A DNA stretch of 64,000 bases from Amoebophrya sp. A120 (taxonomy: Eukaryota; Protista; Dinoflagellata): the NCBI GenBank assembly GCA_905178155.1, contig CAJINV010000005.1, positions 42,254-106,253 on the forward strand, written 5' to 3'. The stretch's first letter is position 1. Each line of letters begins with the position of its first letter. The notes below the pieces were generated by a model. It saw nothing but the letters and a program-made list of their open reading frames with translations. It made no database searches and was not told the origin of the DNA. The translations under genes and the position numbers were made by a program. Below, piece by piece: positions 1 through 64,000 of the stretch.

Positions 1-657
1 TTAATTTCCTTCACGGCGAGTCTCGATAAAGTGGTGGGCGAGGGCGAAACACTAGCAACAGCTAGCCGCCCTTTTTGTTATGTAGTTGGTGTCCGCGACA
101 CCTCGAGCCAGTATGCACATGGAGACGTGACGGCGCCAGCCGCGGGCCCCCTGCAGGGAAGATCATGGGCAAGCAGCTGCCGCAGCAGGCTACCCCCATG
201 TCATCGATTTCGTGCAAACCTTTGCACGCACGTGTGGGCAAGGTCCGCGGGAACCGGACGCTGCGCGCACGTGTGAGTGTGTGAGGTCCGCGAGGAGCGG
301 ATGTTGATATTCATATACTTCCTGCAGGAGGGCCGCAACCAGCACCACACAAGGGGCTGAGGTGAGGCGGTCACCAACCGCATTGCTAGCGCAGCGACAG
401 CGGCGCCCGTGTGTGGGAAAGCAGCCAGCCAAGCAAGCACTGCGCGCTCGGCGCATCGATCTATTTTGTCGCACTCCCTATGTCCAGGCGAGACAAGGGT
501 GGGTGGGCGTGGTCGAGCAAAGTGGCCGCCGCTCATCGAGCGGCGGAGCCTCTTATCTTCTGAGTATTTTCAGAAGTTCCGCCCGCTATTTTTCTGCGGG
601 GGCTTTTCGTGGCGGCGTTTGCCTTACCACGATCGATCTCGCCGACTAAGAAATTAA
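1..657. mobile_element. Putative non-autonomous TIR element (MITE-like), possibly extending beyond the left window edge
   Basis: Reverse complement of 1-35 (accactttatcgagactcgccgtgaaggaaattaa) imperfectly matches ~626-657 (accacgatcgatctcgccgactaagaaattaa). The interior is GC-rich with no credible ORF and ends abruptly in AT-rich sequence. Confidence 0.45.
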
Positions 658-761
658 CCAAAATTTAACAAGTGAAATTGACATTGCATATTCAAGTACA
701 TAGTAAAAAGGAAGCACTCATTAAAATAGAGCGCGACGAGCCAAAGAGCCCACAGTGCTCA

Positions 762-2021
762 CTATGAGGGAGGTTTCTCTTCTTCATCTTCGTCATCACA
801 GGGAAAGAGCAAGGCGATTTCTGTTCCGCCACTGGGACATATGTCTCCGACTGGAGCGTCTTCCGGGTCCTCCTCAACAGCTTCCTCCACTGGCTTCTCG
901 ACCGGAGGCGCAGCAGCAGAGGCTCCCCCCGGCGTGCCGTCGCCTTCGCTTTCAACACGACTGCCATCCTGCTCGCATGGTGGTCGTTTCACTGGGCTCG
1001 TTCGCACGGTTCCCACACGACTATGCTGAGGTTCGCAAATCTCCATCGGATCATCATCCTCCACCGCGAGCGACCGCTCACTCGAAATTTCGCAGCTCGT
1101 GGTGTGCAAGTTCTGCAGAAGGGGCCGGTTCTGGTCGGGAAAGCAGCGCCTGTGCAACGCGTCCTTCGCCTCACTGATCTTCATGTCAGCTGGTACGACC
1201 AGCGGCGCCATTCTGCCATCGTGAAACTTGAAGCAGTAATGGTTTCCGCCCATGTCCACCAGCTGCAGCAGCGCGGGGCTCGAAATTTCTGCGCTTTGGT
1301 CTTCCGCATTTGAAGGAGCTGCTGACACCTCCGCTTGGACTGGTGCTCCCTGCTGGTCTTTAGCCAGTTCAATCTTGGATTTTTCTGTGTCTGAAGGGGC
1401 AGCCTCGTCTTGATGTTGTTGCCCCGAAGCTGCACTTCCACTTGCGCCTCGCTCGCCTGATCTGTTCATGCATTCGACGCTTGCACTCAGCGGCACGCCT
1501 GGATGTGGTGTTGTCTTTCGGGCCAAAGTAGTATTTTGCACTTCGTGTTCCGTTGTGACATTCGTCTTGCTCGGTTGCGCCGGCGAAGATTTCATCGCCC
1601 GTTGTTTTTGATCGGTGTCCGAAATAACTTGCTCCTGTTTATGTCGTACCAGAATGACGCGTACCGTTAGTCGCTTCCCCAGCGTGCCAGCCCCGACTTT
1701 CTGGACCTTCCATGAGGCATGTCCGATCGCGGGCAAAAAAAAAGCCTCGACCCACTTCCGGACGGCGTCCAACTTGTCGTGTGGATCGAACGTAACCTGG
1801 CTGGGCGTAAGCTCCGAGCCGCCCTCGTCTGCAGGTACAAAAGAATTCGATGTTCCGACCTCCACTACCGAGGCGCGCGCGAGGGCCGCGTGATTCCGAA
1901 GCGTCCTCGCGATGGCGACCTCGTCGCTGTCGTCGATAAGAACGACTTGCAACGGTACTCGCCGCTCAGCAGGGTTCCTCGGCCTCGAAATTCCACCGAT
2001 GTAGTTCACGCTTCGCGACAT
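762..2021 (-). CDS. Hypothetical protein, paralogue of 10184-11524; possible ubiquitin-like segment
   Basis: Long ORF (track 762-2147, first ATG at 2021). Shares blocks with the 10184 ORF: VRKWVEAFFLPAIG vs VRGWLRDTFFPPALG; LVDMGGNHY...KISEAKDALHRRCF vs VVDVSGNAY...SVQKAKEKLQRCF. Confidence 0.7.
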   Translation of the reverse strand: MSRSVNYIGGISRPRNPAERRVPLQVVLIDDSDEVAIARTLRNHAALARASVVEVGTSNSFVPADEGGSELTPSQVTFDPHDKLDAVRKWVEAFFLPAIGHASWKVQKVGAGTLGKRLTVRVILVRHKQEQVISDTDQKQRAMKSSPAQPSKTNVTTEHEVQNTTLARKTTPHPGVPLSASVECMNRSGERGASGSAASGQQHQDEAAPSDTEKSKIELAKDQQGAPVQAEVSAAPSNAEDQSAEISSPALLQLVDMGGNHYCFKFHDGRMAPLVVPADMKISEAKDALHRRCFPDQNRPLLQNLHTTSCEISSERSLAVEDDDPMEICEPQHSRVGTVRTSPVKRPPCEQDGSRVESEGDGTPGGASAAAPPVEKPVEEAVEEDPEDAPVGDICPSGGTEIALLFPCDDEDEEEKPPS

Positions 2022-2591
2022 ATTAATGCCTCCCTGGTTTCTTTTTTTGATTTTGTTGAGGCTCCTTGTCTGTGTCCGTGCGTCGAAAACAGTCTTGTTT
2101 ACTTTGACTCTACACTGCTCAAACCTCTCTCTCAACTTGTACATCAACGTGATCTCAAACCTAAACCGTCCTTCGCCTTCGGATCATGATCCGCCATTCA
2201 TTCCTGACTACGTACAATGTAAGTGACGAGCTACAGAAATAAAAGACCGCGCAAAAAACAAAAACGAAACTAAGCACCACCGCTTTTATTGAACAGTCAC
2301 GCGCTGGTTCTCCGGCAGTCAAGAAACGCACACAGCTACTATGCACCTGCGGTCCTCTCCTTTAACAACTTCTCCGGCTTCGCATTCGCTGTATAGCGCG
2401 TACGTTTTCTGAATGGAATGAAAAGAAGCTCTACGAAGTTGGTTCCGGGGCGTGCTTCTCCCTTTTGAACTTGATGCTTCCATGCGATGAAAGTGTCAAC
2501 CCTGTCGCAAGAGTTTTTCTGACGTAATAGTGGACAGACCGCTCAATAAAGCGGTATCGGCATCATAGCATGACGATGACGATGCTTTTCG

Positions 2592-5500
2592 TCAATCTGC
2601 GAGTGAATTTTCTTTGGCAGCTACGAAGCCTTTTTCTGTTTTTGCCACCTTTAACTTACTTTTCTGCGCCACAGCAGTTTCACAACTTTCAACACCGCTA
2701 GCTCCATTTTCACTTACAAACCTTCCCGATTTCTCCGCATCGGCTCCTCGCTTCCTCGATTTGCTGGCCTCGCCCCCGCCGCACCCTGCGTCATCTGCAT
2801 GCTGTTTTGTTCCACTCGCTCTTCCCTGCGGCTGGTGCCGCGGCGGCTTCCATCCGCCAAAACGCGAGAAATCCAGGTGATAGGCGGCCCCAAGACGGAA
2901 GACCGCAAAGTCCCCGTCTTCCGGATCCGGAATGTCGTCGAGTTGTCTTTTTTTGTCCGTTTTCGTGTCACCAGCAACTTCTCCACCTGCGCCCTCTTTC
3001 GGTGTCTCGCTAGCTGCAATCGTTTCGGACGGCCTGTTTGGTCCCACCGGTGCGACTTGGCACTCGATTTTTGCTTCAGAACCCGAACTCGACCTAGAAA
3101 CGAAAGTGATTTGTTGAGTTCTACTGCGTATCTTAAACCAAGCATGTCATAGCTTTGTCATTGTCAACGTGATCCTTTATTTCTTTTTACGAAAGAACAC
3201 TACAAAAACGCCTAATACTGTTTCTGAATTTCTTGAGTGTTACAATTGCGAATCGAATACAAATTTGCACACCTTGCACACAGGTAGCGATAGAGTGTTC
3301 TCTGCTCTTGCCTACTGTAGTACCTCGCCTCGACATGCCCTTCGCTGGTTGTGTCCATAGCAACTGTCTCCTCCGGGTCCGGAGATGCTTCCGAGTTGGC
3401 AGCTTTGCGTGGTCCAATGGGGATGAAGATTAGACTCGGATCAACCTCCACTTTCGTGTGTCTCCTACTCTCGGTACCTCCGCCGTCGGGCAAAGGCAAT
3501 GGCGCCACCCAGACATGGCCGTCATCTTGTGCTGGATCATACTGTTGCCCGATGTGCGCCAACAAAAAGGTCCGCAGCTCCCGACGCGACTGAAAGGCCG
3601 GCCACTTCTCGGGAAGCGGCCGCGACAAAACCAGGGCGCGCCGCGGACGAAACGCTTCTGTTGCATACTGGTGCGAAGCTTCCATCAACTGCTCCTTTGT
3701 CGACGACTCCGGCGAAACCGCGATGGGCCGCGTGGCCGCGAGCGGCAGGACAAATTCGCACACCTGGTGGAACTCACAACAATTTTTGTACTCGAGGGGC
3801 CGGGCCCAGTCGTGAAAATGTTGGTACTTCTCTTTTCGTTCGAAATGCTGCCTCCAAAACTTCGCGGACTTGGGGTATTCCCGCACCTCTTCGAGATACC
3901 ACTGGACGGTGATGTCTACGCCGCCGCGAATCGCCACCGCAGCGAGCATCCGCTGCCCCAGCACTGCACCTCCCATGGATTTTTCAAACGTCGCTTCGTC
4001 CAAGCGAAGTTCCAACGGGCGCACTCCTGCAGCATTTTGAAAGTCAGAAGTACACAAATCCGCACAGGGCTCCAATATTGCAGCTCGTCCTGGGCCTCTA
4101 GTCGCATGTGCGCAGTTTCCAGACATCACCCCTGCAGAAGCAACTCCTGCCACCCCAACACTACAGCTCATTCCAACATTGTGACTTGCGGCCGCTTGTT
4201 TCAGCAAGCTGCTGATGTGCAAAAAATGATCTTTCCCGATGTCCATCGCCGGAAACACCAGCTTCCAGCTGAAATCGATGGCGGGGAGAAGCATGTCGAC
4301 TTGGGGGTGCAACATTCGATTGTGCTTGCTAGTACGCGTACCGGCAGTGACACAGCGCGGCGCGTTTTTCAGCACAGGCAGGGTCTTCTGTTGCTCGCTA
4401 CTTAGGTAAGGCCGGTCTTTGTGCTGAAGCAGCACCGGGCCCTGCTCTGAACCGAACAAGAGGTGCCGGAGCGTAGCAAACAGATTATTGAAATTTTCCT
4501 CCTGCGTGCGGAGCTCTTTCTTTCTCCTGTTAGTCTCGCTCTCGACGATTTCGATTCGCACAACGGTGCAGAGCTGCTGGACCGTCCGGGGGTCCCCCAC
4601 TTGTTCCAAGGAAATCCCGGGGAAGCTGTATTCGCGCCAGAACACAGTCAAGCAGTCGAGCAGCTCGGCCTGCACTTGATAGGGACAGCGATGTCGCGGA
4701 TTCCCGGGGTCCAAGCGCTCCAACAGTCTTGCTTTCAGCGTCGCCAGCTCGTGCGGGCGCCGCAGCTCTCTCTTCCAGCATGCTAAGTCGTCAGACCTAC
4801 CGGGCTGCAGGATAAAGTCGTCTCCGCAGCGGAGCAAATTGGCGCAAGCATCGACGCCACACAAAAACGAAACCAGGCTAGGGTCTCTTCGTAAGAGAGA
4901 AATGTCGTGAAGCGACGTAATGCTTGTGCGGGAACGAGAGATCGTTGTATCATCCCCTCCCGCTTTCTGCAGCTCGAAAGCGAGCGTATTAGGCCAGAAG
5001 TCAAACAAGTCTTTTACCGGGCGCTCGGAGCCGTCCTCGGATACGCGGCGGGTTCGACGCCCTGGCCAACGGCCAACATCTCGCGGCATGCAAATGCGGA
5101 CGGACGCTGGCGGCACAACAATCTTCAAGATTCCGCCCGCCGCTCCCGGATACAGTGTGTGCGCGTTACTATTCGAGACCGCACGAAACGCCTGGTCATG
5201 CAGCTCTCTGGCTGACTCAGCACCACGGCCAGCCACTGTACACGTAGTTTGGTATGCCGCTGCCTCGGGCTGCCGTGTCGTTTCCAGTGGTGTTTCTTGC
5301 GCGTCGCTCTGCGAGCTGCTGGTCCCGTCGCCAGCAGTGGACTGCAGTTCTTTTGCACTATAATGGGTGAAAAGAGGAAATATCCATGATTGATCGCGAA
5401 TAGCGCTGCCGCAGCTCTCGTAAGTCCAGGGCGTCACGCCGATCCGCGTCTCGGGGTCTGGCAAGTCGTGGAAGAACATTTCGTACTCAATCAGGTCCTT

Positions 5501-8500
5501 CTTCGGAATGATGCGAGTGGTTGTTGCTGGACGCGAAATCCTTTCGCCAATCGCGGGTTCCTGCTGAGCATTGGCCCCTTTTGAAAATTCGACTTCTTTG
5601 TCACTGGTTTTCGACGCTAGTTTGTTGCTTTCGCCTCCGTCCCTCAAACGCGCCTTTTCGCCGTCATTTGCTTTCGCCAGAAACGACCGAGAATCTGCAA
5701 CAAGGTGAGCGTCTTTCAACTCGAACTGAAAGTGCGCATTCACATTAATTGTCGATGACCCCTTCGCTGGTTCCGACACCTCCCCGGCTCCGAGCGCAGA
5801 GGATATTATCCTGGCAGGCTCTTTTGCAACGTCATCCAGGAAGTGCTGCAAGTGCGTGAAAAGCCTTTTTTCAGAACACTTACCGTCGACGCCGGATTTA
5901 ATCCGGCACTGCTTATTGCCCGATGCAGGAAGGAAACACTGACTTTTTTCTTTGGCAGCCAAGATTTGTTTTGCGTCGGTCCAATAACTGCTACTGCCGT
6001 AACCCTTCGACATTCTGAATTCATTTTCTTTCCTTTCTTCTTCCGCCCTTTCGTTGGCATAGGCGGAAACACGATCGTACTTGGCTACTGTGCTAAGCCC
6101 TGAAGGTTCGCTTGGCGCGTCTGAACAATCCCATGGAAGACCACTGCCATCCGACACTTTTTCGAATCTGCTGCCGTGCGCGAGAGCCAGGGCCGTCGCT
6201 GCGGGAACATCCAAGTCGGCATACCTGCGAACGCGGTGCCCCGACGGTGGAAGGCGATCTACCGCAACCAGGTCGTTCGCTCGCATGCTTATTTCGTACT
6301 TACTCGTTGCCCCATGTGTGCATTTGCATTTTCCCTCTGCGTCCTTACGGTCACTCAGAGTTGCAAACACACTTACGTGCGGGTGATAGTAAAGTGCAGG
6401 CCGTTCGAAGTTTACGTTTGCAACATTGCCAAGTTTCTGCTCCAGAGGTAGCTTTGCGGGCGGGGCTTCCCCTTCAGTACTCTTCTGACCCGCGGCACCA
6501 GGCTCATTGTCCGGCTGTGTTTCACTGTTGAACTCCGGCCGTAAATCAAGACCATGGCACGAGGACGTGCGGACATCGAGCCGGAAGCCGATCCCAGAAG
6601 CCCTGACCGCTCGCCGAAACAGTTTGTCTCGTCCTCGCAACAATGCGTAGTCGGGCAGCGGAGATGTCGGCCCGTCAGTCCGAAGCGGGAACAGATCACG
6701 GCTGGTATACCCAAGCTCGTAAGAAGGCAGTCCCAGGATGCCGCCTTTTGGGAAAAACTCGGGCGACCTCCAGAGACGACGCAAAACGCTTTCCAGTCGC
6801 AGCCGCACGTGCTTGTTGTCGTTCTTTACGCCAACGACCGTCGAGACGGCTGCGTTGAGCTCGCAAGGTGCAAACGCGGCAGGACGTGTCACCCACCGTG
6901 TGCAGTTGAAGACGAAGTTATTGTCTCCGGCAACCTCCCTTTCCAAGAACCCAGTCTCGCGCAAGCGGCGTCGCTCTTGCTTCTGAAGGACTGTGCGAAC
7001 AGTCGTCGAGAAACCGGGAGGATACGTCACTGCCACGTGTCGGTCCAAGGAAAAAGCGTCACGTTGCTCGCTGTATATCGGCTCGAGGGGAGCAGGCTGA
7101 TCAACCCAGTGCTGTCCGTTCCAGTGCCAATCCGCAGCACCAGGGCGATGCACGTTTCGCTTCTCCAGATCCGGTAGCAACTCGGACAACAGCGGCAAGC
7201 GATCGAAAAAAGGTGTGGCTCGTTTTTTCATGATCCGGTACACCCCCATTAATACGTGTCCAGCAACGGAGGACGACATCTCTTTCACCGCGAGCTCGAC
7301 GGACACGCCGCGCGGAACCGCGACGCAATACAAGTTTGAGCTTCGCTTCGCATCCGAACCGAAAAACTGTTCGTTCCGAATTATACAGGCCTCTGGCGCA
7401 GCACCCGCACGAGCGCCGCTGTTGGAATTGTTCACTAACAATTCGTGGCTTTTGGTAAGAACTCGGCTGGCTTCATTGGCCTCGTCGCAGATCGTCTCAT
7501 TAGGGCGAGATGCTCCCTGGAGCTCAAGTGGAACGCGGACCTCCTCCGGTAATTCCTCGAGCGAAACGCCAAATGGAGCTTTCAGCCGTCTTTCTTCATA
7601 AAAAGGCTCCTCGAAGGTAGTCCCGTCCCCCCGACTAGCAACCGCCGCCGACAAAGAGAGTCCAGGTTGCTGGAAAGGAATCATAAAATTCGCACTTTCG
7701 GCGAAGTGGCACTCTCCCCGGTCGCAGTTGCCCGGGTTCTTTGTTTTGCAGGTCAAATAGCTTGCGGCACCCCAAACTCCAGGAAAGAAAACTAATAGCG
7801 TTCCCGCAGTCCGGTTGCGCTCATCGTCGCGTTGGCGTACAATATCCCAAGTCGCTTCACCTTCCTCCAAATTTCGATCCGTTTTATTGACGGCGGGCTT
7901 GTCTCGCGCAAGATTTCCGGATTGGTACCGCCCCGGGTTGGCTTTCGAGTGAAATCGCGGTTGCTGGTTCGACGGGTTCGCGGACTTCCGGTTTGTCCTC
8001 GCTTCGTACTCTGTCGCGATGCGGCGGTAGGCGGCTGTTTCGTCGTCTGACTTGATGACGTCGACAGCCCGATTCCGGAGTCTCCAGAACCGATTGGGGT
8101 CACTCTGCAGCCGCAGTCCCTTCCGCTTGTTGTATCCGGATCCACGGGGGTCGTGATCTGAGTCGTCGGATGAACATATCGAGGACCAGCTGCGAGCTCG
8201 AGGACGAGTTGTTTTGTTACTACTGGCCCCGGGACCCGTTGAAGGATTTCCTGGAGCTGTCGAAGTAGGAGCGTTCTTTCCCGCTTCACTCGTTTCCGCG
8301 TTGGTGTGGCGCTGCCCGCGCTGCAATCTCTTGGCTTCGCTCGCAGTCTCTTGTGCCCTCTCCTGCTGCTTCCTGCGGCGAATCGCCGCGGCGCGCCGCG
8401 TCTTCTGTTTCTTCGTCATTCCTCCGGCATCAAGCCTTACAAACTGCAGCTCTACGGGGTAGGGGAATTCCAGTACTTCCGCCAAGAACGCAGAAACGCC

Positions 8501-9385
8501 CGCACGATTCAGATCGTCAAGGACAGTGGGCTGGTCTTCTCGCTCCCGATCCTCTTGCCCCTCTTTTCTCAGCCTGATCTCCACCTGCCCCGCACCTAGC
8601 GAGCGCTGAAAAAGAGCATCGTTGGGAGATGTTGATGCTTCAACGTCCTCTGGCTCTGCCTCGTCTTCCTCGCCGCTGTCGATGAAGGACGACCAATTAT
8701 ACCCGGAGAAGTTCGCGCGACAGCGAGCGTGCTCAATGCTTTTTACGCTATCATTCTCATTCCGTCCAGTCCACCGGCACCACGGCTCTTCCAGCACGGA
8801 CAGCCCCGGTGGTAAGACCGCCGGGATCGGGGCCGTTCTGTTCTGCCGCGCAAGTTGCAGGTCGTGAAAATTAGTGTCACGGATCAAGCGATAGTCAATA
8901 CGCTTCATTTCGGACAACAGAGGGTCGAAGCGCCCGTGCTGCTCCTCGGTAATCGCAGCCCGCAGTAAGTTATTGATTTTCGCTTGCGACTTTCCCAAAC
9001 CTTTTTCATTACTTTTTGATGACAGTTCCCCGTGCAGCTTGGCCATCTCCCGAAGCTTGGCTGCTCGTTCACATTGCTGCTGGAGGACCACGTCCAGAGC
9101 GGGCCGCTGGATCTCATACCGCCGTCCGCTTCGTTTAACGTGTACCTCTGGCACCCCGGACACGTGGACGCAGAACGAAACGCCAAACTCGGCACCACAC
9201 CCTTCCATAGTCTTCCCGAGCAGATCCAGCCCTGCGTCCGTATCCAGGTTGCAGAGCCGGTCAGGAATCTCGTCTGCAGCGTACGGGTCTTCTGGGTCTT
9301 TTCCCGTATACCGAGGGCGCTTCTGCCGAGGCCACCAGTCATATTCCGACTCCGATTCTTCAGGTTCAGAAGAGGAAGTCGCCAT
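2592..9385 (-). CDS. Large hypothetical protein (~2187 aa, 2 exons; GT-AG intron 3094-3323), weak resemblance to degenerate 2OG-Fe(II) oxygenase-like proteins
   Basis: 6.2-kb ORF from ATG 9385. Donor AG|GTAC at 3323 and acceptor TTTCTAG| at 3094 join it in frame to the ATG-less ORF ending at 2592 (HVEAR|SSSGSEAK). Segments GTLLVFFPG and FFPKGGILGL...Y...LRGRD recall that family from memory only. Confidence 0.7.
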
Positions 9386-10183
9386 TTTGCAGCTGCTTCG
9401 TTGTCGTGGATTCTTAAGCGAGAGTTCTTTCAAATCACGGACGAGCACAAGCCAGAGACTCCGCTTCTTACATTCGTTCTGCACGACGGAGTTCCAACAA
9501 TCACTTTCTTATACCAAATCAATGACAGCTCACGCTCAGGCGTCGAATTGATAAATGTCATATCAGAATCACCTTCTTTTTCTTCTTACTTCATACATCA
9601 TTATCTCTTCTTTTATGTTTGACTTGGGAAACTTGGTGCAGCTGAGCGCAAATAGGGAGAGAAAAAGAAAAACAAATCGCTATATTTATGCTGACATAGA
9701 CACTAGCGTATAGTCGAAAGTGAGAACGCTGACACTGGGATTTACACAGAATGACCACCGGAGGACTACTTTCTTTCAGGTAGAAACAACTATGACTATC
9801 GGAGGAAAGAACTTCATCACAACTATTGCAAAATCCCCAAAAGCACAAACAGCGCCGGAGCTTTTGGTACTCCCGCTTGCTCAGAACCGTGTGTCGGGCT
9901 CAGGAATCCTTTTCATTGTCTACCAAGGTCGACGCGGATCTTTTTGCCAACTGGATCAAAAACCAAGATCTTTTCTCCGAACAGAAAAGTTGATCCTCCG
10001 AAAAAACTTTGGACTACGTCGACGTGTGTTCTTTTCCTGCGACTTCGCTTGACAAGAACACCCCATCTCGTAGCGGTAGCGATTTCTTGTTCGTTCAACC
10101 TAAATAGCATTTTCTGGCTCTTCCTGATGACGCAGGAGAGCACACTACTACAACACATCCGACCCCGTCGCACTCTCATCTGA

Positions 10184-11524
10184 TCAATCGTTTAAATGAG
10201 CCCAGCGATTCTCGTATTCACTTTCAGATGAATCAGATCCTACATCGTTCTTGGGACGCTGAAGGACCATCAACTCCTCGCAACCTGGCTCGAGTAGACC
10301 GGCGATCACGCGAGAATCCGGGTCCTCATCTTCGTGCGGATCCGCTGCACTGCGCTCCGTCCGGGCCGAAGGCGAATCGACATCATCATCATCATCATCT
10401 TCTTCCTCATCTACAACCGCAGCTTCGGACACTTCGTGCCGTCGAGGCCGGGCCGCGTTCGGATCCGCACCAACCGCGGACACCGCCTCGACGGGTGTTG
10501 CCGCGGAATTGTTATCGATCTCCATATGATTCACGTCTGCGCCGTCCTCAACTACAGTCGAGGCCTGCTCTGCGCAAGAACTCTCGCTTCTGCCTGCAGC
10601 AAGCTCCTCGTCTGTTGGCAAGACAAACTCCAACTGCCGCTCCTCAAAGCACCGCTGAAGCTTCTCCTTCGCCTTCTGAACGCTTTGTTGTGTATTAATT
10701 TGCAGTGGGACCCATCCGAAACCATCGACGAAAACGTTGTACGCATTTCCCGAAACGTCGACTACGCGCACAAACGAAGGCTCCCGCTCTGCTGTTATTT
10801 TTAATGGAGGTAGTTTACAAGAACTTAGGCTTGCATCCTGCGCAGCTCCCTCCACTTTTCCGTCTCCTGTCACGTCGCATGACGTAGTTGCATCTGTCTC
10901 GGGAGCTTTCGCTTTCGCTTCAGCCTCTTCCGTCTGCTGTGGTTCTTCGCCGTGGGGTCCTTTCACAGTTTTTACGTCAACCTGCGGGTCATCTGTCTTT
11001 TCTTGACTGTCACATTTGGCTTCGCCCCGCTTGGTGCCTGCCTTTTGCCCCTGCTCGACCGCTCTGGCGTCAGCGTTCGCTGTGCTGGCAGCAATTACTG
11101 GCGCAGAGGAGGATTCCGACTTGTTCTCTGGTACACCTCCACCGACCTCGTGTTTCGAAACATATGCGAGCACAGCGAGCCGCTCCCCACGCGTGCTCAA
11201 GTGCAGTGAATCCACACACCATCCTAGCGCGGGCGGGAAAAAAGTGTCCCGAAGCCAGCCGCGAACGTCCGCAAAATTCTGGCGATGTGTGAAAGTGATT
11301 CCGCGGCCGCGATTGCCTTTGTGCGTACCGACCCGCGCCTCTGGCACGCGGGCCATCTCGAACGGCGTCAGTGGCTTCTCTCGGGTCGCAGCAAGCTGCA
11401 GGTAAACGTCGAATCGTTGGAAATAATTCAAACTGGGGGGAGTGGCGTGCGGATCTTCTCCCCCCGGATTAAACTGCTGGAAGAAAGCATGATTTGCTCC
11501 GGCAAAATTGTTGAAGCCGTGCAT
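10184..11524 (-). CDS. Hypothetical protein, paralogue of 762-2021
   Basis: ORF 10184-11611 with first ATG at 11524 (MHGFNNF). Shares sequence blocks with the 762 ORF, separated by acidic low-complexity linkers. Confidence 0.7.
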   Translation of the reverse strand: MHGFNNFAGANHAFFQQFNPGGEDPHATPPSLNYFQRFDVYLQLAATREKPLTPFEMARVPEARVGTHKGNRGRGITFTHRQNFADVRGWLRDTFFPPALGWCVDSLHLSTRGERLAVLAYVSKHEVGGGVPENKSESSSAPVIAASTANADARAVEQGQKAGTKRGEAKCDSQEKTDDPQVDVKTVKGPHGEEPQQTEEAEAKAKAPETDATTSCDVTGDGKVEGAAQDASLSSCKLPPLKITAEREPSFVRVVDVSGNAYNVFVDGFGWVPLQINTQQSVQKAKEKLQRCFEERQLEFVLPTDEELAAGRSESSCAEQASTVVEDGADVNHMEIDNNSAATPVEAVSAVGADPNAARPRRHEVSEAAVVDEEEDDDDDDVDSPSARTERSAADPHEDEDPDSRVIAGLLEPGCEELMVLQRPKNDVGSDSSESEYENRWAHLND

Positions 11525-11534
11525 TATTAGCAAA

Positions 11535-11607
11535 GTCGACGTACTTTTCGATCCGTAGCTAGGTCGACGTACTTTTCGATCCGTTATAAAAGCAAGGTCG
11601 ACGTACT
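11535..11607. repeat. Short direct repeats gtcgacgtacttttcgatccg (two full copies, one partial)
   Basis: Copies at 11535-11555, 11563-11583 and partial 11597-11607, just upstream of the ATG at 11524. Confidence 0.85.
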
Positions 11608-12389
11608 GCAACGTTTGTAAAAAAACTGACTGGATACGGGAAGTACTTAATTGCTGTCGTGCTTCAGAGCGTCAATGACTGAGACAGACAACACATTTTT
11701 TTGGTCGCTGCGACAATAACAAGTAGAAATTACACCTCTTCTTCTTGCACTTGCGGCTATGTTGTAGCGACGCTCCTTCCGGACGACAATATGCCCAGAA
11801 GACTCAATTCTCACACTTCGCATCGAAAGATGACTCGGTGTCTACAAATTCAACTGAGCCAAACTTGCTTGCTGTGACCAATGCGGTTGTGCGCGCATGT
11901 GGCTCGGAAAATAAAACGCGAGCTAGTTTGTCCGGTAGGCGATATTATTTTGATGAAGGGACGCAGTGGTCTTCAATCAAAAGTTTCTAAATACGAGGAG
12001 CAGAAAGGATCCAAATGATCTACATCAATGTGAAACTTTCTAGCGAGACGTCCGCTCGCTCGAAAACCGTTCTTCCAGTGGTATCGAAGAAGATTGCAGT
12101 AGTTCCTGTTCTTGCACTTGACTCTAAATTAATAATAATCAAAGGATCTGGTGAACAAACGCCACAGCATCAGCGACAAACACCAATAACGGAACATCAG
12201 CCTGTCTTTTGGATTCGCGGTCGTTCAAAGCGGAATTTTCCTCCTGTAAGCACCCTCAATCTTTTTGGAACTAGTACTTCGTCACGGTACGGATTTTTTT
12301 AGTATGTAAACGAACTCAATCCCCAAATTTGTCTGCAAAGCGGCGCACTGTTACTGTGTCATTGCCGTAGCGTTCATTTCTTTCAACTC

Positions 12390-15300
12390 TTACTTTCCCT
12401 GAAATTCCCGCAGCAACAATCCTGCTGCTCCTCCGTGCTCCTGCAAAGCGTCCTTCAAGTCCACGGTGCGGTCGCCCAGGCCCAGCTCCGGAAATTCTTT
12501 CATCAGTTCATTCTCCATTTCCTCGTCGAAGTTCATGTGCGACTCCGCGCTGCTGTCCGAAGACGCGTCGTCAGCATCTTCGTCTTTACCTTCCTGCTGC
12601 TTTAACACCCGCTTCGCAGGCTTCGACAGTCGCGCCCCTGCTGCCAGCGTCGTCTTTTGGCAGCTGCCACTGCTGCGACCACCACTACCCGCCACAACGC
12701 CGCTCTTAGCTCCTGCGGCTTCTGCCACTTGCTGAATCGCCGCTTTCGGAATGGCGGTGGGCTCGGACGGGATTTTTGTCTCTCCTCCTCCCGCTTGATG
12801 CTTTTTCACCAAAGTCGCTTGTTTCTCTGCTTGACTCTTTTTCGCTTCCGACGCGATGTCGTTGATGATGATTTGCTTTTTGTGTCCCGGAAGATCGTTG
12901 TCATAGGCAAACGGGCTCGCATTTTCCCTCAATTTTTGAAAAAATTTCTTGTCGCTCTCGACCAAATCGATTTCGTCCTCGTCGTCGCTTAAATTGTTTT
13001 TGTCGCCGTGTAGGTCCTCGTCCGTTTCCATGCACGCTTTGGTCATCATGTCCTCGTCGATGTCGTCGATGCGCAGATTTTCATACAATTTCTGCTTCTT
13101 GCTCCGCATGCCGCTGCCGCCGCCGCCGCCAAACAGCTCCGCGCGCAGATCCTCATTGTGGCGACGCAGCAGTTCTGCATCGTGTCCCTCCTTGTCGGAG
13201 GACGTGGGCGAAAGTTTCTTCGGAGCAACAGCGGTTGGGGTCATAAAGGAAGTTGTTCTTGTTGCGGGGGAGGCTGAAATGCTTGTCGTGGATGACATTA
13301 AATTGTTGGTGCTACACGCAGTAGAACTATTGCTCGGGGTCGTCGCGGATGCAGCTGTTTTAGCACTAGCGGTCTTGCTTTCAGCTGCACCGTCCTCCTC
13401 AACGTCATTCTCGGAAATTGTGGGTAACAAGGTCGCTTTTACTTTGGAAGACGTTGGTTTGCTCAGCTGTGCCTTCTTTGGTAGGTGCTCTTCTGCTTCG
13501 GTGTCAGCTGCAAGGACATCATCTTCCTGTTCATCTTCGTCGTCCATGCCCAGTTCCTGTAAGAACTTCGCCACGTCTATTGCTTCGTCCGACTTTTTCG
13601 TCCACTGTCCTTCTTTCAGCTCCTTCTCCAGCATCACGATCAGCTCCTTTTCCCGCCGCTGCTCTGCCAGCCACTCCCGCCGAGAAATCGCGTCGCGAGC
13701 CAGGTCGATGCCGGAGCCTTTGTCGCAAGTCTCTGCTTGTCGTTCCGTGTTTATTTCTTCATCTCGCTGATGTTCCGCCGTATTGGTCGTGTCTGTCTTC
13801 GTACTGATCCCCTCTTTCTTCTCGTCCCCAGCACAACCAGCAACAGAAGCTGCTTCAGTAGTAGATGCGTTGTCCTCTTTATCCGCAGAGGACCCAACTT
13901 TCGCTTCGCTTTCACAAGAAGCAGAAACACCGGTCGCTTTCTGGAGCAGATCCGTACCGCTCTCCGGCTGCTCGCTCTTCATCTCCCCTACTACTTCTTC
14001 ACCCTCCTTCGGCGGTTGCGCGTGGATTTTGTCATAGTCTTCCTGCCATTTTTTCTTCGCAAAATCCCGTTCTTTCAGACCCGCGTTCGGTTTCAACACG
14101 TAGTTTTTGATTCGCACCGACTTTTTCACGTCGTTTTGCCACTCTTGCGTGTCCCACAGGGCGTGCTCCTTCTCTTTGTCATGTTCGGAAGTCAAGTTGA
14201 TGTTGGTTTCGGAACCTCTTGCAGTATCGCGCTCGTACTGCGCAACCAGCGGGGTGCCGCCAGTGAAGGTAGTCGCTGTAGTTGATGTGCCAGCAGCTTG
14301 TTCTTGTCCAGAGCAGGTCTGTTTGTCTCCGTTTTTGGAGGTCGTTGTAATATCTGCATTCTCCTCCTTTTCCTCCTGTCGCTTCGTCTGTTCCTCATCG
14401 GAATCGGAATCCGTCTCGTCGTCATCCGATCGACGACTCAAAGTGCGGAACTTCTTCTTCTCCGCATCTGTCGCTTTGTCATTTTTCAGGCAACTCGTGC
14501 GCAGTTTTCGGTACGTGGTGTAGGAAAACGCCTGCCGGTCCTTCAATTGCGCGGCGAGGCTTACAGAAGGGTAAGCAGAGCTAGCAGCTGCCGCTGCGCT
14601 ATTGTCACTATTTTTTTCCTGTTCTTTGGACGATTCGACAGGACCTCCACTCACCTTGGATGCGGTTGTAGTCGCAGGTGATGCTTTGGAGGTAGCAGCT
14701 TGTTCGGCAGAAGACGCAGAAGTGCCTTTAATATTCTTGTCCGATTTATTCATCTCCTCGTCGCTTGCACTCTCGACACCAGAAGACGCCACGTCTTCGT
14801 CGTCGGTTTCGGCTTCATCGTCACTTTCTGAAAAGAAGTTCTCCGGGTCGATGCCATCCACGCCGGAAATCTTTCCCAAAATGTCCTGCAATTTCCCGCC
14901 TAACTTTTCCGCCTCCTTCTCGTCCATGTTGTCAAACTTCTGGAACTCGTCCAGTCTCTGTTGCAGGTCCGCATCCAGCTCGGTCGGATCCACGGTCAGC
15001 CAGTCTAACGGGGAGTTTTCGACAGGGGTTTTGCTGTTGTTATTTTGTGAGACAGAAACAGGACTACAAGGGATGTTGGTGCTAGGCGCTTGATTATTGC
15101 TTGCTTTATTCTTCATCTCGTGCTCGTTCACGTTCGCCGACGCTGCGGTATTAACGCTCAAGTGGTCGATCTCGTTCTCCTCTACGAACTTTTTAAAGCC
15201 GTCTCGAAACCGCAGCCACCCGCTCCCGAAAGACAGCGTTTCCCCGTTCAGAAAGAAGCAGCACTGCAACGCGAAACTCACCAAGGCACCCATCTTTGCC

Positions 15301-16448
15301 GCGGCCTCGCGGTCCCTGTTGGACAGCGAAGCACGGGCTGGTGTCTTGGAAGAGTCGAGATTTGTAGTTGTGGTTTCGTGGAATTTGTAGTACTCCAGGG
15401 CCAGAAATTCCCGTGGCAACTTTATCTCCAGCAAGTAGTGCTGCAGCTTGGCGAAATGCAACCGCGTGAAGCGCACCGGGTGCAGAATCGCGGTCTCCGC
15501 GTCGGTGAAAAAATTCGGCCCGGCGGACGTTATGAACTTGCAGTATTGATGTTGTTCTGCTGTACTACTAATATGATCCTTGATCTCCTTCATTCCCTTC
15601 TTCAAATCTACTGCGGGCGGCGGTGGCACGTGCATCATCGCGTCGGAAATCACTGCTGGATACTTTTCCAGCAACAAAGCCACGTTTTTCGGCAACACAC
15701 ACTGGAACCAGTGGGTGCAATGCTCTAGTGCTTTCTTCGGAAAGCTCTCGATCTTCTGCTGCAATTGCCGCTGCACGTTGGCCTTCGCAATTGTCCGCCC
15801 GCTGTCCGCGTGCTTCTGCAGGTAGTGCAACGCGGTTGGTAGCGAAAGTTCGGCCAGTAGCGGGTTCTTTGTACAACTCGTCGCTTGCTTGCTCAATGAA
15901 CTACTGGCGGGGGCACCACCGGCTTTATTATGATCGCCGCCATGTCCAGCACCAGCAGCACTGCATTTGACCGGATCGAGCAAATGCACACAGCCGTCGC
16001 GCAGGAAGATCCGGTTCACAGCCGTCTCTGGATTCACCCATTTGGGAAGGGTCAGAGCCGCTTCAATCGCCAAGAACGACCCGTCCTGATCTTCCAGCAC
16101 AACGGAGCACTCGCCGATGTTTTTCGTCACCCGGTTCTTCATCAAATAGAACAAAAACCACTCGTCCCGCGGCTCGTCGCCGGTTCGGATGCGGGCTTCG
16201 AGGCAGGCAGGCTCGAGCGCATTTATCTGCGCCTTTTCCTCCAAAAAAAACTGGTCCCGGCACCACAGGTAGGACTGTAAGTCCTGCTTCAGGTGCTTGT
16301 TCAGAATTTCTTGTTTCCACTCGGTGAGCGATTTCTTGCTGTCACTGTCGATGTAGATCTTGGCGACGCAGTAGTCGTCCACGTTGGCGTGCTTCCCGAA
16401 GACGGAATCCCACTCGGAACCGTCCTGGTACTGCGTGGGGTCAACCAT
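12390..16448 (-). CDS. ecd: Ecdysoneless / SGT1 (Ecd) family protein with long acidic C-terminal extension
   Basis: 1352-aa ORF. YLWCRDQF, GDEPRDEWFLFYL and DQDGSFLAIEAALTLPKWVNPETAVNRIF match the Ecd N-terminal signature (DEWF...D.DGEFLLIEAA..LPKWL.PE...NRVF). Confidence 0.85.
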   Translation of the reverse strand: MVDPTQYQDGSEWDSVFGKHANVDDYCVAKIYIDSDSKKSLTEWKQEILNKHLKQDLQSYLWCRDQFFLEEKAQINALEPACLEARIRTGDEPRDEWFLFYLMKNRVTKNIGECSVVLEDQDGSFLAIEAALTLPKWVNPETAVNRIFLRDGCVHLLDPVKCSAAGAGHGGDHNKAGGAPASSSLSKQATSCTKNPLLAELSLPTALHYLQKHADSGRTIAKANVQRQLQQKIESFPKKALEHCTHWFQCVLPKNVALLLEKYPAVISDAMMHVPPPPAVDLKKGMKEIKDHISSTAEQHQYCKFITSAGPNFFTDAETAILHPVRFTRLHFAKLQHYLLEIKLPREFLALEYYKFHETTTTNLDSSKTPARASLSNRDREAAAKMGALVSFALQCCFFLNGETLSFGSGWLRFRDGFKKFVEENEIDHLSVNTAASANVNEHEMKNKASNNQAPSTNIPCSPVSVSQNNNSKTPVENSPLDWLTVDPTELDADLQQRLDEFQKFDNMDEKEAEKLGGKLQDILGKISGVDGIDPENFFSESDDEAETDDEDVASSGVESASDEEMNKSDKNIKGTSASSAEQAATSKASPATTTASKVSGGPVESSKEQEKNSDNSAAAAASSAYPSVSLAAQLKDRQAFSYTTYRKLRTSCLKNDKATDAEKKKFRTLSRRSDDDETDSDSDEEQTKRQEEKEENADITTTSKNGDKQTCSGQEQAAGTSTTATTFTGGTPLVAQYERDTARGSETNINLTSEHDKEKEHALWDTQEWQNDVKKSVRIKNYVLKPNAGLKERDFAKKKWQEDYDKIHAQPPKEGEEVVGEMKSEQPESGTDLLQKATGVSASCESEAKVGSSADKEDNASTTEAASVAGCAGDEKKEGISTKTDTTNTAEHQRDEEINTERQAETCDKGSGIDLARDAISRREWLAEQRREKELIVMLEKELKEGQWTKKSDEAIDVAKFLQELGMDDEDEQEDDVLAADTEAEEHLPKKAQLSKPTSSKVKATLLPTISENDVEEDGAAESKTASAKTAASATTPSNSSTACSTNNLMSSTTSISASPATRTTSFMTPTAVAPKKLSPTSSDKEGHDAELLRRHNEDLRAELFGGGGGSGMRSKKQKLYENLRIDDIDEDMMTKACMETDEDLHGDKNNLSDDEDEIDLVESDKKFFQKLRENASPFAYDNDLPGHKKQIIINDIASEAKKSQAEKQATLVKKHQAGGGETKIPSEPTAIPKAAIQQVAEAAGAKSGVVAGSGGRSSGSCQKTTLAAGARLSKPAKRVLKQQEGKDEDADDASSDSSAESHMNFDEEMENELMKEFPELGLGDRTVDLKDALQEHGGAAGLLLREFQGK

Positions 16449-17729
16449 TTTGCTTTGGTTTCCTTGTTTTCCCTCTTCTTCTGTTATAGCAAGATGTTGA
16501 AAATGTAGTAGTTAGGTTCGTTGCGGAAGTCAAACATAATAAAGAAGGTGAAAACTAGTGAAGGATAAAGGTTTCTAACAATAGCAAAAACTGAGACCAA
16601 GCCTGCATCAACTCAATCGATTTCCACACATATGAAACTCAGTCACACAGATCGCTTGGAGGGTTTGATTTGAAACAATTTGGCGTTTCGGAAAAGATCA
16701 GATCGCACTGGTATCAGACCGTCCACGTTGAGCACTACACCTGGATCGTTTCTTGCAGATTCTATTTTCCTTGCATCTAATTTTCGAAAACGTCGCCACC
16801 TCGTGGATTACTAGAAAAATACGGATCTCATTCCCAGTATGATAGATTTTCAGATCGTCCTATCGACAGGTGCCGGTCGCTGGTTCTGACTACGAGATCA
16901 TGACGAGTACGACTCGTGCATCGTTTTCATGTTCTGTTCGACCTTCCAGCCAATAGTTCCGGTGTACTACGCGACTTCCTGTGAACGAGAATCCGGGCGA
17001 AAACAAGGCCTGTTCGCGAATCGCAAAAACCACTAAGCGTCGACGTCAGTCGCAGGGTATTAATGCTTTAGTATCATCATGTCATGTCGTGCTTCTTGGA
17101 TAATAGTGACGCATCTGCTATGTCCCATGGTTCAGCGTCTTCTGGGAAGACGTCATGCAGGAGAAGTGCAAACATAAAGCCATCGCATCATCGGCATATC
17201 TTTAATGCTTCCCTCACCATCTGTGTACTTCCGCCATAACCATAAATCGGAGATATCGTGAGAGCGGATTCTATGCGAGACGAGGACTGAAATTCTTGAC
17301 TTCTACCAGAAATGTCATGCTAGTAGGTAGCTAGATTTCATGTTGTCAAGCTGTCATTTTTCTTTCTTCGAAATATTCCTGCATTGACATATCGATACAG
17401 TATTGAAACATACGTAACCGCAAAAAAAGAAGTGATGCGACTTCTGCTGTAGTGCAGCAGGATGAAGTCTAGGCATTGGAAAATCAAAATCTACTATAGT
17501 TGCATTTTGGTGCACGAATTTTCTGCAACTGCTTTGTACCGGAAGTAAGCAACACACCAGCCGCACTCGCCAAGGAAAAAGTCGAAGATGAATTTTTGGG
17601 ACCGACTGTGGTAGTCGTGTGAATTATAACTCCTATTGCTGAGCGGTGTGAGTTAAAATTTTGCAACGGGAAAGAAAATCGCCCACGCCGGAAATTTTTT
17701 CACAGTTTTAAAACTTTCCAAAGCTGTCG

Positions 17730-18780
17730 CGATTTGCGAAATCTATCGGCCAACGGCCAACGGCGAATCGCCCAAGTCCCATGGCAGACGGCGAATCGCC
17801 CAACGTCGAACCGCCCAAGTCCAATGGCAAGCGGCAAATCGCGCAGCGGCGAATCGCCCAAGTCACATCGCAAACGGCGAATCGGCCAACGGCGAATCGC
17901 CCAAGTCACATCGCAAACGGCGAATCGCCCAAGTCCCGGCGCAACTCGAAACATTTTGCAACTCCAAACATTTTGCAACTCGAAATATTTTGCAACCCCA
18001 AGTCCAAACATTTCGCCTCTTCAAATATTTTGCGGCTCGAAATATTTCGCAAGTCTAAATATTTTGCAACTCAGAATATTTCGCAAGTCCAAATATTTTG
18101 CCACTTAAAATATTTCGCAAGTCCAAACATTTTGCAACGCAAAATATTTTGCGACCCAAAATATTTCGCGGCCTAAAATATTTTGCGGCCCAAAATATTT
18201 CTCAATCGCCCTCGCCATTTGCGAAATCGGCCAAAGGCCAACGGCCAACGGCGAATCGCCCAAGTCCCATGGCAAACGGCGAATCGCCCAACGGCGAATC
18301 GCCCAAGTCCCATGGAAAACGGCAAAGCGCCCAACGGCGAATCGCCCAAGTCCCATCGCAAGCGGCGAATCGCCCAAAGGCGAATCGCCCAAGTCCCATC
18401 GCAAACGGCGAATCGCCCGAGTCCCATTGCAACTCCGAATATTTTGCAACTCGAAATATTTTGCAACTCCAAACATTTTGCAACTCGAAATATTTTGCAA
18501 CCCCAAGTCCAAACATTTCGCCTCTTCAAATATTTTGCGGCTCAAAATATTTCGCGAGTCCAACTACTTCGCAACGCGAAATATTTTGCCATTCCAAATA
18601 TTTTGCAACTCAAAATATTTCGCAAGTCCAAATATTTTGCAACGCAAAATATTTTGCGACCCAAAATATTTTGCGGGTCAAAATATTTCGCGATCGAAAA
18701 TATTTTGCGACCCCAAATATTTTGCAATCCCCGGAAAATATTTTCAGGCGCCAACATTTTGCAACAATCTCCCAAAACCC
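17730..18780. repeat. Compound minisatellite: blocks of cggcgaatcgcccaagtccca-type and ~17-bp aaatattttgcaactc-type units in an A-B-A-B higher-order duplication (~500 bp)
   Basis: A blocks ~17746-17940 and ~18225-18428; B blocks ~17941-18200 and ~18429-18775. 17941-18038 recurs almost exactly at ~18446-18543. Confidence 0.95.
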
Positions 18781-18802
18781 TGCCTCCCCGGTTTTGCAGC
18801 TT

Positions 18803-19570
18803 GGGGAAGGCGGGAAGCACGGGGAAAGCGGGAAACACGGGGAAAGCGGGAAACACGGGGAAAGCGGGAAACACGGGGAAAGCGGGAAGCACGGCGAAAG
18901 CGGGAAGCACGGGGAAAGCGGGAAGCACGGGGAAAGCGGGACGCACGGGGGAAGCGGGGAGCACGGGGAAAGCGGGAAGCACGGGGAAGGCGGGGGGCAC
19001 GGGGAAAGCGGGAGGCACGGGGAAAGCGGGGAGCGCGGGGTAGGCGAGGAGCACGAGGGAAGCGGGTTGCGCGGGCGGGGAAAGCGTGCGGGAGGCACGG
19101 GGAAGGCGGGAAACGCGGGGAAAGCGGGAAACACGGGGAAAACGGGAAGCACGGGGAAAGCGGGAAGCACGGGGAAAGCGGAAAGCACGGGGAAGGCGGG
19201 AAGCACGGGGAAAGCGGGGAGCACGGGGAAAGCGGGAAGCACGGGGAAAGCGGGAAGCACGGGGAAAGCGGGAAGCACGGGGAAGGCGGGAAGCACGGGG
19301 AGAGCGGGAAGCACGGCGAAAGCGGGAAGCACGGGGAAAGCGGGAAGAACGGGGAACGCGGGAAGCACGGGGAAAGCGGGCAGCACGGGAAAAGTAAGCG
19401 GGAAGCACAGGGAAAGCGGGAAGCACGGGCAAAGCGGGAAGCACGGGGAAGGCGGGAAGCACGGGGAAAGCGGGAAGCACAGGGAGAGCGGGAAGCACGG
19501 GGAACGCGGGGAGCACGGGGAAAACGCGAAGCACGGGGAAGGCGGGAAACACGGGGAAGGCGGGAGGCAC
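18803..19570. repeat. 18-bp purine-rich minisatellite (gcgggaagcacggggaaa)n
   Basis: Dozens of tandem 18-bp units with point variants and one degenerate patch near 19030-19090; the plus strand is nearly T-free. Confidence 0.95.
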
Positions 19571-21028
19571 GAGCGGAGGGCGCACAGACGGCGGGGGGCA
19601 CACACGGCGTGGGTGCGAACGCCGCCGGCGGCCAAGCACCAGGCGAGCAGCTGCCCACCACCCTCCCCCGGCGCCCTTCTTCTGCTCGCGCAGGGAAGGC
19701 CGCGCCCCAGCACCAGGCTGCCCGCCACCCTCCCCCGGCGCCCTCCCTCTGTCTTTGTGTTCAAGAGGAGGCCGGCAGAGGGCGCCACCGTCCGCCGTCT
19801 CTGTCTTGGAGGGTGCGCGCGAGATAAGCAGGCGGGCGCGGGACAGATTGCGTGCGAGCTAACGCGGGGGGGCGCCGTTGTTGTCCGGGGGTGCTGGGGG
19901 AGGGTGGTGGGCCCCTGCGCCTGAAGGGCTATGAATGTCCCGCCCCGACGCCCGTCCTCCATCCACGCGCGCGACAGGCCCCCCAGCGAGCCCCTGAGCT
20001 GCAAGGCTGCGCGCGGGAGAAGAGCGGGGGGTGGCACCAAGGCGCGCAGAGGCGGGGCACACAGGCGGGCGGCACGAACGGGCCACGCCGCAGACGCGCG
20101 GGCGGGGCGTCACGCGCCAGCGCCTCGCATGGCGCGGACTGTTCCCCTGCATTCTTCCTCCGTCCACTGGCGCGCGCCCGCTGCCGCGCTTTGCGTTGTT
20201 GCTGGGGCCTAAGGCTTGCCGCCACGCAAGCGCGCGCCCGGTGCGGGCGAAGTCCTCGCGCTCGCACAACGACGGGAACCACGGGCGCCATGGCGATCCG
20301 CCTTCGTTCTTTCAGCAAGAATCGGCGCAGATGCCTGGCCCCGCCCTGCGTCAGAAATTTTTTCCCTTGCCCACCCTCTGACGTTTTTCTCTCCCCCCTG
20401 TCCACTCGTTCACCCTCCCACTACGCGACATAAGCTGCTGCCTTGTATGTCCTGATTGATGCAAAAAAATAGGGAAACGAACCACCACAACTCAGCCTAA
20501 AAAATAAAATCTACACTCATCTACGCTATTTGTTGCAATAGTGGCTGGCTCGAAGCAGGAACTGATATTTGTATCACTCGGTACATGAAAATAAGTTTTT
20601 TTTCAATTTGCTTGGCATACGGACCGCTAGAACTACATAGCCAAATCAAATGCGACCCCAATTGTTCCATTTTTTCTGATTTCTTCTGACAGAAAAATAT
20701 GCCTATGCATTTGTCCCTAGTGGAAATTATACATGTGGAAGTTGAAATCTTCTATCTCTGCATTTTTTGCGAAACTGAAAAGTCATAATTTCTACGGTAG
20801 GGATAAAATGGGGCTGCGAACATGCCAAACCAATAAAACATGTTTAGAAACGACAATGTTGGTCAGGAATAGTTGTACAACGAACTAGATCGAACAAACA
20901 ACTATGAAGAAATAAACAAAACTGAAAGTGAAAGTGAAAACAAACAAAATGAACCCGCCGTGGAAAAATTCTAGAAAATCCATGTCCAGCTCGAAAAACA
21001 ACTACTACTAGTAAATCACATTCATTAG

Positions 21029-24000
21029 TTACACGATCTCCGCTCCCCTGGTCGGCAGTGCAGCGTTCTTCTTGTCACTGCTTTCCTTGGTCTCGCTCGT
21101 GTCGTCGTCATCGTCGGAAAGCCCCTCGCCGTCCATCATCTTCAGCAAAACCGAGTCGGGATTGCGCAACAGCTCGCTTTGTCGCTGCTCGGCCAGCTCC
21201 TCGTCGGAGAGTTTGTTGCTCTTCTTCTTCCAGCCGCCCGGAATAAACTTCATGACGCGGCTCTTCAGCGACGTCTCCTCATGCTCTGGCTCGGACATGG
21301 CAGAGACGCCGGAGATCTTCGGGGAAGTAGCATATGAGATTTGGCTCGCTGGCCTTTGCATCTCGTTCGGGTCCTCATCCATGAACACGGAGGCGCGCCG
21401 CGGCTTCATCGTGGTCTTGCCACCTTTCACAGCCTGAGAAGTCCGGTTCCCCTATGCATTGCAAATACCGATTTGGGTCTCAAGACAAAAGATGTGGAAC
21501 CTCTGATGCTTCTTCTCACTAATAATTCTTGCAAATAAAACCGTCTAGCTTGTTGTTGACCAGCAAAGGTGAAGAAAGTTTTGTTTGTCATGCAAGTTTG
21601 CAATGCGCATTTTTCCGAACAGATGAATAAACGGTCATGCTTGGCTCTGCACGTAGAAGTGTTTCAACAACATGCACAGTTCAGCATCACAAGTTTCTTT
21701 TTCCAGACCCAGATCGGTATTTGCAATGCATAGCCCCTTTTCGTCGACAACCTCCTCCTCTTCTTGTTCCTTTTCGCCACAGAAAAAGGCCAACGGAATC
21801 CAGGCCAGCTGTCGGGCCAGCCACCACCAGTGCGCGAAGGTGAGCATGCACATCCCCATGATGGGCACCCAGTGGCGCAGGTGCGGCAGGATGTGGAAGA
21901 ACTCGAACTGGTACCACAGCTCTAACAGCGTAATGACGAATCCGTACGCGCTCTCGCCATGATGCCCACAGTACTTCATCGGCGAAACCGCGTGCTGCAG
22001 GGACAGCGGGATGGCGGCGGTGAATAGCAGCGGTGATACCATGTGTGAGAGAATTGCGGCGTAAATAATGGAACTTGCGGTGTGGTGGACTAGGTACCCG
22101 ATACCGTCAAAGAAACGCGCATACACGTCGACCCAATGCTCCTTGCCGTGCATCAGCCACGGGGCCAGCAACAACGTGGTCACCTCGGGGAACCCGAACT
22201 TGAACAGCGCCGCGAACCAGAGAGGTAACCCCAACCAGGAGGCCGACGCCATGCAGGCCAGACAGAGCGGAACCATGGCCACTTGACCGAACCGCCAGAA
22301 AACTTCTTTATTTTTCATGCGAATAAGCATGGCTCCCAACTTCAGCTCCAGGAACAACCCGCCGAACACAGAGAGTCCCGCGGCGATCAGTCCAAACCCA
22401 AGGGCAATGTTCTTCTTCGCGTCGTACGCAAGCCCGCCCGTCAGCACCGGCGGCACGACCACAATCTTCCACGCACTCAGCAGCCACGGGTAATTCGTCA
22501 TGCGCACGCCCCAGGCGAAATCGGAAATTTCGCTTGCAACTTCTTCTGCATGCTCGTCGCTGAAGAGCAGATTCTGGCCGCTGGCGTCCGACACTGTGTG
22601 CAGCCGCATTTGTCGTGCGAGCTCGCGCGGAATCATGGTGAAAGAGCCGAGCCACTGCTCTTTGCGATACGAAAGCTCCCGCTCCGCGTTCACGAGCAAG
22701 ATGTGCGGGTGCTTGGGGTGGAGGTCGCCGAACCAATTGTTCGTCTGTGATAAAATATTGTTTTTTCCTCACAGGAAATTTTGTACTTGCCATGATCGAA
22801 CGCGATAGACTTCTCAAAGATCGATCGACGTCGTAAGGGTTTCCATATGCTCAACAGTGACATGTAATATGATGTGTAGATGATGATGATGTCTGCAGTG
22901 TGCCCTTTAGCGGACTGTAGAGTAAAAGTAACTAAAATAAAATGCTAAAAATTATACCGCGTGCATCCGGTCGTCTTTCACTTCGAAGTTGTCACGGAAG
23001 TAGCACGTAAGTGATCGCACACCCGTGTTTTTCCAGAACTTGAGATACTCGGCCATCATCGCGGTTTCGTCGTTGAAGGTGCCGTCGGTAAAGTCATCTT
23101 GAATCTGCTTCTGCAAGGGGGCAAAGTCTTTCATGCCGAGTGCGCTTTCGCCGAGAACAGGCGATAAAAGAGAGTAGAAAGGAAATTGACGCGGGTCAGC
23201 CGCCCCAAACGCGGGCTTGAGCATCAGCTCCGGGTGTGGGGTGAAGGAAACCAGACCAACGATGCTGTCCTCCTGCTCATACGCGTTCAGCTTGTGCGCA
23301 GTCGCCCACGCAAGACCGGAACCCAGGGGCGTCGAGTCACCAACTAAGAAGACGCGCGCCCACGTCTCTTCCCCGCCCGACCGCTTCTTGATGTCGAGAA
23401 TCAAGTCCCGCAAAATGTCGCTGGAGGCCCCGAGGAAAGCGCAATCCGCTCCGGGCGTATCGACTAGCCTCGTTGCGTCCTTTCCCCAACCGGGCAGGTT
23501 GACTAACGCGGACGTGGAGCCAGGGCGCTTCTCGTGCAGGTGCTTGAGCACTCTTGTCCAGGACTGCGGCGCGTGCGGAAACCCGTTCAGAAAAATGAAC
23601 AGGGTTGAATCCGTGTCCTCGCCGTCGGTGTTGAATTTGGTCCACGACTGTCCCACGGGAAGGTTGTTCTGCACCGCCTTGCCGTGCACGAATGTCTCAA
23701 TGTTCCAGATTTTGTCGTCCCGGGACCGCACTGAAACCAGTTGGCGAAGCAGATCAACGCCGTGGTGCACGAAGTTCGGGTTTCCGGCCTTGCACTGGTA
23801 TGGCCCCGGGCCAACCGGCGCCGTCGGCAGGTACTTGTCGACGTTTTTCAGAAACCACCGCCACGCGACGTTACGGCCGGGGCACTTTCGCTGAGCGCGC
23901 ATGAAGCGCTCCGATTCCGTTTGCACGCGCGGCTCCACCAATAACAAATCTTCTTGCGCAACTTCGGCTGTGGCAGTGCCCGTTGTAACCTGCTTTAGCA

Positions 24001-27000
24001 CCGGCGCGGCCCCCGTGTGTTCTTCGAACATGCCAAAGTTGTACACTTTACCCAGGTTCTCGCGCTCAAAGTCAAACTCGTCTGCGTTCGCGAATAGGTC
24101 TTCCCGCAGGTGGTGTGCAGGAACGTCGTACCGCACCACCCGCGTCTGGCCCGGGTTACGCGGATCCGCTTCGATGTTAGCAACTGGCTGCAACGTGCTG
24201 TAGAGGCGGATAAACTCCAGAAGAATCTTTGCTTTCTTGCTCCCCTTAAAATGCGCCGCGCCGAAGCCGTAGGACTTTTCCAACCAGGGCGCACCCAGCT
24301 CGCACCAGTTTTCTCGCAGGAACTGAATGAGCGGCTTGGCCTGCGCCGGCACGCCGACACCGGTGAGCATTCCGCCGAGCATCATGGCCTTGCTGGCCTG
24401 TTGCTTGACTAGAGGCATATCCGTATTTGTCGGGGCTGCGAAGTGCGAAGTCGGTAGTGCGTACGGCAAGTCCGCTTTCAGCTGTTCGATGATTGCTGCT
24501 TGCGAATCGTACGAGATCGACGCGCGGGTGCGCTTCAATAGCTGCTGGACTGGCGGCGTCGCGGCAGCGAACGCGGCTCCAAATGAATACCCCTGCGAAC
24601 GATGCCAGTGCTCCGGCAACGTCACGGCAGGCGCCACTTTCGCTAACCCGAGAATGTTGTCCTCGTCACTGGCGCTGAAGGGAACGCTGGTCGGAACACT
24701 CAGCATGTGCATGGACATATACTGAATCAGATCTTCCCACAAGTCGTCGCCGTACAAGTCCGACCGGGGCGAAAGTGCAGGCGGGTCTTGCGACACGATC
24801 GGCGCCCCGGAGCGGAGAGTGAGTTCCCGCGTTGCGTTGTACTCTTTGCTGAAGGTCGTGTAGGAGCCCGAAAAGAATTGGGTTAAATGCGGAATTCGAT
24901 CCCACCAAGCGAACTGAAACAGATTCGCGACTGCAATCTTATCTCCCGACACCTGCCGTCCGATCGGCGTCTCGTAACTTTGCTCGAAGCCCTCGTACCT
25001 GTGCGGACCCAGGTTGATATCCCCCAAATCAAACAGCTCCGCGGAGCTCGGGCTGCTTAGAGTCGGATGAACACGCTCGCTCTTCTTCAGCAGTTGCGCC
25101 TTTGTTTGCGCTGTGGTGCGAAAGTTGAAGTAGGGTTGCAGAAACAGGTCGAACAGCCTGCTTTCGCGCCACCCGATGGCATCCTTCGTCGTGCGTCGAT
25201 CGCCCCGGTGGTCGATGTTGACGCCGCTCCACTCCCGCATCATGCGCTGGGCGATCTCGGGCCAGCGCAGCGATCGGCAACCGACCTCCGAGAGGTATAA
25301 CCGCGGGTCCATGCAACCCAGACTGGCATCGGGTCGATCCAACGCACCATCGGCAATGATGCCGTTTGCAGGCGCAGCCGCCTCTGCAGCGAACAGTAGG
25401 TGCGCATCGCCCTCCGCGGCATTGTCCTCGCTGCTGCCCTGGGCGCGACCCTCGTTGCGCACGCAGCGCCGGATCAGCGTCCGCGCGTTCACCTGCAGCA
25501 GATGCAGCAAAAGAGATCCGCTCCCGTCGGTTTCCGAGATCCCCAGAGGATCCGATTTGCACTTCTGCATTGCACCGCTCTGCACGTGAATTCCGAGGAA
25601 CGTGTTCAGTGCCTGCGTGCAATTCTGCGAGCACTGCGTGCTTCCCACCAGAGAAGGCAGGCAGAGTGGCAGAGCATCGAGAGTGGAAGCAATGATCTCT
25701 GTTTTCGTATTTGCGTCGCAGGTAGCGGTGGCGGCAGCAATCTGCTGCTGCTGCTGCTGTTGGCTCACTGCGCCGCACGAGGTCGCGCAGCGGTCGCTTG
25801 CCGGCGGCGAGGACCCCAGACTGGGGCAGTAGTCGGTGGGCGAGAACGAAACGAAAATGCTTTGCACCCACTTGCACGCCAACGAATTTCCCTTCACGGT
25901 GTTGTTGTTTCCGCTCAGGTGCGCTTCCTGCGGCCGACAACTGGTATCCTCGAGTGGCAGCGCAGCCAAGGCGGCCCGGCACGCCGCATCTGACGCGTAT
26001 TGCTGGTGAGAGGTGGCGACGCCGCACTGTGTTTGCACCGTGGAGCAAATGGACGCCTCCAGTTGCGCTCTCGCCGTCGGCGCCGCGGCAATTTTGTGCG
26101 CCAGATGTCCCACCACGCCGGTCTCCAGGCTAATCGAGTTCTGCACCCAGGTGTTGGGCACAGTTTCCAGGTGGTTTTTCCGTACGACGGAGCAAGGATA
26201 GTACGCGTCCTCGACTTCCTTTTCGTACATGAGCACTCGGGGGCGCTGGTCCGTCGCGGTGCGGCGGTACTTCCAGTCCTCGTAGATGACCGTTTCGCGC
26301 CACACACGCCCGTCCTGCGAGTGCGCCTGCAGCTTGTTCACGTCCGATGTGCCCTCGCGCAGCATGTCGTCCGCGACGCGCAACGCAGCCTCTTCCGCAG
26401 GCGAAAAGGTCGCCCCGGTCCACCTCGCGGTCAGCGAGGCCGCCGAGGTCGCGGGCGGCTGATTCAGTTTCGCCGCATTGTTCCGCAGCTGCAGGGGGGA
26501 GCGGAGAAGCTCGTCGATTTCTCGGTCCGCGTAGACGCTTCGTGTCGACGGAAAAAGCTTCCCTTCCGCGGCCAATCGCAAGTTGGCCAGCTGCTCATCA
26601 GAGAAAATGATGCAGTTCCGGGTGTCCTTGCTGGTGTCTCCGATCTGCAGCGGCGCCGGCTCCAGCGGTTTGAATTCCAGGGGAGCCAGCTGCGGCAGCA
26701 TGTTCGGTTCGTGGTCGTGCTCCATGTGTCCGTAGCTGAGGTGCGGCTCCTTTTGCTTCAACGCTTTCGCTGCAGCTTCAATGCCCGCAAGCTCGGGAAT
26801 CTTGTTGGGTTCGAACGGTTTTGTCGCGAAGTTTTGCTGCCACTTCACGCGCTGAAGAAACATCGGGGAGTGCACGACACGGCGCGATTTGTAGGTGCTG
26901 GCCAGTTCGTCCATGATGTGGAAAAGCGCGATGCCGCTGGCAATGGAGAACCCGATCGCGTGCTTGACCTCCGGCCCGGCACTGGTCAGGAAGCAGTTCG

Positions 27001-28860
27001 AGGCTTTGCGCGCAAGCCGCACCACGGTCTGCCGATCCTGCGAAACGGACGTCGGGATTTCCGAAGTGATCACGTTCACGTCCGGGGCGCGCACGCGCTT
27101 CGACAGGCTCGGCCAGTTCCAGTCCTCCATTTCTTCCAAAACCTCCTCTTGCAGGTACTCTTCGGAGCACCGGCGCGCGCTCAGGTCTTCCGCGTTAGCA
27201 TTCTCGGGCCAGAAGTAGGTGAAGTCCTGCGGGTACGTCCACATCTTCTGGTACCAGTACTTGGCGACCTCCGACTGCCACATGTTGTTGTTAGTCACAC
27301 GGGTGTCGGGCGCGTGGTCAGCGTACCCATTAATGGGGAACTCCCGGTAGTGTGCGTAGGGCGCAACCTCCACGCGTTGGCCCAGGGGCAGCGCGGGCGA
27401 GTCCGTGTAGGCTGGCGGCGTGAACTGCGTCCACAATATGCCGTGGAAGACGTTCAGCAGCATCAACGTGTCGTGCGTTTCGTCATATTTGAACAGGTTG
27501 GTACCCACGCGGTACTCCACCCCCGCCAGCGGTGCGGCCATGGCGTCAGCGCGGCGAGCGACGAACAAGTGGTCCAGTTTGATCCAGGATCCCTTGCGCG
27601 TCGTCGAGCCTCCCGGAAGCTTGGTAGCTTCCACGTCGTCCGAGAGAAAGTCAATGTGGCGAGAAAAGTGGTGACACACTCCGCTGGACTTCAGAAGTTT
27701 GGAGGGCGTTTGGGACAGGTCGATCCTGTCCAGTTCGTCTCCCATCGTGGTAAAAAGCGGAGCCTGGTACGCCACCTTTTGCTCCATCTGAGCCGCCGGA
27801 GCAGCCTGGTCGCTACCGGCATGCGCACGCAGTCGGTCCACCAAACCCGGGTTGTTCATGGCGTGGTAGCGGTTCATGGTACTCGCGCTTGCAAAAGTAA
27901 AACGCCACGTGGCGAAGATTTCTGTTGTATACATGTATCGAAATTGATACGGGTTTGCGTCCTTTTCAAAATTTTTCTCGACGCATACTTTTACGAAAAT
28001 CTCCTCCCATTCGAAAAAGCGCACAACTTACTTATTCAAAAAACAAAACTGTTCGAACAGATCAGGGCAAGAAGTCTGAAAAATGCTATACGGTCATCCC
28101 GCACGCTTGGATCGATGGACTGGCGACGCAGAGTTGGTTCACTCCAAGTCTGGTTCGCAATGAGCACGGGATTGAATTCGGGCTTCAATGGCGGCGCATT
28201 ATCTTCATAGACAACCCGCTCCTGAAAACTAAACTGCGCGACATTGGTATCCAGCAAGAGGCTCGAGTTACCTGCGTTGTGCGCGCGTTGTAGTTTCTGT
28301 AGTTCGAGTTCGACCACGTCAGCAAAACAAAAGCATATGCGATCATGTCATGCCGAAAAAAAACTCATCGTTCTTATTCATCACCCCTCTCTTGTACCGG
28401 GAGTGAGAGCGCCGTATGCATAACCGGCCTGCGTGCCTTTCTTCGTCCCTTCTCCCCAGAGCTGCCCGGTGGAAAGAAAGTGAAAGTGCAGAATCTCGTC
28501 CGGGTTATCGACGTGCGGAATGAAAATCCACTGTTTATCCGGCGACAAGCGCATACCCTGCTGTTCGACTGCTTTGGGAAAGCGGTATAGCACCCTGGGC
28601 GCCTCGCTGTCGTCGTTCCACTTCTGCCGCGGGACGCGCGTCCGCGTGTACCCATCGTGCTGGAACTCCACGCCGCCCGGGTCCGTGGTGTATTTGGGGG
28701 TGGTGGCGGTTGCGGTTACTGGAACTCCGAGTCGAGACACCAGCGCGCAGGACGCGGTCGCAACAAGCACCGCTTTCATGATCGACGATTCTTTGCTTGA
28801 AGCCTTATTATTTTTTCCGCCTGTCGTTCTTACAGAACCAGCGAGTTGTGTCTTACTCAT
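21029..28860 (-). CDS. Giant multidomain protein (~2345 aa): unknown N-terminal region, Cys-rich domain, divergent cytochrome P450 (CYP74-like), alpha/beta-hydrolase, multi-pass TM domain
   Basis: Five ORF pieces join in frame via GT-AG introns 28272-28397, 27922-28091 and 22745-22957 plus the TIR element 21453-21732; spliced length 7038 nt is a multiple of 3. Motifs: ExxR (EFIR), PERF-like (DEFDFER), heme Cys (RKCPG), hydrolase oxyanion-like FLNGFP and LVGDS, hydrophobic helices with LVHHT. The two 5' joins are less certain; alternative ATG at 28779. Confidence 0.7.
21453..21732. mobile_element. Introner-like TIR element (family A variant), non-canonical intron
   Basis: TIR tatgcattgcaaataccgat(t/c)tgggtct at both ends; TSD tcccc/gcccc. 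Removal joins VDEKG to RTSQAVKGGK in frame. Confidence 0.9.
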
Positions 28861-29874
28861 TCCTTGTCAAGGGCGAATAAGTACAACTTCGTTCGTCGGT
28901 TCTCGATGCTATTGTTTTTGGTTCAAGAAGATTTTTTTCGGTGTTTTCTCTTTGCAACTCAAGTACTAACAAATGACGGCGTATAGTGCAGGTGGATCTT
29001 GATCGTTGCCATTTTGGAGGTATCACGAAGTTGAATTCTTTGATGCGTTTTGTAAGAAGTACTCTTCGAAATGTGGAAACCGTGTGATGTGTGTCAGGCT
29101 TTTGTTTCGGTAGTTCCCCTGCTCATACAAGAGTACAACAGTGTCTGACATTGTGACTTCAGCGCATAATTGAGTTTTTGAACAGCAGTTCCCCAGGTGG
29201 GAGCATAGACTCCTCCTCACTGATAGACAATACGCTATTAAGGAGGACTATGGCTAGGCTCGCGGTTTGCTGTTGTTCTTGTTGAAGGTGCTCCAATTAT
29301 GCCGCCTTCGCACGAGCTAGCTGCTACTCTTTTTTCTGCTGTGTGCTTGTGCGTCGCAGCAGCAGAGCATGCGACTTTACGCAACAGCTGAGAGACCCCG
29401 AAAGTAGAAACCACTTCTTTCTAGACAGTGCGCCAGTGCGCTTTCTCTGTACTATACCAAGAAATGTCTGTCTCTCTATGAAACGTTGCTGTGTACCTCG
29501 CTGCTGGAACTCTAGAGACCCTGGCAGACCTTGCTACACTTGGCTCCGCTACGCCAAAGTCGCAGCAGCAACATATGGTTACACTTACACAACTCGAGGC
29601 CGAGCCTAAGCGAAACTGCATACAAGATCCAAATTGCAGAAGAAACGACATGAACTGACGATGGACGAGTAGTTATTGATTTATTTGAAACGATTTTATT
29701 CCATCTATCACATTGAGAATTTTTTCGTTATAGTCGTGAAATATCAAGTGAAACCCAAAACTCCGGAGCTGTGCGGGGGCGGGGGCGCAGTCGGTCATTG
29801 TTCTCCTACGCACCAAACGCAAGGCCGTAGTTATGTTCACCCTGCGATATTTATGAGAGGACATGACTACTTTT

Positions 29875-32335
29875 TTAAAAACTCACATTTTCCGTGGAGG
29901 AATCCAAGTCAGCCCCCGCACCAGCCGTCGGCAACCTTTCCGCCGAGTACTCTGCCAGGTAATCCCCTTCCGAGTGGTCGTCCACCCACGTTTTCGCGGG
30001 CTTCGGCGCCAAGTCCCCACTGAAAAACGACACGTGGGCCTTGTCCCGATACGTCAACACATTAGCATGCTTGTGCCTCGTCCATCGCATGAACAGCCCG
30101 TGACAGTGCTTCATCCACGTGGAGTAGTTCAACTTGCCGTTTATTCTCTCGCTCGAGGCAAGATCGTCGTTGTCGTCGTCGTGTGGTTGGTGTTTATTGT
30201 CTTCTTGCCTTTCACATTTATTTTCCGATCGCATTCTTTCCGCATTTTTGTACAAGTACTCGATGTAATCCGCTTGGAACCCGCACTCCGCTGAATCACT
30301 CCCGTCCATCCTGTCGAATTCTGCAGTGTCTTCGGCCAGCGCGGCCGTGACTTGCTCGGGTGTCGGCTTCATATTTCCGGCTGGAAAGGAAGTCCAGAGC
30401 GCAGTGAACCAGGCTGCTTGGGCGTCAAACATGGTGAAAGTAAACCTTTTGTTTTATTTTTCAGGGATCATCAATCTTGCAGCGGGATGGGATAGAATAC
30501 GAAGTCATTTCTCCGTAGGCGGGATAGGACAACACAGAGGAAGATTTTTGCATAGGAAAAATGGCATGATAGATCGGGCATTCGCAACACAGCATTAAAG
30601 ATCTAGTATACTTTGGATACCATTGATCCTGCATGCCCAAGTAGGCGATGTTGAGGTCCTGGGGTAGCAAAACTCCCTTGTACAGGTTCGGAATGTAGAC
30701 GTCATTGCTTTCGACCTGTAGTCGCAGGCTTTTCTCCATGAAGGGAAAGTAGTGCTTGTACCTGAGATTTGATGATTTCATACGGTTTCTGGTGTCTCGT
30801 TCGATTTTAATCGCTTCGAAACTTTCACAAATCGACACCAAGTAGATCAGCTGACTTTTTTAGTGGCAAATTGTAAATGTAAATTGCTTTTACCACAGTG
30901 AGTGTGAATCCATTCAACATAAGAACCAGCTGTACTTCTACCCTGTGCAGAGAATAATCGCATCCACAGTGCTCTCGTCTATTCCTTCTTCTTCCTTAGA
31001 TTCCGCTTTGTTGAACCAGATCTTCCCGTCCGTCCTCGCACACAGGTTCCCCCGCACCGTCACCTTATTCTTCGGCCACGGAGTCGTCAAAAATTGCTTG
31101 CACTTCCGCATGGCCAGCGTGATATGTTTTGCGTCGTACTTCAGCAACTGGGAGACCACGTCCTGCGCAGAGCAGCTGCTGCCAACGACTACCACGTGCT
31201 TGCCTGCGTACTGCCTCGCATTCCGGAAGTCGTGGCTGTGCGAGACTTCGATCAGGTGTCCTCGTGGGGCCGGCGGTGAATCTGAAACTGAATTAGCATT
31301 AAGTCCTCTGGCTGTGGTCCCGATTGTCAGTGCCAGTCCGGGAAGTTGTGGGACTGCGGGTGTGGAAAAGTGCCCCGTAGCAACGACGATGAAATCGTAC
31401 TCATCGGTGTGCCACAGTTTGCTACTAGTACAACTCGAAGATTTGTTTTCCAGACCAACGTCCTCGTGGTTCGCGTTTATTCCGGGTGGCGGTCCGTTTG
31501 CGGAGTCTTGGTGGTCAAAATCAGAGGCCGAGGTCGAAGGCGTCAAAGTTGAAGACGGTGAGGCCTTCATGACGTCCGCACTGCTTTCCGCTACGGTAGA
31601 GGAGGTTGTACAGCCGCGTGGGTCGGACGCGGACGAGGAGGAGGAGGTCATCGTCATCTCGACGCTGCTTGAAGAACAAACCGCTGCTGCTTCTGGTTCT
31701 ACAGAAGCTGTAGTTGTTCCTGTAGCTGATGACGCAGCAACGGCTTCTACACTGCTCAACACTCGATGAAGATCCTTTTCGCAATACGTGACTCGGTACT
31801 TCTTGCTACTCGTCGAGGAACGTGAAGCAGTACGACCGGATAAAGATGACGCTGATGCAGGAGCTATTGGCACAGCACTCTCTACAGAATAGACCTCGCA
31901 GTTGCAGGACACATATTTTTCCAAATATTTCTCGTGCCGCCCGCGGATGTAATCCAGCACGGGCTTCCGCGGGGGAAAAGAGGAGCAGTTGGATATGTTT
32001 GCTATTTTTTTCCCAGTTACTCTTACTGTGGTCTCAAAATGCTGTTTCCACGTATAGTCCGCGTACTCAATGCACTCCTTCGGCCCGTTGCTGTACAGGT
32101 TCTGGTACATGGACCCGTGGATCCCGACGTTTTTGTCTTTCTCGAAACAACTGCTCTCGTCCCTCCCGGTTCGGTCGTCGTACACCCACAGGCCGCCAAC
32201 TTCGGGCTGCTTTTCCAGACACTTGATTTTCCCGAAGTTTTTGGAGTCTGCGAGGTTCTTGACCGCGGCGAGCCCCGATGGTCCGGCGCCGATCACGCAG
32301 ACGGAGGGGAGCGGGGGAGGAGAGGAGTTTTCCAT
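29875..32335 (-). CDS. Flavin-containing monooxygenase, bacterial trimethylamine monooxygenase (Tmm)-like, ~701 aa, 3 exons
   Basis: Motifs GAGPSG, HGSMYQNLYSNGPKEC, ATGHFSTP, HSHDFRNA, GSSCSAQD, ILCTG|YKHYFPF, GMQDQW|FTFTMFDAQA. GT-AG introns 30762-30941 and 30446-30620 give an intact frame. Confidence 0.9.
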
Positions 32336-33058
32336 CTTGATAAGAGTCTCAGTTCCGGTGTGTGGAAAGAATAAGAAATCAAGGAACCGAGGACACGCGA
32401 TTATTTTCGGCAGTTCATCTTTTCGTTTTTGCAACTTTCGTCTTTTCGACTCGACGGTTTCTTTTTTCTAAAGCAATTTATGAAGAAAACCAACGATCAC
32501 GTTGGGACCAGGACGAGGACGTATTGGTCCTCTTGCACAAGGCACAGAAGCAAGAAAGACGCAAGAGCACGCACGGAACGCACCAAGCAGCCCGCCCCAG
32601 CACGCAACCTCAGCGTCCGCGGGTCAAGCATCTACTATCTAACAGGAGGCGTTTTGATGTAGAGGCAATCACTTTTACTTTTTTACACACGCCGCCGGTA
32701 CAATCAACAATGCCGCTCAATTCCACCCAAACATGAACTGCAAGAACTGTTGATCTTGATGCAAGTAATTAGCATAACGAAACTGTTTAGTTAAGAAAAG
32801 AAGTAGAAATCAAACAAGCAATTCAGAAACGGAAAAGAAAAAGAAACGTAGATCGAAACCAAATGACCATATTAGACCTTTGCTCTAGCAGTCCTTGCGC
32901 TTTTTACCTCCAAAATTTTCTCAAATGCAAAGAGGTAAACGGAGGCAAAGTAAAGCAAAGTACACATAGCAAGGAGGCAAAGCAAAGCAGAGTACAGATA
33001 GCAAGAACGCCGGCAGTGAAAACAATAAAGTGAATACAGTAGCATCTCAACCCCTCCG

Positions 33059-36000
33059 TCACGCGGCCACCATGTAGGGTTGAACCGGCGACCCGGCATA
33101 CTTCTGCCCCCCTTCCAGTTTTTCGGTCTTCATCACGACGGAGCCCGGCATCAGTTCCAAGTTGTCGCCCAATTCTGCGCCGCCCATGATGGTGCAGTTC
33201 GGATGGATCACGCAGTTGTCTCCCAACCTCGTCTATCAAATGCAAAAGTGTCTGGGTCTGGAAGAGTGCATGCTTGTCATGCTTGTCTGGCATGACTCTT
33301 AGATCTGTCATGCACGTTACCCAAGAGCCCCATTTTGCTGTCATGCAGAAGCGCAGTCTGCCATGCAGAATAGGCAACACCTAGAAGCTCAAAAGCTTGT
33401 CATGCTGAGCCGGCACTTGTGGCCTCTTCATGATACGCCACCCAGCGTCACAAGTTTCCAGACCCAGACATTTTTACAATCCATATCGTCGGTTGCGCCC
33501 AGAAAATCCGGTCCTCGAACGTGTGAATTTGCCAGTGCGGCATTATGCATTGCAAATATGTCTGGGTCTGGAATAGAATGAAGCCTGTCATGCGAAAGCT
33601 GGATCACGAGAAAGTCTCTGTTGCATAAACGCCAATAGTTACCCAATTCTCGCTAGGCAAAAGGAGAATAATTTCTCATGCGGAAGACGCATGAAGAAGG
33701 TCTCACAAAATCTGTGATGCTTCTGTCTGCATTGCAGACCAAGAGTGTGGTCCGCGAGATGCATGACAAATCTTGCAACTTTCCAGACCCAGACATATTT
33801 GCAATCCATAGGCATGGCTAGGACGCAATTGTCCCCCACATCCACGCCGTCGAAGTCCATGGTCCCGAACCCGTTCACGAAAAGCGTGTTCTTCCCAATT
33901 TTGCTCCCCAGCATCCGGTAGACCACGTTCTGCAGCAGCGTCCCCTCAAACGGCGCCATGAACGGGTCCAGCCACACCTGCGCCACGTGCCAACAGAAGA
34001 AGTGACGCTGCACATACAAGTCCCACAACGGAAACGACCCGATCGGCGTGCGGCCCAACATAACTGCCTTCAACACGAAATAGAGGAAAGGGAGGAGTAA
34101 AGTCAAAGTGAAAGTCGAGACAGCTAACAGCAAGAAGAGCAACGCGAGCTGCGGCGGGATAGCGGCAATCGTAAAAATCGCGCCGCTTTTCGACGTTGCA
34201 GGAGCTTGGTTACTGACCATGGCCAGAACCGAACTGTCGTAGCTGACGTGGTACGCCAAGTCAAAAGCGATCAACGCCAAAGCGATCGGCACCACGTGCG
34301 TCCAGGTGGCCAGGCCGTCGTAAATCAGGAACCGGTGGAAGTACTCGAAGAAGGTCGGCTCGAATAGGACCTTCTCGTCCTTGAAATCAACGTGGTTATT
34401 GTTACTAGTAGTAGTCCCAACAACTTCCGGCTGCTGCAGATTCCTGGCGCCAGAAGCATGATCCCCATTCGGAATGAGTTTATTCATACCACCAGAAGTT
34501 CTCATGCTAGGATCTGCTGTATCATCTTCGGCCGACTTCGCATATTGCCCCTGCTGCCGCTCCGACCCGAGCATTATCGGCGGAATGCCAAAGAAGGTCT
34601 TCGGCACGTCCAATCGGGCGTTCATGCGCCGCACGTTTTGGTTCCCGTAAGCCACTATGGACTGCAAATATGTCTGGGTCTGGGAGGATGCGGACTTGTC
34701 ATGCTAAGTCTGGATCGTCAAAACAATTTCGTGTTGCATGACTACCAAAAGCTGTCGAGTTTTGAACACGTTTAGAGGTAGTTTGTCATGCAGGATAGGC
34801 ATGATAGGGACTTCGCAGAACCTGTCATGCTAGGTCCTGCATTGCAAACCTCATGGGGCATGGAAAATATGCATGAGAAGTTTGCATTCTCCCAGACCCA
34901 GACATATTTGCATTTGATAGCCACCGTGCGCACCCCGATAAGCGTGTTCGTCGCATGGTTTCCAGGAAGGATGATGGCGTGATTGCCGACGAAGAAGTTT
35001 TGCGGGAACCGGCACCGTTGGAGCGTTAGGTACAACCTCGTTTCCAGCTTCCCATTCTTGCCAATCACCTGCACTTGCTCGTAGTCCATCTGATGCGAGA
35101 ATCCCCCGCCCGCCCAGAAGCTGTTCGCCCCGACTAACGTGACGTCGGGCATCACGTCGTGCATGTTCGCGAGTTCGTTGCACCCACACCCGCCGTCGAA
35201 AATGACCCCGGCAAGCTCGAGAAAATACGGCTTCAGCGCTTTGGAACCACAAAACTTCTGGATGCGGTTTAGAAAGAAGATCTTTTTGCGGATCAACCCC
35301 GCGACGATCGTGCTGTTCTCGTACGAGCCCGGCGGGATTCTCGGCAAAAATCGGAGGAAGAGACAGTAGGTCAAGTTCTCGACCCAACTCGCGCAAGCGA
35401 AGATCGTGTTCAGATAGCACATGAAGAGGACCACTTGCCCAAACAGCGTGAAAAAAGAAGCAGCTCCTACTGTACTAGTCGACGCAGTTGCAGCGGCCGA
35501 TGATGTCGTTCCGTAGAGGAACGCCAACGTTCTCAGCATGCAGCCGGTCGCCTCCGTGTGCATGGCTATTACCAGCGTTGTCGCGAAGTGGTAGGCGAGG
35601 GAAAAGACGATCAAGTAGTAGAATTGCAGTAAGAGCACGTAGACAATTCCGATGCCCGTTTCCACCACGAAGCAGTACCCGATATCCCAGCTGTCCTTCG
35701 TGATTTGCGCCCCCAGCACCTTCTTCGGCATCGCCCGCTCCCGGCCGGCGGACACGGCGGGGACACCCTCCCACACCTCGTTCTGCTTCACGATCTGTAG
35801 TTCTGCTCCGTCGTTGTTATGGAATGCAAATATGTCTGGGTCTGGAAGATTCCCAGGCTTGTCATGCATGTTTTGTATGACCCATGACCCCTGTGATGCA
35901 TGACCTAGCACCGCAGATTTTTAGAGGGCTTACTTATGCCTAATCCGCATGATAAATGCCCTCTCCGTGTAGCAGAAACTGGGCTCCTCTTGCTAGTGAC

Positions 36001-39000
36001 GCAATACAAATTTTTTTAGGATCCAAGAACAGCATGACAAGTTGCAACCTGCCAGACCCAGACGTTTTTGCGATTGATAGTTGTTATCGGAGGACGACGT
36101 CGTGCCGGAGTCGTTATCCCGCTCGTCGCTGCTGGTCGTGTGAATACTGAAGCTCGGGGTTTTAGAGTTCGAAGTTGTGCTAGTCAACAGCATCGCTTTA
36201 TTCCGGTCGAGTTTCCGCTGCTCTTCGTGCAGGTTGAGAACCTTCAGCTGCTCGTCCAACTGGTGTTCTTGCTGCAACGCCGCCAGCGGCTCCAAAACTG
36301 CCCCGTTTTCCACGATGCTCCCCGGGCCGACGAAGCAGCTCCCGCCGAGCTTCGCCCCGTGGCCGATGGAGACATCGGCCAAAGTAATATTCTCCAGGTC
36401 AAAAGACACCGTACAAACTATGACGATGAAAAATGCCCCCACCCCGGAATTTGCAGAAGTTTGTCATGCAAAGTTTCCAAATCAATGAAAGGTTTTTGTC
36501 TTGCATAAAAGGATTGCGAGTATTTCTCATACAGAATCTGGGTGCGCAAGGTGCCTTGTGCATAACAGATCCCGCTGCTGTTGGGCTACTTCGCAACACA
36601 AATTTGACCTATTCATTGATTCAGCATGGAAAATTTGTGATGCTGGTATATGCAAGACGGGGAATGTTTCTGTTGGAACTGTTTACAATACAAATGCTGC
36701 CAAGCTGGGGGTGGGGACATTTTTCATTTTAATACAGACCACCGCGTCGCGGATGATCACGTTGTCGCCGATTTTCACCCGCTTCAGCTCCCCGTTGAAT
36801 TTCCACTTATCAAATGCAAAAATGTCTGGGTCTGGAAGAATGCAACTTGTGATGCTGCATTTGGATTCCAAAAAGATCTGTATTGCATGAGTAGCAAAGG
36901 GAGTGCAGTTTTTGCTACGCTGAGAAGGCATTTGTCACGCGGAATAGGCATCAAGAAGCCCTCAAAAAATCTGTATTGCTAGGGTATGCATCACAGACAT
37001 CATGGCTCAAGCTCATGCAAAACGTGCATGACAAGTGTCACGATCTTCCAGACCCAGACATTTATTTTTACAGTTGATACCACTGGCCGCCAAACCAACA
37101 ATTCTCCCCGACGTCCGCGCCGTACAGCTTCAGCCCCTCGCCGACCCAGTCCGCGTGGACAACGACCGCGCAGAGGCGGAGAAACCCGACCCAGATGGCT
37201 TCGAGTCGCCCCCGCGTCCACAACAGGTATATCAACTGCAAACATGTCTGGGTCTGGAGGAGTCATGCTGCTTTTGCATAACACAGAAGGTCTGGCATGG
37301 AAGCTCTAGCATCACAGACTTCGAGAAGCTTCCGCAATGCCGAATCCGCATGACAAATCCCACATTCTGGTAACAGAAAGTGGGCAGCTTGTGCTGCCTC
37401 TGCACGACAGATTTTTATGTGTTGTGAAATGCGCATCACAAGTTTGCTTTCTTCCAGACCCAGACATCACTTTTGCAATGCATAAGGTAGTGGCGGAAAC
37501 TGAATTTTTCAAACCGTGCCACGTTCTGCGGACCGCTATCCTGTGCAAAAGTATCGTACTCGTATTGCAATCATGCAAAACAAATCTTTGTCTTAAGATA
37601 AATCAGCATTACAAATTTTATCTGTCACGCTGAGGAAGTTTGTGATGCATTTATACGAGTACGATACTTTTGCAATGCATAACCGCGGCAGGGCGGCAAC
37701 AAGCACTTCTCGAGCAAGCGGAGCACATGGTGGCAGGCCACGGACTCGAGAACGAACAGGATCGCGACGAGAAGCATCCCGGAGGAGAAGATCAAAACGT
37801 ACTTCATCGCTTCGATTGGGTCCGTAGCCATTGCAGTGATGGACGCGACTAAATCTTCTGAAGTTCTTGCAGAAGCTCCTGATGACGCAGAGGAAGAAGA
37901 TTCTTCAAACCCGTAGGTCGCCAAGACGAGCAGAATCCCGAACACCACCTGCCCCCCGCCCGCGACGAACAGGGTGGCGGCTTGGAGAATCGTGAACACG
38001 GAGGGGCCCATGCTGCTCGAAATGTCGAAGCCCTGCGGGAAGATGTGCGTCGCAATGTAGTTGTCGGAAGAGTAGTAGACCGCCTTTGCGTTGTCCAATT
38101 CCGACTGCGCTCGTGTCCGCACCGACGTGATGCTCTCCGCGGAGCTGCTGCCGGCGGTGGTCGTGCTGACCAGCGTTTCCGTTTCCCCGACCGAAGCCAT
38201 CTTTTGCTTCAAAAACGAGCTGCTTTTGTTGCTGTCCGCAGAATCCGATTTCTTGATCGAGTTCTGTCGGTCCTTCGCGATTTTCTTCGCCAAGGCCGCG
38301 GGCGTGCTGGCAACCTCGGTCAACAGGTCACGCACGGCGACGCCGTGGAAGCCGTGGCCCCGAAGCTTGGTGGCGAGACCGGCGATAGTGAGAGAGTCAC
38401 CGCCGAGATCTTTCACAAAATGGCTGCGCCACTGTACGGTTCTGTTTTAATGATGATGTGGAATTCAATTTTGCAAATATTTCTTTGGTCTTTGCTTGTT
38501 TCGATAGTTATGTTACGTGGAACATCAGCATGTTTCACAATTGAACTCCTAGGCTAAAGCTCACTCTTACGGTATTATTTCGCACCACGGCACAAACTTT
38601 CCACTTCTACCTTGGCTTCAAAGTTTCCTGGCAGAGTAGCAAAACTTCGCTGTCCAATTCCGTGACTGGTCCCTCCGACAGCACATCCGTAAGAACGCTC
38701 TTCAAATTACCAGTCCCGAAACCTCCGCCCTCCTCGTCATCCAGCGGTTGCGCCAGCAAGCTTTCCGCGGACAGGTCCGGCAGCGCCTTTCGGTTCAGCT
38801 TCCCGGAGCTTGGCAGCCGCGGCACGTCCTCGAGCAAACCGAAGCACCCCGGAATCGCCATTTTTATCCTGAGTAAAAACGTACCCACCCCAGAGTTGTA
38901 ATGCAGATTTGCAATGACAAAGACATTTGTGATGCGCATCCCCATGAGAACCATTTCCAATCGTGTTTTGGAATTTGTGATGCTGTGAACAGGATCAGCA

Positions 39001-42000
39001 GGTCGATTTGTGATGCGGCTTTCCTTGCTAACTTGCACTACCTTACGGACTGAAACTTGTCATGCGTAACTCCCAAAACTCCTAGGTTTGTGTTGCAAAA
39101 TCCCCATCTTTACTCTGGTGTGGGTACGTTTTTACTCAGGATAATTTTCGGAACGTACTCCGCGATTTTCGCCTGCAGAATTTTCGTCACCTCGACGTTC
39201 GCCAACCGGAGATTTCTCTCCGACCAGGTGACCGTCGACACCGTCGTGGGGTTCATCAACACCGGCTTGGCGCTCGTTTCCACGCTGATCGCGGTCAGAT
39301 TTTCCATCCGCTCGAACAACTGCGGCACCTGGAGGAAGCCAACCAGTCCGTTGCCCTGCTTCTCCACGGTTGCGGACACGATCTCGATATCGGATAAATA
39401 TTTCTTCACGACGTTGTCTTTATCTTTACCTTCTTCATCCTCGACAATTTCTTGCACCGTCTTCATCAGCCCCGCCTCCACGGATTGGAGTTCGATCCGG
39501 TGTTATTACAATGAAAAATGCCCCCAGCCCAGAACTTGGCAGCATTTGCATTGCAAACCTTTCCAATGGAAACATTCCCCGTCTTGCATATCCCAGTATC
39601 ACAAATCTTCCATGCTGAATAGCCCAAACTTGTGTTGCAAAGGAGCCCAACAGCAGGCGGGCGTGTTATGCAAAAGATACCTTGCACCCCTAGATTCTGC
39701 GTCAGAAAGGCTCGTAGTCCTTTCATGCAAGACAAAAAGCTTTCATTTGGAAACTTTGCATGAAAAACTTTTGCAAATTCCAGGGAGGGAGCATTTTTCA
39801 TTTTGATAGGTGCCCCCGGATCTTCACCTGGTGGTCGATCCGGCCGAGAAAGTGCACTTCCTTCGTCTTCGCGTCGATCTTGCACAGATCCCCGGTGCGA
39901 TACAACCGCCCGTACACCGAATGCTCGATAAATTTTTCCGCGGTCAAGTCTGGGCGGTTCAAGTACCCCTTCGCGAGTTGCAGGCCGCCGACGCACAATT
40001 CGCCCGTCTCCCCGTGGGGGAGCGGTTGTTGGAAGTCGACGCCGAGGATCACGGCGGTCGTGCCCGCGTGCGGGGTGCCGATGCTGCAGCCCCCGTGCTC
40101 CGCGTTGTAGTAAACGTCCCCGGAGAGCACGCAAATCGAGGCCTCGGTCGGCCCGTAGCCGTTGACGAGTCGTCGTCCACCGGCGGTCCAGGGTTGGACA
40201 ATGTCCTCCCGCAAGGCCTCGCCCCCGCAGTACACGTGGCGTAATAGTGGCAGCGGTAGGTCTCGCATCGGGTAGGCGGAAATGGTAGGGAGGAGAGAGG
40301 GCACGGGAAAAATGCTAGTAATTTGTTCTCGCTTAATCACCCCGACCATGTCCGGCCCGGAACGGATCTGCGCGTCTAGCAGGCAAACCACGAGACAGCC
40401 AGATAGCCACGGAATGTACATCTCGTCGATGCTAGAATCGTAGGAGAGCGAGGAGGAAGTGCTGCCGATGTCGTAGTCGTTCAGTAAGGAAAAAGTATCC
40501 CCGGCGTTCAAGAGGGACTGCACGTACCCTTTGTGGGTGGACAAAACTGCCTTCGGCTTCCCCGTCGATCCCGAGGTGTAGTTTCCTGAGTAAAAACGCT
40601 CCACCCCAGAGTCAAGATGGGAAGGCTGCAACACAAATCTCCAAGTTTTGTCAGTTGTGCATCACAAATTTCCATCTGCAGTGTAGTGCTGCTTAGCAAG
40701 GCCAGCCGCATGAGAAACCCAGCTTCTCATCCTGTTTACAGCATTACAAAGTCCAAAACACAATTGGAAATGCCTCTCACGCTCATGGAGATGCGCATTG
40801 CAAATCTTCCTGTCATTGCAAATCTGCATGACAAATCTGGGGTAGGGACGTTTTTACTCAGGATATGTAGATCACCGTCGCCAGCCGCTCCTTCGGGTCG
40901 TCCAACCACTCGGGCTGCGTCAGGTCGTGGCTGTGCTCGGTGTTGTGCAACAGAAATTCCTCATCTTCGTAGTACGCGAGCCTCTGCACGATGTCCAGCA
41001 CCGGGCAAACGTAAAAAGCAGTACTAGCTGGGGCAGCGGTCACGACACCATTGCTCATCATTCCGGCTCCCCCGGCACCACCCTTCCGGGGGAACAGCCT
41101 CGCTTGCCATTCCGCCCTCTGCTCCCCGCACAGCACGATCCTCGGCTGACAATCCTGCAGCATTGTTTGCAAGATTTCGTCCGGAAGATTGCCGTCGAGG
41201 AAGAGAACCGCCGCCCCGGACTTCAAGACCCCGAGTTGGCAGGCGAAGATGTGGTAGGAATCGCGGGGGAGCAACACGGCGACAATTTGGTCCTTGCCCG
41301 TGACGAACTCTTCCTGTAACAGAACGCGCTTGATCAGCTCCGCTTTTGCGTTCATCTGCTGAAAAGTCAGAGTCGTCTCCCAAGCCGAGTCCGCGACGCG
41401 GAAACAGGGCGAGTCCGGCCATTTCTTCGCGGACTTCTCGAACAGTTCGTGGAGCCACTTGGTGTGTTTCTGGTGCGCCAAGGCGGTGATCAGAAAATCC
41501 GGCGACCAGGTTTCGGTCAGCGACGCGTTGTCCAGGTCCTTCTGGTCGTGCCTGGTTCGGCCAATCCGCACGTACTCACGCCACAGGAAAAAGGCAACGG
41601 AGGTGAAGACAATCAGGAAGACTATCAGCCCGATGGCAACCCCAGAAGTGAAAGACCCGTCAAACGCCTCCTGGTGCAAGTCGCGCAGGACACTTAGCGT
41701 GGAGGCGAGGGCGCTGGCGGGGAGGGCGGAGGTTAGTTTCACGCTTTTCGGGTCAAAATCGGTGATCTTCGAGGACCTACGCGCCTGACTTCCATGATCT
41801 TCCAGGAAAAAGAGCGGTTTGAAGATCTTAGTGTCGAAAAAACTTGTTTTGGAGCCGCTCAAGGTCTTCTTGTCATCAGTGGTCTCGTGGCGAGTACGCG
41901 AACTGAACGTAGTGGTCGTGGAAACTTCCTTCACTACGGGAGTTGTCCCTTTCGCTCTCTTGATGTTCTTTCGGATCAAGTTCTTACCCACACTTCTTTG

Positions 42001-42123
42001 CAGCTTCGCCCCCTTCGCCGCAAAAGACGAAGCCCGCAGGCTAGCACGGTTCCGCGCGGTAACGCCAGTAAACGCACCGGCGGGCGCGGCGGCCAGCAAA
42101 CATGTGAGTGCGGTCCCCAGCAT
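33059..42123 (-). CDS. Single-module membrane-bound NRPS-like enzyme of the Pls (epsilon-poly-L-lysine synthetase) family, ~1979 aa, 13 exons
   Basis: After removing 11 TIR elements (each plus one TSD) and GT-AG intron 38442-38610, 5940 nt remain in frame. Adenylation motifs YTSGSTGKPK, NGYGPTE, YRTGD, QVKIRGHRIEL, SGKLNR; T domain LGGDSL; three TM plus hexapeptide-like terminal domains (WEGVPA, TFFGIPP, QIHTFEDR, VVMKTE...YAGSP); TGA at 33059-33061. Confidence 0.9.
33234..33485. mobile_element. Introner-like TIR element, family A
   Basis: tatcaaatgcaaaagtgtctgggtctgg...ccagacccagacatttttacaatccata; perfect TSD tcgtc; removal gives AQPTRLGDN. Confidence 0.95.
33544..33810. mobile_element. 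Introner-like TIR element, family A
   Basis: tatgcattgcaaatatgtctgggtctgg...ccagacccagacatatttgcaatccata; perfect TSD ggcat; removal gives VLAMPHWQIHTFEDR. Confidence 0.95.
34656..34919. mobile_element. Introner-like TIR element, family A
   Basis: tatggactgcaaatatgtctgggtctgg...ccagacccagacatatttgcatttgata; perfect TSD gccac; removal gives VRTVAYGN. Confidence 0.95.
35818..36079. mobile_element. Introner-like TIR element, family A
   Basis: Family A TIRs; perfect TSD gttgt; removal gives SSDNNDGAEL. Interior is an inverted, diverged copy of 36808-37079. Confidence 0.95.
36419..36734. mobile_element. Introner-like TIR element, family C
   Basis: tatgacgatgaaaaatgcccccacccc...ggggtggggacatttttcattttaata; TSD caaac/cagac; removal gives DAVVCTVSFD. 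Inverted homologue of 39504-39808. Confidence 0.92.
36808..37079. mobile_element. Introner-like TIR element, family A
   Basis: Family A TIRs; perfect TSD ccact; removal gives ENCWFGGQWKFNGE. Confidence 0.95.
37230..37484. mobile_element. Introner-like TIR element, family A
   Basis: Family A TIRs; perfect TSD aggta; removal gives FRHYLLWTRG. Confidence 0.95.
37537..37681. mobile_element. Introner-like TIR element, family D (145 bp, the shortest)
   Basis: tatcctgtgcaaaagtatcgtactcgtat...atacgagtacgatacttttgcaatgcata; perfect TSD accgc; removal gives PPCRGPQNV. Confidence 0.93.
38865..39143. mobile_element. Introner-like TIR element, family B
   Basis: tatcctgagtaaaaacgtaccca at both ends, inverted; perfect TSD atttt; removal gives EYVPKMAIPG. 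Confidence 0.95.
39504..39808. mobile_element. Introner-like TIR element, family C
   Basis: tattacaatgaaaaatgc...gcatttttcattttgata; TSD ggtgt/ggtgc; removal restores QVKIRGHRIEL. Confidence 0.93.
40582..40865. mobile_element. Introner-like TIR element, family B
   Basis: tttcctgagtaaaaacg...cgtttttactcaggata (left end TTT rather than TAT); perfect TSD tgtag; removal restores VIYTSGSTGKPK. Inverted homologue of 38865-39143. Confidence 0.95.
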
Positions 42124-42817
42124 GTTGCCGGTACCAAGGTGGGAATGGCGAGAAGGTCCGCAAGAGAAGGGCTAGGTGTGAAAAAGATGCACACGTGGGA
42201 GCAGGTGGCCCGATACTAGCTCAGGCATCTTTTGTGTTTGAGCTTTGACGTCTTGTTTGCACTCATTCTCGATGCCGTCACCATGCTCGGCTTCAGGTTT
42301 GCATTTGCAATTCTTGGTGTTGCAGCTCCCTCGAGCGTAGGTGTACGTTTGCTTGTCATTACAAAATCTGACGCAGACTCAATCTCAACATAATTCGCTC
42401 TCTTACGGTTGCAGCCGCACCGCTAAGATCAGGCCCTTGCTCTCCACTCAGCCTGCTCCTTCTCAGCGCAACTCTTGTGTCCTCTAACCGCACAGAAACA
42501 AACGCAAAAGAAGACTCTCTCGGCTGGTGGCACAGAAGTGTCGCGCAAGTAGGTACCCGTCCCCGCCAAGCAGCTGTGCACGAAATCGTCTACTGACGAG
42601 ACGCCGAACACGCAACTTCGCGAATCGCGGGCCCGCATCGATCAGAGCCATCGCATCTGGTAGTTGAAGCATCAAATAATCGAACATGGAAAGAGCACAC
42701 CAGCACTACTTGAAGGAAGAGGAGCGCATAAAGTTTTAGACTTGATTTTCATTATCTGTGCGCATCCCGCCATCGCGCAACAGCACAGCATCGATTCCAA
42801 AAAGCCACCCTCTACTT

Positions 42818-43437
<620 letters not shown>

Positions 43438-45724
43438 CTAAATGACGGAGTAGTATGTGATACAGATACAGATACAGAAATTCATGGGTTTGTTTGAGTT
43501 GTACCATGAAGCTTCTCAACACCCGGAGGCGGAGAGCACAAAACATCCAATGGGAGAGCTCGCACACACACCAAAGAGAGAAAATAAAGAAATAGATATT
43601 AGAATGCTCTGCTGTGAGTAACTATAAAAACGAAGGTGTTTCTAAACGGGATTTACGACTCAAACGACTTTGCGTTCTACTACAAAAGGTCGGCGCTACT
43701 TAAGGCTGGCACTAGTGAAAGTCGCATCCTATCTACATCGCTTCCTTGATATAGTCTTTCTTTTAAGCTTGACACTTTTGTCGAGGAGGATTTGAAGCCA
43801 GAGTGAGAAACTATTTTTCATTCGCTAAAAGGAGGAGGAGGAAACCACTACAGTCAGCTTCTAACTACTAAGCTACTCTCTCTTTTAAGCTAACCATAGG
43901 ACATGTTTCTGGAGACGACTAGCCGAGCGGGGATAGGTTTGTAAAAGGTGAACAAATAGCCCTGCCAGGTGTACAAAACCTAGGACTTCAGTGCCACCCG
44001 TCTCTAGTAGGTCTCCTTTTCTCCGCTCAAGGCCCGTCCCCGAGTCTGTACTGCAAACGCCCCCATGGTGTCGCTGGCCGCTTGAATGCAGTGGCTCGCT
44101 GGGTCCGCGGTAGTTGTATCTGCCTGCTGTACGTCTTCACTTGATGTCGTAGTTTCCCGGTGGAGAGACGACGCAACATACTAGCTACGACACCGTGACG
44201 CGTGTCAAACCACAGCGAGAGAGCTCGGGGCGCAAGGTTTGGATTTGTGGCGCTGGAGCGACAACAGGGTCGAGACCGAAGCCCGTAACCAGAGTGCCCA
44301 GACGCCACGCCTGTTCGACGAGAGGAAGTGAGCCACTACTGTGTCGAATGGTTGTGAGGGCGAAGCAACAGAGTTACCTGTCGGCTGAAGCCCGCAGTGG
44401 AGGACTCCCAATCCCTCCACCGTCTACATGAAGTAGTGCAGCATGATGATATTATAAAAACGTCGCCCGCTCCGACGTAGTACAGATAGCTCCCCCGTCG
44501 TCGATCCTCGGTTGACTCTCCCCCGTCGTTGGCGGAAGTCCTTCTGTCGCGCGTGTAGGCGCGTCCACGTCCGACGTCGTTAAGAGGGGCGCTGTTCTCG
44601 AGCACGCTGGCTGTGCTGATGCACAAAGAAAGATAGCATGGGTGGAGTCAAAGGAATAACCAGGGGAACGACAAAAGATCGATAAGGACAAGCCCCCGGG
44701 TTCCTCTCACTGACATGTCCTGCGCCCTCGTCCATAAGAAAAACGCAGGCCCTTGTCGCGTCGCTCGATCACGGCACGAAGGTCACGACCACGGCGGGCG
44801 CGGGTGGAGTGTATAAGCTAGTCTATGCGCTATTTCTCTATTGCCCGGCTTCTATACTTTCTTTTTTACTCTTAAGCTATTGCTATCCGAGGCCTTCTAT
44901 CTAACTCCACGACGGGGCTACGCGGTTACCCGTGCTGCGGCGGCGCTGTCAGTGAGAGGGACGACGTCATTATTTTGTTTATACTCTGGACCGATGTCGT
45001 TCGTTCCTAAAGGGACGAGGCTCGCTGGGGCCCCCTGCAGCATCCAGGGACCCTCTCGAGGCCCCTCGCCCCCACGGTTTTTGGTTGATTTTCAAGTAGT
45101 ATCCGTTCTCATCGACGACGAAGAACAACGACGAAGAACAAAAATGAATGATGCGTCAGGGCGTATTAGCGTGATCTGATTATCAAATCAGATAGGGACA
45201 ATGCACCCAGGAGTAAAGTTTTTCTAATATCCAGGAGTAAAGTTTTGACTCGGAGAAAATGCGCTTCAATTGCTGGTGATGCTCATACAAATATCATGCT
45301 TGTCGTAGACCATGTCCCTGCAAGCAAATCGCTAAAAACAGAGCTTTTTTTCCTTTCTTCGCACGCTCTTCTACTTCTCCTTTTCGGATCTCGCAACGTG
45401 TTCTTCCATCACTGCCTTTATTTTTACGCGCTCGTAACGATAGAAGTCGGAAAATCTTTGTGTGTAGCTATTGACTTTGTTGAAATCGTGGCGAGATCTA
45501 AAAATTTTCCATAGTGCTCAGACTGCGGTTGGAATGTGCTAAAGTGCAAGCTTTTTTGCTAGTGAATTGGCTGCAAGCGACGTACTTGGACCTTGACCTG
45601 ACGACTTTTTTTACGTCAAGATCGTAAGAGGCTTCAAACGGACTAGTATTAACATCACTAATTAGACTTCAACAAATCTAACGCTGCTAACACACAAAGT
45701 TTTTTCACTTGCATAGATCCGGCG

Positions 45725-46054
45725 CTATGCTGCCGCGCCAGCCCGCGCGCGTTTCAACTTGATGTTTTCGATGTGCGGCCTGGGATGGCGTAAAATTTCG
45801 TCGCGGAGTTGTACCGCTCGTCTGACTGCTTCGTCCGGGTCGCCGAATTTGGAAAGATTGACACTGCGGACGACGTCGAAAGCTACCCCGTCATCGTCTT
45901 TGGGCCGGACCTTGACCGACAGCTTGCCCTCCCTCGTCAACGTTATGTTTTTCGGCAGCTTCCTGGACTGTAGCCCCATCACAAGTTGTCGCTTTTGCTT
46001 GGCCTTGGCAGCTGGTACGATCTTCTTCTTTATCGTTTTCAGGTGTACTTCTAC
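45725..46054 (-). CDS. Small basic ORF or terminal exon with a probable AP2-like DNA-binding domain
   Basis: Beta-strand-like LPKNITLTREGKLSVKVR followed by SKFGDPDEAVRRAVQLRD resembles the AP2 helix pattern (K[FY]G..EA...A...R). The frame is open upstream to a TAA near 46057; the start is unresolved. Confidence 0.5.
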   Translation of the reverse strand, partial: VEVHLKTIKKKIVPAAKAKQKRQLVMGLQSRKLPKNITLTREGKLSVKVRPKDDDGVAFDVVRSVNLSKFGDPDEAVRRAVQLRDEILRHPRPHIENIKLKRARAGAAA

Positions 46055-46682
46055 TTATTTTGAAACGCCTCTATATAGTTTCACGGATCGGCTGAGCCGC
46101 AAGAGGACTCGCCTATCGCTTTCGCTTTTGTTCTGAGGACTTTACGACGGGTACGGATATCTTAAAAGAACAGGTCTGCTTACAGTATCTGCGGCCAGCG
46201 CCAGCTTCAAAAATCGCGTTACTGTAAAAGCTAGCAGATACCGTCACTACATCTTTCTAGTTTTGAAGCATTTCTTGTGCCGCGCAGAGTCAAAGGTTTT
46301 TATTGGCAGGCACAACACAATGCATTGTGAGACATGCATTGGTGCGACTTGATTGCAAATGATGAAATCACTAATATTCTAATAAAACATCGGTATGAAA
46401 GGTTTCTTGAGGACAAGTGCATGCGCACCTGCAGTGCAGCGACCACAATGATTCAAAGAAAATCTCCACACTGAGACCGAACCTGAAAGACTCAAAAAAT
46501 GCGAGTGGCGCCTTTACTTATACTTTTTGAGTCTACACAAAGCAATAAAATAAAGAAGTGAAGGACGAAGAGACCACGGAAAAAACACATCTCCCCCTGA
46601 GTCACCGAAGACAGCTTCAAAATGCCACATCCACTGTACAACTACAACTACCCGAGGAAGTAAGTAAATAGCTTTGCCTCCG

Positions 46683-49600
46683 TTACTCGAAGTGCAGCAC
46701 GTTCCTGTCTTCGCTACGTTTCAGCCATTTTGTGCAAAACACCGCGAGTCCCCAAAAGAGCCCCGCGAGAAACACAAACATCAGGTGCCAATAGGCTTTT
46801 GTCTCCCCACGGTTTCCGCGTCCTAATACATTGTGGCGCACCGGTTCGAACATGAAAATGGCCTCGGTATCACCAGGTTTGTCAACTGCGATCTCGATTT
46901 CTGACAAGACCTGCAGATCATGAGTGATACTTGACGCCCCATCTCCGCTGCTGGGAACAAAGTCGGTGTGCAGCACAAGGTTTGCGACCGGCACCACGTC
47001 CATACCCCGTTCGTCGTGCCGCTTCAAGTGAATAGTTGGAAAAGTGTCGAGAAAGAAGCAGGACAGAGCCCTGCGTTGCGTCGGTTCCTGTACGCTCTCG
47101 CTCGGGTTGTACCCCTTCTTTAAGTGCACGAGCACGTACTGGCAACGAAAGTCGTTCTTCGTTGCCCGCACTTCCCACAATCTCCGGCAGTGGTCCGCGC
47201 ACTTGGACAGGGGGTCTCGATTTGCTTCTTCCAGATCAAGCCAACGGGCGTCTTGATTAGCACCTTCGTTTTGTGCGGCGTTGTAATTCAACCGGATTCT
47301 CTGTAATTCACTGCGGAGCATGCCCACCACGTGCTTGCCGCTGTTTTTTTCAGATTGCTGTGACAAGAAGTTTGACGAAACAAATGCAGCAACCTCCTCT
47401 CGCACGTTCGCGACGACAGCGCCCGGAATCTTCTGCAAAGGCGGAAAATTCATGGCTGGGCCGTGAAAGTTCGATCCCCACATGGCGGAGTAGGTGGTTT
47501 GGTCGCAGTTTAGGTTCCAGACACAGTTCAGGCCGCGGAATACAGAGAGGCCTGCCCTTGCGGCGTTTGGTGTTTTGATGATGACTTTCTTCATCTTCGG
47601 TTGGACATTCTCCTCGCCGTATTCACGACCCAGGCCCCCGAGCGGAATAGTACTCGCTGAATCCAGGTAGCTCACATGGACCACTGGTGCAAAAGCTTCT
47701 TGGGTTTGAACAAGCCTCTGCTCGTTGGTTCTTCGTTGGAGGAACGCCGTCCTATCCCCTCCTACTTCTTGTCCTTTTTGGTCTACTATTGTAGTTCTAC
47801 TTGACGCCGTTTCGCTGGAATCAAAAGTCGCTTCAATCAGCGGGTAAGACCACGACCACAGCACTGGCAACGACAGCAGTCCGAAGACGAGCAAAAACTT
47901 CTTGTTTTTCCAAAAGGGTTCCCGGTACTGAGATCCCAGATTCAACAGCACGCAGCAAGAAATCAGCATCCATTGCATCCAAAACGCGTTGCTGCTGGAG
48001 TCGAAGTTGTGCGAGCGACTCAAGGTGTCCGCGGGACCGAGGAAGTCATCGCGGAAAACTTGGACCGGCGCGTAGAAGTGGTTTTGCAAAATTTCGCTGC
48101 CAAAGAGCCAACCCGTTGCTCGAGTGCAAGCGAAGTGAGAGACCAGGTAGAGAAGGAGTTGCGCAGTAACCCAGATCAGGAGAGTGACGAGAAAGTGACG
48201 GTGCAAAAACTTCGCGGAGGGATTGATCAAAGAAGTTCCTGTTCCTGGTTGTCGTTGCATTGCGACACCCCCGTGTACCGGCGGCTTCAACTGCGCAATC
48301 GCAAACGGGAGTCCGAGGAAGCCCAGCGCGTCCACCCAGAACCAGAATCCCATCGGCATGAAGGCGCCGACAAGCTGAACCAAGAATTTCGGGCCGAGAC
48401 ACCAACTTAGACCCACGATGTTAAAGAAGAGCACAATGGTGACACAGTTTTCTAGACAAGCGCGGCCCTCGATCACCAATTTCACTACTGAATTGTAGAC
48501 GGACGGATCGGTGGCGACAAAAGGCGCAACCGCGGACACATTTGTAGTGGTTGCTGTACTTTGTAGTGCTGCGCCTGCGGGGATTTTCGTCGTCTCGTTC
48601 CTGTCCGGTTCACCTTTGTTCTCTACTCGGCCGCTGGTACTATTGTTCGTCTCTGCAGCACCACCTCCTTGTTCTGTCTCGTCCTCATTCTCCGGGGCCG
48701 CCGGCGTGCACATCGCGACGCCAACGTGCGCCTGCCGCAGCGCTGCGCTGTCATTACCACCGTCGCCACACATAGCCACCACTTTCTTGCCGTTACTCTG
48801 AAGGTGCTCGACAATTCGCTTCTTTCCGTCCGGCTTGGTGCGACCGAAAATGCGGATTCTCGGTAATATAATGGCCTCAAAAGTAACGTTTTCGGTAGTT
48901 CTAGTTGTACCCGCAGGATGCAAAGCATCACTTTCGGTGACATCACATCTGCTTGTCTCGTCGTCCTCGAGTTCGGTTTCGGGACAACCACTACTCGTGA
49001 CAAGCACGTTGTACGCAGCTTCCGTGACCGCAAGCACGATTTTCTTCTCCATCTTTTCGGCCCCTACGTGCTCCCGGTCCTCCGACCGGCGCAGGAGCGA
49101 AATCATTTCTACCGTCGACAGTTTTTTTGTCCTCGTGGTCGGCGGGGGTGCAAGTGAAGATGCTGATGCAGGAGCGTCGTCGGAGGTTGTACCGCAGGCA
49201 ACTACATCCTCTTCCCACAGAACATGTTCTTGTTCGCCACGACCAGCAATGCCAGCCACAATGTCCCCGACGAACACCCGCTCCTCGTTGTCCTCGACAA
49301 ACCCGCACTTCCTGCCGACCGACACACCCGTCCAAACCGCATCTCCCGTTATGGATTGCAAATTAATATGTCTGGGTCTGGAAACTTGTGATGCTGGTTT
49401 TTTTTTTTTTCTAAACTCTCTGCGCACGGATTTGCAATTTTTTCTTTTCTTTTTCTTTTCATTTCGCTGCTTTCTTTTGATTTTTTTTTCCTTGATTTTT
49501 TTTTTTTTTTCTTTTGATTTTTTTCATCTTTTGACTTTCTTTTCTTTTGATTTTTTTTCTTATCCATCGCGCAAAAAGCGGTGGGCGTTTCACGAAGAAG

Positions 49601-52600
49601 AGCGCGGTTTTGTTCGGCGTTCCCGAGGCCTTAGGCCGTACCTTTTTGATAAGATCCGCAAGCTCCGACCGCATCCCGGTCCTCGCCCAACTCCGACCTT
49701 GTATCCTGCCATTGTATCCTGCTCGACCTTTGTATCCTGCTCGACTTTGGCTGCGGCCCGTAGAGAGTCCTCCGGCCAGTAGCAATTCATTCTTTCTCTT
49801 CACTATTGTCGGACAAACAGCGCACAACTTTCAGAATTTGCTAAGTCACAAGAAGCGAAGGAGACACACAGACTGATTTCTACTACCTACACGCTTAGAG
49901 ATTGATCTACTTACGGCCCCCTTGGCTATTTGTTCCCCGCCAGCCTCTGCTGGAAAAAAAAGAAGCGCACGCCTGTGAGATTTGAGAAATGGCACAGCTG
50001 GTGGGGGGGGACCACAGGAGTCACCCCCCCGCAAGCTGCGCAGGTGTTGAAGTATCTGCTGCTTATCTTCACATGCACTATCTTTATTCACGTCGAAGTG
50101 CTTCCTTTCAGAAATACGAAGCGCTTTGTTTCAAAAAAAAAAAAACGAAGTGCTTTCTTTCAAAAACGAAGTGCTTTTTTGTGTTGCGTAGCATTAGCAT
50201 AACTTAACTACACTTTTGGAACTTGTGATGCTACTTTTGGAACCTACATATAAATCAAGCATGCTCTTTTGGAACCTAACTTGTAATGCTAGCTCTCCAT
50301 ACCTAGGAAATCTGTATTTCATAGCCAACAAAAGTCGCAGCCTCTTTTGTACACGCAAAAACTTGTGATGCTGGTTTGTGCATGGTGGGCGCACTGCGTT
50401 ACGCAGCCACGCACGACAAGTTTCTGAGCTCCCATGTGTTTCGCTTCCCGCATGACAAACTGCGTTTTTGCACGACAGGTAAGAGGCTGCTTTCCTGCTC
50501 ATGCATGCCAGATGCAAGACTCATGCGGGACAAGCATGACAAACTTGCATTCTTCCAGGAGACCCAGACATTTTTACATTTGATACCCGTGATCATCACA
50601 CAATGCACGCCGTTTGCCTTCAACCAACGAATCGCCATCGGGGACTCCGGCTTCAGTTCGTTTCGGAAGAGAATGAGGCCGAGAAACTCCAGATCCTTTT
50701 CCGCCCGATCGCGTAGGGAAACGAAGGTCCGCGCCGCGGACGTTGTTGGCCGTCCCAAAGCACGAGAAGTAGAAGCGCTGCGAGGCAGGCGGATGAGGCT
50801 ACCGTCCCGGACGGTTTGATGATCTTCACTGTTGTAGTGCTGGGACGTAGTAGCAAAAACTCCAGTTTCGGGATACACGCTCGCAACACCACCGTTATTT
50901 ATTTCTCGTCGTAAGTTGAACTTTCTCGAGGAGGCTCCGTCTAGCTCTAGCAACTGCTGTCGGTGGTCCGCACGGTAATATCCAGCGTCAGTCATAGACT
51001 TGGCGCAGTATATTTGCGATATGGTGCTTTTGCTTGCGGAGGCTTTGACCTCCATGTCCGGGGTTGACGACGGGCTGCTAAGGGAAGGGACTGGGTCCGG
51101 TGTTGTGAGAAGCAGTTGATGAACGTTGTTTTCATCTACGGGATCGTGGAGAGCTTTTATGCGCCGACAAGAACGAGTACGACGATCAACCAATTCTTCT
51201 CCGAGATTCTCCGTGGAAGAATGAGCATCGTTTTCGACTTTCATCTGAGGCACCACTGTACGACGGTCAAAAACTTCCACTTCGAAGGTGGCTGCAGCGT
51301 CGTGAAGACCTGAACCTGTATCGAACGTGGTTTTCTCCGCTCCTCGTCCTCCGTTTCCGGTTTGGCCAGCATCTTCTGGAGTTGTGAATGAACCACGAAC
51401 TACTTTTTCGTCTTTCTTCTTCGCTGCGGCACGGAGCTCCTCCTGAGCCTCCCCCCGGCCCCGCTGCCCGTCCGAGTCCGACGCGGGAGCCCAGATTTTC
51501 CCCATGCCGGTCTCGTGCCAGTACGCGAGCTTTTTCTGTGCCGCCTCCACCAGTTTTTTCTTGTCCTCCTCCAAATCCGCTTCGCTCGCAACCGCGAAGT
51601 AATTTTCCTCCGCAACAGACGGCAAAGATTGCAGCACCGCACCAGCGAGCCGGGTTGCGGTTTCCGTGCCCCGTGTCACGACGGACTGCAAATCCCGAAG
51701 GTTTTTCACATCCTCGTCTTTATTTTCTTGCTCACAGTCGATATTTACTTCATCCGACACAGGTAGCTCTGCACCTTCAACAAGCGTGGGAAGAGGAGGT
51801 CGAGGCTCGAATATTCTCTTCATCTGAGGAGCATTATCCGTCGTCGTTTTCAGAGATTCCCAGTCCTTGATAAACCCAGCTTCATACTTGTTGACGTCAA
51901 GTAGTTCCAACGATTCGATTCTCTGCTGCAGGGCTTCGACCTCGGAATTGTTGCTCGCCAACTCGTCTTCGTCGTCGTCCACATCCGGATTTACTTCGAA
52001 GTGGTCGCGGAGCGTCGTCGTCGCGCCAAGCCCCGGGTAGTACTGCAGTTGGTCACCCGTGCTGCCACGCTGGAGAGGACGGCTCGTTGTTGTACTGCGG
52101 TGCCTGCGTTGAATGGTTTGTTCTGTTGAGACTTCTTTTGCTGTACGAGCGTTGTTTTGTTCATGTTGGTCCTGCTCCGCCACTTTCGCTTCGTCATCGT
52201 CTCGCTCGTCACTGCCACCCGTAGCCTCCGCTGTGCCGTCGATGGTGCCCTCCTCTGCAGCTCGGGGAGAAAGTAGAGCAACCTCGACGGCATCACAGTT
52301 TTGTATTGCAACACGCTTTACTTTGCTCTGACAGTCTTTTCGTCTTTTCCTTTTGTGGCTTGGCGACAGGAGAGCTTGCTGAGGCACCACGGCGGGCTCT
52401 GCACTTACTTCTACACGACCACGATCTTGCTCATAATTATTCCCACGCGATGCTAGTACCGCACCTGCCTCCGCTCCCATTGGGATCAACGTTCCCTGTG
52501 GCGCGCTCCCAGAGGCTGAAGAGAAACTCTTCTTCGCGATCGCGAGGGTGTAGAACCCCTGCTTTGAAAAAGCCCGCGCCTGCGCAGAAAGATCGGGCGG

Positions 52601-55600
52601 GAGAGTTTCCGGTTTGCAGGCGCGGCTGATCTTTTCAACGGAGCCCTTTGCGCAGACGAAGTACTCACTGATGTTGTGTAGTTGCTCTCCATCTCCGACG
52701 TGTAATCCGTGTGCGTTCTTAGTGACAGCGTCACCGTAATTCCAAACTTTTCTTCCGAAGACTGACTGCAACACGCGGCGCTGGTCGAATTCCCACCGTT
52801 TCAGTACTTGAATCTTTTTCTTCTTCTGCGGCATCTTCCCTTCTTGCGGAAGATGGTTTTCTTGTTCCTGCGAATCACAAGCCTCGGCTTTGCGCCGCTC
52901 CGGCGGCACAAACTCAAACAGTATCTTTTTCGAGCTGCTCGGTGGATTGTTGAAGATGTTATTTGCACTAGAAGAAATTTCGGCCCCCGCGTCAGGCAAG
53001 TTCCCGTCATTCGACCGCCCTTCCACAGCTCTCACCGTTTGCAATCCGGTGGCACGGACCCGGCTCGCGGCGGAAGGAACTGGAAAAAAATTCGTCGGAT
53101 CGCACAGGTCGAGATGGATCGCGGACGCGGACGCTGCGGATTTGCTATTTTCCACTGCAGCAAAATTCTTTGTTTCTTGCATGGCAACACGCTGGCGCAC
53201 CTCTTTTCCAGCGATAGGAAATAACGCTTGGTCATTGTTTACACCCGGCAGAAGTGTACTCGCGCTCGCGGGGGACGCCGAGGGAATAACGAAACCCGTA
53301 GCAACGTCATGCTGCAGCAGCATCGCCGTGCAGGCATCATCAAACTGCGTTGCCTCCGCGTGCTCCACAGTAACCTCGTTGCTTTTCCATCCGAGCGTCT
53401 TGACCAATTGCCGCTCTACCGGGTGCCCCACGGTTTTCCCATCGACCTTCTTTACGCAGTGACACACCGCCATAGCCTCCAACAGTTCCTCCGCGTTTTC
53501 TGAGGTTTGCAACCGCTTGTTGAATTCGTATGCAGATTCCGTATCTTTCAGAAGAACCAAACGCATGGCACTTCTCCCTTCGGTACTATCGATAAAAAGA
53601 CTCTCAGATCCCTTGTGTAAAAGATCACTGGAGTGAGCTGGTGCGCCGGCCAAAGCGAGTAGATGATCATGTTGCGCCGTCGTGCTGTTCTCCACTACCG
53701 GTGGTGCCCCCCTCATCCTCGTGGTCCACGTAGCAACGCCGTAGAATCGCATTTTTTCTTCAGTCACTGTGCCAGTCTTGTCGAACGCAAATATGTCGAT
53801 GTTCCCGGTGACTGGGATGCGGTGTTTGTCCATCACGAAGAGCTGCAGTTCCGTTTCCAACCGCTTTCCGCTCTCCAAGCACGCTGTGCTTAGCGCGATC
53901 GGCATGTACGGTGAAGCCAGCATCATCAGGGTGGTTAGCGCCTGAACGAGGATCACGTGGATTTCCGCGAGAGACGGATTGGTCAAGAACAACATGCACA
54001 TAGTGACCGGCGGGGCGACGAAGACCGCAGTGAAGGTGTGCCAAACCTTCAAGTGCGTATCAAAGTCATATCTTTTTGAGGGGTCGTTCGTCGCGGCCTT
54101 ACTGAACAGGTGGCGCACCGCGTCACCGCGGATCGTGCCAACGCCGATACCTGGAGCATTTAGTTATGGAGGAGTGCTGGGCCATTGCAATTAACACAGA
54201 AACGGAACAAAACTGCATTGATGTTGTTCTTCTATGCTAATTTTCACTTTAGCAGGGACCCCATTATTAGTAAAAACAAAAATGATGCAAGAAGAAATAA
54301 CCAAACAACAGCCATATTACCTGTGACAACTGCTAAACTGCCTGTTTCCGCGGCCAGCAACGTCGTGCCGGCATGCAGAACATGCCGCTCCGACTTTGGC
54401 TCCGGGTATTCTCCACGCTCTTCAAGACTCAAGTAGCTGACCTTCTGCAACGGTAGCGACTCTCCAGTCAAAGCAGCCTCGTTGACTAAAGCCCCCCCTC
54501 TAACAAGCACGCAGTCTGCTGGAATGATATTCGGCATACTGAAAGCGGACCCGCATGCTTCGCGTTCGTTAGTTGTATTCTTTGCGCCCTTCAAAGAAGA
54601 GGCAGTGCCAGCAGAATTGCCTTGATGTTGCGCAAGACTCGACAAATCCACAATGTCACCCGGAAGCAAGTCTTCCGCAGTAACTGCTTTGTAAATCGGA
54701 GGACCTGCAACTCCTGCGACCGGAAAAGCACTCGTCCGGACAGCGGACCCAGCGCCATCATTCACCAACTTCCGCACCAAATGCCCATTGCCACTTTCCA
54801 CGAATTGCAGCAGCTGCGCGTGCGAGTTTTTCGCTGTTCTGGCCTTCCAGACCGCGACCGCTGCGAAAAGAAATACGTAGGTCGCCGCAACTGGCCAGTT
54901 ATCAATGCTGAACAGCAGCAAGCAGATCAGCCACTGTACTGCGTAAATGACGTTGCCCTGGATCTCGGAGAGAAACGACTCGACGAAACTCAGCGCGGGA
55001 AATGGAATCTTGTTCTGCCCGTACAGGTTTCGAAGAGCGTTGTCAGCAGTCGTCCCAGCAGGAGCGTTCTGCGGACCATCTCCAGTGTCGGCTCTGGCGT
55101 GCTCGGTTTTGGAGAGAGAAGACGGCAACAGCTCTGTTTGCTCTTGTGCATGTGGAGGTGCAGCCATAATGGCTTGCAAAAACAGGTACGGATCTATCTT
55201 GGAACAAGCGACTACCGCAGGCGCACCACCCGCAGGGCTAACATCATCGTCTTCGGCCGCTTGCACTTCTTGCAGCGCTATGGCATCCAGAATCTTCTTC
55301 GCAGTGTCTTCACCCATGCTCGTCCTACTTCCCTTGAGCTTAGCCTCGAAATATGTCCTTGCACTCACACGTGTGTACTCCAGCCTGGGAATGACCGGCT
55401 CGAATTGAAAATTATGTTTGTCGGCTTGCTCGTTATCGGAAGTAGAATTCGTCGCCTTAAAAACATCGTCGTCGTCGCTACCACGCCTTGTTTGCTGTCT
55501 CAGTTCGTAGCAGACACAATCATACTCGAACCAACGCTTCGTCGCTGAACTCGGACCACGACCCTGGTGAAACTCGTGACAAGCACCGTCTGCATCGTCC

Positions 55601-56256
55601 CCGCGGCGGCCAGCTGCAAGACTAGGCTCAGAAAGCACTTGCGCTTGTTCTACTTGCACGACCGCGTACTCCGGCGGCCTGGTCCGACTTGCGACCCCAC
55701 CTGCACGCAAGCTTGAGCAGGGGAGGGACCAGCAGTGCTTTTCTGATTTATTTTTTTTTCTACCGTGTTTCATCTCAGAGTTGTACCCTTCGTCGTCCTC
55801 TCCTTGGTCGGAATAATTCTCGCTGTCCGCGCACTTTTTATCAAACCGCAGCCTGACCACGGTCGCGTCTCGCAAGTCTTCCGCAACTCCATACAACCGC
55901 ATCTGCAAATCAAACAGGTAGTGCAGCAGCACCGAGCCGAAACAGAGGAACCAGTAGACCAAAAAGGCGCATCCGCACCTCACATCCTCATGCTCCTCAC
56001 GCGGGAAGTCCCAAAGGAACAGCTCGTTCGCAACCCAGAGAGCGGCATCGGAAGTCTTGCTGAAGTAATGGACGAACAGGACACACAGCATCCCGAAGAG
56101 CATCCACGCTGTGCCGACATAGAGCAGGACGGAGAGAATCCTCGCCTGGGTGGTCCGTCGAAGGCCGTCGAGGTGGCACCAGGAAGTGGACGCGGTGATC
56201 GAGGTCTTGTTCTCGGCGGCCCGTTGCTTCATGATCCTCGCTGAAATTTCCTCCAT
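46683..56256 (-). CDS. P5-type (ATP13A-like) P-type ATPase, ~2720 aa, 3 exons
   Basis: Motifs IPADCVL, NEAALTGESLP, FDKTGT, CAKGS.E, LEFLGLILFRNELKP, MITGD, MCGDGGND. GT-AG intron 54151-54320 plus TIR element 49350-50585 leave 8163 nt in frame. Confidence 0.92.
49350..50585. mobile_element. Family A introner-like element expanded to 1236 bp by a nested insertion
   Basis: Family A TIRs; perfect TSD cccgt; removal restores MITGD. Outer parts are colinear (inverted) with 33234-33485. Confidence 0.93.
49382..50377 (-). mobile_element. Nested insertion bounded by a 19-bp direct repeat, with a poly(A)/A-rich end on the minus strand
   Basis: aaacttgtgatgctggttt at 49382-49400 and 50359-50377. A T-run and T-rich tract follow the left copy; short internal tandem repeats near 49695-49745 and 50095-50178. 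Confidence 0.7.
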
Positions 56257-57608
56257 CAATCACTTCCATGGGCTCTTCGCTTTTGCTTTACTCCATCAAT
56301 CACAATTATCTGGAGCCGCAGGTAGCACACAAGCAGCAACACGGCGAAGAGCGTTGTCGGTAACAGGAAAAATACTGACGGCGTCAGTAAATCGCTGCAA
56401 CTTAATTCGGCAGAAGTTCTTGGTGGACCCCCCGGAGGGACGTCCTGCGAGGGCCCTCGTGCGGCACTCATGTTTTCCTTTGCTAGCGGGATGCGCTAGC
56501 ACTGGCTTATTTCGCCGGGTCGATACAACTATATAGATACTTCGAACTTGATAATCGAAAGGTTCAAAAACGGCAGGAGGCTGATAGCAGAATCTCAAAT
56601 AATGTCAAAGCGGAAGTCGTAGGAGGTGCATGTAACGACAAATACTTAATTGGGTCGGGTTCTAAACGATTGCGCGAAAAAATCGCCCAAGCCCGTGTAT
56701 GTCCGTACGACGGGAGAAGAAGTTCAAAGTTCGTCACGAAAATTCAAATTTATTTGCGAGAAGCAAAGCTCATGAGCGAAGCATGCGGGGGTATGCAAAG
56801 TGGATGAAATGCATTATATTTGTTTTTCAATTGGGAAATCTTTTCCGGGCAAGGCCGGTCCCGGTCGCCGAAATGGGCGTTGCGTAGTCCAACCTGTAGA
56901 AATTTGATGACAAAAAAAATTTTGAAAGATAGACTGGATCTTCAATCTTTCCCAAAAACGGACTCAACAGTCACATGTCGTGCATCAGGAAGATACACAG
57001 AAGAGACCGTTCGCAAGAAAGAGAAACATGACTCACTTTTTTGTTCCAAGATCTCCTTCAATAGACTTGATTTCATATTCGTTTTCGATTTTTTCCCTGA
57101 GAGAAATTTCGCAAGTCGTGCATCTTCTGGATCAGAAACTCAAACTTCTGAGTGAACTCTTGTTGCAAGGGGACCTTTCTTGTGAGAAAGTGTCGAGGCA
57201 GATTCATTTGATCTTCGTGCGCGTGGCCCGATAGACATAGAATCGTCAAGATGCATGATCCTCTTCTTCTTCGTCACGAAGGACAAGAAAATGGCTGATG
57301 TAAAAATTACTCGCAGGAATGCGCCGATTGCACAGCACAGAACAGTATCTACTTTTACACCCGACCGCGCCATCCGTCGGTATCGGAGTCGCCGTAAGGT
57401 TAAAGTTTCTTGCCGTATCTTCGATAACATCAAACAAGTTTCCACTTTTCAATTGTACATGGTCAGACACAAGTCAAGTCCAAAGGTGGATCGTACATGG
57501 CCAGAAATTATGAGATACAGGTTGCCAAAACGAGGCTTGCTCAAGTGCTAAGCTAATGCTCCTTGATGCCAATGTCACTTTTTCTTTTCGAAAACTAATC
57601 CATGTCTA

Positions 57609-58629
57609 TCACCACCTTCTCTGTTGGATCACGATTTTGCTGTAGAGAAACCGCAACATCGCGTCTTGCTTATATTCGCTATCCACCATCACGTATCCAA
57701 GAAAAAAACTGTGTTAATGTAAGTCTTTTGGGAAAACAGCATCACAAGTTTGTCTGCCATGACGGAACAAACTTGTTATGCGCAGATACAAAGGGAAAAC
57801 ACATAGGAAGCGAGCCGGTCATGCATGTCGAGCATGACAAGTGTAACTGTTTGGCATTTTCTGCATCACAGATTTACACTTACACAGTTTTTTTCTTGGA
57901 TACCATGGCCGCGTTCGCCGGGAATTTGATATCCCCGTACCCACCCTCCTCGTCCTTCGCTATCGCTGCCGCCTCCCGCTCCATCTGCACTTCCCGTCTT
58001 GCCGCTTCCTTCAAATCATCGTCCTGTTTCTGCGCCCGCTGGATCTTCCAATCCTCGAAGCTGATTTTCTCCTTTGTTTCCACTGTTCTCGCAGCGATGA
58101 AAGCGTCGAACGGGTCGGAAACGTCGTCATTCACCCAGAATTTCGGGGCGGAAGAGAACGCTTTGGATGTTGGGGGAAGTGCGACGTCTCGCTGCTTGTT
58201 CAAATAGTTGATCACTGGTGGTTTTCTGAAGCGGGGCTCCTCTGATAAATCTTCATAATCTGCTTCATTAATGTCCACAACTCTCGTGGTTGGGAACTGG
58301 AGTTCGGCCTCCTTCCGCTTCTTTTCCTTCTCGGCTTCTATTCCCTGTTTTTCCGGAAGCTGGATTTCGTCGTCGTCGCCGAACAGAATTTTCTCGCCGG
58401 TGAGGAGGACTTCTTCTTTCGGAACATCGGTTATTCCGAGGTCCTCCAGTTTTTGCATATAAGCGTCCTGCTTTTTCTCTAACTTTTCGATCTGCTTGTC
58501 CGTGCCCTCGCCCGCGGTGAAAATCCGCTCCGGTTCGAATTCGGTGTTGAGCAGGTCCCGCATTTCCATCGTGGAGGTGCGGGAGAGGTCCCGGCTGGAG
58601 GTGCGGTGGACGGTGGTTGTGGCCGCCAT
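57609..58629 (-). CDS. Hypothetical charged / coiled-coil protein, ~268 aa, 2 exons
   Basis: ORF from ATG 58629 runs into the TIR at 57902. Removing element plus 5 nt continues it as VDSEYKQDAMLRFLYSKIVIQQRRW-stop. Confidence 0.65.
57694..57902. mobile_element. Introner-like TIR element, family E
   Basis: tatccaagaaaaaaactgtgt at both ends, inverted; degenerate TSD tcacg/ccatg; internal gcatcacaa and gcatgacaa motifs. Confidence 0.88.
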
Positions 58630-59097
58630 TATGTCGGCCGTGGTGCTGAAAGGAGTATACAAGAAGCAAACTGCACTATCACACCCTGGTCTGGGTTCGG
58701 AAACAAAAAGGAGAGGTGAGCGCAATCGAAACAATGTTACGAAATAGTTTGATAAAAAAAGACGTGAGACAGAACCTTACAGCTCCCCCTCCCCAGATCT
58801 GCTTGAATGACGACGCAAGAACGACATGCTGACGACTGAGAAACCTTGGCGGCCCGAACCCTGACGACCACGGCTAGAGAACTTTGACTTCACGAAAATT
58901 GTTACGTACTACAGGTACAGTGACAACTTCCAAGCCAAGCAGCGTGTGCAAAAAAAGTAGAAAAGCATGGTGTCACACACGAACGTAACAGAAGCACAAA
59001 CGTGAAACGGATTGTCCTGCGCAGTTGCACGACTGCTTTTTGCTTTGTTTTACTTCCTCGACTTTAATCTTCTTCCCTGCCGCGAAGGTATGATTAT

Positions 59098-60720
59098 TCA
59101 CTGTCGTGTCTGCAGTGCCAGTTTTGGTGCACCAGATTCTATGCCCTGCGCAACAGGCCAAACTGGCACTGCGGCCTGTTCCGAATGTCCACTAAGTATG
59201 TTGCGTGCTCGCTGGAGATCCGCATCCGAAACCCTTCCATCCCGTATAGGAATGTAGTAGGGTAACTGCGCTTCCCTCGTCTGCTGCGTTTTTTTCTTCC
59301 CCGGTTGGCATTCCGGCGTAAAGAGAGAAAGATCGGTTTTTCCAGAAGCGAGGTCCCCTTCAACTACGAGGCAGTGCTGAAACAACGGTCGCGGCAGAAT
59401 CCAGACACCTTGGAGAACAAGCTGCTCGTCACAATGCGAGTGCAGAACAACGACGAACTCCGGTGCGTTCGTTTCCGAGAACGGCACTTGCTCTTGGTAG
59501 GACCTGACACGGCGGCTGCCGCTCAAACGGGTTCTGCTTCTGCAACTTCTTAGTTTGACTAGCTTTACTCGATACCTCGCCGGCCCCCGATCGTAGCGAA
59601 GCCCGACGGTGCGGTGAAACAGCGGTTTTCCGAAAGCAAAGCAATCCCAGGTTTCGTTTCCAGAACTTGGGCTCTTGGAAAGTACTGGCAGGGCGCCAAT
59701 TTTGCTGTATACCTTTTCAAAAAGCTGCCCCAGCAGGGTTGCTCGTCGCTGTTGTCGCGGAGTCAGTGCAAGTGCAAATAGCCAATGAGATACGGGACGC
59801 GCGTGGTCTTCGGCAACGTCATTCCAAGCGCTGAGTAAGGCCTCGGCCAGCTCCGACACGGGTACGAACTTCTCTTCTGGAATCATCACGCTCGTGCGAT
59901 GGGATCTTGAACTTCTCCATGAAAGCTCGTCGCCCTGGTGGTCATCACCGGTGTCCGATTCCGTCGAAATTGTATGGTTTGCTTTCGCACATAAAGCGCT
60001 CTCAAGACCGAGAGTCGCTTTGAATGCGGTCGCCTTCGTTGGAAGAGAAACGAAGATGAGCCCGAGTCCGGGTAGGCGCGCGGTGCTCTCTGAAGCGAAG
60101 TCGAAACGAAAATACCTGGGCCCCCGATTCGTCTTGCGAACGAAAGCTTCCTGTCCAGCGAAACAAACTTTCAGGGGTAGCCAGCTATCCTTTTCCGGGC
60201 CGGGCGACCTACCGCGATACAGAAGAGATCCCCCAGTGTTGTGGGGTAATCTTACAAATTCGAGCTCGGGACGTTGCTTTTCAATTTCGTTCGTCAACCA
60301 CGTGTATCCACCCTCTGTCACTATGTATGTGCGCGGATTCCGTTTCCCGAGTCCTACACTCTCAGCGAGGGGCAGAGGCTGCTGCACGTGCAGGTTCAGG
60401 TCTTTCGAGTGTGATTTCGAGTTGACGCCGTCTTTCGACGATGCCCCAATTTGCTCTTTGTGGTCCTCTATCATGTTGGCGAAGCGTGCGCGTGCCGCAG
60501 CAGCTTGTTCCAAGACCAGCCTTTCGTTTTTTTGTTTGTCCAGTCTCCACCGTGCTCTGTATTTGTACGTACGGGATCCGCACGTCGAAAGCGTTCCGAA
60601 CGGACTGTGCTCATTCAGAACTGTTGACGCGTTCTGCCAGCCATTTGCGCTGCAAAGGACATTCAAAGCACCGCGCGCGTTCCTACCGACCGGAACGTAT
60701 GGCGGAGAACATGCCTTCAT
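59098..60720 (-). CDS. Hypothetical protein, tandem paralogue family (copy 1 of at least 3)
   Basis: 540-aa ORF sharing WLPLKVCFA, FRF, G.W..PR, CL.VEGD...G.TDL.LFTPEC.P and Q.PYYIP with 61164-62879. Confidence 0.8.
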   Translation of the reverse strand: MKACSPPYVPVGRNARGALNVLCSANGWQNASTVLNEHSPFGTLSTCGSRTYKYRARWRLDKQKNERLVLEQAAAARARFANMIEDHKEQIGASSKDGVNSKSHSKDLNLHVQQPLPLAESVGLGKRNPRTYIVTEGGYTWLTNEIEKQRPELEFVRLPHNTGGSLLYRGRSPGPEKDSWLPLKVCFAGQEAFVRKTNRGPRYFRFDFASESTARLPGLGLIFVSLPTKATAFKATLGLESALCAKANHTISTESDTGDDHQGDELSWRSSRSHRTSVMIPEEKFVPVSELAEALLSAWNDVAEDHARPVSHWLFALALTPRQQRRATLLGQLFEKVYSKIGALPVLSKSPSSGNETWDCFAFGKPLFHRTVGLRYDRGPARYRVKLVKLRSCRSRTRLSGSRRVRSYQEQVPFSETNAPEFVVVLHSHCDEQLVLQGVWILPRPLFQHCLVVEGDLASGKTDLSLFTPECQPGKKKTQQTREAQLPYYIPIRDGRVSDADLQRARNILSGHSEQAAVPVWPVAQGIESGAPKLALQTRQ

Positions 60721-61163
60721 TGTGTTTATCTACTTCATCAAAGAATGGTAGGTACGATAATGAAGCCACCATTGATGGCAAGGGAGAGAAGTTCACTTTG
60801 CATTTGGGTCATGTAGTAAATACCGAAAACTACAAGGACCTCGAGAACCTAAGACCGATCCCAACCCGAAGGAGTGCATTCTTCGGGCGGTGCGATGCGA
60901 AGCGAGTCTATTTGTGGAGTAGCTTGAGTAATGTATTTCGACAAGCTTCACAATCCCAATCGCACCCCTTGTGTGAGATAGAGATTCAGATTCCAGATAT
61001 CGGTGTATAACGCAGAACGACGAAAGGGAACCCCACTTATGCCGCTTCAGCTTCCCGGCACGCACAAAAACAACTACGACCAGAAAAGCCGAATCGATGG
61101 ACCACGACGATCAGCACAAATCCTTCAAATTCTTAAATGCTTCATGAAGGTAGGCGGAAGTTT

Positions 61164-62879
61164 TCACGGTGCCCGCTGCTGTTCAATGCAGGAGAATCTT
61201 AACTCTGCTTCTTCCCCAAATCGTCCATTTTGATCTTTACCAGCGATGTTACCTTCGTCACAAGGTTGCACAAATGCAGGGTATAATTGCTCCTGGAATT
61301 CTTCGTCGAGTATAGCTCGCGCACGCTCGAAATCTACATCCGAAATTCTGCCATTTGCGACCGGGATGTAGTACGGCATTTGTTGCGCCTGCGCACGCTG
61401 GGTCTGGCGTTTTGTCGGTCTGCATTCTGGGGTGAACAGAGGTAAGTCGGTTCTTCCTGTCGTGATGTCGCCCTCGACGATGAGGCAGCTCGCGAACATG
61501 GCACGTGGAAAAATCCAAATGCCCGTGAGTGCCCCGGGCACGGAATTTTCGGAACGTAAAGCGATGACAAACTTCGGAGCTACATGCTGCGACAGTGGTA
61601 TCTCGCGGTACCCTGCACCTACGAATTCGGAAGCGAGGAAAAACTTTCTGTTGCAAGTCGTGGTCAGCTTGATGCGATAATGCGTCACGCATCTCCCTCT
61701 TCGTTTCTGGTCTCTTACCTTGCACAAAAGCCTGTGCAATGTTGGCTTTCCGTCGATGTACGTGTCACACCCTTTGCCGACAGTCGATTCAAATGTTACT
61801 CGCTTTCCCAGTTTGTTGTAGAAGATGTGATGAAGATGCGTGATTAGCATCGCGCGTCGATTTTGTCTATCAGACGCCGCTAAGTCCACCAACCAATCGA
61901 CCATGGGACGCGCGTGCACACCGCTAAGATCGCGCCAACAAGAAGCCAACGTATCAGCCAGGACCCGGATTGGAAACATCTGCTTGTCCTGTATGAAAAT
62001 TGCTACCCGCTCTCGTCCGCTGCTCTTGTCGGTCCTCTTGGCGGGCGGCTCGCCGGAATTCTCGTTGGCAAACTGTCCGCATTCGGCTGCACTGGTCTGA
62101 AGTCTGTCTTCCTTGTTCGAGGTCGCAGTACGTATTGCAGTTGATCGAATAGTCCCCGAGGAAGATGTTGCGCTATCACCAGTTCTAAAAGCCACGCTCC
62201 CTGCTTGAAGAGCGATCAGGGCAATGCCTGGACCCGGGAGGCCATCAATGTCGCCTTTGTTGTAGTTAAAACGAAAGCACTGCGTCCTTGGACTGGCAAA
62301 AGCTGTGGTGCTGGCAAAACAAACTTTGAGAGGCAACCATACGTCGTTGGTCTGATCTTCTGTGCCCTGTGCGGCAAATTGGTAGAAGAATGATGCGCGG
62401 CTTTGGAACGGAGCCTTTTCCAGCTTAAGGTTGGGACATATCTCCGACAGCTGCTGCACGACCCACGCGCACCCTTTTTCGGAAGTGAAGTGTGCTTGTG
62501 AAACCGACTGGCCGATTTCTGGCATGCGCCGCTGCCTATCGACCACCCACGGTTCCTCGCATCGCTGTTTTTCGCTAGCACCAAACAGACAAGGAGATTC
62601 CACCATATCGCCAGCACGCGGAGAACCAGCAGCAGACCGGTCAAGTGGTAGCTGCTTCTGGCGTAGGCGCCACGGAGCAGGCTTTCGGACACCGAGAAAA
62701 TCGGCCATCCCTCTGTACTCCTCCGGGTAGTATTTGCTGGGCCTCGACGGGATATTTCTTGGGCGCGCAGAGCTTGTTGCCCATTTGTCAAATTCGCGGG
62801 AGCACCGTAGGCCGAGCCGTCGCACATATGCCCTTGCCTCTTCAAAGGGCAGTCGAGGGATGCGCCTCATGTAGACCAT
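61164..62879 (-). CDS. Hypothetical protein, tandem paralogue (copy 2), with an N-terminal phage-integrase-repeat-like domain
   Basis: 571-aa ORF. N-terminal LPFEEARAYVRRLGL...RPRNIPSRPSKYYPEEYRGMADFLG fits the F.EA...V..LGL...P..IP..P...Y...[WY].G..DFLG repeat pattern. Confidence 0.8.
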   Translation of the reverse strand: MVYMRRIPRLPFEEARAYVRRLGLRCSREFDKWATSSARPRNIPSRPSKYYPEEYRGMADFLGVRKPAPWRLRQKQLPLDRSAAGSPRAGDMVESPCLFGASEKQRCEEPWVVDRQRRMPEIGQSVSQAHFTSEKGCAWVVQQLSEICPNLKLEKAPFQSRASFFYQFAAQGTEDQTNDVWLPLKVCFASTTAFASPRTQCFRFNYNKGDIDGLPGPGIALIALQAGSVAFRTGDSATSSSGTIRSTAIRTATSNKEDRLQTSAAECGQFANENSGEPPAKRTDKSSGRERVAIFIQDKQMFPIRVLADTLASCWRDLSGVHARPMVDWLVDLAASDRQNRRAMLITHLHHIFYNKLGKRVTFESTVGKGCDTYIDGKPTLHRLLCKVRDQKRRGRCVTHYRIKLTTTCNRKFFLASEFVGAGYREIPLSQHVAPKFVIALRSENSVPGALTGIWIFPRAMFASCLIVEGDITTGRTDLPLFTPECRPTKRQTQRAQAQQMPYYIPVANGRISDVDFERARAILDEEFQEQLYPAFVQPCDEGNIAGKDQNGRFGEEAELRFSCIEQQRAP

Positions 62880-63247
62880 CTTTGTCTAGAGGGGGATCGT
62901 AAGTACCATCACTTGCCTGCTAGTTGTACTAGTAGTACGCCGTTCATTCTATAAAAGGCACATCCAAATTTCCTCAACAATTTTTCTCTGCAAGTGAAAC
63001 CAAGTACAGTAATTAAGTACTCCCACTCGCTTCAACCCTCCGCGGAGAACCAGGCGAAACTTATGGCTCACACTCAGCAGTCAAATCAGCATAGAACCCT
63101 CTCATCGTTTGAGTCACACGTGTTGGGCAAGTAACGCATGTAAACCGGCGCCAAAAGCCACGTAGGCAATCAATATATCGGATTCGCCGATCGCATTGAT
63201 GCTGCTGGATACTGGAAAATAAAACAGGGAGATGAAGTATTCCAACA

Positions 63248-64000
63248 TCAGTATTGCGAAAAGATTTCTTTCGCGCGCAAAACTGCAGCTACATTACTCT
63301 CCGAAGTGGAAAAATCTAGGTAGAATTCCAGTTGCCGTTCCTGCAATTTTCGTGTCGATTCGCGTCGTGGTGAAACAGTAGGCGGATACAGGCAGAGACT
63401 CATGAGTCCGGAAGAAAGATCCCCTCTTCGTGCAAGGCAGGACTTGAGCTCGCACCGCGGAAGCAGCCAGGCACCCCTCAGCTCGATATTACACACCGCA
63501 GCTGCTGCACTTGCATCCGCGTGTTCTCCTCCAGACTGTCCAGTAGTTTTGTCTTTGTCATCCTGCTCGTTGTGGCTGTGATGAAAGATGACCAGGAAAT
63601 CTGGAGCCTCATCAACGCAGAGGGGAACCGCGCGAGTTCGTCCTGTGATTGTGGGGCACGAAACATTTTTTGTTACCGCGACCCGGTAAGCAGGCACGTC
63701 ACGCTTCTCGCCAACCCACTTGTTTTGCAAGACGCGATGAATCACAGTTCTCCCGTTTATTTCTAATCCGCAACCAAACTTGGAAAATGAACTTCCTTGC
63801 AGGTCCCAATCGCACTTGCGGTAGAGAAACGCGTCCAACTGGCGGAGAAGAAGGTAAGCGACACGAGCCTTGATGGAGAGTGCGCCTAGTGTTGCTGTCA
63901 GCTCTGCGAAGTCGCACGCCTTGCTGGAATGGTCTCTCCACATATCAGGTAAAGTTTTGATGATGTCTGCCGCTGGATGGAGGTCAAGCTTCCGGATGTA
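63248..64000 (-). CDS. Hypothetical protein, tandem paralogue (copy 3), 5' truncated by the window edge
   Basis: Frame is open to 64000. Shares G..V/LHR, YRV, APDFLVI, LRGAWLLPR, CL...GDLSSG, LYPP and Q..FY with the two neighbours. Confidence 0.8.
   Translation of the reverse strand, partial: YIRKLDLHPAADIIKTLPDMWRDHSSKACDFAELTATLGALSIKARVAYLLLRQLDAFLYRKCDWDLQGSSFSKFGCGLEINGRTVIHRVLQNKWVGEKRDVPAYRVAVTKNVSCPTITGRTRAVPLCVDEAPDFLVIFHHSHNEQDDKDKTTGQSGGEHADASAAAAVCNIELRGAWLLPRCELKSCLARRGDLSSGLMSLCLYPPTVSPRRESTRKLQERQLEFYLDFSTSESNVAAVLRAKEIFSQY

What the first reader, a model, noticed from the sequence alone, without database searches (positions are those of the whole stretch)
33059..42123. Hidden Pls-like poly(amino acid) synthetase in a protist
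Seen: fragments in the ORF track assemble into A - T - three (TM + hexapeptide-like) domains with no standard condensation or thioesterase domain. Known: this is the architecture of Streptomyces epsilon-poly-L-lysine synthetase, which makes cationic isopeptide homopolymers. Inference: probably acquired from bacteria and producing a polyamide such as poly-Lys, poly-Dab or poly-Dap; the substrate cannot be read from sequence by eye.
Basis: partly seen in the sequence, partly recalled or inferred. Interest (0 to 1): 0.82.

Follow-up and report, generated by a model that had tools for sequence, protein, structure and literature searches.

The report
Divergent polylysine-synthetase-like enzyme in Amoebophrya
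A parasitic dinoflagellate (Amoebophrya sp. A120) carries an intact, intron-riddled gene for a membrane-bound enzyme of the bacterial polylysine/polyornithine-synthetase type, but its substrate pocket does not match any known polymer, so it probably makes an uncharacterised cationic amino-acid polymer.

Summary
Minus strand 42123..33059 is one 13-exon gene, identical to the public model CAD7948930.1 ("unnamed protein product", Amoebophrya sp. A120, 1979 aa), so it is unnamed rather than hidden.

Architecture: N-terminal membrane anchor, adenylation domain, carrier domain with its serine, then three (two-helix + left-handed beta-helix) units. There is no condensation or thioesterase domain. This is the Pls/PosA layout, but TIGR02353 scores 126.7 bits against a 423.1 cut-off, so it is a divergent relative.

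Eleven of 12 introns are Amoebophrya introner elements, and the gene lies on a 9.2 Mb scaffold, so it is not contamination.

Both protein halves place it with two environmental sequences and a Yihiella yeosuensis (dinoflagellate) transcript. This group is sister to a large uncharacterised bacterial clade with pocket code DSETYGGVTK, whose one assayed member weakly activates L-arginine.

An ancient bacterial origin is plausible but unproven. Eukaryotic (including alveolate) homologues were already reported in 2023.

No transcript or biochemical data were available here.

The parts
33059..42123 (-). Whole coding region (13 exons, 12 introns) of the Pls/PosA-like synthetase. It equals public protein CAD7948930.1 / GSA120T00018641001 (P0001, 1979 aa).
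40867..42123 (-). Exon 1 (aa 1-419). N-terminal extension with a possible signal peptide (judged by eye only), hydrophobic anchor aa 162-180, a juxtamembrane motif shared with P0158, and the start of the adenylation domain.
39810..40580 (-). Exon 2 (aa 419-675). Adenylation core from YTSGSTGKPK to QVKIRGH. Holds nine of the ten pocket-code residues: D466 S467 D470 S513 Y535 G537 G559 I567 C568.
   Evidence: (TIGR01733 214 bits)
39146..39502 (-). Exon 3 (aa 675-793). C-terminal adenylation subdomain, about 40 residues longer than usual. The extra stretch is also present in P0158.
38610..38864 (-). Exon 4 (aa 793-877). A10 motif SSGKLNRKALP (code Lys814) and the first helix of the carrier domain.
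37682..38443 (-). Exon 5 (aa 877-1130). Carrier-domain motif DLGGDSL (Ser893), a serine-rich linker, and transmembrane helices 1 and 2.
36080..37531 (-). Exons 6-9 (37487-37531, 37080-37229, 36734-36805, 36080-36418; aa 1131-1328), which encode tandem domain C1 and the following linker. W1148, G1181, A1182 and G1185 are kept. The usually conserved R1146, D1201 and G1224 are replaced.
   Evidence: (Hexapep)
34919..35818 (-). Exon 10 (aa 1327-1626). Transmembrane helices 3 and 4 plus the whole tandem domain C2. The AlphaFold model (pLDDT 74.7) shows a helical hairpin followed by a beta-helix-like region, whose best PDB matches are hexapeptide-repeat O-acetyltransferases.
33810..34655 (-). Exon 11 (aa 1625-1906). 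Linker, transmembrane helices 5 and 6, and the first part of tandem domain C3 (TIGR02353 positions 518-625).
33487..33543 (-). Exon 12, a 57-nt micro-exon (aa 1905-1923, HWQIHTFEDRIFWAQP). It carries the most conserved C3 motif, Q-x-H-x-x-E-D (His conserved in 99% of family rows), and lies between two family-A introners.
33059..33232 (-). Exon 13 (aa 1923-1979) plus the stop codon. Hexapeptide repeats at the end of C3 (TIGR02353 positions 647-695).
33233..33486 (.). Intron 12, a family-A introner (TIR about TATGSAWTGCAAATATGTCTGGGTCTGGAA). Other family-A copies form introns 11 (33544-33809), 10 (34656-34918), 9 (35819-36079), 7 (36806-37079) and 6 (37230-37486). Boundaries are ambiguous by the short direct repeats.
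40581..40866 (.). Intron 1, a family-B introner (TIR TTATCCTGAGTAAAAACGT...). The second copy is intron 3 (38865-39145).
39503..39809 (.). Intron 2, a family-C introner (TATTAMAATGAAAAATG...). The second copy is intron 8 (36419-36733).
37532..37681 (.). Intron 5, a short element with its own inverted ends (TATGCATTGCAAAAGTATCGTACTCGTAT ... ATACGAGTACGATACTTTTGCACAGGATA). The direct repeat GCGGT lies at both junctions.
   Evidence: read directly
38444..38609 (.). Intron 4, the only intron without terminal inverted repeats. It reads as a canonical GT...AG intron if the boundary is shifted by one base.

Best explanation
This is a nuclear gene of Amoebophrya sp. A120 for a single-module, membrane-embedded NRPS-like polymerase of the Pls/PosA (cationic homo-poly-amino-acid synthetase) superfamily.

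Proposed mechanism, inferred by homology. The cytosolic adenylation domain activates an alpha-amino acid with a cationic side chain. The amino acid is loaded onto the phosphopantetheine arm at Ser893 of the carrier domain. The pseudo-trimeric beta-helix domain (C1-C3), held in the membrane by three helix pairs, then transfers it repeatedly onto a side-chain amine of a free growing chain. The released product would be an isopeptide polycation.

The pocket code DSDSYGGICK keeps Asp at position 1, which binds the alpha-amine. It has small residues at positions 2, 6 and 7, and an acidic Asp where all known members have Glu. The preferred substrate is therefore most likely a larger or longer cationic amino acid (arginine-like or a modified lysine), not Lys, Orn, Dab or Dap.

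The gene belongs to a dinoflagellate lineage with an added N-terminal membrane anchor. That lineage is probably derived from an old bacterial transfer and was later colonised by 11 introner elements.
For: Shown:
- Exact 13-exon model with an intact frame.
- Domain hits.
- Three hydrophobic helix pairs plus an N-terminal helix.
- A search of 1.84 billion proteins with the C3 exon returned 201 hits; the three best full-length hits scanned all carry TIGR02353 at 356-649 bits.
- Columns conserved in at least 80% of 99 relatives are kept at 60/71 (A), 8/11 (T, including Ser893) and 41/51 (C-terminal, including Q1909-H1911-E1914-D1915).
- The exon-10 model matches hexapeptide-repeat acyltransferases.
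- Both halves of the protein give the same tree position.
- The code was derived from alignments without gaps at the code positions.
- A phosphopantetheinyl transferase gene exists in the genome.
- This is the only strong amino-acid adenylation domain in the genome.
- The nearest relative, P0158, shares the N-terminal anchor and A-subdomain insertion.

From the literature: roles of code positions 1-3 and the weak L-Arg activity of the DSECYGGVTK enzyme (PMC10522769).
Against: - TIGR02353 (126.7 vs 423.1), TIGR01733 (283.9 vs 317.4) and PP-binding (17.9 vs 20.8 bits) are all below the curated cut-offs.
- Several near-invariant residues are replaced: C1 R1146L, D1201K and G1224E; C2 D1563G; code position 3 Glu to Asp. 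In PosA the E221A mutant is inactive.
- No transcript, protein or product data were available here.
- No orthologue from the other sequenced Amoebophrya strains appeared in the searches.
- The substrate inference rests on one weakly active in-vitro homologue.
Confidence: 0.6

Rival explanations
1. Same enzyme type, but it makes one of the known polymers (epsilon-poly-L-lysine, or poly-Orn/Dab/Dap).
For: The closest relatives, P0158 and P0160, have the near-Lys code DAESTGSIVK. Asp and Glu are both acidic. Pocket codes are imperfect predictors.
Against: In P0001, positions 2, 3, 5, 7, 8 and 9 all differ from the Lys code. Among the 130 family rows aligned, no other has Asp at position 3. Its pattern S2/Y5/G6/G7 is that of the DSE-YGG clade, whose tested member did not prefer any of the four diamino acids (PMC10522769).
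Confidence: 0.12
2. A relative of the family that no longer polymerises. The adenylation-carrier pair loads one amino acid, and the beta-helix acyltransferase domain passes it once to another acceptor (a lipid, a surface glycan or a small amine).
For: C1 has lost several near-invariant residues (R1146, D1201, G1224) in P0001, P0158 and P0160. The HMM score is sub-threshold. The fold resembles simple acyltransferases. The added N-terminal anchor and long linkers differ from bacterial members.
Against: C2 and C3 keep most conserved residues, including the Q-x-H-x-x-E-D motif. The complete 3 x (TM pair + domain) layout is retained. No member of the family is known to act this way.
Confidence: 0.18
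3. A decaying, non-functional remnant of an old transfer.
For: It is very divergent (25-38% identity to bacterial relatives). Key residues are replaced. No orthologue was seen from other Amoebophrya strains. It lies 75-84 kb from a scaffold end.
Against: The 1979-codon frame is intact across 13 exons, with every introner removed in frame. 109 of 133 conserved columns are kept. The catalytic-looking micro-exon is preserved. Relatives occur as ORF-filling 5.4 and 6.6 kb contigs that look like transcripts (inference).
Confidence: 0.09
4. Bacterial contamination or an assembly artefact.
For: The family is mostly bacterial.
Against: Twelve introns, 11 of them Amoebophrya-type introner elements that also occur elsewhere in the window. 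The gene lies on a 9.24 Mb scaffold. Its flanking genes are an FMO-like gene with low-complexity inserts and a HIT-domain gene. Identity to any bacterial protein is at most 38%.
Confidence: 0.01

Closest known systems
Uncharacterised bacterial 'DSE-YGG' clade of Pls/PosA-like synthetases (for example Bdellovibrionales OFZ39577.1, Novosphingobium fuchskuhlense AQZ52_11345 = P0169)
   Same: Sister group in both the adenylation-domain and the C-terminal-domain trees. Same architecture. The pocket pattern D-S-acidic-x-Y-G-G is shared. The C3 motif AHTFEDR is shared.
   Different: Bacterial proteins are about 1320 aa and lack the N-terminal anchor and long linkers. They have Glu, not Asp, at code position 3 and VT, not IC, at positions 8-9. 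32 of 80 bacterial loci have a SET-domain gene directly upstream; none was found with that query in Amoebophrya. Identity is only 25-38%.
Epsilon-poly-L-lysine synthetase Pls (Streptomyces albulus BAG68864.1; A-domain structure 7WEW)
   Same: A - T - six TM helices in three pairs - C1/C2/C3 tandem domains, with no C or TE domain. The A-domain exon matches 7WEW at E 6e-23.
   Different: Code DAESIGTVVK versus DSDSYGGICK. Pls falls in the other major branch of the tree. TIGR02353 score is far lower. The Amoebophrya protein has an extra N-terminal membrane anchor and is 1979 aa versus about 1319 aa (the Pls length is from my own knowledge).
Delta-poly-L-ornithine synthetase PosA (Acinetobacter baumannii; 8G95-8G98)
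   Same: Same family and layout. The A-domain exon matches 8G95 at E 2.8e-34. The predicted pseudo-trimeric beta-helix domain agrees with the published AlphaFold model (PMC10522769).
   Different: Code DMEHNGTVSK. PosA Glu221 is essential, and here that position is Asp.
Eukaryotic Pls-like proteins already reported (Epichloe epsilon-PL synthetase, PMC7179176; Vitrella brassicaformis CEM14083.1, Nematostella and Planoprotostelium in PMC10522769; Chromera velia Cvel_1691 = P0036)
   Same: Show that this family occurs in eukaryotes, including alveolates.
   Different: Those carry Lys-type codes and fall in the Lys-like part of the tree. The Amoebophrya/Yihiella clade is separate in the best tree, although one alveolate clade is not rejected (p-AU 0.165).

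Membership tests
Pls/PosA cationic homo-poly-amino-acid synthetases | NRPS-type amino-acid adenylation domain with core motifs and Asp235/Lys517 equivalents | tested here: met
   PF00501 194 bits (above cut-off). TIGR01733 283.9 bits (just under 317.4). D466 and K814 are present. 60/71 conserved columns are kept.
Pls/PosA cationic homo-poly-amino-acid synthetases | Carrier (thiolation) domain with the phosphopantetheine serine | tested here: met
   DLGGDSL with Ser893 falls in a column that is 100% Ser. The Pfam PP-binding hit is only 17.9 bits against a 20.8 cut-off, so the motif is met but the HMM is sub-threshold.
Pls/PosA cationic homo-poly-amino-acid synthetases | C-terminal domain matching TIGR02353 at the curated cut-off (423.1 bits) | tested here: not met
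   126.7 bits, E 9.5e-37, two stretches, best 1796-1972 to model positions 518-695. The bacterial sister-clade member P0002 also falls below the cut-off (356.5 bits).
Pls/PosA cationic homo-poly-amino-acid synthetases | Six transmembrane helices in three pairs, each followed by a soluble tandem domain (C1, C2, C3) | tested here: met
   Kyte-Doolittle segments at 1028/1092, 1382/1442 and 1739/1794. C2 aligns with bacterial C2 and models as a helical hairpin plus beta-helix. This was a hydropathy scan only, not a dedicated TM predictor.
Pls/PosA cationic homo-poly-amino-acid synthetases | No conventional condensation or thioesterase domain | tested here: met
   No PF00668 or PF00975 hit at E <= 0.001 on the full model.
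Pls/PosA cationic homo-poly-amino-acid synthetases | Acidic Glu at pocket position 3 that binds the side-chain amine (conserved in all characterised members) | tested here: not met
   Asp470 instead of Glu. This is unique among the 130 aligned family rows. The charge is kept, but the side chain is one carbon shorter.
Pls/PosA cationic homo-poly-amino-acid synthetases | Produces an isopeptide-linked homopolymer | not testable with these tools
   Needs expression and LC-MS.
Amoebophrya introner elements (non-canonical introns with inverted and direct repeats, Farhat et al. 2021) | Introns of about 240 nt with terminal inverted repeats and short direct repeats at exon junctions, in repeated families | tested here: met
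   11 of 12 introns, 150-315 nt long, fall in four families with 26-30 nt inverted ends. Compare PMC7789003.

The most novel reading that the evidence does not exclude
Dinoflagellates (Syndiniales plus at least one core dinoflagellate) possess their own lineage of membrane-anchored polycation synthetases. The Amoebophrya enzyme would make a previously unknown cationic isopeptide polymer, from an arginine-like or modified-lysine monomer selected by a unique Asp-containing pocket. The parasite would export this polymer, for example to permeabilise or enter its dinoflagellate host or to act against competing microbes.
Probability: 0.15. Interest if true: 0.75.

Novelty: new variant of a known kind. 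Interest (0 to 1): 0.45.

Why it matters
Pls-type enzymes make the few known natural polycationic isopeptides (epsilon-polylysine, poly-ornithine, poly-Dab, poly-Dap), which are antimicrobial and cell-penetrating. This locus extends the family in three ways:
- To parasitic dinoflagellates.
- To a dinoflagellate clade with an extra membrane anchor.
- To a substrate pocket not seen in 130 relatives.

That points to a possible new polymer, and it links to a large, chemically unexplored bacterial clade. It is also a clear example of a probably bacteria-derived gene that was later split into 13 exons by transposon-like introners, one of which isolates the catalytic-looking motif in a 57-nt exon.

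The interest is limited because eukaryotic and alveolate homologues were already reported, and because function and expression remain untested.

Tried and rejected
- PDB sequence search with the C2 and C3 exons: no hit at E <= 1. No solved terminal domain turned up.
- tblastn of the C3 exon against plasmids: no match.
- Word search with the C3 exon alone: nothing, because of the length window.
- A second TIGR02353 'hit' on contig 1 is an unrelated 1775-aa protein with a dynactin-p25-like beta-helix and a kinesin fragment, not a paralogue.
- My first guess that the carrier-domain intron was larger was wrong. The alignment with P0158 supports the public model.
- Gene identifiers were not found in the supplements of the two Amoebophrya papers, so there is no expression evidence.
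- The bacterial SET-domain neighbour has no detectable counterpart in the Amoebophrya genome with that query.
- The AU test did not reject one alveolate clade, so I do not claim independent acquisitions.
Full-length analyses used the public protein returned by the search, and all other searches were exon by exon, by reference.
Full report
**What is there**

The window has eukaryotic features: about 52% GC and many short open frames on the minus strand between 42.1 and 33.0 kb.

Scanning the open pieces by reference gave these hits:
- AMP-binding / TIGR01733 on 40861-42171 and 39801-40661.
- A weak PP-binding hit on 37628-38446, which contains DLGGDSL.
- Hexapep on 35996-36463 and 33062-33232.
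- TIGR02353 (Pls/PosA terminal domain) on 33642-34703 and 33062-33232.

A six-frame search of the whole assembly (115.5 Mb, 401 contigs) found TIGR02353 signal only at this locus. One other hit was an unrelated beta-helix/kinesin ORF.

**Identity of the gene and organism**

I ran a profile-free HMMER search of 1.84 billion representatives with the C3 exon (window:33813-34655:-). I used it only after the plasmid search, the word search and the PDB searches were blank. It returned a 1979-aa protein that is 100% identical over the exon.

That protein is CAD7948930.1, 'unnamed protein product [Amoebophrya sp. A120]' (GSA120T00018641001; EukProt RCC4398), on a 9,243,444-bp scaffold.

The assembly size and the roughly 240-nt repeated non-canonical introns agree with the A120 genome paper (PMC7789003).

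tblastn and exact codon extension map the protein onto 13 exons from 42123 to 33062 with no mismatch. The gene is unnamed, not hidden.

Every full-length analysis used this public protein, and all other searches were exon by exon.

**Introns**

Eleven of the 12 introns are MITE-like introner elements in four families:
- Family A: six copies.
- Family B: two copies.
- Family C: two copies.
- Family D: one copy.

They have 26-30 nt inverted ends and short direct repeats at the junctions. Intron 4 is the exception and reads as an ordinary GT-AG intron.

A 57-nt micro-exon (33487-33543) lies between two family-A elements. It encodes HWQIHTFEDRIFWAQP.

These introns, together with the FMO-like and HIT-domain neighbours, exclude bacterial contamination.

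**Architecture**

On the public model:

| Family | Score (bits) | Curated cut-off |
|---|---|---|
| PF00501 | 194 | passed |
| TIGR01733 | 283.9 | 317.4 |
| TIGR02353 | 126.7 (E 9.5e-37) | 423.1 |
| Hexapep | 49.5 | 27 (passed) |

No condensation or thioesterase family was hit.

Hydropathy gives one N-terminal helix (162-180) and three helix pairs at 1028/1092, 1382/1442 and 1739/1794.

I aligned exon 10 (TM3-TM4-C2) with the same segment of 35 bacterial relatives. The AlphaFold model had pLDDT 74.7 and showed a long helical hairpin followed by a beta-rich domain. Its best PDB matches are hexapeptide-repeat maltose, galactoside and serine acetyltransferases: top E 8e-4, probability 1.00, but only modest TM-scores. 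This agrees with the published model of PosA's terminal domain (PMC10522769).

**Conservation**

I looked at alignment columns where at least 80% of 99 other family members share a residue. The Amoebophrya protein keeps:
- 60 of 71 in the adenylation region.
- 8 of 11 in the carrier domain, including Ser893.
- 41 of 51 in the terminal domain, including Q1909, H1911, E1914 and D1915 of the micro-exon.

It has replaced R1146, D1201 and G1224 in C1, and D1563 in C2.

The genome encodes a phosphopantetheinyl transferase. This locus is by far the genome's strongest amino-acid adenylation domain: 212 bits, against at most 67 bits elsewhere.

**Relatives and phylogeny**

Identity to bacterial family members is 25-38%.

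A word search with residues 1000-1979 of the public protein found a much closer relative, P0158 (1765 aa, on a 5.4-kb contig; 275 bits). It also found P0160 (1986 aa, 6.6-kb contig), Telonema subtile transcripts and a fungal protein. P0158 shares the N-terminal anchor with its juxtamembrane motif, the A-subdomain insertion and the unusual carrier-domain N-terminus.

Maximum-likelihood trees (IQ-TREE quick search, LG+C20, SH-aLRT support) were built separately for the two halves:

| Grouping | C-terminal region (102 rows) | Adenylation region (81 rows) |
|---|---|---|
| P0001 + P0158 + P0160 | 100 | 86 |
| Plus P0033, a Yihiella yeosuensis transcript (a dinoflagellate) | 98 | 99 |
| Sister to a large bacterial clade | 99 | 97 |

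Rows left out:
- Sequences shorter than 1100 aa.
- Redundant 90%-cluster members.
- In the A tree, all but 20 of the bacterial sister clade.

Limits of these trees:
- Sampling is biased toward relatives of the query.
- The trees are unrooted.
- Several branches are long.

Chromera velia's homologue (P0036) falls elsewhere. However, an AU test does not reject one alveolate clade (p = 0.165).

The bacterial sister clade is widespread. At least 276 loci were found in species-representative genomes of Sphingomonadales, Acidobacteriota, Planctomycetota, Verrucomicrobiota, Actinomycetota, Gemmatimonadota and Myxococcota.

An old bacterium-to-dinoflagellate transfer is therefore the simplest reading, but the direction and the number of events are not shown.

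**Substrate pocket**

I used ungapped alignments to LgrA and to the family and the published positions.

| Protein or group | Pocket code | Note |
|---|---|---|
| Amoebophrya P0001 | DSDSYGGICK | No other aligned row has Asp at position 3 |
| Bacterial sister clade (58 of 130 rows) | DSETYGGVTK | Uncharacterised |
| Bdellovibrionales enzyme (published) | DSECYGGVTK | Preferred none of the four diamino acids; weak L-Arg activation |
| P0158 / P0160 | DAESTGSIVK | Near the Lys code |
| Yihiella P0033 | DVRSYAGPMK | |
| Published Lys | DAESIGTVVK | |
| Published Orn | DMEHNGTVSK | |
| Published Dab | DFECLSAVTK | |
| Published Dap | DFEYVGTVTK | |
| Published beta-Lys | DGESVSVVNK | |

Published codes and the Bdellovibrionales assay come from PMC10522769. 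Position 4 in my column mapping may be offset by one residue from the published tables.

The pocket keeps the alpha-amine Asp and an acidic residue for a cationic side chain, but it is lined with smaller residues. I infer a larger or longer cationic monomer. This is inference only.

**Prior knowledge**

Patel et al. 2023 (PMC10522769) already reported family members in fungi, Amoebozoa, Metazoa and 'Alveota' (Vitrella brassicaformis). Their lists do not include Amoebophrya. Epichloe makes epsilon-polylysine with a fungal homologue (PMC7179176). I found no paper that links this family to dinoflagellates or Syndiniales.

**Limits**

- There is no transcript or biochemical evidence.
- The signal peptide is judged by eye only.
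- The TM helices come from a hydropathy scan.
- The trees are quick searches.

**Verdict**

This is a divergent, probably functional Pls/PosA-type synthetase of a dinoflagellate-specific lineage with an unprecedented pocket. It is a new variant of a known kind and of moderate interest.

Noticed in passing
L007-L086 (bacterial loci), about 100-550 nt upstream of the synthetase start, e.g. L029:7469-8017, L021:2726-3286, L050:7447-7890: In 32 of 80 bacterial loci of the DSE-YGG sister clade, from at least five phyla, a SET-domain protein of about 140-190 aa lies directly upstream on the same strand. SET domains have the lysine-methyltransferase fold. This hints that the monomer or the polymer is N-methylated. 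I found no literature on this pairing in the searches I ran.
   Followed up: partly
P0046, P0069 (bacterial, about 1700 aa): Some bacterial sister-clade synthetases carry a C-terminal fusion to an HGSNAT_cat / DUF418 / Acyl_transf_3 membrane acyltransferase domain. This suggests acylation of the product.
   Followed up: no
window 30941-32434 (-): Directly downstream, on the same strand, lies a flavin-containing monooxygenase-like gene: trimethylamine-monooxygenase model 193 bits in three stretches, and a borderline Lys/Orn N-monooxygenase hit. It has long Ser/Thr/Ala-rich inserts. A functional link to the synthetase was not tested.
   Followed up: partly
window 42821-43138 (-): A HIT-domain (histidine triad) exon lies just upstream of the synthetase gene (PF01230, E 3e-10).
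   Followed up: no
window 33487-33543: The most conserved motif of the terminal domain (Q-x-H-x-x-E-D) is isolated in a 57-nt micro-exon between two family-A introners. Correct excision of both elements is therefore needed for any activity.
   Followed up: partly
G000:C5, gene at about 75.3-84.4 kb of a 9.24 Mb scaffold: The gene lies within about 85 kb of a scaffold end, possibly a subtelomeric position. I did not check this for telomere repeats.
   Followed up: no
L004:3341-8668 (-) = G000:C1 about 2.915-2.921 Mb: An intron-free 1775-aa ORF combines a dynactin-p25-like left-handed beta-helix near the N-terminus with a microtubule-binding/kinesin-motor fragment at the C-terminus. It is unrelated to the finding.
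   Followed up: partly
P0047, P0065, P0075, P0093, P0103, P0125, P0138, P0148, P0184 (Nemania sp.); P0183/P0186 (Telonema subtile): A fungal-type clade of the family, and the Telonema protein, lack the alpha-amine-binding Asp at pocket position 1 (codes such as VGITCASTPK and VAPSVTHVKK). They probably activate something other than an alpha-amino acid.
   Followed up: no
L006 = G000:C1:11436575-11439859: The genome's one detected 4'-phosphopantetheinyl transferase (AASDHPPT_N + ACPS domains). It is the likely activator of the carrier domain.
   Followed up: partly
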